A DNA stretch of 64,000 nt from Botryllus schlosseri. Its lineage: Eukaryota. Shown here in pieces: positions 1-64,000 of this stretch (positions are counted from its first letter, which is position 1; the number at the start of each line of letters is the position of its first letter). The stretch covers positions 22,942,001 to 23,006,000 of the forward strand of contig CM119372.1 in the NCBI GenBank assembly GCA_051294905.1, written 5' to 3'. A model generated the notes under the pieces. That model did not search any database and had not been told where the DNA came from. It was given only the letters and a program-made list of their open reading frames with translations. The position numbers and the translations under genes were made by a program.

Positions 1-756
1 CGATTGCGATGAATCTATATTTTGTTTTTGACATGGTGAAAATTTATCCTGCTGTATAGATTAGCCCTATTAGCCGACTTAGCCAATCCCATTAGTTAAA
101 TTGGTTTTCTTTTTCGTGAATCTGCTATGACACAATAATATCAATGTGAAATTGTACAGCTGAAGTAAATCATACACCGTGCAATGTACGTTGTTTTCGA
201 CACTGCAAAGGTCACCAAATAGTAGACTAAATACAAATACCGCTCAACTCTTCCGTGCCACAGTTTGAGAACCGCTGTTCAGCTTATTGAAAGTGAATTA
301 TTGGTTATGGTATTCATTGAATGGACTATTATGCAAGTCTCAAAGTCTGGTCGTTGTCATGAAAAATAATGATGTTTGAAATGTTCATTTCTCTTCATTT
401 TTTGATTTGATCTCGTGTAAAAATATAGCACTCTACCTTGGCTTATAGATGCATAATTGCATAATGCCATCAAGTAGCCTAGTGTTAAGGATATAAGCTA
501 TACAGAAATAGACATGCCTTGGCTATGTATCCAGTGAACTATGCTTAGTCGACTGTTTAGTAGGCAGGCTCTTCTATATTATTACTCAGAGACAGAAGCT
601 CTCTAACAATTTACCCCTGCGAATTTTCAGTTCTTAATCACTTTGACTGTAAGCCGAGTTCACTGGGCCTATGTCCCATATGCCATTTGCAGTCCATGCA
701 TATCTAATGTTTCATAGACGGTGGCTCGTTCATTGGACAGGGTCCTCTTGTTTCAG

Positions 757-917
757 AGTGCAAACAACACCGCTTTTGAGGAATGCGTTCCGAAATCCTT
801 CATGATAAGCGCGGATATGGCTCATGCAATCCACCCCAACTATCCGGATAAGCACGAGGACAATCTTCGCCCTTCACTTCACGGGGGTGTGGTTATAAAG
901 ATAAATAACAACCAAAG
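757..917 (+). CDS. DNPEP: Aspartyl aminopeptidase (M18), penultimate coding exon
   Basis: tttcag acceptor (751-756) and AG|gtaatg donor. Translates [54 protein letters not shown], which contains the M18 SADMAHAxHPNY motif. Upstream exons are not seen in the window. Confidence 0.93.
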
Positions 918-2238
918 GTAATGGATCGAATGATTACAATGCAACTGCGTTATTATTACATTCTTTTCTGGTTACCCGACGATTGAGCATGCCACACATG
1001 AGCATGTGACATTTGACCTCTTGACTTTCTACCCCAAAACTTACCCCAACCTGAACTTGCACCCTCAGTCTTAAGAGTAGCTTGCTCAAATGTCCATGAC
1101 CAGTGCCTGTGTATTGCAAATCAAATGATACTTCGGCAATCTATTGTAGAAATCTTCTGTTTAGTTAATATGTAGGCTGGTTATGTAGTAACCAACTGGT
1201 GTCAGGTTAACACTGTGGCGTTGCAAGATGAAACAAATGTTCATTTTTGTTCTTGTATACAAAAAGTATGTTGAAAATCTGTGTCATCTATTTTGTTTGT
1301 GGTTCCAAGGTAACGAGAGTTGTCTTCACTCACATTGTCTGATGGGCCTTGCCGTCTGTCTTATGCTTGTGCCCCTGTGCAAATTCTTGTCAGCATTATT
1401 GAAAAGACCATGCTCGTGTTGAAGTTTTTCGAGAGAATCGAATTTAGAACCATAAGATGGAACAAAGGAAAAATACAATTGTTCAATGAGAATAGAAAAG
1501 GTTATATGAAACAGAAAAGGCGATAGTAACTCTTTGCCTATGTAATTGTGTCTGCATACCACAATCACGAATGCAGCTAACGGCTTTGATACCCTACTGC
1601 AAAATGTTAAGGTGTTTTGATATGTTACCTGATTTTTTCCACTTTTACAGAGTATAATGATATTCTACTTCATTTATTGAACGAAACGCTTCAATAGTAA
1701 CTTTGGTTATGCGTCACCATAGAATATTGATTGTGTCTTACCATTAAAAATCCAGCTTTGTCAGAGAACCCATTGGATTTGTCGACTAGACTCAGGTAAT
1801 TGTGTGGTGTTCGGTTTTTATTACTGTCAGACCTACTCTAAACGATTTTTGTAATCAATTCACTCTCTCTTTACTTTAAAGATCTTGATCAGTATTGATT
1901 AGATTTTAAACATAAACACGCATCATTTTCAATTGTGAAATCATCATAACAATAGGGTGATATAGTGCCTCGATCACAGTCACACATCTGTGCACTTATT
2001 TGTGGTAACGTTGAGCATTTTGCGTTACTCGCAGAGATGCCTATTGCTAATTTATCAATGATGGACTAATAAATTCTGCTCCGCCTCATTGTTATCTACT
2101 TTTTTAATACACCCGAGTACTGTGCAAAGCTGTCGTTTTCTTCTACTTGCGGATATGTTGCGCTTCTTCTACCTCCACAAAATACTATCATACTAACATG
2201 TCATGTCACCCTCGAGAACTCAACCTCCACTGTTCCAG

Positions 2239-2527
2239 GTACGCTACCACCGCTGTCACAGCTACCATCGTCCGTGAGGTTGCGCTGATGGCCGACGTGC
2301 CCATGCAAGATGTGATGGTCCGCAACGACTCTCCGTGTGGTACCACCATCGGGCCGATCCTGTCGGCGAAGCTGGGCCTGCGCACGTGCGATCTTGGGGG
2401 CGCTCAACTCAGCATGCACTCGTGTCGGGAGATGTGCGGTGTCAGCACTGTGCTGCATTGCGAACAGCTTTTCGAGTCTTTCTTCAACAACTTCCCGGCA
2501 GTCGACGCCAAGTTACACGTGGAGTGA
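2239..2527 (+). CDS. DNPEP: Aspartyl aminopeptidase (M18), terminal coding exon
   Basis: ttccag acceptor, phase 2 matching the previous exon (AG+G=Arg). Reads YATTAVT...VRNDSPCGTTIGPILS...DLGGAQLSMHSCRE...LHVE*, matching the DNPEP C-terminus. Confidence 0.95.
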
Positions 2528-2739
2528 TTTTGTGCAATATTGGCTCGGTGCGTTCGCATTTTTGATCATAATTGCGTGCGCGCTTTGCTGATAGTGGAAG
2601 CCAACTTTACCTTTTAATTCGTACTAGTAGAAGCTGCGTTATATCATCTGTTTTTGTTTGGGTTTCAGTTTTGTCGATTTTATATGTCGAATTTTAGTGA
2701 TGGATTGTATTGTATAATCGTGTTTCACGGGCTGCCAGC

Positions 2740-2998
2740 CAGGTTCAATAAAGATTTTAGAGCAGTTCACTGGCATGTTGAGCGATGATGCGTGACCTCG
2801 ATACCACAAAGATTGATGGCGTGCAATATAGCAGTGCTCTTCAACCTTTTTCGTCGTGGTCCACCCTTTTCAGGTTCAATAAAGATTTTTGTGAGCAGTT
2901 CACTGGCGTGTTGAGCGATGACGCGTGACCTCGATACTACTAAGATTGATGACGTGCGATATAGCAGTGCTCTTCAACCTATTTCATCGTGGTACACT
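2740..2998 (+). repeat. ~131-bp tandem duplication in the DNPEP 3' region; each unit carries AATAAA (2747, 2878)
   Basis: caggttcaataaagattt...agcagttcactggc...gcagtgctcttcaacct occurs twice head-to-tail. Confidence 0.85.
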
Positions 2999-3077
2999 CG
3001 TTTAACGTTTACTCAAAACTCGTACACCCCTGAGGCACTGACCACATAATACACTGATTCCTTATAGTAAGCCTAAT

Positions 3078-4530
3078 CAGGGGCCGCATTTCAGCGTAGA
3101 GTCGTTATGGCCCATCTGGATGAGAAAAACTACAATCATGCGGCTGTCAAGGTCCACACCACACATATTTAAACTAGCGTGTGTCGGCGGCTGTCAATAC
3201 ACATTTGAATTAACGAATTGATTCCAAAATCTTTGAGAGATTTTAATTCAAATGAAAAAAATTTGCTAACGGGTACTTCGCAAGACGGAGAACCCTTGTG
3301 GTATTCTGTGCTTATCTCTGAATTCTTGAGTTATGCGTTGTTTGTCAAAGTTGCCAGTCGTAGAAGCAGAACGACCCCGTAGGCTTACTATATGCATCCA
3401 AATCGCGAGTATAAATGACAAGAAAAGTTATTGGAATTCGGTTTATATTCGCGCAGGGCGCGAAAATTTTCTCAACCTCATCGTCGATTTATTTCGATGA
3501 TAGAATTTCGTCGATAATATCGGAAGTTTCACTTATCATCATTGTCGAATATTTATCCATTTTCAGCCTACATGTTCAGATTAACCGATAGAGACGATGG
3601 AGCAGGGGTGTCTTCGAAAATTTTGGGCGCACTTCCGCTTATTGCTACTTCTTGACCTCCCAACAGGATTGTCGGTATAGTAAAAAAATATATATCGCCC
3701 AATCGCAGGGTTGTAATGACTCGAGTCGCGATTTTTTGGTGACTCGACTTGACTCGAGTCATTTTCTTAAAAATGCATGGAGACTCGACTCAGTGATTTT
3801 GTGCATTGACTCGACTTGTACCCGAGTCATTTTGTATGACTCGAGACTGGGTCTACCAAGACAGGCCTCTTATTGTAATTTCATAGCCTTTATAAAGGCT
3901 GTGGTAATTTCGAAGAATATTGAAGTCATCACGCTATTATATTATTTCGTCTATCAGTAGGCCTACTGATACTTGAAAATGCTACCAGAAAATGTTGAAA
4001 GTAAGGAAAATTAGTATTTTATGAATGTGAAGCATTCGATATCACCGAGCAGAGTTGTAAAAAGTGGGTTTTATATGACATTAAATCGGAACTGAACAGT
4101 CAACACAATGACTTGGACTCGAGTCAAAACACTATGACTAGACTCCGTGATTTGGACTCGTCGGTGATGAATTGAAAATGACTCGAGTCAAAGCTATAAA
4201 AGTGAGATTGACTTGTGACTTGTGACCCTGCCCAAACGTACCAGGGAAATCTTTCGTGAGACGCACACGATTACAACTTGGTATTTTTTGATGAGGCCCA
4301 TCATGTTCCTCTGCGGTTCACATTGCAACCGTGAATCGAGCTAAGCGCGAAGAATTTTTTTTCATTTGAATTAAAATCTCTCAAAGATTTTGGAATCAAT
4401 TCGTTAATTCAAATGTGTATTGACAGCCGCCGACACACGCTAGTTTAAATATGTGTGGTGTGGACCTTGACAGCCGCATGATTGTAGTTTACGTCTGTAT
4501 GCGCTATACGTCCGCATGTTGGCCACCTCA
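3078..4530. mobile_element. hAT-like non-autonomous element with a ~135-bp near-perfect subterminal inverted repeat (3127-3261 / 4356-4490)
   Basis: cagggg start, flanks agcctaat/ggcctaat (8-bp TSD, 1 mismatch), inverted arms read directly. Confidence 0.7.
3706..4230. mobile_element. hAT MITE rich in gactcgagtc subterminal repeats, nested in 3078-4530
   Basis: cagggt...accctg termini, TSD cccaatcg/cccaaacg. Confidence 0.8.
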
Positions 4531-5308
4531 GGCCTAATCGAAAAAGGCTGCAACGTATATAGGAAATACTAACTGCTATTCAGTGCTCGAGGTTACCCGA
4601 CCACCATCTAACAAAGTAGTTCTCAAACTCGACACCCGAGACATGGCTACGACCCAGCAAATATGTGCACTGCGCTATTTATATGCATCTCCCGTGTCAA
4701 TTCAAAATGTCTGAGCTATCGCGACGGTTTCCTCGAGAATTATTATAGACAGATATCACAAACTGAAAACATGTCAACTTTACCTTGTTCTGCTCCAAAA
4801 ATAACCAATAATTCCATTACCCAATTGTTAACTTATGAGGAGAATCATTTGCTTATGACATCATAAAAGGAATGTAAATTATACCAGCGGCGTAGCCTAC
4901 AGGTGACATGAACGATGAACATTGTACGATATTGCACATCCCGCAACCTGTTCTGAAGCATACGCTTGTCTATTTATTGTGAAAGCCACAGGTATCGGTC
5001 CATTGCGAAGCGGATCTGGTACACCCCAGTACAACCCATCCGATTGGTACACTCTTTTCATTGGATCGCAGTCTTGTGATGTATTGAAATGATGAAAATA
5101 ATAATAAACCTGATTGGTATCAACTCGTGCACCTTGACAATAAAGTACTTCGTTACCCTGAATTTAACCCTTACGAAAGATTTGGCTAGTATACACTCCG
5201 CATGCGGCCCGCGAGGTCATATTTTGCGGCCGGCGACCTGATTTGAAATTTTGGAACAACGCTTGGTAAAGCATTTTGAAATGCTGAAATTGATTTCAGT
5301 TTAAACAT

Positions 5309-5309
<1 letters not shown>

Positions 5310-5362
<53 letters not shown>
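5310..5362. repeat. (GTT)n microsatellite
   Basis: About 17 perfect TTG units. Confidence 0.95.
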
Positions 5363-5517
5363 AAAAGTAAGCTATTCTCCTGCGCCCAATATTACTATTC
5401 GTCACTAGCTGATAGGGCTTCGACGATGGTAATATCATTCCATGGAGGAAGAATCTGTTGATATGAATGGGAATATTGCCTTGGCTTGCAATGGCCCACC
5501 ACTGCCAAGGCCGAGAC

Positions 5518-6032
5518 TAGGGCTGGGCAAAATCGAGAACCTGGGTGATTCGATTCTGAATCACGTAAAATGCTTCGAGTCGAGTCGAGTATTCGAGTAT
5601 CACTCGTTATGACGTCACAACCTAGTGTACTATGTCAAAGTTCAAATATGTACCTTTTATGCCACCACGAAGAACATAATGCCTATTATCCGTCACATTC
5701 AAGATACTATGGTATTTTTTCGACCATCCCGATTTCATTGCATTTCTTGACAATGTTGTGGGATGATCATGACTTCGGAAATGTGTTATTTCCAGTAACG
5801 TTCCTAGCTTTGTACTATGTCTCGTATGCTGCGATACGGCCAATCAAGGTTTTAAGGCTTCCTCATTGGAAAATAGTATCAAAACTATAACTCTCATTAG
5901 TAAATTAACTTTCAGTTGCGAGAAGCGTATAATTTTAGTACTCGAAAAAATCGTCTTTTACCACTCGACTCGAATCATTAAAATTAATACTTGATTCAGA
6001 TTCGAGTACTCGAATCATTGTGCCCAGCCCTA
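5518..6032 (+). mobile_element. MITE family A (~515 bp, hAT-type)
   Basis: TIR tagggctgggca...tgcccagcccta, perfect 8-bp TSD gccgagac, four copies in the window. Confidence 0.92.
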
Positions 6033-7495
6033 GCCGAGACGCTTAAATAAAAACGACTCCGGGCTCCCCAAAAAACCAAGCTTTACGAAAAGATAGTTTT
6101 CCAGCAGGTACCGTGTCTATCTAACCCCGATATCGATTCTTTAGTGTTTAGTGGGTGGCCACTCTGCGGCAGTAAAAGGAAAATTATGCGGCCGTCGACA
6201 CTATTAAATCGGGTAGTGGCGCCTGGCGGCCGTCAATATGCAAATTGAATTTACGAATAACTACCTAACTGATGAGAGGTTTAAAGTATTCTTCAAATTT
6301 TCTTCGCACTACACACGGTTCAATGCTAGTTGCTTTTCGATTTTTATATGGTAATGTCCTTTGTAATCTGAACTCCACAGTACAGATGCGAACAGCAGAG
6401 GAAAATGTTGCGTCACATAAACAAAAAAAAATTATAATCGTGTTATCGACATCACGAAGGAAATTCGTTTCTGGTAGGCCTACGTTCGGTCGAATCTACG
6501 GTAATATATTTCCACTATATATACCGACAATCCTGATTGGAGGTCAAGAAATAACAACATGCAACAAAGGAAGATAATAACAATTGGTCCAACCAAAGTG
6601 CAGCACAGAATTAGTAGCTAACTTCCTTAAATTTTCGAAGACACCCCCTGCATCAACTCTACCGGGAAATCTGATAACATGGGCTGAGGATAAATATTTG
6701 ATAGTAATATGTGAAATTAGACAAATATTATTGACGAAATTCACTCATGAATATGAAAAAAATTTAGCGATTCCCCTAACTACAAAAGCGAATCCATGTG
6801 GTTATTCATAACATGACTACTCACGATTTCAGTGCGAATATAGTAAGCCGATATGAGTAAATAGATAAGTCCAGAGTTCACTGGCAATGGACATTGGTCA
6901 ATTGGACAGGACATGGACAGTTTAACGTGCATATTTGGCCTGCCTACATTGTGACTATGCACTAGAATGCGGCCGTCCGTGAATAGCAAAAAAGTTGGTC
7001 AACCCTGATGTATAGTTGCTGAAGAGTGTTGTCAGGTGTGGGCGCAGCTCATAGTTCAAAAAAGAATAATCGTGATATTTTTATTGTATTTGTATTTCTT
7101 CAATAAATTATCATTTCTTCTGTGGTAACTATACCCGTCGCTCATGTTAGAGAGCACAGCGATCTACTGACGTGGAGTTATCAAGACGTGGTTGTAAAAG
7201 TGCCTTGCCTATTTTTATCTCGATAATGCATTCATGCGGCCCGCGGCCTCTACGAATTTTGAAAAGTGGCCCGAGACCCGTTTTGAGTTGGCGACCCCTG
7301 CTCTACAGACATGTCAACGTATTTTAAACAGGTTTTAGACAGCTACCAATAGCGACGCCATCGCTCTCAATTTTTTGATAGCTTGCGGGCTTTTGCCGGC
7401 ATATCATCTCATTGAGGGCAAATCTTTTGTACTGAATGAGCGAGTCATTTATTTTACGCTTGCAAAAGTGAGGCTTTCCGGAGAATATTGACGCA

Positions 7496-8161
7496 ATGGA
7501 TAGCAAGACATTTCTAGTTTTTACTTTCTTTGTGGGTAGATGTATCTGGTGCGAAGCTGCAAACAAGCATAATGTTACCGACTTAGTCTATTTCGACATC
7601 GACATCGACGGCGAGCCGGCCGGAAGGATTGTATTTGGGTTGTTCGGAAGTGTCGTGCCGATAACTGTTGAGAACTTTATTCGATTAGCCGTTCACGACA
7701 AGGGCTTCGGTTACACTGGTAGCAGATTTACGTCAATGAGAAAAGCATATTATGTGGTCGGTGGAGCAATTCCCAGCGACGATTACTCGATTGGAAAGAG
7801 TTGGTTTGGAGCGTCATTTCCTGCTGAAAATTTCAAGCTGCGTCATTACGGACCAGGCTGGGTTAGCATGGCCAGGAATGTCGAGTCAAAGTTCGATTGT
7901 GCATTTTTCATCCTCACGAACGATCTGTGTGTCATGCGCGAATGGTTTGACGACCGTTACGTGGTGTTCGGTGCCGTCGTAAATGGAATGCGCACAGTAC
8001 TCAGAATTGAGAATGTGGAAACATTTGGTTACGCTCCAACGAATCCAGTGACGGTGAGGAACAGTGGTACTCTGAAACTTCGGGAAAAACTTGAAATCGA
8101 AGAGGGACACATTACCGGAGACATACTATCATCACAAGGGGAGTTATTGCCTGTTAGATAG
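7496..8161 (+). CDS. Intronless secreted cyclophilin-B/C-like protein (221 aa) with a degenerate PPIase active site
   Basis: Hydrophobic N-terminus. VYFDIDIDGEPAGRIVFGLFG..VPITVENF, ENFKLRHYGPGWVSMA and VVFGAVVNGM match cyclophilin B. The FHRV..FMIQGGD motif is replaced by FTSM..YYVVGGA. Confidence 0.9.
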   Translation: MDSKTFLVFTFFVGRCIWCEAANKHNVTDLVYFDIDIDGEPAGRIVFGLFGSVVPITVENFIRLAVHDKGFGYTGSRFTSMRKAYYVVGGAIPSDDYSIGKSWFGASFPAENFKLRHYGPGWVSMARNVESKFDCAFFILTNDLCVMREWFDDRYVVFGAVVNGMRTVLRIENVETFGYAPTNPVTVRNSGTLKLREKLEIEEGHITGDILSSQGELLPVR

Positions 8162-8283
8162 CGCTATGAATGTTCTGATTACGCTTTAGTCATCAGGCAC
8201 TGTGAAGAGTTAGGAACATTTTTAGTCTGATTAAATTCCGATTTGTCGTTATAGTAATAAGTCATGCATTTTTTCATGTTATG

Positions 8284-8797
8284 TAGGGCTGGGCAAAATC
8301 GAGTACCTGAGTGATTCGATTCTGAATCCCGTATTATGCTTCGAGTCGAGTCGAGTATTCGAGTATCAGACATTATGACGTCATAACAGAATGTAATATG
8401 TCAAAGTTCAAATATGTACCTTTTATGCCACAGCAAAGCATATGATGCCTGTTATCAATCACATTAAAGATGCTTTGATATTTTTTCGACCATACCGATT
8501 TCATTGCACTTCGTGACAAGGTTATGGGATGATTATGACTTCGAAAATGTGTTATTTAACGTAAGCTTTGTAGCTTTGTACTATGTTTCGTATGCTTCAA
8601 TGCAGCCAATCCGTGTTTTAAGCCTTCCACATTGGAAACTAGCATCAAAACTATAATTCTCGTTGATAAATTAACTTTCAGTAGCGAGGAGCTTGTAATT
8701 TCAGTACTCGAAAATATCGTCTTTTACTACTCGACTCAATCATTAAAATTAATACTCGATTCAGATTCGAGTACTCGAATCATTGTGCCCAGCCCTA
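8284..8797 (+). mobile_element. MITE family A copy, ~120 bp downstream of the cyclophilin stop
   Basis: Same TIRs and body as 5518-6032; partial TSD gttatg. Confidence 0.9.
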
Positions 8798-9910
8798 GTT
8801 ATGAGTAGAGGCCTTCAGTGAAAGACGTCAATATTAGTTCACTACCGAGGTACAGAACTATTCGCTGCCGCTTATTTCGACACACGACATATATCGATCG
8901 ACGCAGACTATTTCGGCAATGAAACTTATAGATATCACCAAAATCACCTGCATAGAAATGTCCGGAGCGGAAAGGGCGTCGCAGAAGTTCCCTTCAACCC
9001 CCTACTTGACAACAGAAACTGAACAGCGATTCCATCCTTTGCTACTAATATGAGAGCATATTCGAGAGTGAGTATTATGCGACACCAAGCTGACTTATAC
9101 TCGGACTGATGTTCAAGTGCTGTCTTCCAGTGTTAGTGTTATGTTCGCGGATTTACGTTTAGTATCCCTCAAATTTGCTTTGTATAGAGGACTGATATGA
9201 TTGGTACGAAATCATTATTTCCTCGTGTGACTTACTTTCATATTTATATCATGTGTTTCGCGATCTCCTGACTCATGTCTCCGAATAACTGAATAAATAC
9301 ATTGGATTAGTATTCTAAGTTTGTCGTATATGTGTGTATAGACTGTATACTGTTCGTACCAAGGCATTGAACGTAACAGGGCCATGTTACGTAGCATTTT
9401 TGAAAATTGTAAATTTTTTCATAACGCTAGTACACATTGCGTTGTGATGCCGAGATTTACGTGCATCGGTGTCAGCTTATTCTACAGCAGTTCGCTGAAT
9501 GCGTAGGCGTATTCGCATCAAACCTTATATGATTCGAACACAGCGGTATAGAAATTAACAGGTTTTCGTCTAGTGCCAAGTCTTTTTACTTCCACAACAA
9601 ATGATACTACAAATCGTGGTTTCAAGGCAGCCCGGACGGGGAAAAGTATAGAAACTATATTTCTCAATATAACTTTTTGTAGAAAGGGCATAGGCCTATA
9701 ATTCCAATATTTAGACTCTCATCACAATTCGTACTAGAAGCAGTTGGAAAAATACCCAATCAAATATAAAACTAACGCAGCTAAGTGTAGTTTTTCGTTC
9801 CATACTGACGGCGATGGTGGCGACCTACAACGAATCACGCAGCCAGGACTGAAAACGTGCTTTGCCAGCGCCCCCTCCATCTCTTATATATATATTCATA
9901 CTATATAGGG

Positions 9911-10480
9911 TAGGGTTACCATACGTCCTCTTTTAAGAGGATTTGTCCTCTTTTTTGACTTTTTGAAAGTGTCCTTTTTTGAGACTTTTAGTTAAATGTA
10001 CTTTGAAATTGGACTGAGATATAGGAAATCAGCGGCCAAGTAACGGTGCGACGGGTTTTTCGGGACTTGAGCCATAAAAATGACCTTTTTTTTGGCAACT
10101 GACCATAAAGTAGGGAAAATTTACCATTTTTTTGCAGGATATTTTGAAAAAGTGTCCTCGTTTCAGATATGGTATACCATATTTTGGAATCCGGAAAGGA
10201 GAACACTTTTTACAAATCATAAAAGTTAGTTTACCGAAAAACATCTGATTTTTGAAATGTTTACTGGAAATCTTGTTGTGTTGACTAAAAAAGGTCACCT
10301 TTCCGCGTTACCCCCTTCTAATGACCCGCTCGAACGTCTGCATTGCATATTTCGCGTCATTTATGCCGAATGTCAGTTGACCCTGACTATTAGACTAGCT
10401 CTAAAAGCTGTAATGGAGGACGAATTGACAAATAGGAAGACATTTAGGCGTCCAGGACATTTTCAATTTCCTGAAAAAGA
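9911..10480. mobile_element. MITE family E remnant(s) (agggttaccata / gtcctctttt type)
   Basis: tagggttaccatacgtcctcttttaagagg terminus shared with 43753, 54942 and 55604. Right boundary approximate. Confidence 0.6.
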
Positions 10481-11079
10481 ACGACAAATCCTACTATGCT
10501 GATTCACTATACCAAATCGCGAGAATTATTGTTATGAAAAGTGATTGCAATTCGTTGCCTAGTAGCGCGTATATCCTTTATCATTCCATGTGACCAGATA
10601 TGCCTGAGGACCTGATGAAGGGTGTGTCTTCGAAAATTAACGATGATTAGGGCGATTTTTTTGGACCTAAAAAATCTAAATTTTGACATTTTCTGACCTT
10701 AAAAATAAATTTTGACCAAATCTTGACCTAACGTATGCAAATTAGGTGTTTTCCCAAAAAATGTTAGATTTGTACTAATTATCCTCATTTCTGGTTTGGA
10801 CTGTCTGTCCTTACGAAGTAGTTTTCCTTGAAAAAACTTTTTTGACTCAAAAACTGACAAATGTTTACATGACAAAATATTATCTAAACAAAATCTGGCC
10901 CTATGATGAATTCCAGTACGTGACGTACTATGGTGAAAATAATTAAAATTTGTTGTAGTATAACGAAAGATACTTTCCTACATTCTCGGCAGGGATATTT
11001 AGATATCTAGTTCTATATGTCCCTGATTCTCGGGTAAAAAGTGTCTGTCTTTACTAAGTAGCTTGCCAAGGATGGAGAT

Positions 11080-11788
11080 GTGGCGAGATAGCGTAGTGGG
11101 ATAATCCACAGCTGCAACACCAATGGGTTGTGGGTTCTAGTCCGACCGAGGTCGACTCCAGAATCCCTACCCAAATGTTGAAGGTTTATCTAAGTTCTAG
11201 TGCGGAGCGGATAGACAAATTCTCTGGTCCGGCTCCGATCCGGTTTGCCAATTCTCTGGTCCGGCTCCGATCCGGCTCCGGCCGTTTCAGGAAAAAGTAC
11301 TGATCTGGCTCCGATCTGGCTCCGGCCAAAAATGAAAAAGTCCTGCCGGAAATCCGGCCCAATACGGTACGGTAGTACCGTGAATTTAAAAATATGGCCC
11401 GTTTCTTTTCGCACTGACTTGGCGGTTACTTGCGTGTTGTTGGTTGGTGGTTATTTAGTTACAAACGTCATGCTTATCCATAAAGATTCTGGCCTTATCA
11501 AAAGTACTGATCCGGCTCCAACCGTATCGGAAAAAGTACTGATCCGGCTCCGATCCGGTCCGGCCAAAATTGAAAAAATCCGGCTCCGGTTCATGCTCCG
11601 CGCTAGGCTACTAGGTTTTTTCTCGCCATCTCATCCGCGTAAGCGGTGTATTACAAAAAGCATATCAGTGGGCCGTGCTACAAGTCGGCAGATACTCGGC
11701 GGTTACGGAATCGAAAATGAGGAATATCGGCCTGGTGTAAATGACCATTGTAGTTGACAAACATCATGAATATACAAACAACAGCAAG
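11080..11788 (+). mobile_element. tRNA-derived SINE family 1, interrupted by MITE 11198-11605
   Basis: A-box tggcgagatagcgtagtgg, B-box-like ggttctagtcc, body shared with six other copies, (caa)n-like tail. Confidence 0.85.
11198..11605. mobile_element. MITE with ccggctccgatccgg subterminal repeats
   Basis: TIR tagtgcggagc / gctccgcgcta. Confidence 0.75.
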
Positions 11789-14700
11789 AAGAATGGGGAG
11801 AGAACGTTCAACTATATCAGCTGTTGGCTGACAACACCGAAGTTGTGCGTTCGTACACTGCTGGTGACACACCGTGTTGCTTCATTCTGACAATGGTGTA
11901 AAACGTACATCTCAATTTTTGTAAGAACCATGCAATGCCCACGTAGTTTTTCTTCACTTATGATATTGCGGTACGTTGAGCATGCCACCGTGTCAACCTA
12001 TTTGTTTCATCCGACTGTTTATTATTCACAATGGGCAGACAATGCGCCGTCTGCAACGGAAGGCCTATAAAGTAGGCTGCAAGCTGTAAAATGACAAACG
12101 ATAAGTTCACCGATTGTGCAAAATCTACGATACAAATGAAATGCAGGTTGCAAAATTTTTTGTCTTTGTAAACAATTTTGACATTTTTTGACCTAACGCT
12201 AAAATTTTGACCTTATTTTGACTTTTTTTGACATGTCAAAAAAATCACCCTAATGATGATGCATCTTAATTGTTTTTAATCACTTTGCTATAAATTCTCA
12301 TTTCTTGACCTACCATAATGATTCTCGATATATAGTCGCCATATATAATGGGAATCTCCAAACGTACCAGGACATTTCGTAAAGACGCACACGATTCCAA
12401 ATTGGTATTTCTTCGTGGAGCGCACCATGTTCTCTGTGGTCCGCATTTGTATTGAGGGACTCAAACTATGGAGACACTATGAAAAATCATGTCGCCCTGT
12501 CATGTCGAATAAAATTTGAAGTTGAATTGAAATCTCTCAAAAATTAGGGCGCCGATTTGTCAATTCAAATTGCATATTTTGACGGCCGTCAACAAATGCT
12601 AATTGAATTACGTGAAGATGGCCGGATAATTATATGCTTCTGCGGTCACAGCTTGGACTTGGACACCTCTGCGTTAGGACGATGACGTTAATACAACGAT
12701 GAAATCCATCACTTATTGCGAATTGAACTCATTACCCTTGGATTAACTATACCAACGGCCACCTGATCCTTACGCGGGGCCGCGACCAATTAGCGAGATT
12801 CGTCTGTGCAGTGCATGTGCAGTTGTGCACGCATATCCCATCGTATAATGTACCGCGACACGATCTCCCGCTGACATAATTGCGAAATTAGGTCATTGAT
12901 TGCCGCGCGTTAGGCATTCGTCGCTGGACATAGCAGTAACATGGCGCGACAATTCTGGAACACGAAAGACATACAAGAATTATGATTACAAACTCGCGCG
13001 GCCAATCGGTAATTATCCCTTACCGCCAACACAATGGGTTTTACTTAGTATTGAGTAGCTCGCATCGCGACAATTGGTTGCTGATTAAAACATTGATTAA
13101 GACTGCATTGCTGCATTTCCCGATTTACGTTCGCAAAACATAATTCGGTTGGTATTATGGGCACTGGAATAAATTCCTACTAGCAGGCATACACAATAAA
13201 ACACTGTTCAACTTTGCGCTCCGAGAATATTCATCACAAAAATGGCTCACAAAATATTTTAAACGCGGCTTGCGGCCCTCATTGAAGCAAAGAATGCACT
13301 TTAATTTGTAGACGGTGAACGTATATTTGGTCGCCAAATCGCGATAGGAGATGGTGCTTCTCAAAGTGCGCGATGAAATCTACGTTTCTGACGATGAGGT
13401 CGAATTGGTACGTCTAATAAGGATCGTTAGTTTGCTGAAATCAGCATCAGTGCGCTGTGCGAAAAATACATAGTAGTGATCAATTTTATCGGACTGTACA
13501 ATCGGCCGGCAAAGTTACGCTGATAACGATACAAGAGACATGCCGCAGACCTGGAATAATTACAATTACAGGGTGCGCTAGTCATACCTAAATACCCAGA
13601 TTCGGCAATGCCAACGAGCACAATTTATTCAGACGCTGGCATAAGTTTTAATCAAAAAGATACATGAACACAAACAATATTCAGATTGTTCGTGTTCAGA
13701 GATTGTTACTGTTTGGCGAAAGTGTTTCTGCGGACGGTTGCAGGCCTGCATGCGAACGCGCTAAATCAAACCACCAACGATATGAGATATCGGTGACCCA
13801 TTTCGCATACAAATGATTCTCGCTAATTTGCAGTACGCAGCATCGATAATACGAATTAGTGAATTGGCATTTCAAAATAACGGGATTTCTAGTTATAAAT
13901 GAGAAACTCACTGGCTATGCATCAGGGGTTTTTATGCCGACAATGCGAGGCCCGGGGCCTACGGCCGACGAAAGCCCCGATGAGCCAGTCGAATTTGATC
14001 GTAAAATGTTGCGCTTCTAATTATCCACGTGTTATTGCAGTAAGAGCTATATGGGCGCATGCCACGACCAGACATGGGGTAATCGCGATTAGTAATCGTA
14101 ATCGATTACGACGATTAGGCCTACATCATTTTGAAGTAATCGTAATCGCAATTGATTACATTCGAACAAAATCCGAAGTAATCGTAATCGACTACTTCCC
14201 ACATCTAATCGATTTCTTTGTGAAAGAACGATTACTTTTTATTCGTACAAGTACTATGGCATAAACTGAATATTCGTGAACAAGGAAGAGATATTATACC
14301 AGGTTAGTGATAGCACAAACGTCTGATTGTCAAACGCCATAACTCATTATTACGCCAGAAGTATGAGCTTTGCTCGTCTTTGCGTAAGAAGTATCCAATC
14401 CACACATAGTAAATAGATATTCGATGGACATTTTAGTGTGATTGTAACTGTAAGAACACCGACCGTGGTGTATATCAGGTTATCAATACACTGCAGACGC
14501 CACTACTTCGCAGCAGGACATTGATCACCACTCTGCCTATAGTTTAAAATAGTAACTTATGTGTTGATGTTTGGTTATGCTTAGTTAAACGCAGTTTTAC
14601 CGTTGCTGCTTGGCGATCAGTATGCCTAAGTAAGTACGTACACCTGACAAAGATTCGGAATTTTGTACTCGTCGAATAAAAACCTTACGGTTTCCACAAC

Positions 14701-15532
14701 GAAGCATTACAAGTAAACAGCTTCTGATATCATAACCGAGCCGTGCTGAGCTGTTTCTCGTAACACCAGCTTGTACTATCTGTATTAAATTGAAGGCAGA
14801 ATTTTTATGTTCACTCTATCTTATTCTCATATGACTACTTGAAACGGGCGCAAATCGTTATATCACAGTTCGTTACTCAGCATTTGGACCTGCCGCCATT
14901 TAGCCATCCGCTTATATATAGCCTGACATGTTAGCGTGGGTTGTAGCTAGAATCAGAACCAAAACAGCAATCCGTTCCCCAGTCCAAACGTTGGTCAATT
15001 TTTAAAACTGAATTTTGTCAATAATATAGTTATTTGCATTATATTACTAATCTTTTTTAATCCTCTCTCAGCCCCGAGTGTCAGAATTACCTGTAGAGCT
15101 GGGGCATGTAATTCAAAATTATAACATCTGGTATGTTGTTATAATTACTTTATTGTATGTTGTTAATTCGTGACCTCCGGTCTGTTATGTAATCAAAATA
15201 TTTCGTGAGACGCAACGACAAATCGCAATGCCTTTATTCCTTTGTGGATGCGCCGGATTGCATTTGCATTGTGGGCTCAGATTGGAAGGACAGGACTGTT
15301 AGTCACGCGCACCCAGCGCGGCTATTGAAAATGGACGGAAATACTAAGTTTCGGCCAAGGTAATTCTTTGGTAGCATACCCCGTGGAATTGAGTGTTGGC
15401 CGAAACTGCATATGTCTTTTGGTGTGTTGTGGGCTCGTGGCGCGGTAATGACCGACTTCGAAATGCGTATTCCCATAAATTACGCATGTTTTTCTTGAGG
15501 GGGAGAGGTATGCACCAAGCTATTTACTAGAG

Positions 15533-16002
15533 CAGGGGTCATCAACCGTTTTGAAACCAAAAGCTACTTCTTGTGTACTGATTATTGCGACGGACTACCA
15601 CTTACTCGTGCCGTTTATCAATGCTCAGTTGGATTTCTTCACTTATAGTTAGACAATCAGAGTACTGGGCAAGGTTTTCGCCCTTTACCAAGAACGAAAT
15701 GCTCTCACTCGCCGGGACTCACATCCGCTCCTCCGGGCTCGGTTGCGTTGCTAGAGTGCACGCAGAAGCGCCAATCTCCATTTCGAGAGACTCGGGAATA
15801 TTAACTATATATTCCCGTTAAGCCGCCGCGTGAGTGAAGACAAGCAACGCCCCGACCGACTGCGTTCGTATGTTCCTTAGGGTCGACCGACCCACATTCA
15901 ACTGCTGCTCATATGAAACCAGCTTCAACTTTCAAATCTCTCATTTGGATATTTGCTACAGCGACCGCGCGTGACTCATTTGGTCCGCGTCGGTGACCCA
16001 TG
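15533..16002. mobile_element. hAT MITE carrying a 28S rDNA fragment
   Basis: caggggtca...tgacccatg termini; flanks tactagag/taatagaa resemble a degenerate nTCTAGAn-type 8-bp TSD. Confidence 0.65.
15680..15965 (-). pseudogene. Degenerate 28S (LSU) rRNA fragment
   Basis: cttagggtcgaccgacccacattcaactgctgctcatatgaaacc and ctctcatttggatatttgctac are the reverse complement of the conserved LSU segment GTAGCAAATATTCAAA...TTCCATGTGAACAGCAGTTGAACATGGGTCAGTCG. Recognised from memory, not aligned. Confidence 0.8.
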
Positions 16003-16129
16003 TAATAGAAACATTTAAATCGCGAAGCTTGAATAATATTTTCAAGAAGTAATTAAATCGCTCGTAAATACTCCATAATTTATGTTGGTTTACGAAATAC
16101 TTTGAGTCACTTTCGAGCACGCTCCCCAC

Positions 16130-17114
16130 TAGGGATGGTGTGAACCTCTGAAAGGTTCAGGTTCGTGTGAACGCGAACCTTTTTCAAAGGTTCTGTGTGA
16201 ACACGAACGTGAACCTCGTGACGTCACGTGACGTCATATTGCTAATTCCAACCCTTTCTTTCAATGAAGTGATAGCCTATGCCCTATGTTAATGTACACG
16301 ATACCTGGCGAAGATTCGGCCCACATAATGCCACAATGCTGAAGTACACATCGGCGTTTTAAACGTCGCTAAATGTATCAACCGCGGTAATCAAAGGATA
16401 TAGTAATTGCATAAAATCAGTACATTCCGTCGCTTTGCCAACAATTTCGACGAGGACTTACCAAGGAATATAAGCTTACGCCATAACGGTCTTAGCCAGA
16501 CCGGACAATGTGTTCGGAGTCTGAGTATTGCTACATTGATATTGAGCAGAGTGTACAACGGGTTTCTATACTCTCTACCGATACCACAAACAACAAGTTA
16601 TGCAGCAGTAGCAAGCACCTTAATCACACGGATTTGGTTTTAATGATACAGTAAAGATATGAAGTCAAGATTGACCCAGTCCGAACGATCGATTTTTTAC
16701 ATCAGAAGACGATATCAATGTCATTGATTGGTTGAATAAGCATCATTCGCTGACTACGTATATCGATTGCGGGTCAAGCTCCCAGCAGAGAGTCACTAAA
16801 TATTCAGAAACGGAAAGCTGGATATTCCGAGAAAATTTTGCAACAAAGCAAGTAAAACTTTTAGGGTTGTCGAGGTGCATGGTGCATGCTCGTTTAGCGT
16901 TGATTTTTTATGCTGCCAGCACCATGCATGGAGTGGCCCGCAGTTGAAATGCAATAAATTTGAGTCAAAGATCTTATAATGGAGTGAAAATTACAATTTA
17001 CCAAAAGGTTCACAGTGCAGAACCTACCAAGGTTCTGTTGTGAACGCGAACCTCTATATTTCCGAGGTTCACACACAGAACGCGAACGTGAACCTCACGT
17101 TCACACCATCCCTA
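16130..17114 (+). mobile_element. MITE family C (~990 bp, gaacct/ggttc repeats), nested in family B
   Basis: TIR tagggatggtgtgaac / gttcacaccatcccta, perfect TSD ctccccac. Confidence 0.92.
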
Positions 17115-18940
17115 CTCCCCACCTTATTGGGGAGTTTGGGTTGCGGCAGATAAAGACCTGGCAAGATTGCAAATCGTTGGGTGCGATAAATCACCCCCTA
17201 TAAAGTTGGGCAATAGGTACATTATGACGTAGCTTGCGAATGACGCATGATGTATAAAGAAAGATGATATCTCATTAAGCCTTTTCATCGCAATCCTTAT
17301 ATTGTCTTCCAATATATCTTCTAAGATTATAGTCCTAAGAAGCAAAAGGAATGTAATCGTGAGTAATCGTGATTACTTTTCCAATGTAATCGTAATCGTA
17401 ATCGACTACTTCCTGATTTTGCTGTAATCGTAATCGTAATCGTAATCGCGTGATTCTGAAGTAATCGTAATCGCAATCGATTACATTCATGAAGTAATCA
17501 CCGCATGTCTGGCCACGACCTTACCAATAGTAATACATATCCCAACGGTTGGAAATTCGATCCGCGACATGGTTGCGTTCGATGAGTCCGTCCAGCAATG
17601 AAGTTTATTGGAACATAGAAAGTTCCCGCTCAAACTAATCGAATAAATTCAGAATTTGCGCCACCGAGAATCTCTTGTTCATCAATTTTTGACAACGTAA
17701 TTCAAGGCCGTGTACTGCAGAACGCGCATTATTAATCACAAATCGAACACTGACAAGTGACGCCGAGGGAATACGAGTGTAGACAGCAGACAAGAATTAG
17801 CAGCCTGCAGATGATAGCAAACGAGAAAGCGCGCATGTAATCAGTAATTCCACAACTTGCGTACAGCACAATAGGGCTCCGAGTCTGACATCGCGACAAT
17901 TTTTTGCTCATTTTAACGACGTTTGAGCTGCATTGTTGAATTTCCCGATAAAAGTTGGCAAAGCCTTGTTAGAGTAATGAATATGCGCACTTTGCGCAGG
18001 AATGACTTTTCAATTCGCAGGCATACACAAACACACTGTCCTATTTCGCGCTCCAAGCCTCTAACTAAAGAGACTATCACGGAACTAACTCAAGAATTAT
18101 TTTGTAAACGAATATGGGCGCAAATACAATTTACGAGAATGAGAACGTGAATTCGCGCGTCTGGTCGAGAGAGAAGATGGTGTTTCTCAACGCAAGCGTG
18201 TCGAAATCGACATCGTAAACGAGGTTGCTTCTATTGTCTGATTACTAATCACGGATTACAATTCTTTGGGGCGTTTTAAGCACTAGTTCGTCGTCGCCAA
18301 CGAAGCTGCGTATTCAATTATTCGCGCTGCGCCACCCCGCCACCCCGTAACTCAGCGCCTATAGATATATATATATATATCTATATATTCGGCAGCGTAC
18401 CAATAGTACTCAGCCAAATAAATCACTCTCGAACAGGGAATTTTCTTCAAGAATTATCATTAATTTACTTGGCCCTACAAATTTTTTCATTTATTCATTA
18501 AGGTCCCGACGATAGGGTCTCGATCGCATGATCTTGCGATGAGTTTACAAACTTGTAATGCATATCCGACTGAATCAAAACATGATTCGCCTTTGTAACA
18601 CGAGCTCCGTTGCGACAAGTCTCATTCTGCAGTTTTTGTTCGATGGTTTATCATAAGATTTTACCTCGAAGTCGGTTCGGCAAAAATAATCATCAACGTT
18701 TTGATGTGTAGGCCTGCTAAACGCACGGCAGTCCTTGGCAAATATTTAACTCTTTTTTATGATTACAGCATTTGAAGCACATCTAGACCATGAACAGATT
18801 TTATTTTTTTAGGAATCGAACTTAAAAGTCGTTTCAGCCTTACCGCTCCCCACAATTCCCCTATACCATTATATCCGATATCTATAAAAACAATTTCTTC
18901 TATGCACCTTGACTTGAGACTACCGAGTCTACGCCCATTT

Positions 18941-19147
18941 TCATAATTTAATATGAAGCCAATTGACACAGCATACGTAAATTATGTATTCAAATGGTGC
19001 ACATAGTGCTATTCCATATCTGCACGACGGTCCAATATACCAGCCGTCCATGCATGGAGAATTCTCGATGATCTGTATGTTTTTGTCAAAATTTTCCCAA
19101 GTTGGCGAATGGAACTGTTGATAGCATTGCGAGCCATCAGATAATCC
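18941..19147 (-). CDS. VWA gene 1 terminal exon (GLSDGSQCYQQFHSPTW...GPSCRYGIALCAPFEYIIYVCCVNWLHIKL*)
   Basis: ttttag acceptor, phase 0. The frame is supported by many synonymous third-position differences versus 52023-51895. Confidence 0.8.
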   Translation of the reverse strand, partial: GLSDGSQCYQQFHSPTWENFDKNIQIIENSPCMDGWYIGPSCRYGIALCAPFEYIIYVCCVNWLHIKL

Positions 19148-19256
19148 CTAAAAAGAAATATATCATCATGGAGATTGTAGCGTGAAGTACATTTTGTGGG
19201 GGTACGTCGTGTGCAGTGGCTGACGCAGGGGAGGTTCGGGTTCGAACCCCATCCTT

Positions 19257-19529
19257 TGTTGTTGTTGTCGTTTGGGGTATTCATGGTGATTGTCGACTAC
19301 CATGGTCATTTACACCAGGCCAATTTTCTTCATCTTTACTCCGTAAAAGCGCCGACTTGTTGCACAGCCCACTTCTAGGCTTTTATAAGACACCGCTTAC
19401 ACGGATGAGATGGTGAGGAGGAGCCTCCCAATTAGATAGGAATTATTATCGAGTCGACCTCGGTCAGACTCAAACCCGCAACCCATTGGTGATGCAGCTG
19501 TGAATTATACCACTACGCTATCTCGCCAC
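19257..19529 (-). mobile_element. tRNA-derived SINE family 1
   Basis: Reverse complement of the family 1 head and body, (caa)n tail, flanking ccccatcctt direct repeat. Confidence 0.85.
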
Positions 19530-19892
19530 CCCATCCTTGTGAAATATCAATTCTATCTCCAATATATATAAGCTCATTTGTAATTAATCAATTTCTATCA
19601 CGCTGTTGCGTTCCGGCCGAGCAATGCGATGACATATTTCAAGGCGAAGCCTCGCATTTGTGAACTGGTATCTGAAAGGGAACAGCAATAAACATTTATT
19701 GTAATGTTGTCGTTTTGTGTGAAACACAAACACGTGGGCATGCATGTTCTTTAAAGATAGGAGTATGACATGTATATTGGGTTACATATTTTGGTAAAAA
19801 GTGTAATGTGGAATTGATTTGTTAAAACCCGTTACATGTAAGATGTATCTATACATTATAACTGACATAATTGATTTATCCGACTTACATAC

Positions 19893-20025
19893 CTTCATAA
19901 TGTCGAAACAATGCCCAGGATCTCCCGTCACTAAATATGTGACGATCGGTATACCTTGTGCCGAGAATTGTTTCCCGATGTCCCTGAGATGATTTTTCAG
20001 ATTTCCAGGCTTGCAATTGGCGCAC
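19893..20025 (-). CDS. VWA gene 1 exon (CANCKPGNLKNHLRDIGKQFSAQGIPIVTYLVTGDPGHCFDIMK)
   Basis: caacag acceptor and AAG|gtatgt donor, phase 2-0, 133 bp, same length as paralog 52546-52678. Confidence 0.88.
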
Positions 20026-20213
20026 CTGTTGAAGAAATAATGTGATTATTAATATTGAAAAATAAACAATCTGGGTCGTATTGCCTTATCGGTCTGGCAC
20101 CCCTCACAATTCAGTTGATTAAAATGGGTTAAATTATAGATAACTAACATACGGTGAGTTATCTATAGTTAAATTAACGCATTTCTGGCTATAGCACGAT
20201 CTCAACGGGTGCT

Positions 20214-20475
20214 GTGGCGAGATAGCGTAGTGGTACGTTCTACAGCTGCGACACCAATGGGTTGTGGGTTCTAGTCCGACCGAGGTCGACCGCTGGATTC
20301 CTACCTAAGTGTCGGAGGGTTTCGCTCCTACTCGCCACATGATTCGCGGAAGCGGTGTCTTAAAAAGTCTAGAAATGGGCCGTGCTAAGTCGGTAAATAT
20401 GGAAATATGATAAAGAATATCGGCATGCTGTAAAATGACCAATATAGTCGAGACACCATGAATATAAAAACTAAA
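20214..20475 (+). mobile_element. tRNA-derived SINE family 1
   Basis: Same A/B-box head and body as the other family 1 copies. Confidence 0.8.
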
Positions 20476-20694
20476 AATACTCAACGCGCAGTAACGACGC
20501 GCCTCAGAGCGTGCGAACGGACGCGACAAATACCACAATTAGATGGTATGAAGCAGAAACTGAGTTGAGCGAAAGTGATGGCCTTTTCAATATAGTGCTA
20601 GTGAAAATACAATTGGTAGATAGCGTGATAATCGGAATATGTATCGCGCGTTTTTGATGTGTAATTACACCTGTTATACGAATTACAGAGGGAA

Positions 20695-20930
20695 GAAAGG
20701 CAGATCATTCTCCCCTGTACCACCGTGGCTCACAGAAGATGGAGATGCGTAAGGTTATCGAGTCAGCTTCATCATTCTTCTTTTTACTTAATCTCGAGTG
20801 ACGAGCACCGGGCTGGAGGAAGGGGGTAACGGATGTCAGTTTTACAAATTATAGTCTTTGGTCTGACCTTACCGGAATTCGAACATACGACCGACCGACA
20901 GAGAAGCGACCGTTCAACTACTACGCTATC
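20695..20930 (-). mobile_element. tRNA-derived SINE (second family)
   Basis: Minus-strand head gatagcgtagtagttgaac...gttcgaattcc (A/B boxes). Boundaries approximate. Confidence 0.55.
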
Positions 20931-20980
20931 CTGTCAAATCCAATCGCATTTAATACAGCATTCAAATCAATTTATTTTAC

Positions 20981-21118
20981 CCGTCGGTCACCAGGACTAC
21001 AATTCTCTCTGTGCCTTCAACCCCAACACGGGAACCATGTTTCCGACTAAACATTTTCTCCTTCGAAAATTTGAGAGCGTCCAGCAGGCAAGTTCTTCCC
21101 GATGTATTATCATGGTAT
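20981..21118 (-). CDS. VWA gene 1 exon (YHDNTSGRTCLLDALKFSKEKMF...GSR...ERIVVLVTDG)
   Basis: Typical VWA T-x-x-x-x-AL...F....G.R....IVVLVTDG pattern, phase 2-2, 138 bp, as in paralog 55381-55518. Confidence 0.92.
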
Positions 21119-21999
21119 CTGAAAAGACAATAGAGATACATTTCGCAGCTCGACAGCGCGGTTGAAGTATTTTAATTGGTGGGACTTCAGTTATGATTGC
21201 ATTTAAAACAAATGGTGTATTAAAACACTTCGTTTAAACATGTTTTGAACAGTGTTTTAAAACAAAGCTTTTTTAAAATTTTTTTTTCAAAAGTTGTATT
21301 GTTATACCATAATTGTGTAAATACTTTCCAAAAACATGTGGTATGAGCCTATACGAAGATTTACATCCGATAGAGTCGACGGATAAAATATGGCATGGTT
21401 GGAACCCTCGATCGTCGTCGGTTCAAGAGTTATAGCATGTAGATATATGATTGGTACGGAATGGGTGTTCTGATGATGATGACCGCCGTCCTTAAAAATG
21501 CTGCATAACGATCTAGTCCTGGTTAAAGATTTTTGGCCCGTTTACGGCAGGGCTCGGTAGCCTATTTCATCAAAGGAGCCATATTTACCCTACATCTTCA
21601 ATTGTCAATGTCAATCGACTGTGACGTCACAATTAAATATTGGTACGTAATCGACAAAAACAATAAAATCATATTTTAAGCAAGGGCCATTTTAGTACTC
21701 CTAGCTTAGGAGTTGAGAGACACAACCATGGCCTGTCACATCATTACTATCGTCTCTGATATTTCTTTATGTATGTACTATTGCTGGCTACCAACATTAA
21801 TTAATTGGAGACTACTGCATGATGCCTACAGGGTTTTGTAGGTTATAAATTTGCCAGGTAGCTCCTGCAATGAACTAGATTTAGCCTTGCCTATTCGGCG
21901 TCGCTTTTTCTAAATGCCTGGCCGTCCCTAAGTCCAGGGATGTCAAACAGACTAGTTAATCCGGCCTGCGAAGCAATTCTGACTACATTGTATTATCCA

Positions 22000-22515
22000 T
22001 AGGGCTGGGCACAATGATTCGAGCACTCGAATCTGAATCGAGTATTAATTTTTATGATTCGAGTCGAGTAGTAAAAGACGATTTTTTCGAGTACCGAAAT
22101 TATACGCTGCTCGTCACTGAAAGTTAATTTATCAACGAGAATTGTAGTTTCAATACTAATTTTCACTGTTGAAGCCTTGCAACCTTGATTGGCGGTATAC
22201 CGAGATATCGTAGCAATACCAAACATATAGTACAAAGGCGGTTACTGGACGTAGCACATTTCCGAAGTCATGGTTATCCCACAACATTGTCACCAGGTGG
22301 AATGAATGGTCGAAAAAATACCAAAGTATCTTTTATGAGATGGATAACAGGCATTATAATCTTTGTGGTGGCATTTACGGTACGTATTTGAACTTTGACA
22401 TGTTACAATCTGTTATGACGTCATAATGGCTGATACTCGATTACTCGACTCGACTCGAAGCATATTACGTGATTCAGAATCGAATCACTCAGGTACTCGA
22501 TTTTGCCCAGCCCTA
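22000..22515 (-). mobile_element. MITE family A copy (inverted)
   Basis: Family A TIRs, perfect TSD attatcca. Confidence 0.92.
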
Positions 22516-22578
22516 ATTATCCAGCATATGAGAACACCAAAGTGTTCGTAAAACAACTCAGTATGTTGTAAAACTCAC

Positions 22579-22720
22579 TCGATATCTGTGTCCATTCCGG
22601 TGAGCAGTTGTGCCTTTTCGAAATATTTGTCGAAGTTGATTTCGGGATAAACAGTTTTATCAAAATTGAGCACTCCGACACGAGTGGCGTCCTTGCCGAT
22701 GCTGATAGGACCGCAAAACG
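22579..22720 (-). CDS. VWA gene 1 exon (SFCGPISIGKDATRVGVLNFDKTVYPEINFDKYFEKAQLLTGMDTDIE)
   Basis: VWA beta-B TRVGV motif, ttcag acceptor, GA|gtgagt donor, phase 1-2, 142 bp, as in paralog 57075-57216. Confidence 0.92.
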
Positions 22721-23985
22721 CTGAATCCGAGAATGCGTGTTAGGAAATATAGTAATTGGAAATTCACTGGCATTGCGTGGGGCTGCAGGCCAATCCTAAT
22801 TGTCGTCAACGTGGAAAAAAGTTACAATACATCAAACGGGAGAGTTGCTGCAGCCTGTTTCATGTGCAATTTACTCGCAGGCTTAGCCTATATATAAGGT
22901 AACTATATTTTGAGATCCTGAAAAGAGGACACTTATCGAAAATTCTGAAAGCTCTAGCACCGGCTAAGAAAACTGGTGAATTTGATAATTCTTCTACCAA
23001 AACTTCTGTGTTGACTAAAAAAGGTCAACACTTTGGCTCGACTCCCGAACCACCCGATACGATACGATAGTGTGTGGTGTTGAATAAAAAAAGGGGTCAT
23101 CACTTTGTCTCGACTCCTGAAAACCCCGCTTTTTACGATTATCGACTCCCGCATTACCCACTTTTCTACAATTCTGCTTACCAATTCTGCCTAGAAGTCG
23201 ACTTTTTCATGGCATTTTAATACTTTTGCTGATAAGAGAGGACAAATTCCCAAAAAAGAGGCCATTAAGGCGTCCTCTGGGGACACTTTCAATTTTGCGA
23301 GAAAAGAAGGCAAATCCTTTTAAAAGAGGACGTATGGTTCTAGGGTTGTTCAGATTTGCAAAATTGTCAGGAAATTTCGATGCTTGTGACCCAAATGATG
23401 GTTTAGTACATAAAAACACTTATATGAGCAATTTTGGTCATCTTCGTCGTGATCTTCTATCCCCGAAAAGCCCCCAAAGATGCACGGGGCAATTCTCCTT
23501 ACTGCTTGATCTGTAGTGTTGACCATGTCACCGGTTTATAGCTTTGTGACGTTATCATTCGGAAACGGCCATGTAGAGACGAGATATTGCAATAAAATAG
23601 ATATGTTTTCAAAATGTTATTCAAATGCAGCCTGTAAAGGCCACATACATCTCAGTTTTGCTCAGCAAAACCTCTCTGTCATGCTCATGGGAATCATGTA
23701 TTAGTTGCACCATTGACATCGGCTTGATTTGGATCGTACATTGAAGAGGCGCCGTTGGGTTGCAATTCGTGAACAAATACTGATATTCCTAGCTAGTCTT
23801 CAGCCATAAGGTATTATTCAAAGGTATGTAATGTCAGTAATACTTTTCCCAACTTCAAATCATCTGTAAAATACCGAGTTATCTTATTTTATGGTAGACT
23901 GCAATTTAGTTGAAGAAAAATGCCTGAAACAATGCATCCAACACAATGTTCAGCGCTTGCCGTATAGGTATTCTTGTCATATTCC

Positions 23986-26245
23986 CAGGGCCGTAACAGC
24001 ACTTCGTCAGCCCCCCCCCAAAACTTTGGTCTTGGGCCCCCCATAGGGTTATAGACCCAACTTCTGGGGGGCTTCGCCCCCCAGACCCCCCTCCGGCGAT
24101 ACACTTTTACCGCTATTCATCATTTTTATTCGGACTTTGTTTAGTGGATCAGCTTTTGACGCCTAAGCGCGCGAAGCGCGGAAAATTTCTAGAATTCATG
24201 ATTTCATCGGTCAGTATGATCGGGAATTGCATAAATTGTTATCAATTTTTATCTTCTCTCTGCTCACGTAATCAGATTTGCCGGTAGAGCTGAGTGAGGT
24301 GTGTTTGAAAAGGTAGGACCACTCAATATTAATTAAACATCTTCGGGGGTATACCCGTTGGCAGGAACGAAACAGCACCTGGTCAGGCCCCTAAAAACGT
24401 GGGTCTTGGGCTCCCATAGGGTGATGAAACGACCCCCCCCCCATCACGTTGTTCGCGTTTGTCACGAAATTATCTGTACTATACTGTGAGCCAGCGCGAT
24501 GCGCGAAAATTTTCGATAATTTATGATGAAATCGATCAATCAGATCGGTGATTGCATATATATTATGCTATCAATTTATTGTCCTCTACTCACGTAATTA
24601 GATTTACCGGGAGGGCCCGTAAATAATCATTAAACATCTTCGGGCTGGCGGACACGTTGATATGACTTCGTCACATGATGTTATTTCGTGACTTCAAGTC
24701 TGCTATATCAAGAAATATAGAATCGTCCAAATGTAGGCTTCTAAACTAAGAGACGCACACCATTTCAAATTGGTATTTCTTCACTGGCATAAATTTTTTC
24801 CCAACGGGATGGTATTTGTCTTGTGGGGTTCAGATTGCAAAGACAGGAACATTCGGCGCCAGTCATTTAGGCGCCTATGGACAATTAAACCTATATGTAT
24901 TTTGTAGGGATGGTGTGAACCCCAGAAAGGTTCAGGTTCGCGTGAACGCGAACCTTTTTGAAAGGTTCTGTGTGAACACGAACGTGAACCTCATGACGTC
25001 ACGTGACGTCATATTGCTAATTACAAACTTACATTTCAGTGATGTGATAGCCTATAACAATGTGAACGTCGACAAACGTCAAGTGTGTCAACTGCGGCAA
25101 TCAAATCATATAATAATCCCATAAAATCAATATCTTCCGTCGCTTTGCCAACGAGGACTTGCAAGCGAATATAAGCTTACGACTTAACGATCTAGGCCAG
25201 ACCAGACAATGCATTCGGCGTCTGAGCATTGCTACGTTGATATTGCGCAGAGCGTAAAACGGGTTTCCATACCTGCTACCGATATTGTCCCATTAAAAAG
25301 TTATATAGCAGTAGCCAACACCCCAATCGCGACGATTTGTTTTTTATGATGCAATAAACACATGAAATCAAGATTGACCCCGTACGGCAGCTAGATTTTT
25401 ATTACCAGACAACGATATCAGTTTCATTGATTGGCTGAATAAGCATCATTCGTTGGCTGAATAAGCATCATTCGCTAAGTCAGGGATATCCCTGGCTAAG
25501 TTGAGTACCTACGTATAGCGTATTTCCCTCTTGATCTTGTGTGATTGCGGGTCAAGCTCACATCACAGAGTCACTAAATATTCACAAACGTAAAGCTGGA
25601 TATTTCGAGCAAACATTTGTAACCAAGCATGTAGAATTTTTGAGATTTTCAAGGTGCATGGTCGTTCAGTGTTGATTTGTTTTTATGCTGCCAGCGCCAC
25701 GCATAGAGTGGCTCGCAGTTGACATGCAATAAATTTCAACCAAAGATGTTATAATGAAGTGAAAATTGTAATATATGAAAAAGTGCAGAACCTACAGTGC
25801 AGAACCTACCAAGGTTCGTTTGTGAACGTGAACCCCTAAATTTCGAAGGTTCACACACAGAACGCGAACGTGAACCTCACGTTCACACCATCCCTAGTAT
25901 TTTGTATATATAACGAAGTCTTCGGTCTGCATAAGGGCATAGACCTTTTTGGCCAAGCTTTTCTCGCTGCCGATCGTTCTGGCACACCTCTTGGAGTCGC
26001 ATGTTATATGGCTAAAACTTGATTGTATGTCTTGGTGGGTCGGGGCGCGGTAATGGTCCAATACCCAATACTATAGATAAATGGCTACTTTAATTCGCGC
26101 GCAGCGCGAAAAAAATTTGAAAAAATTGCATAAAATTTCAAAAAATACTCTATGATTTATGCTGATTCAGGAAATAATTTTGGGCCCCCTTCGAGCTCGG
26201 GCCCCCCCCAATTGGGGGGTTTGGGGTGCGGCAGTTACGGTGCTG
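23986..26245 (+). mobile_element. hAT-type element family D (~1.3 kb without its nested insert)
   Basis: TIR cagggccgtaac / gttacggtgctg, perfect TSD catattcc; uninterrupted homolog at 59909-61197. Confidence 0.9.
24905..25896 (+). mobile_element. MITE family C, nested in family D
   Basis: Family C TIRs, perfect TSD gtattttg; the empty site is visible in the 59909 copy (~60850). Confidence 0.93.
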
Positions 26246-26436
26246 CATATTCCATACGTTGGCAACCTTTTCAACAGTTAGAAGGACACAGTCCTGCGTT
26301 GTGTTAGTTTCGGGGCAACTTTCTTTCAGATATGGCGGATGTAGTAGAACCTCATCTACAGTCTGTAACTTGGAGTGACTAATACACTCAGATAAATATC
26401 CGACCTAATAGTGACCAGAATATCAGACCAAATAGT

Positions 26437-26863
26437 CAGAGATGAGCATGGATTAGGATTAGGTTTGGAAAAAACAGGATTTGTGAAATTTTGTCGGATT
26501 TGGATTGGATTTGGATTAGACATTTTTTTCAGAACGGATTAGGATTTGGATTGGATTTACCTATTTTCTGGGAGATTGAAATGTCGTGAGGCGAATCGCG
26601 ACAAACTTTATTCAGATCAGTTATTAATGTAATTATGGTTACTAAGTTATCTTGAATCAAGTGAATCGTTGGTTGTGAAAGAAAATTTTCGAATCCCTCC
26701 ATTGCATGAATTAGTATTTTTTCTGAATTTCCAGTTCGAATCGGATTAGGATAGGACATGGACTAGAATCTGAAAATAGTATGGATTAGGATTTTGATTT
26801 TGATTTGAAGGTTCGGATTTGGATTGGATTAGGACATAGAAATTTCAAATCCGCTCATCTCTG
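26437..26863. mobile_element. MITE family H (ggatt repeats)
   Basis: TIR cagagatgagc / gctcatctctg, perfect TSD caaatagt. Confidence 0.9.
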
Positions 26864-27520
26864 CAAATAGTGGGCAGACCTGAATCTTGTTCATGGTTGG
26901 TCCGCAAAACCGATATCCGCTTTGTTTCAGACATTTTTCTGCAACTAAATTGCAGTCTACCAAAAAATAAGATAACTCGGTATTTTACAGATGATTTGAA
27001 GTTGTGAAAAGTATTACTGACATTACATACCTTTGAATAATACCTTATGGCTGAAAACTGGCTGGGAATATCAGTATTTGTTGACGAATTGCAACCCAAC
27101 GGCGCTTCTTCAATGTACGATCCAAAGCAAGCCGATGTCAATGGTGCAACCAATACATGATTCCCATGAGCATGATAGACAAGTTGTGCAGAGTGAAATC
27201 GATGTGCATGTGGCCTTTATAGGACTGCATTCAAGTACAATTTTGAAAACATGGCTATTTTATTGCAATATATTATCTCTACACGGCCGTTTTCAACTGA
27301 TAACTTCACAAAAGCTATAAACCGGTGTCATGGTCAACATTGCATATCGAGTAGTAAGGAGAATTGCCCCGTGGATCTTTGGGGGGTTTTCGGGGATAGA
27401 AGATCACGATGAAGATGACTAAAATTGCCATAAAAGTGTTTTTATGTTCTAAACAATCATTTTGGTCACAAGCATCGAAGTTTCCTGACAATTTTTCAAA
27501 TCTGAACAACCCTTGGTTAC

Positions 27521-28014
27521 CAGTGATGAGCGGATAGTGCTTTTCGAGACTCCGAATCCCTCCGATAACTTTAGTCTCTGAGGAAAACTCCCTCCGACTC
27601 CGAAGAGCTCAATCCCAGACTCCGAGATACTTCGGTGAATCTCGTCAAGTATCCGAAACAGTGGCAAGCATGGTACATGGTACACATGGTACAACATGGT
27701 ACATGTGATAATATGGTTGGCCTCATAGTATTGCTTACTCTCCAGTCCCCAATTGCAGCGCAGATGGCTGATTTTTATGCACTTGGCAATAATTTTTGCA
27801 TGTTACCCGTCATATTAAAACTTTAGAGGTGTCAACTGTCTCTGTTTTGGTTTATAATCATAATCAATAGTGTATTCTAGTCACAGCTATCCAAAGATAT
27901 CGGAGACAAAAGTTACAATACTCCGAAACTCTCCGGAAAAATATCTGTAGTAAACTCCAACTCCGCTCCGACAGTCACAAAATCGGCAAAACCCCGCTCC
28001 GATGCTCATCACTG
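27521..28014. mobile_element. MITE family I (ctccga repeats)
   Basis: TIR cagtgatgagc / gctcatcactg, flanks tggttac / atggtaac. Confidence 0.85.
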
Positions 28015-28930
28015 ATGGTAACCCTACTATATATCATCTCTTGTTACTCCATGCACTATGTATAACTGCTTACAACTTTGTGGTTGGTGTAGCCTGTAGT
28101 GCATAACGAAGTGACTGAGATATGCAACGTGGATAGGGGATAGGCATGACACCACTCTCAAATCGTCTCCGTTTTGTGTTACAGTTGTTTTCGTAAACTT
28201 TCAACGGGTATTTAGTTAATCTAATAAGTGACAAAATATTTTGAGAGAAAGATATTTGATTGTAAGCGTTGTATTAGTGTTGATAAATCTAAACGAACGA
28301 GGGCACAAAACACGAACAAAGGTACAGCTTGGTGTGTCATGCCTGAATAATTCTCCACGTCCCGTCGGCTAATTTCAATTTCCTTCGCCCCTGGTTTCCT
28401 TGGACACAACGACTTGCGTGGTGTAGAAATTTCACTCAGGATTCAAATTATTTTACCCTAATATTTTAATCGTCAGTCGATATCTTTTGTTTGTTTCATT
28501 TATTACGTTCCAGTTTTGCTATACACTTTGCTACCGCCCGACATCAATGTTTCAAATTCAAGAAATTCTTATTAGGAACCTCTTAGGCTCTGTCTCGCGT
28601 GTCGACCGTAACACTATTGCCAATACTTCATAAATCTATGTATGAGCGCTTGTCGTCTGCTGCAAATGATCCACAGGGCGCAGTGTTGTATTACCCATTT
28701 AGGCTTCAAGTTAAGTTTATCAGCAGGGTGGTGCTTTTAATTTCAACGTTACGTATCCATGCGCCACGTGGACGCACTGCAACTATGTCAGTTAATTGAG
28801 GCGTCCCTTACCTAATGTACATCCGGTGAAATGTAGAGCTTTTATCAAAGATAAAGTGTTCAAATGATAGGCCTAAATCGCAAATATTGTATAATGAGCA
28901 GTGAGCACGACAAAGCAGCATTACACTTAC

Positions 28931-29051
28931 AATTTGTCATAGCCTTGGCTAGCCTGATGAGTTTTATGAAGTTGCTTGATCCAACGCTGCCACTTTCATC
29001 GAGCATGAAAAGTACGTCGCGATGTTTGAGGCTTAAAGCTGCTTCTGTATG
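28931..29051 (-). CDS. VWA gene 1 MIDAS exon (HTEAALSLKHRDVLFMLDESGSVGSSNFIKLIRLAKAMTN)
   Basis: DxSxS MIDAS motif (DESGS), tttcag acceptor, T|gtaagt donor. Confidence 0.93.
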
Positions 29052-30284
29052 CTGAAAGGGATAATATAATGTTTCAAATATAGCAAGGTATGCAGTGTAT
29101 ACTATGCAGACGTGGGGTGATTACTTCGTGAATGTAATCGATTGCGATTACGATTACTTCCTAATGACGCGATTACGACTACGATTACAGCAAAATCAGG
29201 AAGTAGTCGATTACGATTACGATTACATTGGAAAAGTAATCACGATTACTCACGATTACATTTATTTTACATCTTAGAAGCTATGCTGGAAGACAATATA
29301 TGGATTGCGCTGAAAAGGCCTAATGAGATAACAAACTCCCTTTAAAAAAGATGCGTCATTTGCTTGTTACGTCATAATGTACCTATTGCTCATTTTTATA
29401 GAGGTCAATTTATCGCGCCCAACGATTTACATTCTTGCCAGGGCCATAACTGCCGCACCCCAAATTCCCCAATAGGGTGGAGAGCGAGCTCGAAGGGGAC
29501 TCAAAAAGTATTTCGTAAACCAAAATAGTTATAGAGTATTTTCGAGAGATCTAATTAACTTGAAAACCCTCTCTAGATCAGTGATTCCCAACCACGGCTC
29601 CCAGCTAGCCTACTTGCAGCTCCCATTGACGTTGGAAAATCCAACAAAAATAATAAAAAATCAATCTATAACAAACAAAAAATTGATAGTAAAAATTATA
29701 CACTTGCTTGGCTTGGAAACTGGAGTTTATAATTATAAGGGTGGAGACCAATTCCTTTGCTGTCGAGTAACGATTCTCTACTCAGCAACGATTTCGTTAC
29801 TCAACTCACGTCAGAAAGTATCTCACACTCAAACGCGTTTGGATGGGTACTCAGATTTAAGTTTGCTTATCATCGGACTTAATTAAGAGCAAGTGGTGTT
29901 ACAACACGTTTCACAACGCTATCTGACCATCAAACCAATGGATCTTTGACTTGATTTTTAAGTTCAACGGCCGCATTGACGGAATGAATGTTTTTTTGCC
30001 CATGATGAAATTGTTTTCAAGTCCTATTGTAGTTAATGCGGCCACTGACCCTAGTAATTTACAACTTGAGTTGCTAGACATGCAGTCATGATATAAGACA
30101 TGGCAATTTGTTTGTGCGTCTCACGAAAGTTTTTCTTTTAGTCTGCTACGTTTGAGCCACTACAATATCTTTTGATTATATAACAAATCGGAGGTCACGA
30201 ATTAACAACATACACTAAAGTAATTATAACAAGATAATATGAATTATGAATTACGTGCCCCCAGCTCTACTGGTAGGTAATTGT

Positions 30285-31424
30285 GTGGCCAGATAGCGCA
30301 GTGGTATAATCCATGGCCGCAACACCAATGGTTCCTACCAAAGTGTTGAAGGTTTATCTAGCTAGGGTTGCCATACGTCGGGAATTTCCCGGACATGTCC
30401 GGAATTTCACTGTTCAAATTAGCGTCCGGGAGGAATTTCTAAAATATGCCAAATGTCCGAAATTTTGAAGACTTGACGTAGGCTCATAACTTTTACGTAA
30501 ATCAGCATAAAAACAATATTTTTTGGGGAATATTTATGCTGATGCATGATATTTTTCTTCGCACTGCGCGCGATTTACTATCACAATTATTGATTATAAT
30601 ATGGAGACTACCACCCTCGCAAAAACTGCAATAAAATATAAACAAAAGCAACCTTCATTTACTGGAATAAGCCTAATTGTAATCGCAATTATGGGACAAC
30701 GGTATATTCCTAGAGATCGATAAGGCCGCTTAAATGTTTAATTCAAAGATAATGGTTCCAAACGATGGTGGGTTCGTTTGCCTTTATTCTGGGGTTTACG
30801 CATATGTTAAACGTAATCAGCTTCCAAAATAGCCCGTGAGTAAGTCTGGGCAAAGGTGCTGACTTCTTTTAGTAATCAGCTCATCAAATTTTGATCTGGG
30901 TCACGGAACATTTTCAAATTGGAGATGGAGTCGCGACCATAAAGGGTTAGAAACCAGTGGATGTGGGTTTCTTATAAGGCTCCGTGGTGCGCACTGGCAA
31001 GTGACATAGATTACCCTATAGTGTTGGCTCAAAATCATTGTGTATTTGGGCGGGAGGGGGCTGAAAACATGTGTTTTCGGTCCCGGTTACATAACACACA
31101 GCCACATACTCCTGAACCGGATCGTGACCACCTCTGGTCTATGAGCAAAGCTTTGCTAGTGTGACGTCATAACTCATTTTGAAATCCACTAGTGGGCGCT
31201 AAAAAGTGTCCGGAATTTGGGTTGCTGAAATATGGTAACCCTAATCTAGGCTCCTCCTGGCCGCCTCATCCGCGTAAGCGGTGTCTTACAAAAAGCCTAG
31301 AAGTGGGCCGTGCTACAAGTTGGCAGATACGGAATCAAAAATGTAGAAAATCGGCCTGGTGTAAATGACCGTTGTAGTCGACAAGCACCATGCATTCATG
31401 AATACCTCAAACAAACAAACAAAC
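30285..31424 (+). mobile_element. SINE family 1, interrupted by element 30363-31243
   Basis: Head at 30285, body resumes at 31244, (caaa)n tail, ctctac.ggtag flanking repeat. Confidence 0.8.
30363..31243. mobile_element. hAT-type MITE (tagggttgcc / ggtaacccta)
   Basis: TIRs present; atctag duplicated on both sides. Confidence 0.8.
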
Positions 31425-32618
31425 TCTACAGGTAGATTTGACCATCGGGGGCTGAGAGAGGATTAAAAACTGAGAGTAATATAATGCAATTACTAATAGA
31501 TATATTATTGACGAAATTCAGTCTTCAACTTGAGATTGCCACCCTATGGGGCCAAAGACCAACGTTTGGACTGAGGGACGAATTGCTGTTTTGGTCCTGA
31601 TTCCAGCTACATCCCAAGCTGTATAAGCACATGGCCATGGCGGTAGATCCCAATGTTGAGTAAATAATTGTGAAATAACGATTGTCACCCGTTTCAAGTA
31701 GTGTCATATGAGAACAAGAAGAAGCGAACATAAAATTCTGCCTTCAACTTAATCGACTTAATACTGCAAGCTGCAGTTAGGAGAAACGGCAAAAACGGCC
31801 CGGTCATGATATATATCATCAGCTGTTGATTTTACTGCTTCGTTGTGGAAACCCCAATGTTTTATTTGACGAGTAGAAAATTTCAAATCTTTGTCCGGTG
31901 TCCAACGTACTAGATAGGCCTACTGCTCGCCAAGCAGCAACGGTCAAACTGCGTTTAATTAAGCATAACCAAACATCAACACATAAGGTACTATTTTAAA
32001 CTAGGCAGAGCGGAGACAAATTATACTGCTGCAAGGTAGTGGCGTGTGGAACGTGTTGATAACCTGATATAAAGCACGGCAGGTGTTCTTACAATCACAC
32101 TAGTGTACGACGTACGTACATCGAACATCTATTTACTGTGGATACTTCTTACGCAATGACGCGCAAAGCTAACTGCGGCTTCTGACGTAATAATGAGCAG
32201 TGGCGTTTGAGAATCAGACCCTTGTGCTATCACGAATCTTGTATAATAGCTCTTCCTTGTTCACAAATGTTCACTTGTTCAGTTTGTGTCATAGTCCTTG
32301 TACAAATAAAAAGTAATCGTTCTTTCACAGAGAAATCGATTAGATATGGGAAGTAGTCGATTACGATTACGATTACTTCGGATTTTTTTCGAATGTAATC
32401 GATTGCGATTACGATTACTTGAAAATGATGTAATCGTCGTAATCGATTACGATTACTAATCGCGATTACCCCATGTCTGATTACTATGTAGCTCAGGTAA
32501 AATTAATTAATTTGATATTAATATTATGCTAATGAAATAATCATTCTACGCTCCTTAAACTTCCAAGAGGAACTTTCGGTGGCCTCGTCAAAGATCGGTA
32601 AAATTTAAAGAAACGTAC

Positions 32619-32744
32619 CCTTTTTGTTCTTCTGGTCACGCCGTCAGCACTATCCGAAACTCGCCTTCTTGTCCTACCGCGTTTACACCTCCGACCCGAC
32701 ATCAGCAGAACTCCGTTGTCATCGTACGCATCCTGGACACATTT
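32619..32744 (-). CDS. VWA gene 1 linker exon with furin-type sites (KCVQDAYDDNGVLLMSGRRCKRGRTRRRVSDSADGVTRRTKR)
   Basis: ttacag acceptor, AGG|gtacgt donor, phase 0-0; paralog at 59013-59141. Confidence 0.88.
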
Positions 32745-32942
32745 CTGTAAAACATGCACACTTGCACCGCGCATAAAATATGTAAATTGAAAGGCGACCT
32801 TTGCTACAACGCGACGCAGAATTCTTCATTTCAAACTTCATATAGTCTTGCGATTAATAGTCTCGATGTAGTTTGATATAGTTGTAGTTTCAACATTGGC
32901 CTATCGGAGATACCCTAGAACTGGTTCGCGAACCCCCAAAAG

Positions 32943-33222
32943 GTTGTTGTTATTGTTTGTGGTATATTCATGCATGTCGACTACAATGGATATTTACACC
33001 AGACCGATATTTCTTATTTTTTATTCCGTATCGACCGACTTGTAGCCCGGCCCACTTCTAGGCTTTTTCTAAGACACTGCCTAGGCAGATGAGATGGCGA
33101 GATGGAGCCTAGATAAGCTTCCAACTCTTAGGTAGGAATTCTGGAGTCGACATCGGTCGGACTCGAACCCGCAACCCATTGTTGTTGGAGCAGCGGATTA
33201 TACCACTATGCTATCTTGCCAT
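32943..33222 (-). mobile_element. SINE family 1
   Basis: Reverse-complement copy flanked by an aacccccaaa-like direct repeat. Confidence 0.82.
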
Positions 33223-33411
33223 ATAACCCCCCAAATGTCCATGAACCCCGATTTAATGACCCTTTCTATATATGGAATCGTTAGGAAAGCAATGGAAGTG
33301 CGTCCTAACCCCAGTTCAGACCATATTTTCTATGTGTCGGAGGCTTATCTGAACTCCTCAGTCCACCTCATCTATTTATCTTATCATCAAGGTATTAAGG
33401 CGCTATCCGTT

Positions 33412-33560
33412 GGGAGATAGCGTAGTAGTGAGCTTCAACGCCACTTGCCCTGGTGGCGCGGGTTCAAGTCCGGAGGTTAACCATGATTAATCCTCTTCCC
33501 CCGTGTCGCTGTTCTTACAGTGACAAAAGAGCCCAGATGAAGAAGAATAAAACAAAACGA
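33412..33560 (+). mobile_element. Short tRNA-derived SINE
   Basis: gggagatagcgtagtagtg A-box, ggttcaagtcc B-box, A-rich tail. Confidence 0.6.
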
Positions 33561-33600
33561 AAAGAGAAAGAACTGGAGTCTAAAAAGAACCGCCGAACAA

Positions 33601-33960
33601 AAGATTAGCATCAAAAAGCATTTGGCTGAGAATGCAACTTGCGCTAAAAACTATCGCGATGAAAGATTTTCGATATTAGGTAGAGGCCGCACTAATTTCC
33701 ATCTGTCTGCACTGGAATCGACTTATATTAAAATCCACCGACCGCGCTTGTGTCAGCAGAAGGAATTTGTAGTGAATCTAAAAATTGTCCACTAGCTGCG
33801 CCCGCGGTTTGCCTGTATTTCATGTTGTTTGTTTCTATGACGTCATAATTGGTTGTATGCAATGTAGCTAGATGCATGTTTTTGAAATTCTCCATTTGCT
33901 GACGATTGCCCTTGAGAAGTGTCAGCTCGAAAAGCTTCGGGTTTTAATATGAATATATTA
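33601..33960 (+). mobile_element. Penelope-like retroelement 3' remnant (GIY-YIG C-terminus plus pLTR)
   Basis: 33601-33795 reads KISIKKHLAENATCAKNYRDERFSILGRGRTNFHLSALESTYIKIHRPRLCQQKEFVVNLKIVH*, the typical PLE endonuclease tail (H..C....FSIL......L..LE..YI....P.LC.QKE). Confidence 0.8.
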
Positions 33961-34213
33961 TTAAAATGTACATCAAAAAGACTGTGACATCGGGCAATAG
34001 GCCGAGGTTGATGCCGGATTAAGAGACCTCGACTGCGGTCGTTTCAGCATCCTCTTGTATCTGTTCATTACATCGCATTTGGTGATGTGTATCGCATGTA
34101 ATCAGATAAAAATATATCGATTATTGAATATTGACTCTTATCCGTAGAAGCATGAATGCAGCCAAAGAAGTGGAATTCCGCATTCTACATTTGGATTGAT
34201 TCAGTCATATTAC

Positions 34214-34320
34214 CTTGCCTGTACTGCCAGATGTTTTGCTGACGATACCACCTGTTTCTGCAAACTTCGACGCAACGGTCCTGAGGAATATAGCAGTAGT
34301 ATATTCTTCCGATGTACAAT
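34214..34320 (-). CDS. VWA gene 1 exon (DCTSEEYTTAIFLRTVASKFAETGGIVSKTSGSTGK)
   Basis: cctag acceptor, AAG|gtaata donor, phase 1-0; paralog at 62056-62159. Confidence 0.85.
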
Positions 34321-34813
34321 CTAGGTATTTTCGAAATGATTGAATTGATGAAATAGATTTCCCAATAATGCTCGAAGCACAGAGACTACACACTTTCATC
34401 ATAGTTTTGTGAGAATATGCTTGGTCGCTGCGGGAATGCTCTAACAGTGTCGATAACAAGTCAGCACATTCGATTCACAAGTCATATTCAGTCATTATAC
34501 ATTTCGACCTAGTAAAGCTAAGTCACTCGATATTTGGTGCTTAGCCGAATCAAGTCAAGTCAAGCCGAAGTTTCGAAGTACGATGCATTTAAGTATTTAG
34601 ATTGGGAGGTGTTGTACCGACCCGAGACCCAAACTCATGCAACTCTTGCAAAGTCATGCTTGCTGTGTGAGTATTGAGCTACAAAGTGTGCCATTGAGGG
34701 AAAAGTGATAATAGGCATGGAAGAGCAACGCTAGAATCACCAATCGCACCTTTCGATGTAACAATAATTTCCGTTCCTTCACATAATCTCTAGCCTTATA
34801 GATCGCTACTTAC

Positions 34814-34966
34814 CAGCGTATTCATGATCTTCGCCAACGCAATCAGCACCTCCATTCTTGGCGGATAATTTGTTTCTTTCTCTCCTCTTCTGTATTGCAT
34901 ATCCGCCAGTGCTATTTATTATCCTATCGCACAAGCCATACTGTCCATATGGCAGCCACATGCAAT
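34814..34966 (-). CDS. VWA gene 1 TSP1-like (spondin-type) exon (DCMWLPYGQYGLCDR...QKRRERNKLSAKNGGADCVGEDHEYA)
   Basis: ttttag acceptor, G|gtaagt donor, symmetric phase 1-1; DC..W.....C...R.R.....NGG..C......DC pattern. Confidence 0.78.
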
Positions 34967-36168
34967 CTAAAATATGAAAGATGTAACATTCCTGAATTCT
35001 TATACATGGAGCTTTCCGGTTATATATGTTTGATCTCTTGGTTGTCTCTCCGACAATGATAAATGTTGACATGATAAAGGTATAGGACGACAGGAATAGT
35101 ATTAGCAAACAACATTAGAAACACGGCGGCACGCGTAATGATGAATTCACTGCTATTTTGAATACCTTACTTTTATGACACTGGATGTTTTCGCACTCGC
35201 TCTTTTCAATGCCTCGCCGCTATGACACTCGCTATTATCACACTCGCTGTTTTGGCATTCGCTATTTTGAACGTACGACGCTTCGTCCTATGTTGTTCCG
35301 TTAATTTTTGCATCTGCCCGCATTTATGCGCGCGTCACGAGTTTTATTGAATCTAGTGCGCTTCGATCATAGAGTGCTACGTATTGAAGGAAAATTGTTT
35401 TCAAGATTTTTATCGTATACGAAAGAGTTGTGTCGCATAATATCGTCCCGCACTCATATATTTGTGTAACACACGTAGCTAAATCTTGATGACGGTATAA
35501 CCCTAGATTAGGAGTTGAAAGGAGGAGGTTATTGAGTTGTCTTTTGTTGAATTTCTACGGTACTATTGAGAGAAACCTGAGTTGCTTCTGAGCATGGAAA
35601 TGCAAGGGGTATGGCACGATTTGGATTATTATGAGAAATGCTGTGAATAGGGTACTCCTGAAACATCGCAGACGCATATATACATAACCAATGTTCAGTG
35701 TTCACGCAGTGTTGGGAACAAGTCGAGACGAGTCGTTGCACACTATGACTCGCGAGTCAGACCTAGTCACTCGATTTTGCACGTGACTTAAGACACGAGT
35801 CAAGTCATTTCGAATTTTCGAAGTACGAGGCATGATTCAAGGCATTTAAAAGGCCAGAACACAACATTCAAGCCTATTGCACTATTTGTTTTATAAACAT
35901 ATTCGCTATATGCGTTCGAATCAAATTATACAAGCCCATGGATCATTAAGGATAGCACTGAACAGTGAACACTAAATAGTCTATAGAAGTGAAATACATT
36001 CCTATATAAATATAATTAGTTCACGATGACGTGAGCTCTAATCACTCCGTATGCTGTCACATTTTATTTGTGATATAATAAGGAAGGCCGAAAAACAAGG
36101 CAAAACAATCAATGCAGGTCTGGTCGCTCTCGTCACATCAGTGTGTCGAGAAAATGAACACGTGTAGC

Positions 36169-37847
36169 TAGCGTTGGGACCCCGGGAAATCCCGATCCCG
36201 GGATCCCGGGATTTGAAGCAATCCCGTTCCCGGGATTAAACTTCATGAAATCCCGGGATTTGTAAACAGCATTTACCCAGGCTTACGTAGCGCCATATCT
36301 CATATTTTGGTAATAAAGCAGTGCCAAAACTCGGCTGATTGTCTAAAACTATTCATAATTATGTGATAATAAAATCAACTATGGCATAACAATGAACTAC
36401 ACAATCACTTCCGTCTAGTCCGCGGATAGTAGCCGCAGTGTGACTGAGTATCCATCGTAGCGTTACAAATACGGTGCTGTGGAGGTGAAATACAGGTGGG
36501 GATAATAGCGAAATTCGAAGATTTCAGTGCGAAGAGAAAATCAGATAGGAGGCAAAACTTTTTGTTTTGTAAATCTACAGAAAAGCCAAATGCAACTTGT
36601 GTCAAGACGTTTTGAAAGCTTCAGGGTTTAGCACAAGGGTGGGCAACATCCGGTCGTGACGGGATTTTGAGCGGCCCGCAGAGAGTTTCTACACTGGAAA
36701 TAAAAATTTTATCTGAAAGTATCGACAAATTTTATGCGTCACAGAATGAATCCAAGTTTGCCAACCTGAGAAAGATGGTCATGGAACTACTTGTTTAGTT
36801 CGTACATGTACATTTGCGAGCAAACATTTTCGACCATATGAACAATAATTGAACATTGACAAAACAAGGCTGCGTTCCCAATCTAACTAATGTTCACGTG
36901 CAGTTTTTACTACGGCTTTCTGCATACGACATGCAACTTGAGTTAAAAGAACTTGTTGACAAATTTGACCAACGGCAGATATCTGATGAACAACTATATT
37001 GAAGTGCATCAAGTTAATAAATTAAATACTGTTTTTGGTATCTAATGCTTTAAAGCTAAAGTTTACATTAAATACGATTTATTCCTTGTATCGGTGGTTA
37101 AATACGCGATTAATGTATCGATTCTGTAATCCGGCTGGCCAAGTACTTGCTTTTCCCATATCAGGCCCGCCGACCGAATAAGTTGCCCGCCCCTGGTCTA
37201 GCAAAAAAGGATTGATAACGCATTTAAGGTCCGCACACATATGGTAGTAATATCGTGCATGACTCAACATTAAAGACAGATCCGTCAAAATTAAGGTGAG
37301 AACATTAAAGACAGATCCGCCAAAATTAAGGTGAGTAAGATCGATTCCTTTTATAAATCGCATAATGCCTCGCCTCGATGAAAGTCTTAGCCAGTTAACT
37401 GCTGTGGACGTGCTAACGTTTATCAAATTGCTCAAAGCGAGTGAATTCGTCGGCCTTTCAAGGCTGACGGCTATGACTTGCAAAGATGTCACAAACTGGT
37501 TCGGGGCTTGGTCATCGAACACAGCAAAAAATCCGCAAGTGTGTTGAAGAAGAACTTATTACAATGAAACGGAATAATGGATGTTTTTCGATCACGTTGC
37601 ACGAATCAACTTCTACAGGAACAGGCGGTACATGAATTTAAACGCTCGTTTTCCGGGTGGCGTTAGATCGCTGGGTTTCATTCGTATTCACGGTAGCATG
37701 TTTTGCGTCAATATTACGGTGAATAAATGTTGTTTATGTATCTTGTATGTGTATTTTACTACTTTGATAATCCCGGGATTGAGAAGCGGAAATCCCGGGA
37801 AATCCCGATCCCGGGATTTCAAATTTGATCCCGAAGTCCCAACCCTA
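36169..37847. mobile_element. hAT-type element with atcccgggat repeats
   Basis: TIR tagcgttgggac / gtcccaacccta, perfect TSD cgtgtagc. Confidence 0.88.
36634..37195 (+). mobile_element. Internally deleted Charlie-like hAT element with a transposase C-terminal remnant
   Basis: TIR caagggtgggcaac / gttgcccgcccctg, TSD gtttagca/gtctagca; broken frames FANLRKM..., YICEQTFST, KTRLRS. Confidence 0.82.
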
Positions 37848-38249
37848 CGTGTAGCGACTAGAGAACGACCGCTATTACTTTATGACATCGACCGAATCCA
37901 GTGAAGTCATTTTTGAAAAGTGACTCGAGTCAAATTAAGTGAAGAAGTTGACTTGAATCTGACTCTGATTCCTAGTTCCCACCTTGCCTGTTTTGTAGCA
38001 AAACAGGCCGTGCAGAATGCTGTTATCCAAGAACCAGAATAGTTAGCTACTGATCCTAACTGATACAAAGTTTCATCGCCAAATTATATAAATGTATGTT
38101 CGATATGCGACTTTCTTATTTGAGTAGTAGTAGTTGAGTATATGAACAATCATAACCATAAAAATATGTATTGCGACATCGCTCGACAGAAGTCGTCACC
38201 ACAACTATTTTCAAAACGCAAAATGATATGGCATATGATTAGTGATCAC

Positions 38250-38312
38250 CTCTTTTTGCTGGTGTCAACCGTGCTCCTGTCGATCCCACTCGCCACCATA
38301 CCGGTCCCGATG
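38250..38312 (-). CDS. Candidate VWA gene 1 exon 2 (ASGPVWWRVGSTGARLTPAKR)
   Basis: Strong acceptor tttccttatttcag, weak donor G|gtgatc, phase 1-1 and open. The gene also stays in frame without it. Confidence 0.5.
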
Positions 38313-39357
38313 CTGAAATAAGGAAACGATTTTATCAAGAGGCATCGGGTTTTCTAAATTCCAAGCAAGCTGGTCGCAGTCCAGTCTTAAACCGTATATT
38401 AGGCCCGCGGACCGTGAAATACCCGGGTCTGCCTTTATACTATAAGACCAATTTAGTTCAAATCCCACATTTAAAACCCTAATTATTTCTCACTTGAATG
38501 ACCATCATCGCTGTTTTCACTCAAATGAAATCGACCACCTAAACTTGAATTTATTATTAATTGCTAGTCAAATGAACGTCATTTCATTTTTCCCTCAAAT
38601 AAGTTGTCACTAAGTTTACCGTAGAAGTCACAATGCGTGATGCATTTGTCACGGAGTGGTGAACCTCTTGTCGCTGCATCATTTAAGAATATTTTGGTCT
38701 ACCGCCATGCGGTCATCAACCTGTAACCTCAAATAGCTTTTATCCCGAGACCCTGGTTTCTTCTGAGGGAAATGTCATCCCTATACTCTTTATACATCTG
38801 ATTCGCAAGCACTGGCGCCCTTTTCGTAGTAAACTATAGGTCAGGTATTACTCGAATTACAAGCGAGTTCTAATAGGTAACGGTGAACGCCTGACTTGTA
38901 TGTTTAATGTTGATTTCTGTCGGCTTACTATACTCACTGAAATCATGAGTAAAATAATGATAAGAAATATCAGTGTGCATTTCAACGAAAATATTTTAAG
39001 GTTAATGAATCAATTTCTTCAATAATATTAGTCCTTGCATATCTGACTAGGCCTATACTTTCTTGATCGTTCCGCAGCCCACGTCAACAGATTTTCCGGT
39101 ATAGCTGATGCAGGTTGTGTTAGTTTACGTTATATATATATATGGGTCTTTGATGTGGAAAGTACCACTAACTGATTTTATACATAATAAGAATAATAAC
39201 CTAAGTTTGAGAGCCACCTCGTTATCGGCATCAGCCTGAAAGTCGTCGTGGAAGAATCACTGGTTCATGAACAACAGCGAACATTGAAAAAAAAAACGCG
39301 AATTCCACGAAGCAACCTGGGAGTATTGAAAATACAGCAAACTCAATTCATATTCAC

Positions 39358-39430
39358 CTCTACTGTCTTGAACAATGACCAGTAGCAAAATCCTAATTAC
39401 AGCAAGTACAATAATATTCTTCAGTGCCAT
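39358..39430 (-). CDS. VWA gene 1 first coding exon, signal peptide (MALKNIIVLAVIRILLLVIVQDSR)
   Basis: aaaATGG start context, basic then hydrophobic leader, phase-1 donor G|gtgaat compatible with the downstream phase-1 exons. Confidence 0.72.
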
Positions 39431-39869
39431 TTTCGTTGATTGTCGTAAAAGTTACGAATGCGGAATGATTTTAAAGGGAATCAGCAGCATTTATGAATGG
39501 TACTACACTGACTTCCTGGGCCCTTGGGCCGGATTAGTTTGCTACGCGATTTCACCATTAAAAATTCCCGTTATGGCCGATATAATCGGAATTTATTATT
39601 ATTCTATAAGAGTGGCTCAACCTTTTTAGCCGGCGGACTAATTTTAAATTTCTGAAAGTATATTCCAGGGCTCAAGTAACGGAAATTCCGAATTGGTCGA
39701 TTGATCGATATGTAATTGAGGTATTCGAAGCAACATGGGTTGTGTTGATTGCATGTTGGTTGTAAATGTGATTTAGATCCACGTGGTTAACAGATATCGT
39801 AGGATTTTACGACTATTCTTATAAAAACCACGTTATTGTTGTAGTTCAGGGTTTAAGGTCATCTTACGG

Positions 39870-42576
39870 CAAGGGTCGGCAACCTACGGCCCGCGGGCCG
39901 GATCCGGCCCGCGACGAAATAATTAGTTACCACAAGAATACGGCCCTCCGTTTCGTAATGAGTTCCAATCTGCAGTGCAGCACTGTGGCACTGCTTGGTA
40001 AGAATGCGGCATTGCTACGAAGTAAGTATCCTACGTCGTATTGGTCTATTGTTACGCCATAAAACTGATGCGAAGGCTGTTGATTAATAGCATAGGACAG
40101 GGGTTCTCAACCCGCGGCCCGCGGGCCGCATGCGGCCCGCAGACGCTTTTTCTGTGGCCCGCGAGATCTTTCAATATGACCGCAATTACTACCGGCACAG
40201 TATTGTTGCATACGGTATCAATTTAGCTACTAAAGCTCTCTTATCGCTCCGTCTTTGTTTCGTTTGATTTATTCTCATTCTTCAATGCTTTCTGGTTTCT
40301 TGATATATGGTCGAGTTTAGATTCTTATTGTTCTGAATAGGTCTTCGGACAGTTCCATCTCGAGTTACACATATCACCTGATCTTAGAAAAAAGCGTTGT
40401 TAGCAAAGTCTCAGGCTAAGCAATCCATATTTTGAGGCATTGTTGAGATTGCCGCCGACGTTAAAAACACATGGTTCAAAATTGCTTGGTATATCGCTTA
40501 CCCATGAAATCTGTTAGAAAAGGTGTTTCTCCAACAAAACGTTACTATACTGTGCGAATCTCCGCTGTTTCCGGAATTTAGCAGCAAGGACAACTTCACC
40601 TAACAAATTTCGAAGCTGCAGTTGTCTAATTCAAACGTGACAAGAAGAGTAACAGCAATGTCAGTTAATCTTTTGTCGCATGTTTTGAAACACGTTGCCC
40701 GGTAGACTACTTTAACTTAGCATTGGACAAAATCTACGGACATTGCAACGCTAATTGTATTGCGATATTCCATCAGAGTGGATATATTTGTAGACGTAAT
40801 GTTGGCTGGGTAAACGTGGGGAGAGGGGACTAGCAAACAACATCAACTTAACAAAGCTGACTTCTGTAACTATTGGTGCAGGGCATCAGCCATAGAAGGA
40901 AAGGAGAATGGTTGATTGGTTTGCTCAGAAATTACCCCGGACATGAGACTTCTTCTCCTATCACTGAGAGCCCAAAGTGACAATGGCCTCTGTGAAGAAA
41001 AAGTTACCGTAGTTGTATACTTGCCCGCTCACGCATTGAAACAGAGAGTTCAGTTCTCTGGTGCAAGGGTTTGAAGGTGCACATTTCGACTTGGGAACGA
41101 ATGCAATGCACGCTTCATGAAGAGATTTACTTGTTCCGTCGGAAGATGACACAATCTCACTAGAAACAGCAACTGAAAGCTTACGAACGCTGTCCATTAT
41201 GCTTTAGAATGCATACAAACTATATGTCCATAGACGACTGGTAAATAGGCTATATTAGCCTAAATATAATAGTATAGTCCACAAATATACGGTAATAATG
41301 TTCTGCGGCCCGCAGCGCTTTTTGCTGTTAAAATGCGGCCCGTTACGCAAGGAAAGTTGAGAACCCCTGGCATAGGAGATGGAGAATGTATGTAGAGTAG
41401 ACTAGACCAGTGCTTATAGAGCGTGTGTATCGCGTAACCATAGGTATACCATACTTTTTAAGGGGTTGCCACTCTGATAGGGCGCGGCATTAAAGGTGCG
41501 GTTCCTCTGCTTCAAAAACGCTTGGAACATCTCAGACGCAATGTCAAAATCTCAAACTTTCCGTTTCATTTGAGATAACGAGCCTCCGTAGGTTAGTCAT
41601 CTGCAGTTTAATTCACCAGAAGACATTGTACGCCAAGACAACAAACCTGAATAGTGTTTTGGACACAGTGGGGAAAGCTGATTTTGTCTCACAAACTTGA
41701 TCACCGACAGTTAGCCTACCCCATATATTACTAGAAGCAGAGAATCAATATGGCGATGTCCTGTATATCTGCCATGTTCGCACATTAAGTCGAGCCGCTA
41801 TCCTTGCACGAGTGTATGAACTGAGAAACGAAATAGCAACTTTCCTTGAAAATACAAACATCACCGACTCATAGTCTTGTCATCGAAAATGGGTATCTAG
41901 GAGAGTAAACCACTAGTACCAGCACTATACCTTTGTAACTGTGATACGAAATTTAATTACTTAATTTCCACCTGCTTTTCCGACATTCGTTCTGTACAAA
42001 ATAAATTCTGACTACTCAGTACTCGGTTTAATGTGAGCGCCAATACCGTTGCCTGAAAATTTCAAATGGGCCCTTTTGAAATGCGATGCAGTTGAATTGA
42101 AAGACAAATTTCATACAAAGAGCATATCGCTGCATGACTTTGACAAAGAGTACGTTCTTGAAATGGGTCTTTATCCCAGCTTGACCAACAATGCAAAAGA
42201 AATTGCATCGACTTTTGATAGCACGTACGCATGTGAAAAACAGTTTAAAACAATGGAATTCACGGAAAACAAGCTAAGATCACGTATTCTAATGCCCATT
42301 GAGAATGTGGTTGGATTGTTGCTTCATCTGACTTGTTATTAGAAGTTGAAATTCTTTCACAAAGCATGCTGCGCCAAGTGTCACATTTATGCTGCGTTGT
42401 TGAAGTGTAAATACATGTGTTTTGCCCTTTTTGTGATTTGTATGATTGAGATTGCCGCAATGTAGGGTACTAAACCCACGTGAGCGTTAAATATAGTATC
42501 GAGAAAAATTCCGGCCCGCCAAAAAGTTGTGCACTCGGAATTTGGCCCGCGACTAGCAAAAGGTTGCCGACCCCTG
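39870..42576 (+). mobile_element. Decayed Charlie/hAT transposon with transposase remnants
   Basis: TIR caagggtcggcaacct / aggttgccgacccctg, perfect TSD tcttacgg. YPSLTNNAKEIASTFDSTYACEKQF...KLRSR (ORF 42049-42342) resembles the hAT dimerisation domain. Confidence 0.88.
40098..41369 (+). mobile_element. hAT element nested in 39870-42576
   Basis: TIR caggggttctcaac / gttgagaacccctg, perfect TSD gcatagga; KLQLSNSNVTRR-like transposase remnant. Confidence 0.88.
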
Positions 42577-42752
42577 TCTTACGGCATATTCTACGTTTTT
42601 CAAGTGGGCGCGAGCACAAGACCCAGCTAAATATACTTCAGAGGGCAACAGAATGACTACGATTTGCAACGCATGATAGATTTATTACATTAGACATCGA
42701 TGTATCATCTCTCTATATCAATTTCGTTGATGTGAATACCTGATTGGCTGAA

Positions 42753-42897
42753 TGGCGAGATAGTGTATATAGTGGTATAATCCACAGCTGCAACACCAAT
42801 GGGTTGCGGGTTAGAGTCCCATCGAGGTCGACTCCAATATTCCTACCTTAGTGTTGGAGGTTTATCTAGGCTCTTCCTCGCCATATCATCCGTGTAG
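42753..42897 (+). mobile_element. SINE family 1, 5' half, truncated by a hAT-type end at ~42900
   Basis: Family 1 head and partial body. Confidence 0.75.
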
Positions 42898-43752
42898 GTC
42901 AGGGGTGTCAAACATACAGCCCGCGGGCTGCATCCGGCCCGCCAGCTGATTTCATCCGGCCTGCGAAGCAATTCTGAGTAGATTGAAAAATTCATGTATT
43001 ATCAAGCACATTTCTAACAAATGTTGAGATTTTTAGTAGGAAATACCTACATTGAATAGTCCTTCAAGATAGCACATGTCGAGTATGTTTATAGGCCACA
43101 TTATAACCACCCGACTGCGGTGTTGTGGTTTCAAGTCATCATTAGGAGCAGGTCGCTGACATTGACACCCAATTTCGAGAAGGCAACAATGTGTGAATTC
43201 ATTTTACTGACCAAAAACTAATTATTCACGCCAGCGAAAACGTCAAAAACCCTGATATGCAGGTTACATGGAAAATAAAATAGAGGTCTCCAGCCTCTAG
43301 AGCAGTGTCTCCCAGACTTTTTCGAGCTACCGCCCCCCTGAACAACGAATAAAGTACCACCGGCCCCCCGATACCCCCTTCACCACGCCCAATCATAAAA
43401 CGAAACGTGTTCTGCATTTACTACAGCTTATAATGAGATGGATGAAGCTATAGTGTATCAATATCATCATTCTCGTCATATTGGGTATAAGTTTTGAAAG
43501 TAACAATATCAGTCTGAAATCTTCAGTGTTCACTTCATGTAGGCCTACTGGCAAGTATGTTTCTGCTATGAGTGAGAATGTTCTCATCGCCGTGTATAAC
43601 TTTCTATCAAATATGAGCGGGGAAGGGTAACGACGAAAAAGCCAACCCGACTCCAGTGAGAGTGTTTATTTTTATTCAATTATGTATACCCAGAACGATT
43701 GATTGGAGATGTTGAACTATTGGTTGAACTCAAAATGGTTCTACACTACAAT

Positions 43753-44104
43753 TAGGGGTACCATGTTTTGGGAATCTGAAAAGATGACGCTTTTCAAAAT
43801 TTTCCGACTTACAATGATGGAGTAAAATCCTGGAAAATGGTAAATTTGTCCCGAGTTTGTGGCTACTCGACTAAAATAAGGTCATTTTTCTGGCTCATGT
43901 CCCGAAAACCCCGCCAGATGGATACTCGAGCGCTGATTTCCTATATCTAAGTCCAATTTCCACGTACATTTAATCAACTTTTTTTTAAAAAAAAAGAGGT
44001 CAAATTCTAAAAAAGAGAACGTTTAGGCATCCTCCGAGGACACTTTCATAAAAAAATCAAAAAAGAGGACAAATCCTCTTGAAAGAGGACGTATGGCAAC
44101 CCTG
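43753..44104. mobile_element. MITE family E
   Basis: taggggtaccat ... aaagaggacgtatggcaaccctg. Confidence 0.75.
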
Positions 44105-45362
44105 ACTACGGATGTATGTTAACCCTGACTGCAATGTAATCAGCTGCTCAAAGATTTCATGCCTGAAAACTTCACAGAATGGATTGATTATCTGGTGAAG
44201 CATTTCTAATTGGAACGTATCCTGGAACCAAATCACAATCCTCGTGTAATTTTGCGAGATGATTGATTCATGTTTCTCCATCAAAATCAGGTATTCGAGC
44301 TGGACCGGTAGCTCAAAGCAAGCTTGAGAATTTGACGTGTCGCAAAATTCCGGTGAATTATCACCGACTTGTCAGCGAATACGCACAGTGCCATGTTCAC
44401 GTTTATCAGGTTTCATACGACTGTCAAGTGAGAGTGATGTCATTTCTCGCAACCAGAACGCCGTGTCGAAGGCCGCGGTGACAGCGCTGTGAAAAATCCA
44501 CGATCGTTTGAAACATAATAAAATCACGCAAGGCAAGTTCTCTTAAAAATACATCACATCTTGCAGTGAGCAATAACTGCTCAAATATACTTCGTAGTTC
44601 TCACAGCAGCATAAAATAAACCACGCTTTTCCGGGATGCTGCCGACTGCTAAATTAGTCCATTGATGAGCTGGAATAACATTGTCAAGTAACAATGGACT
44701 TTTCCGGTACAGCTGAATAAATAAACGGACGATCCTAAATAGCCCTGACTGAATCTATTATGCATTTTTAATGCGAATCCAGCCTCTATATTAATCAATC
44801 GCTTCGACACTATACGCAGCAGTTGACTTCTTAACCTACACCGCCCGCATTTGCTCTCAGCGCCCCCCCTACCGCCCAATTTTCCAGCCAGCGTCCCCCA
44901 ATCGCCCATGTCATGGCCAACGCCCCCTTAACGCCCCCACCACTGCTATAGAGAAACCCGAATCGCGATATATTAATAGGTAGCAATTTGCAACGTCAGC
45001 GTTTACTGTTAATTCTTTTGCATTCATCACAACGCATTTGCAGGGTTGATGTCAATATATCACTAAAACGAAGGGAGCGTAGAAGTAGGCCAACTTATAT
45101 CATCGTTAGAGCCGCTGTTTTATCGGCTTATAACTGCATTCAGCCGCCCAATCATCGTATTATTGACAATTCCACTGTTTTCGAATAAAAGGTGCCGCTA
45201 GAATATAACCCCTATAATCCGTAATGTAATGTAATTGTGTATGAACGCAGGTTAATAAAGTATTCAAATGAAAAATAAGAGCATGTATTTTGAAGTATTT
45301 TGGGATTGAGGAATTTTGGTGCAGCCCGCGAGCGATCTGCAGCGTTGAATCCGACCCGCGAC

Positions 45363-45876
45363 TAGGGCTGGGCAAAATCGAGTACCTGAGTGATTCGATT
45401 CTGAATCACGTAATATGCTTCGAGTCGAGTCGAGTAATCGAGTATCACTCATTATGACGTCAAAATAGAATGCGCCATGTCGAAGTTCAAATATGTGCCT
45501 TATATGCCACCACAAAGAACATAATGCCTGTTATCTTACATTAAATATACTTCGATAATTTTTTCGACCATACCGATTTCATTGCACTTCTTGACAATGT
45601 TGTGGGATAACATGACTTCAGAAATGTGCTATTTCCTGTAACGTTCGTAGCTTTGTACTATATCTGGTATGCTGCGACACGGCCAATCGAGGTTATCGGG
45701 CTTATTCAGTGGAAAAATAGTATCAAAACTATAATTCTCGTTAGTAAATTAATTTTCAGTTGCGTGGAGCATATACTTTCAGTACTCGAAAAAATCGTCT
45801 TTTACTACTCGACTCGAATCATTGAAATTAATACTCGATTCAGATTCGAGTACTCGAATCATTGTGCCCAGCCCTA
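45363..45876 (+). mobile_element. MITE family A copy
   Basis: Family A TIRs, perfect TSD cccgcgac. Confidence 0.92.
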
Positions 45877-46400
45877 CCCGCGACGTCAGTTGAGTTTGAC
45901 AATCCTGGTGTGAATAATGGGAACGTACTACAAGTCGGCAACTACAGAATAAAATGAAGAAAATAACTATAGTAGTCGAAAAAATACCATGATTACCACA
46001 ATACACAACAACTGATTGGCTGACTAAGCACAATTCGCTGACTTCCTACATGTAGTGTGTTTCGTTCTAGATATTGTGCGATTGCGGGCAAAGTTCACAG
46101 CATGGAACCATTAAAGATTCACAAACGGAAGACTGAATATTTTCACCAAACTTTCGAACAAACAATTTTTGCAATTGTCTCGTTTAGTACTGAATTTCTT
46201 TTTATGCTGCAAGCGCCATACGGAGAGTGGTCCGAAGTTGAAATGCAAAGAATTTCAACCAAAGACGTTATAATGACGTGAAAAATGTATTACATGAAAA
46301 AGGTTCACAGTGACGATATTTGTCAGCTGATTGCTGAAAAATCTGTGCTTGTAGATTGTAAGCCTGTCGTGCACGTCAAGATCACATGACGTATATCGTA

Positions 46401-46580
46401 CAACACATATGCAAACTAGAAGTAAACGAACTTCACTGAAATGATCGTTAGCCACGAAAGCAGAGGTATGCGCCCGCTGTTCTCATATTACAACACATAT
46501 GCAAACTAGAAGTAAGCGAACTTCGCTGAAATGATCGTTAGCCACGAAAGCAGAGGTATGCGCCCGTTGTTCTCATATTA
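46401..46580. repeat. 90-bp tandem duplication
   Basis: caacacatatgcaaactagaag...ttctcatatta occurs twice with few mismatches. Confidence 0.9.
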
Positions 46581-49465
46581 CTGCATGGCCAAACAAAATG
46601 AACAAAATGAAACCTAACGAGTCGGAAGAATATGACCGTGCAGTACATGTTAATATAAGCGTGTGTGTGTAGGTCCATCTACGTTAATTTGGCTGCATAT
46701 GAACAAATGTGAGTCAGACGAATCACTGATCCAAAGCAGAAAATCAATCAATAGAAAATATGATTTGAATCAGACATTTCGAATTGAATCGTACCTCAGA
46801 TGATTCAAAGAGAGCAAACAGGAATATTCACAATGCGGCGAAGCTCCTAAGCACATACACTGCAATCCATGCTGATCTAATACTAGTGTTTTTAAACCGG
46901 GTAAACCCCAACCCGAAGCCCGGAATCTTTGGCCGTTTTGGTATTCGAGCGTTGCATACTAAACGTACTTTTCGTTGCTGCTGTTCGTCACATAGATTAT
47001 GTACCAGTGGTTCCCAACCTTTTTCGATGTCGGAGCCACATTCAAAATTTAAGAGTACGTATGCTGCCGCACGAAAACACTTGAGTATGCTACTTTTTAA
47101 AGGTAGCTAGCCTACCTCTGGATCTCATCATCCAGCTAATTCAAAAGCATGCACATTGCACATATTCACATGCACAATTGCACATAGACGTCTATAGATT
47201 CTATATCGGTTATTTTAACATTGAAAGACGCAATTTGGCGAGTGCTAAGCACTGAAATAAACTGAAAATGCATATCATTACCACAACATACTATTATGTC
47301 GTTATGTGATTGCTATACATTTCAGCACTTAATGCACAAGGTTGTGGGGGATTATACGCTAAGTAATATAGGACTTATTGCAATTTAATTTGACTATGAG
47401 CTGTTATTTTGATGATAGTAAAATTGTGTCTGAATTTACTCTTTACAGAGACGATATATAAAGGTCTGTGACCAACAGAACTCAAGATATATCCTGTAGT
47501 CGGACGGCTATTCATCCATGCGTTTGACACTAATCTGCAAGAATTCTCTTTCCTGGTTTTCAGAAGCGGGCTTGGACGGCTTTAGACATAACTAATATCC
47601 CTCATTTTAGCATTGTTATACTGAAATTGACTATAACTATTCATAGAAGCAAACAACAACTGTCGTCTATCATATTTTTGTGGCATATTTAAACAGAGGT
47701 CAATCAGAGCAGCAAGAAAGTCTACATTGGAGTCACTGTTATATACTATATTTTGCTAAGCGAAATTCCCGTCCTTGATGATTGCACAGCACAATGCACG
47801 CTGATGAGTTGTTGCTCTGCAAGTGATTTGTGACGCAATAAATTCAGGACACTGTGACAATATATTGCGATCCATTCCTTCTCATCCCATGCATTTTCTA
47901 TCAGTAGTCGATAAATTGCATGTGGTCCTCAGCATTGTCGTTTTGCGTGAGTGATTTAGACACCGCTAGCTTTTTATTTGGTGCATTGACATAAATTAAC
48001 GTGTTTTTGCCAGAATATGCATGGGATACATTTTTGTTGTAGGCCTACATATCACTTGGTATCAGATATTTCGGATATTACTCAAACCTAATAGCATTGT
48101 CATTAAGGCGTTCGTTAACTGAATAAGCAACTTAAGTCCACAAATTTTGAGTAGCGACCTAAGTTTGAGTCGTGCGTAGGCTATACTTCCAGCCTGCGTC
48201 GCGAAATATTTTAACTATACTATAATGATTTGCATCGCATTTTGGCCCTCATAAAACGTGGGCATTCAAATTGGGGAATATCGAAAGTTGTTCCGTTGGT
48301 TAAAGATATCCGTTAAAATACACAGTTTACAATGCAATACAATGAAGATATGGGTAGGTAATGAAATGATTGATATGCCGTGATCTCATGTCATTTGTAT
48401 AATGGACCTGGAAAAAGAAAATACGAGATTCATCATTGCGTTTCGAATCGTATTGGAACATCGTATGTTGAGTTTCGACGCCGTCCATATTGCTGTGCCT
48501 ACCAAGCCTAGCCCTAGAACTTAAAACGTTCTTCAGATACGGATTGTTTTCAGAACGTTGTACTGGTCGTGAGCATCCGGTCGAGTCTCATTGTATAATT
48601 TCGGCTTCGCCTAAGATAGCCTACATTGCCGATCATCGCAGCTATTACAGCAGTGGTTCTGAACATTGAGTTCTCGCGACTACCAGGTGGTGGGAGATGA
48701 GAACCTATTGACTTGATTATCGCGAATTTCCGGCCACACTATCATATCAATATTTATATGGTAACAATTTGCTACTCTGATCGATACTTCCGTATTTTCC
48801 TTTATAGTTTTCATCGAGTTTTTCCGTTCGCGACCCGAAACTTATAGGCGACAGCCTACTAAGCATAGGACGGATCGACAAATTCCGCGATATTGCCAAA
48901 CATGGCCTTTCTTTCGGACAACGTCATCAAGTTAGGATTCTAGCCTAAAAATGAAATAAATCATGCGTGCGCGGAAAACTTTAAATATACAATGCCCCCT
49001 CCAACACCGTAACGTGCTTCACTCGGAGAGGGATCATGCTGAGCTTATATTTCTGCGCAGTGGCAGAGTTTGTAAATCCTCATGAAACCACAAATGGCAT
49101 TTGGGTTCCACAATACCGAACTAGTTATGGACTTGGGACGATTCTTTCATCAACGACAACAATACTGGGTTCGCATTTAGGGGCCCAAAACAAACCATGG
49201 ATCGATTAGAATCTAAACAATGAAGCTGTTATAAGATCATAACCGGACGCTCTCGTAACATTGTCCTGAGTGACATACTAATGACACCAAATCCTCTGTG
49301 ATTAATAGGGCTATTAGGATGTTATACCTTTTTGTCCTTGATGTTATTGCGTCATATACATCGTCTCATGATACATAAATACGATCTGTGCAGTGTGCAT
49401 ATGCTTAGTGAATGACGTGCATATGCCGCCGGACAAGGAAGGTGCAGATATATAACCTTGTAAGG

Positions 49466-50786
49466 CAGGGTCGGGCAACTTCTCCAGTCGGCGGGCCGAA
49501 TACAGGAAAATTAGGTACTTGGCGGGCCGGATTGCTTAATCAATACATTAGTCGCCCATTTATCCACATATACAACGAATAAATCGTAATTAATGAATGT
49601 ATTATAACGACAGCAATGTCATTTCAAAGCCATTTCTCGCCAATGTGGATTTGAGAATAGCATTGTCGTACAGGCGCCGCCATGTCTCCTTCTCTCTGAT
49701 CAATCAACACACGGTGCAATCATAGTGTCTTAAATGGCGTGGACACAAGCAAGTCTCACGGCTCAGTGAAACCGGTCTACGTCACACTCTTCATTTGGTC
49801 AAAGGCAATTTGACGGTAATTTTTTACCGGCTTGCCGAGCATTAAATTTGATAAAATTGGTATCAATCGAAAGCTACCGTGGTACTGATTGGGAAAATAT
49901 AAATTTTATTCTGCTCGTGGTCCTGGAACCCCCCCCCCCACAATCAGCCTCGAATGATGCATTGTAACGGATTTTGGTATTGTGACGCTAATGCCGTCTG
50001 AGAACAGGTGAGAAGCAGCGTGAACCGCAAGCGTATTGGCCGTTGTTGCGTAACAGATTGAGCATTCATACATACTCTCACTCTCGTGCGCACTTGCTGC
50101 TAAGCTGCTCATACGGCGTGGTTGTATCACAATAGATAACTCCGTAACAATGCAACATTTGAGGCCGATTTTGAGGGGGCCAGGACCACGAGCAGAATAA
50201 AATTTATGTTTTCGATATCAATTTATTAGGGTTGAGTAGGTGGCGAGATATCGTAGAGGTATAATCCACAGCTACAATACCAATGGGTTATGGTTTCGAG
50301 TCCGACCGAGGTCGACTCCAGAATTCCTACCTAAAGAGTTGGAAGTTTATCTAGGCTCCTCCTCGCCATCTTATTAGCATAAGCAGCGTCTTACAAAAGC
50401 CTAGAAGTGTGCCGCGGTACATGTCGGCTCTTATGGAATCAAAAATATGAAATACAGGCCTAGTGTAAATGACCATTGTAGACGTCAAACACCATGATTA
50501 TCACAAACAACATTAGGGTTGAGTAGCCTATATAATAAAAGCCGATAATGCAAGTCTTCTCGCTTCGACGAACTTACGCGTGATCACCACTCTCGTACGC
50601 TGCGCACACACGTATATAATAACATACATTCACTAAAATTTGACGTAGTTAGCAAGTAGTGGGGAATCTCGGCAGACTGGGGCCGCTATCGCCCCATTAT
50701 CATGTAAGACGAGAAACTGTCCGCGGGCCGGACAAAATCCCGTCGCGGCCGAATTCGGTCCGCGGGTCGTATGTTGCCCGCCCCTG
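49466..50786. mobile_element. hAT-type element with a nested SINE
   Basis: TIR cagggtcgggcaac / gttgcccgcccctg, perfect TSD ttgtaagg. Confidence 0.88.
50240..50511 (+). mobile_element. SINE family 1, full length, with 15-bp TSD
   Basis: attagggttgagtag at 50225-50239 and 50512-50526; B-box ggtttcgagtcc. Confidence 0.9.
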
Positions 50787-50956
50787 TTGTAAGGTCTTGC
50801 ACCAACCGTCCATACTATCATGGAAATGATGTGCTGAGCACCAAGCAGGAAAGCCACAGATACCACTCTTGCTAATCAACTCCGATCGGTCTGATCCGGC
50901 CGGGATTGAACCCACGACCCACCTGGTGGAAGCCGGACGCTCCACCGTTAGCTATC
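50787..50956 (-). mobile_element. tRNA-derived SINE (third type), 5' part
   Basis: Minus-strand head gatagctaacggtggagcg...ggttcaatccc, followed by a ggtatctgtggctttcctgcttggtgctcagca core-like segment. Confidence 0.6.
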
Positions 50957-51894
50957 TTTCCAGTAATGACTATACTATTAATGCCATAGAGCGTACTCCG
51001 ACAATATCTTACACAGACCCTGGTATTAATGGGGCACTGCGCTCTAAATGTGATATGGTCACAAATTAGGGATAGAATTGAGAAAGGTTGTTGGCAGCGG
51101 TCCTATTCTTCGGAAAGCAACCTTCAGAAAGTGTATTCGAACTACAGATAAAAGGTTATCAAAAATGCACCAAAACACGCGTTCTTGTGATCATGTGGAA
51201 GCAAAGTGGTCGTACAATATGTTGTCCATGACCACGTAATATACCTTAAGAAATGGTACTATAAGATAAAGATTGCGTTGAAAAACTACAACAGTGATGA
51301 CATGCCAGAAATTTCCCAAATGTTAAGAAGCGATTACGAGTAACCTCCCCACTACAGAGATCGCACGCGTGTAATCGTGTATTTTTTAGATAATCGCTTA
51401 CTTGCGCTTCGAATGATGCGACTTTCTGAAAAAAGTGGCTGCTCCCAAAGTTTTATTCCTAATTTTATCTTTAATTTGAGACTACATCATGCAATATTCA
51501 ATTTTAAATTTTGTGAATGACCCCACAATAAGATTTCTCGTCTGAACCGATAACCTGACAACTAATCCCCGATCACAATCGTAACCAGTATCAGAGCGTG
51601 TCGGGAGCAGTCACCTTCTCGTATTAGTTATAAACGGCATCCGTTTTCAAACAAAGCTTACTTGCTGTTCACTCAAAGTTCTGTCTTAGATGAGATAACA
51701 TAATTATTAAGTAGTTCCAGGTTAATTTCGGCTCTCTAGAAACCTGCTTTCACGACCCCTCTAATACTCACCTTCAACTTTAGTGCGAGCCCTTCGTGGG
51801 GACTGTAATTTTTCGAAATTGCGATTAAAACCAATGTAAATATCTTATATCAGAAACGAAATCTTCAAATCGATGCGACTATCAAGATACCCGC

Positions 51895-52023
51895 TCAACA
51901 CGAGGGTCCAATATACCAGGCGTCCATACATGGAGAATTCTCGATGGTCTGTATGGTTTCGTCAAATCTCGCCCAGGTTGGAGCATGGAACTGTTGGTAG
52001 CAGTGGGAACCGTCGGATAACCC
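51895..52023 (-). CDS. VWA gene 2 terminal exon (GLSDGSHCYQQFHAPTWARFDETIQTIENSPCMDAWYIGPSC*)
   Basis: ttcttag acceptor; paralog of 18941-19147. Confidence 0.82.
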   Translation of the reverse strand, partial: GLSDGSHCYQQFHAPTWARFDETIQTIENSPCMDAWYIGPSC

Positions 52024-52545
52024 CTAAGAATAATACATCGTTGCTAATTCAGATGAGCGAGAACCGTATATCTGGCAAATTAATATCGCTTGGCCACAAT
52101 ATTTTTTTTCATCTGTTGTACGGATTAGATCTAATTTATGACACTGCTCGAATATAGCTGTGTAATAGGTCTAAATTATTTTAATCATTTTAAATCCGTC
52201 CATAAGCGTGCCATCATCTATGGATCTGAAATGCGGCACCATGTGATTGCTGATGACCTGATTATATTTGAAGTATAATTCGAGCGACGTGTGATGCCAT
52301 ACAAGAATAAATATATGACATTGCAAAATGAATCCACCCTTCATATATTATTTTCCAGATTTATTCCAGTATCACTGAGACGGCGATTACTGACCGTCAT
52401 AGGTAAAAACTTTTTTCAATTCGTGTTCTGCCAATTACCAGTTATCAACATACGATTCATATCACCCCCGAAATGATCACCTAACATCGGAAGATACGCG
52501 AGATCATTATCCGGTGGATTTGGGGCTACTACGATTATTATATAC

Positions 52546-52678
52546 CTTCATAATATTAAAACAGCGTCCGGGATCTCCGGTTACTAAAAACGTGATGATC
52601 GGTATGCCTTGAGCGGAAAACTTTTCTCCCATGTCCTGAAGTTGCTTTTTCAGGTTCCCGGGCTTGCAGTTGGCGCAC
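52546..52678 (-). CDS. VWA gene 2 exon (CANCKPGNLKKQLQDMGEKFSAQGIPIITFLVTGDPGRCFNIMK)
   Basis: ctcag acceptor, AAG|gtatat donor, 133 bp. Confidence 0.86.
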
Positions 52679-54941
52679 CTGAGAAGGAAAATACTCCTGA
52701 AGTAAGAAGTCGAAGTATCGGAGTAACAAGTCCTCGACATGAGTTTAAGAGGACTGATCGTTGCGGAGAATGATATACAAATGGTGTTGTTCAATCATAA
52801 TGAAATAATACTATGATCACAATAGTCAGTCGGGAGACCATCACTTGTTGACAGCAGGGTGCACAAGGGAATGCTACGTGCACGTCGTGGGAGAGAGTTT
52901 TCGGAATGCTCCATAAAGCGGGCCAAGCGTAATTGCCCAATGACCTTGAGTAGGCCAGTGGTTCACAACCTTTTCCGTCTCGTGGAACCCTTCGGCCGAC
53001 ATTTGAGCCAAAATTCAGCCCTATTCAAAATCAGCCCAGTGACTGAAAAACGTCATTTTTCTCGTGCAAGCACGTGCTCACTGAAAATTATGGCCGGTGC
53101 CGCCGCTTTAAAGCTTTGAAATAAAGATGTCCAAACTATTTAAAATGCAGACCGCATTACACTTTGTCAAAGTACTGTGAAACATTTCCTTATTTATCGC
53201 TAGGTGTACCGTTGTCCAGAGAGTGAATACATTGAAAGAAAATAGGTTTGCATTTTCCGCCGGGGCAACATTGCGCTAAACTCTGCATGTTTTCTTCGGG
53301 ATCTGGTAGTTGTTGGATGAAATTATTCATTAAGATTTGCTTGCGATAACTTTAAGTTAAATCGGTGAATTTGGCATGTTTTTCATGATCACGCCCTGAT
53401 GTTGACTTGAAAACAAGGTAAATACTTTCTCTATAGCGTCCTTGTTGCGATGGATTCGGCATGACTTTCTTCGCCTGGGAACAATTTTGTCGAGACGCTA
53501 GTGCCGGTATAACGTATTCGTCTTACGGGCCGCACTATTAGGACATCTGGGCTAGTTTCAAAATAAGTAATAAAGAGAAGATTTTAAATAGCCTTTAAAC
53601 ATAGGGCAAATGTGGTAATCAAAAATTGCAAAACGCTCTGTGGCCCCCAAATCTTCAGCAGAGAACAGCAGATCGTTTTCTGGCTCAATATTTTGGTCCA
53701 AGCTCTACCTACCGCGGATATGTAGCCTATACATGAATATCCGCCTTTTCAAAATATATGTTTATGGAAGTTTTAAATTTGTTGGTCAAACGTATACTCG
53801 GTCCCCGCCCGATGGGCACAAAGACACGCCACCTGGGGACCGATGAGACTTCTACGTCTAAAAACTTGAATGTTCCAACATTTCTTGTTGTTTACTACAT
53901 AATCTATGCCATAGCAACCCAAAGAAGAATGTTTGGCCGCCACTGCAAGAAATAGAATAAATAATAATACAAATGTTAGTACAATATTACGATTTGATTT
54001 AGGCTCAAAATCATACATTTGAGGGTACATAAATATTGCCCGTATATCAACATTCTGACTTCCAGATAGCTCGTTATAGCGATAAAATACCATAGGTAAT
54101 TATGACATACAGCCTCTCCGTATGCAGGCGTGCCTATGTTCTTGCATGATTAGTTATGTCCAACTGTTTTAGTATCATCGGTCCGCACTCAACAAATTTT
54201 GTAATTGAATTGAAAATGTCCACTCAAAGATGGAATTGAATAAAATATATGTGACGCCATGAATCTATAAACAAAGCCTACAATTCACATGGAAAATGAT
54301 TGCTGGTTTTTTCGTGTTGAAGGTTACAGAAAAAATGCATGTATAGGCCCATACGTCGATCGAAATTTACTTTACACCCCCAAAACAGAAAACATCTGTC
54401 ACCGTCACAGACCCTATATCCTGCGCAAGTCGAAGCTGTTTGCACGTGAGAAAAGAATCCGCCAGCATGCAATTGTGAATAAATTTACAGAGTGTAATCA
54501 TGGGATTATTATAGAGAATCTTTCAAGTATTTTTGGTCCCAGTGTCTCATCGGTCCCACATATCCCCTACTTTTAGCTAAATATGCTCTACACTTCTGCC
54601 GTAACCACGTGGAAAATTGGTGAATCCAGGTGTACATTATACTTGAAATTCCAATTTTCCCCCTAGTTGGGAACCACCAGAGTAGACGATGCAAAATACC
54701 GTGACAAAACCTGATTCTCCACCGCTAATTTCATGACCAATGTTCACGTAAGCTACAGTGCAGAGGAAATTATGTTTCTTGAGAGGTAAACTGCAGAACA
54801 GATTGATGCAAACAAATTGGGAGAGGATATAGCTTCAAAGTGATATGTTATATAATTCATTCAGTATGCCATCGACGTTCTAGTCAAAATCTGTCAGTCA
54901 TTTGCCGCGGATTATTAGTAGTAAGGACGCCTATACTATAC

Positions 54942-55316
54942 TAGGCTTACCATACGTCCTCTTTTAAGAGGATTTGTCCTCTATTTTGACTTTTTTGAAA
55001 GTGTCCTCGGAGGACGCCCTTTTGTCCTCTTTTTTGAGATTTTGTCCTCTTTTTTTAAAATTTAGGTCAGATTTAGAGCAAATTGCGAGTGATATGCCGC
55101 AAATTAGCACAGAAGTGACGCTCCGGCGGGTATTTCGGAGTGAAAAACGGTGATTTTAGCTCTGAGCGAAAAGATGACCTTTTTTTTTTTTTTTCAGTCA
55201 ACCGATCGCAAAGTGGGAAAAACTCACCGGTTTTTAGGAATTCTACTCCGGTTTTGCAAGTTGCAAATTTCTGAAAAAGTGTCCTCTTTTTAGATTTCCA
55301 AAATATGGTAAGCCTA
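54942..55316. mobile_element. MITE family E
   Basis: TIR taggcttaccata / tatggtaagccta, perfect TSD tactatac. Confidence 0.9.
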
Positions 55317-55380
55317 TACTATACCTGTTAAAGAATTTAGTTCAATTACTGTTATAACAGGATCAAAATTAATTTCTTAC

Positions 55381-55518
55381 CCGTCAGTCACGAGGATGAC
55401 GATTCTTTCCGTGCCTGGAACATTAACCCGTGCACCACGTTGCGATGTGAACATGCTGTCTTTAGAATATTGGAGAGCGTCCACGAGGCAAGTTCTCCCT
55501 GACGTACCTTTATGAAAT
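55381..55518 (-). CDS. VWA gene 2 exon (FHKGTSGRTCLVDALQYSKDSMFTSQRGARVNVPGTERIVILVTDG)
   Basis: VWA motifs, ttccag acceptor, GG|gtaaga donor. Confidence 0.9.
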
Positions 55519-55603
55519 CTGGAATGACAATATCGGGTGAACCTGAATTGTTTAGCGTAACGCAGCACTGGGCTATGTAGCCGTGAATAAAACGTGACAT
55601 AAA

Positions 55604-55931
55604 GAGGGGTTACCATATTTTGGAAATATGAAAAGGGGACACTTTTTCAAATTTTTCAGATTTACAATATAGGAGTAAAATCTGGAAAAAAATAGTAAAT
55701 TTTTCCCGACTTCATGGGTGGTTGACTACTAAAAAAAGGTCATTTTCCGGCTCGACTCCAGATATTGACGCCTCCGTTACTTAAGTGATGATCAACTGTA
55801 TCTCGACCGAATTTTACCCTATATTTAACCAAAATTCTCAAAGAAGAGGTCATTTGGGCTTCCTCCGAGGACGCTTTAAAAAAGAGGACAAATCGTCAAA
55901 TCCTCTTAAAAGAGGACCTATGATAACCCTA
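55604..55931. mobile_element. MITE family E (diverged)
   Basis: ggggttaccatattttggaa ... aaagaggacctatgataacccta. Confidence 0.75.
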
Positions 55932-57074
55932 CACACATAAAAATGCTTGTACAATTGTGTATTTGACGCCGTGAAATTTCTACCTCCAGTATATGAGGTG
56001 TACTATAGATACCAGGCTATATATACCAGGTGTGTATATACCAGTCATGTCTCATGCTGCTGCCGCATATCACAATAGTTTGTTGTAAAAGAGCCGCACC
56101 ACGAGACGTCGCACACATTGAAGTGTAGGCTATAAATAAGGATTATGTCGTACTGTGAGTCTCACCTTGGCTACAAGGTGGTTGGAATAAGGCTGATACT
56201 GAGTCACAGTTCCTCCAATTGTTGGTTGGTCAAAATAGAACAATGATTTGTCTTCCCAATTCCATCGCGAAATTAAAGGACTCACCACAGTAAGTTATGG
56301 GGAGAATGGAAATGTACCGTATACCTGTTTGCTTCACGTTCGGGTATTTTGCTTCGGGGACTTCCAACAACACAATGCAATACATGCCCACAATTCAAAT
56401 GTACAAGTCATTTGTACTATAGTCCCGCCCAGAGTTGACCGGCGTTACCGTGACTAATTGCCAAGCATATCGTAGGTCAGTATGTACCGCGGTCGCATAT
56501 GAAAAGTTCATGTCAACTCTATTCGAGAGTTCGATCGCCAAACCATAACTATGTATAGCCGCTATGGTGTAAACTTTCCAATCCTCACGTAAACGGTAAG
56601 GCAACGAACAATATAATACACATATCGTTAATACGTGATAGAATGCACTGCGTAATAAACTGGTTAAACGCAACAAAGAGGGAAATGCATGCGCTCTATG
56701 CATTGTTGAATTGTTAACCAGTCGCAATCAAAGGCTCAGAGAGAAGCACAGTGAGCGGCAGTTTGGCCAACTCTGCTATAGACTATTGCGTCTATGTAGC
56801 GATTGATTTATATAACAGTAAATTCTCTCTCAAACCTCGATTCCAACTGTGCAGGTTGACGTAACGTTTTAATGCCAAGCAATTAATTTTTTTCGATTAT
56901 AATTTTGCAAGTTTTCAAATGAACTCCCCACAGTTACATTTCCGAATTCTATAGTGTGATAAGGGATTCCAAGTGATGTGGTTATGTTTAAGAAAGAAAT
57001 CATGCAAATATATCGCATAATCACCCGAAATCGCCATTAACTCTACCGCAATTTTTTCTAATTTTACAACTCAC

Positions 57075-57216
57075 TCCACATCATTATCCATTCCAGTGAG
57101 CAGAGCTGCTTTTTAGAAGTATTTATCGAAGTCAATTTCAGGATGAACAGCTTTGTCGAAATTGAGCACACCAACGCGAGTGCCATTTTTGCGAACGCTG
57201 ATAGCTTCACAAAATG
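57075..57216 (-). CDS. VWA gene 2 exon with premature stop (SFCEAISVRKNGTRVGVLNFDKAVHPEIDFDKYF*KAALLTGMDNDVE)
   Basis: tttcag acceptor, GA|gtgagt donor, 142 bp; TAA aligns with Glu of copy 1. Confidence 0.85.
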
Positions 57217-57404
57217 CTGAAACAACGAAGTTCGGATTGAGAACAGCGATTTGAGAATATGCGTCTTGTCATCGATTAAATTCCATAGAAATTTTTCCAG
57301 CCAAATTTCCCCAATCAAGGTTGAGAACCATTGTTCTAAGGTGAAAAAACTCGCAGATCCATATCCACTCTTGTACTGACACGAAGGATTTTGTCGTTAC
57401 TTAC

Positions 57405-57519
57405 AGTTCGTAATGGCTTTGGCTAGCCTGACAAGTTTTTTGAAGTTTCTTGGTCCAATGCTGCCACTTTCATCCAGCATGAAAAGTACATCGCGATTAT
57501 TGATGCTGAGAGGCGCTTG
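57405..57519 (-). CDS. VWA gene 2 MIDAS exon (QAPLSINNRDVLFMLDESGSIGPRNFKKLVRLAKAITN)
   Basis: DESGS MIDAS motif, ttttcag acceptor, T|gtaagt donor. Confidence 0.92.
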
Positions 57520-57800
57520 CTGAAAAGGATACGCAACATGGATTGCGATCGGTCCATCACGCATTGTATATGTAATATATAGTCTTGCAAGGAGCCAGCA
57601 ATATTATGTTCATCCGTTTTTTCCTTCTTTAGATTTCATCGTAATTTGGGGTGCGAGGGATTTTGCACTATTTTTTTTTAACAGGAGCAATGATGCATAT
57701 ATTATATATATACATTAGGGGTCTTCAAAAATGACTTTTTTTCTCAAATCGTAGTGGCTACTTGATAAAATTGTCAGGTTACCTAATTTAAGCCTACACA

Positions 57801-58255
57801 TTTTTTTTAATTTTTTTTAGGGGTAACCTGGATGAACCGCAGTAAACCTCCACCCCGTTACGCTTGTGGCAGCCCCATGGTATTACACCATGTTACTATT
57901 GCCACAAGCGCCTTAATAGGTCACTCTTGGGTCCAAAGTACCCAAGAGCTCCCATCTTCAGGTTGCTTCTTGTTTGCTTCTGTTACCTTCTAAGTTTCGT
58001 CACTTGTTAGGTGCAAACGGCTGTCACAAGCAGGCTTTGGCTGGGGGCGTCTGCAGAGGCTTGTCCCGCCGCCACCATACTTGTGACTGGGATACTGCCC
58101 CGTCAAGCGGTTTCAGATCCCGGTTTGGAATATGAAGGCCAAGGGCCATACTCTTCCAAGGTGTGCAAGTGATTGGAAGTATCGGTTGTACCACGAGGGT
58201 TTCGCACCGCCCAGCGTCCAGTAAGCCGATGCTTACCTTAATACAGCCAAATACT
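57801..58255 (-). mobile_element. Unclassified poly(A)-tailed retroposed element with 3' stem-loops
   Basis: T-rich tract at 57801-57818, cctacaca duplicated on both sides, hairpins at 57860-57911 and ~57924-57948. Confidence 0.6.
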
Positions 58256-58263
58256 CCTACACA

Positions 58264-58349
58264 TTTTTTTATTTTAAAAGATTGGACGCTTCACGATTTT
58301 GCGTGTCATCCTTGCGCAAGGATGACACGCAAAATCGTGAAGCGTCCAT
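58264..58349. pseudogene. U6: U6 snRNA 3'-end retrocopy arranged as a perfect 66-bp palindrome
   Basis: tgcgcaaggatgacacgcaaaatcgtgaagcgtcca matches the U6 3' segment and is present on both strands about cttgc|gcaag; T-rich tract and 13-bp TSD atactcctacaca. Confidence 0.88.
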
Positions 58350-59012
58350 ATACTCCTACACACCAAATTTGGTCCAATTCCAAGCAGTGGAGCGGAGTTA
58401 TTACCGTGGAAAATTTTGGATTTGAATACAGTAGTATTCACGGTGGGCACCACTATAATAAATAATTAAAGAATTGGTCACCGTAAATACTATTTTATTC
58501 ATAATCCGAATTTTTCGACGGCAATAACTCCGCTTCCACTGGTTGGAATTGAACCATATTTGGTGAACATCGTTTCTATTGACAACCTAACGCTTTCATG
58601 GGGTGAACTAAAAAAAATTCAAATTTTTTGTTATTTATTTTTATATAATAAATAGAAACTTTCTTCTCCTGTAACAATGCGGCTACTGGTTGGAATTGAA
58701 CCAAATTTGGTGTGTAAGCTTAAATTAGGTAACCTAACAATTTTATCAAGTAGCCACTACGATTTGAGAAAAAAAGTCATTTTTGAAGACCCCTAATATA
58801 CATACCTTTGATAGGAGGCGTCACAATTTCATCAGGGCTTACGGCTTGCTAAGAATAAGTGAGATCCTTTTCCTTTGTTAATGTTCAAAGTCCATATATA
58901 ACCGAGATGTACGGATTCGATACCCTATCGGTTATCGTTATATGCATGATGATGAAGATTTCTAATAACGTTTCATGGTCGTCTATACGTTGGTGACATT
59001 TCGACAACTCAC

Positions 59013-59141
59013 TCTTTTTGTTCTGCTTGCCTTGAAACCTGCTGATTCCGACACTCCTCTTCTTTTCCTTCCTGGCGACGTACACTTACGCCCAGACATT
59101 ACCAGAACTCCGTTTTCGTCGTATTCGTCTTCGACACATTT
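59013..59141 (-). CDS. VWA gene 2 linker exon (KCVEDEYDENGVLVMSGRKCTSPGRKRRGVSESAGFKASRTKR)
   Basis: tttaag acceptor, AGA|gtgagt donor; paralog of 32619-32744. Confidence 0.86.
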
Positions 59142-59908
59142 CTTAAAGAACGTGGGGTGTCAAATCCATGTAACGAAATGCTTGATTGGCGCGAGGAGAT
59201 ACCCAATAGTGAATGATGCATCAATTGCTGTCTCGAAATATTTTCCAACTTTGTAACCGGCATTTAATTAATATTTTTAATAATTACTTGTTGTTGGGAT
59301 CACGTCACTACCTTCGAGTCACAAGTCATATCGAGTCATTGCACATTTTGACTAGTCTAGTCACAAAGTCATGTCGAATTTTCGAAGTACGAGTTCAAGT
59401 CATTGTATATTGCGAAATATTTGAAGTTAGTTCAGATTTAGTCGCTAATAATTCTGAGTGGAGTAACGAATATCGAGTTAATTATACCTTCTATACGGGG
59501 CGTTATATAGATGACATATACGCAGAACTGCTAAATGACATCGGTACCTGTCAGACAAATATATGGTTAGAATATGAAAATCCTAGTAACTTGAAATTAA
59601 TTGATATGATGCGCTTTAATATCAATACGATACAATCTAAATCTGAACTAATTATTGACGAGTGAATTTTTTTAAACTTTACCAATCCTTTTTTAAATCA
59701 TACAAGAGGTTCGTTAAGGTGAGCTGCACTCGGCAATCTGCAAAGCAGAGATACACGGATATAGATAGATGACTACTAGTCTACGACGACGTAAGCTATA
59801 CAATCACTTCGTTTGCATCAATTTATTTGTGACATGCCGACGGAGGCTCAATAAAACCAGGCTGCATGCGCAATCGCTGAATAACTATGGTTGCTCAATG
59901 CTCACACA

Positions 59909-61197
59909 CAGGGCCGTAACAGCACTTCGTCAGCCCCCCAAACTTTGGTCTTGGGCCCCCCATAGGGTTATGGACCGAACTTCTGGGGGGCTCCGCCCCC
60001 CAGACCACCCTCCGGCGATACCCTGTTTACCGCTATTTACCGTATTGGTTGGGAGTTTGTTTAGTGAATAAGCTTTTGTCGCCTATGCGCGCGAAGCGCG
60101 GGAAATTTCTATAATTGATGATTGAATCGGTCAGTATGATCGGGAATGGCATATATATTGTTATAAATTTTGATCTTCTATCTGCTCACGTAATCAGATT
60201 TGCCGGTAGAGCTGGGTGAGGTGTGTTTGAAAAGGTAGGACCACTCAATAATAATTAAACATCTTTGGGCGTATACCCGTTGGCAGGAACGAAACAGCAC
60301 CTCGTCAGGCCCCCAGAAACGTGGGTCTTGGGCTCCCATAGGCTGATGAAACGACCCCTCCATCACGTTGTTCGCGTTTGTCACGAAATCATCTGTACTG
60401 TATTGTGAGCCAGCACGAAGCGCGAAAATTTTCGATAATTTATGATAAAATCGGTCAATTAGATCGGCGATTGCATATATATTATGCTATCAATTTATTG
60501 TCCTCTCTACTCACGTAATTAGATTTACCGGTAGAGCTGAGTGAAGTGTCTTGAAAACGGGCGGGCCCGTAAATAATTAAACATCTTCGGGGGGGGGGGG
60601 CGGACCCGTTGATATGACTTCGTTAGATGATGTTATTTTGTGACTTCCAGTCTGCTATATCAAAAAATATAGAATCGCCCAGACGTAGGCTTCTAAACTA
60701 AGAGACGCACATGATTTCAAATTGGTATTTCTTCACTGGCATAAAATTTTTCCCAGCGGGATGGTATTTGTCTTGTGAGGTTCGGATTGAAAAGACAGGA
60801 AAATTCGGCGCCAGTCATTTAGGCGCCTATGGACAATTAAACTTATATGTATTTTGTATATTTAACGAAGTCTTCGGTCATCATAAGGGCATAGACCTTT
60901 TCGGCCAAGGTTTTCTCGTTGCCGATCGTTCTGGCACACTTCTTGGAGTCGCATGTTATATGGCCTAAAACTTGATTGTATGTCTTGGTGGGTCGTGGCG
61001 TGGTAATGGCCCAATACCCAATAATAAATAGAAATGGCTACTTCAATTCGCGCGCAGCGCGAAAAAATTTTGAAAAATATGCGTAAATTTTCAAAAAATA
61101 CTCTGATTTATGCTAATTCACGAAATAATTTCGGGCCCCCTTCGAGCTCGCCCCCCCCCCCAATTGGGGGGTTTGGGGTGCGGCAGTGACGGTGCTG
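59909..61197 (+). mobile_element. hAT-type element family D (uninterrupted)
   Basis: Family D TIRs, perfect TSD ctcacaca. Confidence 0.9.
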
Positions 61198-62055
61198 CTC
61201 ACACATGTTTCATCAGCATACCGATAACATGTAGGTACACTCACGACGACTTAGTCGACACCGCTTACTTGATGACTTGAGATTGACTCGAAAATTTGGC
61301 TTCGAGTCACGAGTTAATCCACATTTTTGAAACTCAGAATCAAGTCAATTTGCGAAGTCACTCGAGTAAAGTCAAGTCGTCGGAAAAATATCATTCCAAC
61401 ACTGTTAATACTGAGATATGAAATATGATACCGCCATGTCACGAATACTGCATTGGAAATTGAGTAATTACTCATGGACCGCAGATTCACATTGTTTATT
61501 TATTACATATCTGAAATGTGTAATACCATGTCGTTAAGCGTCGGTCATTTACATTAGGCCGAATATTTCCTGTCAATCTACAGTAAGACCCACTGTGGGT
61601 GGTACACATCCAACATGCACTTGAGCCAGTATTTTTGAACCGATCCCGACACAGTTCAACACCCTTGGGATTATTGCAAAGGTGGATTATCTTACCACGT
61701 CAATCATTACCTGCACCTATCAATATGTCATGAGCCTAAATTCCATATAATCCAATGGTTCCCAACCTTTTCCGACACATCGCCTCAGTATCAAGCTCGA
61801 CACCATTTTTTTAGTAAACTTTCGCGTCATATGCAAAATAAGCCGTCTTCACGTGCATGTTTGGCCGTGTTAATTAAATATATCTCACAGGACGTTCCAA
61901 CATTTTCACCGCCTATAGCACCCCAATCGCGCCCTTTGGGATTTTCTCCCCCTTGTTTCCCAAAATCGTCCACTGAGGGGCGACATCGCCCACGTTGAGA
62001 ACCACTGATCTGATAAATTAATTTCTCACAAAATGACTCATTCATACCAGCGCAC

Positions 62056-62159
62056 CTTGCTCGTATCTAGCATTCGTCTGCCGCCCCCTTCTGTCTCAAT
62101 CAACTTCGCTGCAACAGTCCTGAGGAACGTAGCCGAAGTATATTCTCCAGATGTACATG
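62056..62159 (-). CDS. VWA gene 2 exon (CTSGEYTSATFLRTVAAKLIETEGGGRRMLDTSK)
   Basis: ttcctag acceptor, AAG|gtgcgc donor; paralog of 34214-34320. Confidence 0.83.
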
Positions 62160-62358
62160 CTAGGAAATTTGAATAAAATGGTTTCAAGCCATTCTCTAAT
62201 TTTCCTCATATCAGTGAGGTGCCCAGCCACTTTTGTAAGTGCAAGGGTGTCCAGGAGGGGCCCACCCGTGGCCCGTGAGAAGGTCCTGAGTGTCCCCCGC
62301 GGTAATTTAAGAATTGACTCCTAGTATGCTTTGAAAAAGCTTCTGGGAGGTACAGAAC

Positions 62359-62605
62359 TTCAATATATAATTGAATGGTATATTCATATTGAAATGAACC
62401 CGAATATTTTCGGCCGACACTCGTCAGGGGTAATCGTCAGCAACTAGTAGAGAATCGGAAAGAACATTTTGATACGATTGTTGATATTCAATGCTCTTTC
62501 CAATTTTCTAGTAGTTGCTGACGATTATACCCCTGACGAGTGCCAGTCGAATATATTCGAGTTCATTTCAATATGAATATACTATTCAATTGAAAATATA
62601 TTGAA
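62359..62605. repeat. ~110-bp-armed hairpin derived from a Penelope-like pLTR, with hammerhead-like cores
   Basis: Arms are reverse complements and share tgctgacgatt..ccc.tga..agtg.cag..cgaa...aatatgaatata with 33897-33960. Confidence 0.7.
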
Positions 62606-63908
62606 TAGCGACAATCTTTACCGGAGGTCTCAGAACAACTACACAATTTAATAATGTAATAAATAATAATAATGGACCCTTGCAAAGCTAATTCGCGAAA
62701 TATTGCATGAATAGTTTTAACCGCGTGGCATGGGGACAGTAAATTTTCGAAGGACACCACTTTCATCCGATCTACCAGTTAATGTGATTACCCGTATGCA
62801 ATATATGCTAACACCAATATTATTGACGACTACATTCATTCATTAGCTATATTTTAAACATTTTTGCTAGTAAATAAATGCACACTGATTTTTCATAACA
62901 TAAATATTAGTGATTTTGGTGCGTAATATGCCGATTGGTTAAACAGGTAAGTCTTACACATAGGTATATATTATTTCCCTTCATCTCATCAAAGATTTGC
63001 CCCTTTCAATTTCACTTATGGCTGCGCCCTTGAATATTGTCCGTGTCACTGCGTGACCGGAAAATTTGTTTGAGAAAAAAGGACACCACACTTACGCAAA
63101 TTGCCCTGTCCTAATCAAGACCTCATTGCCACCTGGAAACTAAAGCTATGGTAGCTAAACAATAAATGGCCCGCGTAATCATCCGTGCACGGCATGAGGC
63201 CCCTAACCAAAGCGATTGCACGCCGCTGTGCTAGTGAATGCTGACTAGGCCAATCGTTCTCAACCATTTTTAGCTCACGAGCCAGTAAAATTTCAGAAAA
63301 CATATGGCAGACCGGTGTACCTTCGAAAATCGACATCAACCCAAAATGTGCAAGTATACGAAACCGTTTTTTTTAAGCATGGTACTAGAGAGTGGCATTT
63401 CTAGGGGTTTGTTCGTAATTAATTAATTACATATGCTAATTATGGTACTCATGTAATTTCACGGTAGTGTGTCTCCATAATCGAGGTAAAATTGCCTGGC
63501 CTAAATAAACGAGCTACCACCGAGACTCGATTTCAGTCTTCCGCGCCGAAAATAGTATGAATTAACCGACCTACGCTAACTCGAATATTAAATATTCTAG
63601 TCTTTGACAATATCGAGGGAAGAAGAAGCGTTTCGGAGTCGGACCAAACACCTTGTCGTGCTACCTTGTCCATTTGCCACTACCACCAGACTTACTACGA
63701 ATACAATGCTTCGCACGAAAACACCTGTCAACAGTGACACCCGGCAATCCACAAAATAAATAAACCGAAAATGAATGGTCGTACAAACTTGCAGTTTAGC
63801 TAGTCAGCTCGAATTTGTCGCTCGCAAGTTCTCACCTAAGATGGCTTGAACCTTGAACATCAAGTCAAATCGAACATGTTACCATAGGCCTGATGTAGTG
63901 GTTCTCAA

Positions 63909-64000
63909 TAGGGATGGTGTGAACGTGACGTTCACGTTCGCGTTCTGTGTGTGAACCTCCGAAATTTAGAGGTTCACGTTCACAAACAAACCTTGGTAGG
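63909..64000 (-). mobile_element. MITE family C end, truncated by the window edge
   Basis: tagggatggtgtgaacgtgacgttcacgttcgcgttc matches the family C terminus. Confidence 0.85.

What the first reader, a model, noticed from the sequence alone, without database searches (positions are those of the whole stretch)
57793..58362. Two successive retro-insertions at the identical nucleotide of a MITE TIR: possible site-specific retrotransposition system
Seen: the intact right TIR implies an empty site aagc(c/t)tacaca|ccaaatttgg. On the left, cctacaca occurs three times (57793, 58256, 58355). The first two copies are each followed directly by a T-rich tract that begins a minus-strand poly(A)-tailed insert (455-bp structured element; U6 piece). 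The site is not the T-rich L1 consensus. Established: target-primed reverse transcription produces poly(A) plus TSD, and some non-LTR clades (e.g. Tx1) target other repeats. Inference: an endonuclease/RT specific for this MITE's TIR mobilised both its own derivative and a cellular snRNA.
Basis: partly seen in the sequence, partly recalled or inferred. Interest (0 to 1): 0.72.

Follow-up and report, generated by a model that had tools for sequence, protein, structure and literature searches.

The report
Leader-headed SINE and U6 sharing site
A short jumping element that begins with the sea squirt's spliced-leader RNA, and then a folded-back scrap of U6 RNA, were both copied into the same base of a small DNA transposon; this resembles a known kind of targeted insertion, but whether it was targeting or one double accident is still open.

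Summary
A 518-bp MITE (8-bp TSD, hAT-like) was opened at base 85/86 of its left arm. First came a 457-nt non-coding element. Second came a poly(A)-tailed U6 3' piece with a perfect 33+33-nt inverted duplication. Its 13-nt flanking repeat includes 5 nt of the first insert's head. Chance reuse of one base is negligible. Two readings stay close: re-cutting by a sequence-preferring Tx1-type endonuclease (0.47, of which MITE-directed about 0.3), or one coupled event re-primed at the unsealed nick (0.40). The decisive flank census was not possible: no genome is held, no read data were obtained, and no second copy was found. The closest precedent is SINEU-3/Tx1-Mar, which inserts in tandem around a TSD in Mariner-N4 (Kojima 2015). 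The scan has already noted SL-headed retroelements and a U6 chimera elsewhere in this genome. New variant of a known kind.

The parts
57708..57715 (.). Left 8-bp target-site duplication of the MITE (ATATACAT)
   Evidence: nested 2-, 4- and 6-nt readings also fit, 8 is the longest
57716..57800 (+). MITE left terminal inverted repeat, outer 85 nt, up to the nick
57793..57800 (+). Target repeat copy 1 (CCTACACA); its 3' end is the inferred primer for insert 1
   Evidence: priming is inferred
57801..57819 (-). A-rich tail of insert 1
57820..58236 (-). Body of the SL-headed SINE-like element. Non-coding, GC 52.5% for the element against 33% for the MITE. Long hairpins at 57915-57956 and 57861-57910 and a terminal hairpin ending at 57820. 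Begins with the donor GTAAGC
   Evidence: 0 Pfam hits for 4 stop-free frames tested
58237..58257 (-). Spliced-leader exon piece forming the head of insert 1: 20 of 21 nt identical to the 3' 21 nt of the 25-nt Chordata SL consensus
   Evidence: 1 match in the window, 0 of 100 shuffles; consensus from Table 1 of PMC3795323
58251..58263 (+). 13-nt repeat copy a: 5 nt of the SL head plus target repeat copy 2
58264..58279 (-). Tail of insert 2: four T (U6 oligo-U end) followed by an A-rich tract
58275..58325 (-). 3' part of U6 snRNA, 5'-truncated at the internal stem-loop
   Evidence: Rfam RF00026, 33.1 bits, E 3.8e-6, gathering score 44
58316..58349 (+). Inverted duplicate of the U6 piece (second arm of a perfect 33+33-nt palindrome)
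   Evidence: Rfam U6 on + strand E 9.3e-4
58350..58362 (+). 13-nt repeat copy b, containing target repeat copy 3
58363..58684 (+). Rest of the MITE left arm and MITE interior, with an inner 207-nt imperfect palindrome (58361-58565)
58685..58795 (-). MITE right terminal inverted repeat, intact; holds the uninterrupted version of the site (58705-58721)
58796..58803 (.). Right 8-bp target-site duplication of the MITE

Best explanation
SHOWN by the sequence: an SL-headed, poly(A)-tailed, non-coding element and a poly(A)-tailed U6 piece sit head to tail at one nick (after TACACA on the + strand) in a MITE arm, each with its own flanking repeat, and the U6 repeat includes part of the first element's head. 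INFERRED: a LINE ORF2 protein with a sequence-preferring endonuclease, probably Tx1-type, nicked the + strand at this non-T-rich site and copied the SINE-like RNA. The cDNA joined the target through 2 nt of homology (GG of the leader), giving a 6-8-nt TSD. That left the DNA 3' of the nick and 8 nt 5' of it unchanged, so the site was regenerated at the head of the insert. The same kind of enzyme later cut it again and copied a polyadenylated U6 RNA, with the second-strand cut 13 nt away. That cDNA stopped at the short palindrome of the U6 internal stem-loop and was copied back on itself (snap-back), or met a second U6 cDNA primed from the other strand, before joining. Whether the preferred site is this MITE family (about 0.3) or a short motif that the MITE happens to hold (about 0.17) is open.
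For: Two nested repeats of different length (8 and 13 nt) and two tails are the formal marks of two primings. Under uniform insertion a second hit on the same base and strand has a chance of 7.8e-6 within the window; with assumed genome-wide copy numbers the expected count is 0.002-0.02 (the copy numbers are my assumptions). No T precedes the nick, so the poly(A) could not anneal there. The same architecture is described for SINEU-3: a small-RNA-headed SINE in a non-autonomous DNA transposon, often in tandem sandwiching a TSD and read as sequential insertion, moved by Tx1-Mar (PMC4494074 sections 14-16). Poly(A)-tailed U6 copies with TSDs (PMC4476161 passages) and cDNA snap-back junctions (PMC11371274 passages) are documented.
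Against: One locus only; no other copy of the element, the MITE or a partner LINE was found. The identical site in the right arm is empty. U6 on the 5' side is exactly where coupled template switches put it. The U6 piece ignored the intact SL donor about 27 nt away in the SINE head, so a donor-specific enzyme, as earlier unchecked notes propose for SL-headed elements here, does not fit the second event. The site is no more like the SL head than 10% of 5710 background windows.
Confidence: 0.47

Rival explanations
1. One coupled episode. After the SINE cDNA had joined the target and been filled in over TACACA, the nick was still unsealed or was re-opened by the same bound ORF2 protein. The free 3' end primed a poly(A) U6 RNA. 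The 13-nt repeat marks how far the other strand had been extended (5 nt into the head). The shared base then says nothing about family-wide specificity.
For: It explains same base, same strand and same orientation with no extra assumption. U6 is the usual extra template at LINE 5' ends (two-thirds of repeat-associated snRNA copies, PMC4476161 section 6; 'almost always U6' in R2-driven insertions, PMC11371274). PMC4476161 proposes that ORF2p freed after a first insertion can recruit polyadenylated snRNA. The second insert is short and rearranged, and the nearby SL donor was not used.
Against: The chimeras described in the sections I read have one TSD pair around the whole insert and direct fusion. 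Here 6 nt of target DNA lie between the U6 tail and the SINE head, and U6 has its own complete 13-nt repeat. I read no description of this exact product from a single event.
Confidence: 0.4
2. The U6-plus-SINE pair formed at another locus and was copied here as one read-through RNA.
For: One outer 8-nt repeat does flank the whole 562 nt. Read-through 5' extensions are described for SINEU-2 (PMC4494074 section 17).
Against: It needs the source locus to have the same target spacer, which again implies targeting. It leaves the 5 extra shared bases at the outer junction unexplained. No second copy was found.
Confidence: 0.08
3. The U6 palindrome and third repeat are an assembly or amplification artefact.
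For: Perfect zero-spacer palindromes are a known product of amplification chimeras (my own knowledge). No read-level check was obtained.
Against: The segment has its own A-rich tail and an exact 13-nt flanking repeat (chance 2.1e-8 per position), and the MITE arm resumes in register after it.
Confidence: 0.05

Closest known systems
SINEU (U1/U2-headed SINEs) with Tx1-Mar LINEs in Mariner-N4_AMi, crocodilians (Kojima 2015, PMC4494074; abstract and sections 14-18 read, supplements not seen)
   Same: Short non-coding retroposon with a head from a Pol II small RNA; inserted in a non-autonomous DNA transposon; tandem insertion sandwiching a TSD; no recognisable Pol III promoter.
   Different: The head is spliced-leader RNA, not U1 or U2; the host is an 8-bp-TSD hAT-like MITE, not Mariner; the second insert is a U6 piece; preference over many copies and the partner LINE are not shown here.
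Polyadenylated U6 pseudogenes and U6/LINE chimeras (Doucet et al. 2015, PMC4476161; passages and section 6 read)
   Same: U6 3' end with an A-rich tail and a TSD, lying 5' of a retroelement in the same orientation.
   Different: No L1 T-rich cleavage site; target DNA lies between U6 and the element; U6 is 5'-truncated and carries an inverted duplicate.
Snap-back and extra-template 5' junctions of R2-driven insertions (PRINT; PMC11371274, passages read)
   Same: The cDNA end primes synthesis on the cDNA itself before joining; U6 is the usual extra template.
   Different: Engineered system with a restriction-like endonuclease at rDNA; here a natural insertion with TSDs and an unidentified enzyme.
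SL-headed LINEs and SINEs noted earlier by this scan in the same genome (e1-7803915, e1-7880425, e1-7882894, e1-7804379) and a U6-U1-LINE chimera (e1-7880426); unchecked AI notes
   Same: Spliced-leader head continuing past the donor; poly(A) U6 on the 5' side of an SL-headed element.
   Different: Those notes give the SL donor as preferred target; here neither insert is at an SL donor, and a sequence look-up found no look-alike of this element among them.

Membership tests
SINEU / Tx1-Mar system | Head derived from U1 or U2 snRNA | tested here: not met
   The head matches the chordate SL; no U1 or U2 match among 14 Rfam hits in 57600-58900
SINEU / Tx1-Mar system | Short (under 500 bp), non-coding, TSD-flanked retroposon | tested here: met
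   457 nt with tail; 0 Pfam hits in 4 frames tested; TSD
SINEU / Tx1-Mar system | Target is Mariner-N4_AMi or a related Mariner | tested here: not met
   Host MITE has a longest TSD of 8 bp and TAGGG ends; a 2-nt TA reading also fits formally
SINEU / Tx1-Mar system | Preference for the DNA-transposon site across many independent copies | not testable with these tools
   No genome held; no other copy found
SINEU / Tx1-Mar system | Tandem insertions sandwiching a TSD | tested here: met
   described for SINEU-3
SINEU / Tx1-Mar system | Autonomous Tx1 LINE with the same target or head | not testable with these tools
   No match to the element elsewhere in the window; collection scans gave 2 chance hits
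Classical Pol III SINE | Internal A and B boxes or a tRNA, 7SL or 5S head | tested here: not met
   No B box by a recalled pattern, one loose A-box hit; no tRNA, 7SL or 5S Rfam hit
SL RNA-derived head | SL exon followed by its GT donor (not a trans-spliced mRNA copy) | tested here: met
   20 of 21 nt to the consensus, then GTAAGC
Complete SL RNA gene | Full exon and an Sm site in the intron part | tested here: not met
   The 5' bases of the consensus are missing; no Sm-like site by a recalled pattern
U6/LINE template-switch chimera | Direct fusion of U6 to the element inside one TSD pair | tested here: not met
   Target DNA lies between them and U6 has its own 13-nt repeat
Polyadenylated U6 pseudogene | U6 3' end, A-rich tail, TSD | tested here: met
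Polyadenylated U6 pseudogene | L1-type T-rich cleavage site | tested here: not met
   Nick after TACACA
hAT-type MITE (8-bp TSD rule recalled) | Terminal inverted repeats with an 8-bp TSD | tested here: met
   a second TAGGG-ended family in the window shows 8-bp TSDs in 3 of 4 copies
hAT-type MITE (8-bp TSD rule recalled) | Ends shared with an autonomous hAT transposase element | not tested
   No autonomous element was available

The most novel reading that the evidence does not exclude
A Tx1-type LINE in this ascidian-like genome recognises base 85/86 of this hAT-like MITE arm as its safe harbour, drives a spliced-leader-RNA-headed SINE family there, and is relaxed enough to carry polyadenylated U6 to the same base. 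This would be an invertebrate-chordate parallel of SINEU/Tx1-Mar with a new head class and a new target.
Probability: 0.3. Interest if true: 0.55.

Novelty: new variant of a known kind. Interest (0 to 1): 0.37.

Why it matters
If targeting is real, it adds a sequence-specific LINE endonuclease with a new target and a SINE class with a spliced-leader head. Six paper searches (listings only) showed no description of such a SINE in a tunicate; subscription papers and Repbase were not searchable. If the coupled reading is right, the locus is a natural record of re-priming at an unsealed TPRT nick followed by cDNA fold-back, and a warning that two inserts at one base do not prove site specificity.

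Tried and rejected
No whole genome is held, so the flank census could not be run. Public runs holding the stretch were listed (20 rows, 11 studies, 1 with half the words or more; no RNA holder listed); no read data were obtained from them, so they are not used as evidence. A pattern from the element's terminal hairpin gave 2 metagenome loci; both were chance, matching only 13 nt of the element. Head, tail and MITE-end patterns gave 0 hits in viral contigs and prokaryote genomes. Look-ups in earlier notes by sequence or place gave nothing. Rfam at gathering level found 0 matches in the window; the miRNA-type hits at E-value level reflect the perfect hairpins and were rejected. Idea that the site mimics the spliced leader: rejected as unsupported, since 10% of 5710 background windows score as well. 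A donor-like hexamer (GTA[AG]GC) 3 nt from the nick is rare (68 in 128,000 positions) but was noticed after the fact, so it is a lead only. Idea that insert 1 is a truncated LINE 3' UTR or ORF remnant: its 5' end is the SL head and 4 frames gave no Pfam hit, though a LINE origin of the 3' hairpins stays possible. Hammerhead ribozyme in the body: core-like words occur but Rfam gave no hit; rejected. U6-first order: it needs the 5 extra shared bases to come from a separate leader fragment; less economical. PMC3074122 and PMC3691228 (passages) gave no SL letters.

Full report
Setting. The window is repeat-rich eukaryotic DNA (41% GC) with a cyclophilin ORF and an M18 aminopeptidase piece. No genome is held for it. 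Earlier notes of this scan call the genome a sea squirt's (unchecked), and the chordate spliced-leader match below agrees.

Observation. CCTACACA stands at 57793, 58256 and 58355, and once more elsewhere on the + strand. The first two copies are followed by T-rich tracts. The host is a MITE at 57716-58795 with an 8-bp TSD (nested 2-, 4- and 6-nt readings also fit). Its arms differ at 4 of 94 outer positions. Removing 57801-58362 gives 518 bp and restores the left arm in register with the right, which holds the uninterrupted site. A scan of both strands for T tracts with a flanking repeat of 8 nt or more found 2 cases in 64 kb, both here.

Insert 1. On the minus strand it starts at 58257 with 21 nt that match the Chordata spliced-leader consensus at 20 positions (consensus from Table 1 of PMC3795323, passages read). 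The donor GTAAGC follows at once, so this is not a copy of a trans-spliced mRNA: the head continues into what would be SL RNA intron. How far the SL-derived part runs I could not test. The element has no B box or Sm-like site by recalled patterns, no Pfam hit in 4 frames tested, 52.5% GC, and a structured 3' half (z -4.29 overall; z below -3 in the last 3 of 9 windows; helices). It is best called an SL-headed SINE-like retroposon. The two G that start the head are also the last two bases of the 8-nt repeat, so the TSD is 6 nt plus 2 nt of junction homology, or 8 nt.

Insert 2. This is the U6 3' end with four T and an A-rich tail (Rfam U6, E 3.8e-6, below gathering), followed by a perfect inverted copy of 33 nt with no spacer. 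The centre falls in the U6 internal stem-loop region, on a short palindrome that the Rfam consensus also has. The flanking repeat is exact for 13 nt and contains 5 nt of the SL head, so insert 2 went into DNA that already held insert 1. Two routes give this centre: the cDNA folds back and copies itself (snap-back, described for R2-driven insertions in PMC11371274, passages), or a second U6 RNA is primed from the other strand (twin priming with snRNAs, PMC4476161 section 6). The junction letters at 58346-58351 match the Rfam U6 end, which slightly favours the second route; the first needs one changed or added base. The species' U6 end would decide this.

Why the same base? Uniform chance is 7.8e-6 within the window, and 0.002-0.02 expected cases genome-wide under assumed copy numbers. 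Reading A: a sequence-preferring endonuclease re-cut the site that the first TSD regenerated. For it: two tails, two repeats of different length, a nick with no T to anneal the poly(A), and a close precedent. In crocodilians 313 of 347 near-full-length SINEU-3 copies flank Mariner-N4_AMi, tandem copies sandwiching a TSD are read as sequential insertions, and Tx1-Mar LINEs share the target (PMC4494074, sections 14-18; supplementary figures not seen, and they hold the target alignments). Against it: one locus, an empty twin site in the right arm, and no use of the intact SL donor in the SINE head. Reading B: one episode in which the unsealed or re-opened nick primed U6. For it: U6 is the usual extra template on the 5' side of LINE insertions, and ORF2p freed after a first insertion has been proposed to take up polyadenylated snRNA. 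Against it: the chimeras described there have no target DNA inside and a single TSD pair. I put A at 0.47 (MITE-directed about 0.3, short motif about 0.17) and B at 0.40. These odds are judgement, not a computed result.

What could not be settled. No other copy of the element or the MITE lies in the window. Collection scans gave 2 chance loci and otherwise nothing. Sequence look-ups in earlier notes were empty. No read-level data were obtained, so alleles, expression and the reality of the palindrome in reads are unchecked. The idea that the site mimics the leader failed its control (10% of 5710 windows score as well).

Known versus new. It works like SINEU with Tx1-Mar but is not a member: the head and the host differ. 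The U6 insert meets the marks of a polyadenylated U6 pseudogene except the L1 cleavage site. Six searches of the held library (listings only) showed no SL-headed SINE of a tunicate. This scan, however, has already noted SL-headed LINEs and SINEs and a U6-U1-LINE chimera on other DNA of this genome, so the head class is not new to the scan. What is particular here is the non-donor site in a MITE arm, the readable order of events and the folded-back U6. Verdict: real, a new variant of a known kind, specificity unproven, interest 0.37.

Noticed in passing
window 5518-6033, 8284-8798, 22000-22515, 45363-45876: Four copies (83-89% alike) of a roughly 515-bp TAGGG-ended TIR element; 3 of 4 have a perfect 8-bp TSD, the fourth 6 bp. 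A second hAT-like MITE family.
   Followed up: partly
window 7472-8161 (+): Uninterrupted 229-codon frame with a whole cyclophilin domain (PF00160, E 2.4e-27); single-exon gene or retrocopy, not examined.
   Followed up: no
window 2108-2527 (+): C-terminal part of an M18 aminopeptidase (PF02127, E 2.4e-30).
   Followed up: no
window 3127-3264 and 4353-4490: 138-bp inverted repeat pair, 99% complementary, about 1.1 kb apart; probably a young TIR element.
   Followed up: no
window 58361-58565 and 58648-58716: The MITE interior is itself a 207-nt imperfect palindrome, and the subterminal motif next to the nick occurs three times in the element.
   Followed up: partly
window 58221-58238 (-): The splice donor of the SL head can pair with the bases just behind it in a 7-bp hairpin (centroid, local fold; not among the pairs above 0.8). 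It might shield the donor from use.
   Followed up: partly
window 57792-57797 and 58714-58719: A donor-like hexamer (GTA[AG]GC on the element's sense strand) starts 3 nt from the nick in both MITE arms; noticed after the fact, worth checking in the flank census.
   Followed up: partly
window 23986-24906 / 59909-60858 and 14069-15098 / 31424-32479: Larger dispersed repeats (about 0.9-1.1 kb, 78-88% alike), not characterised.
   Followed up: no
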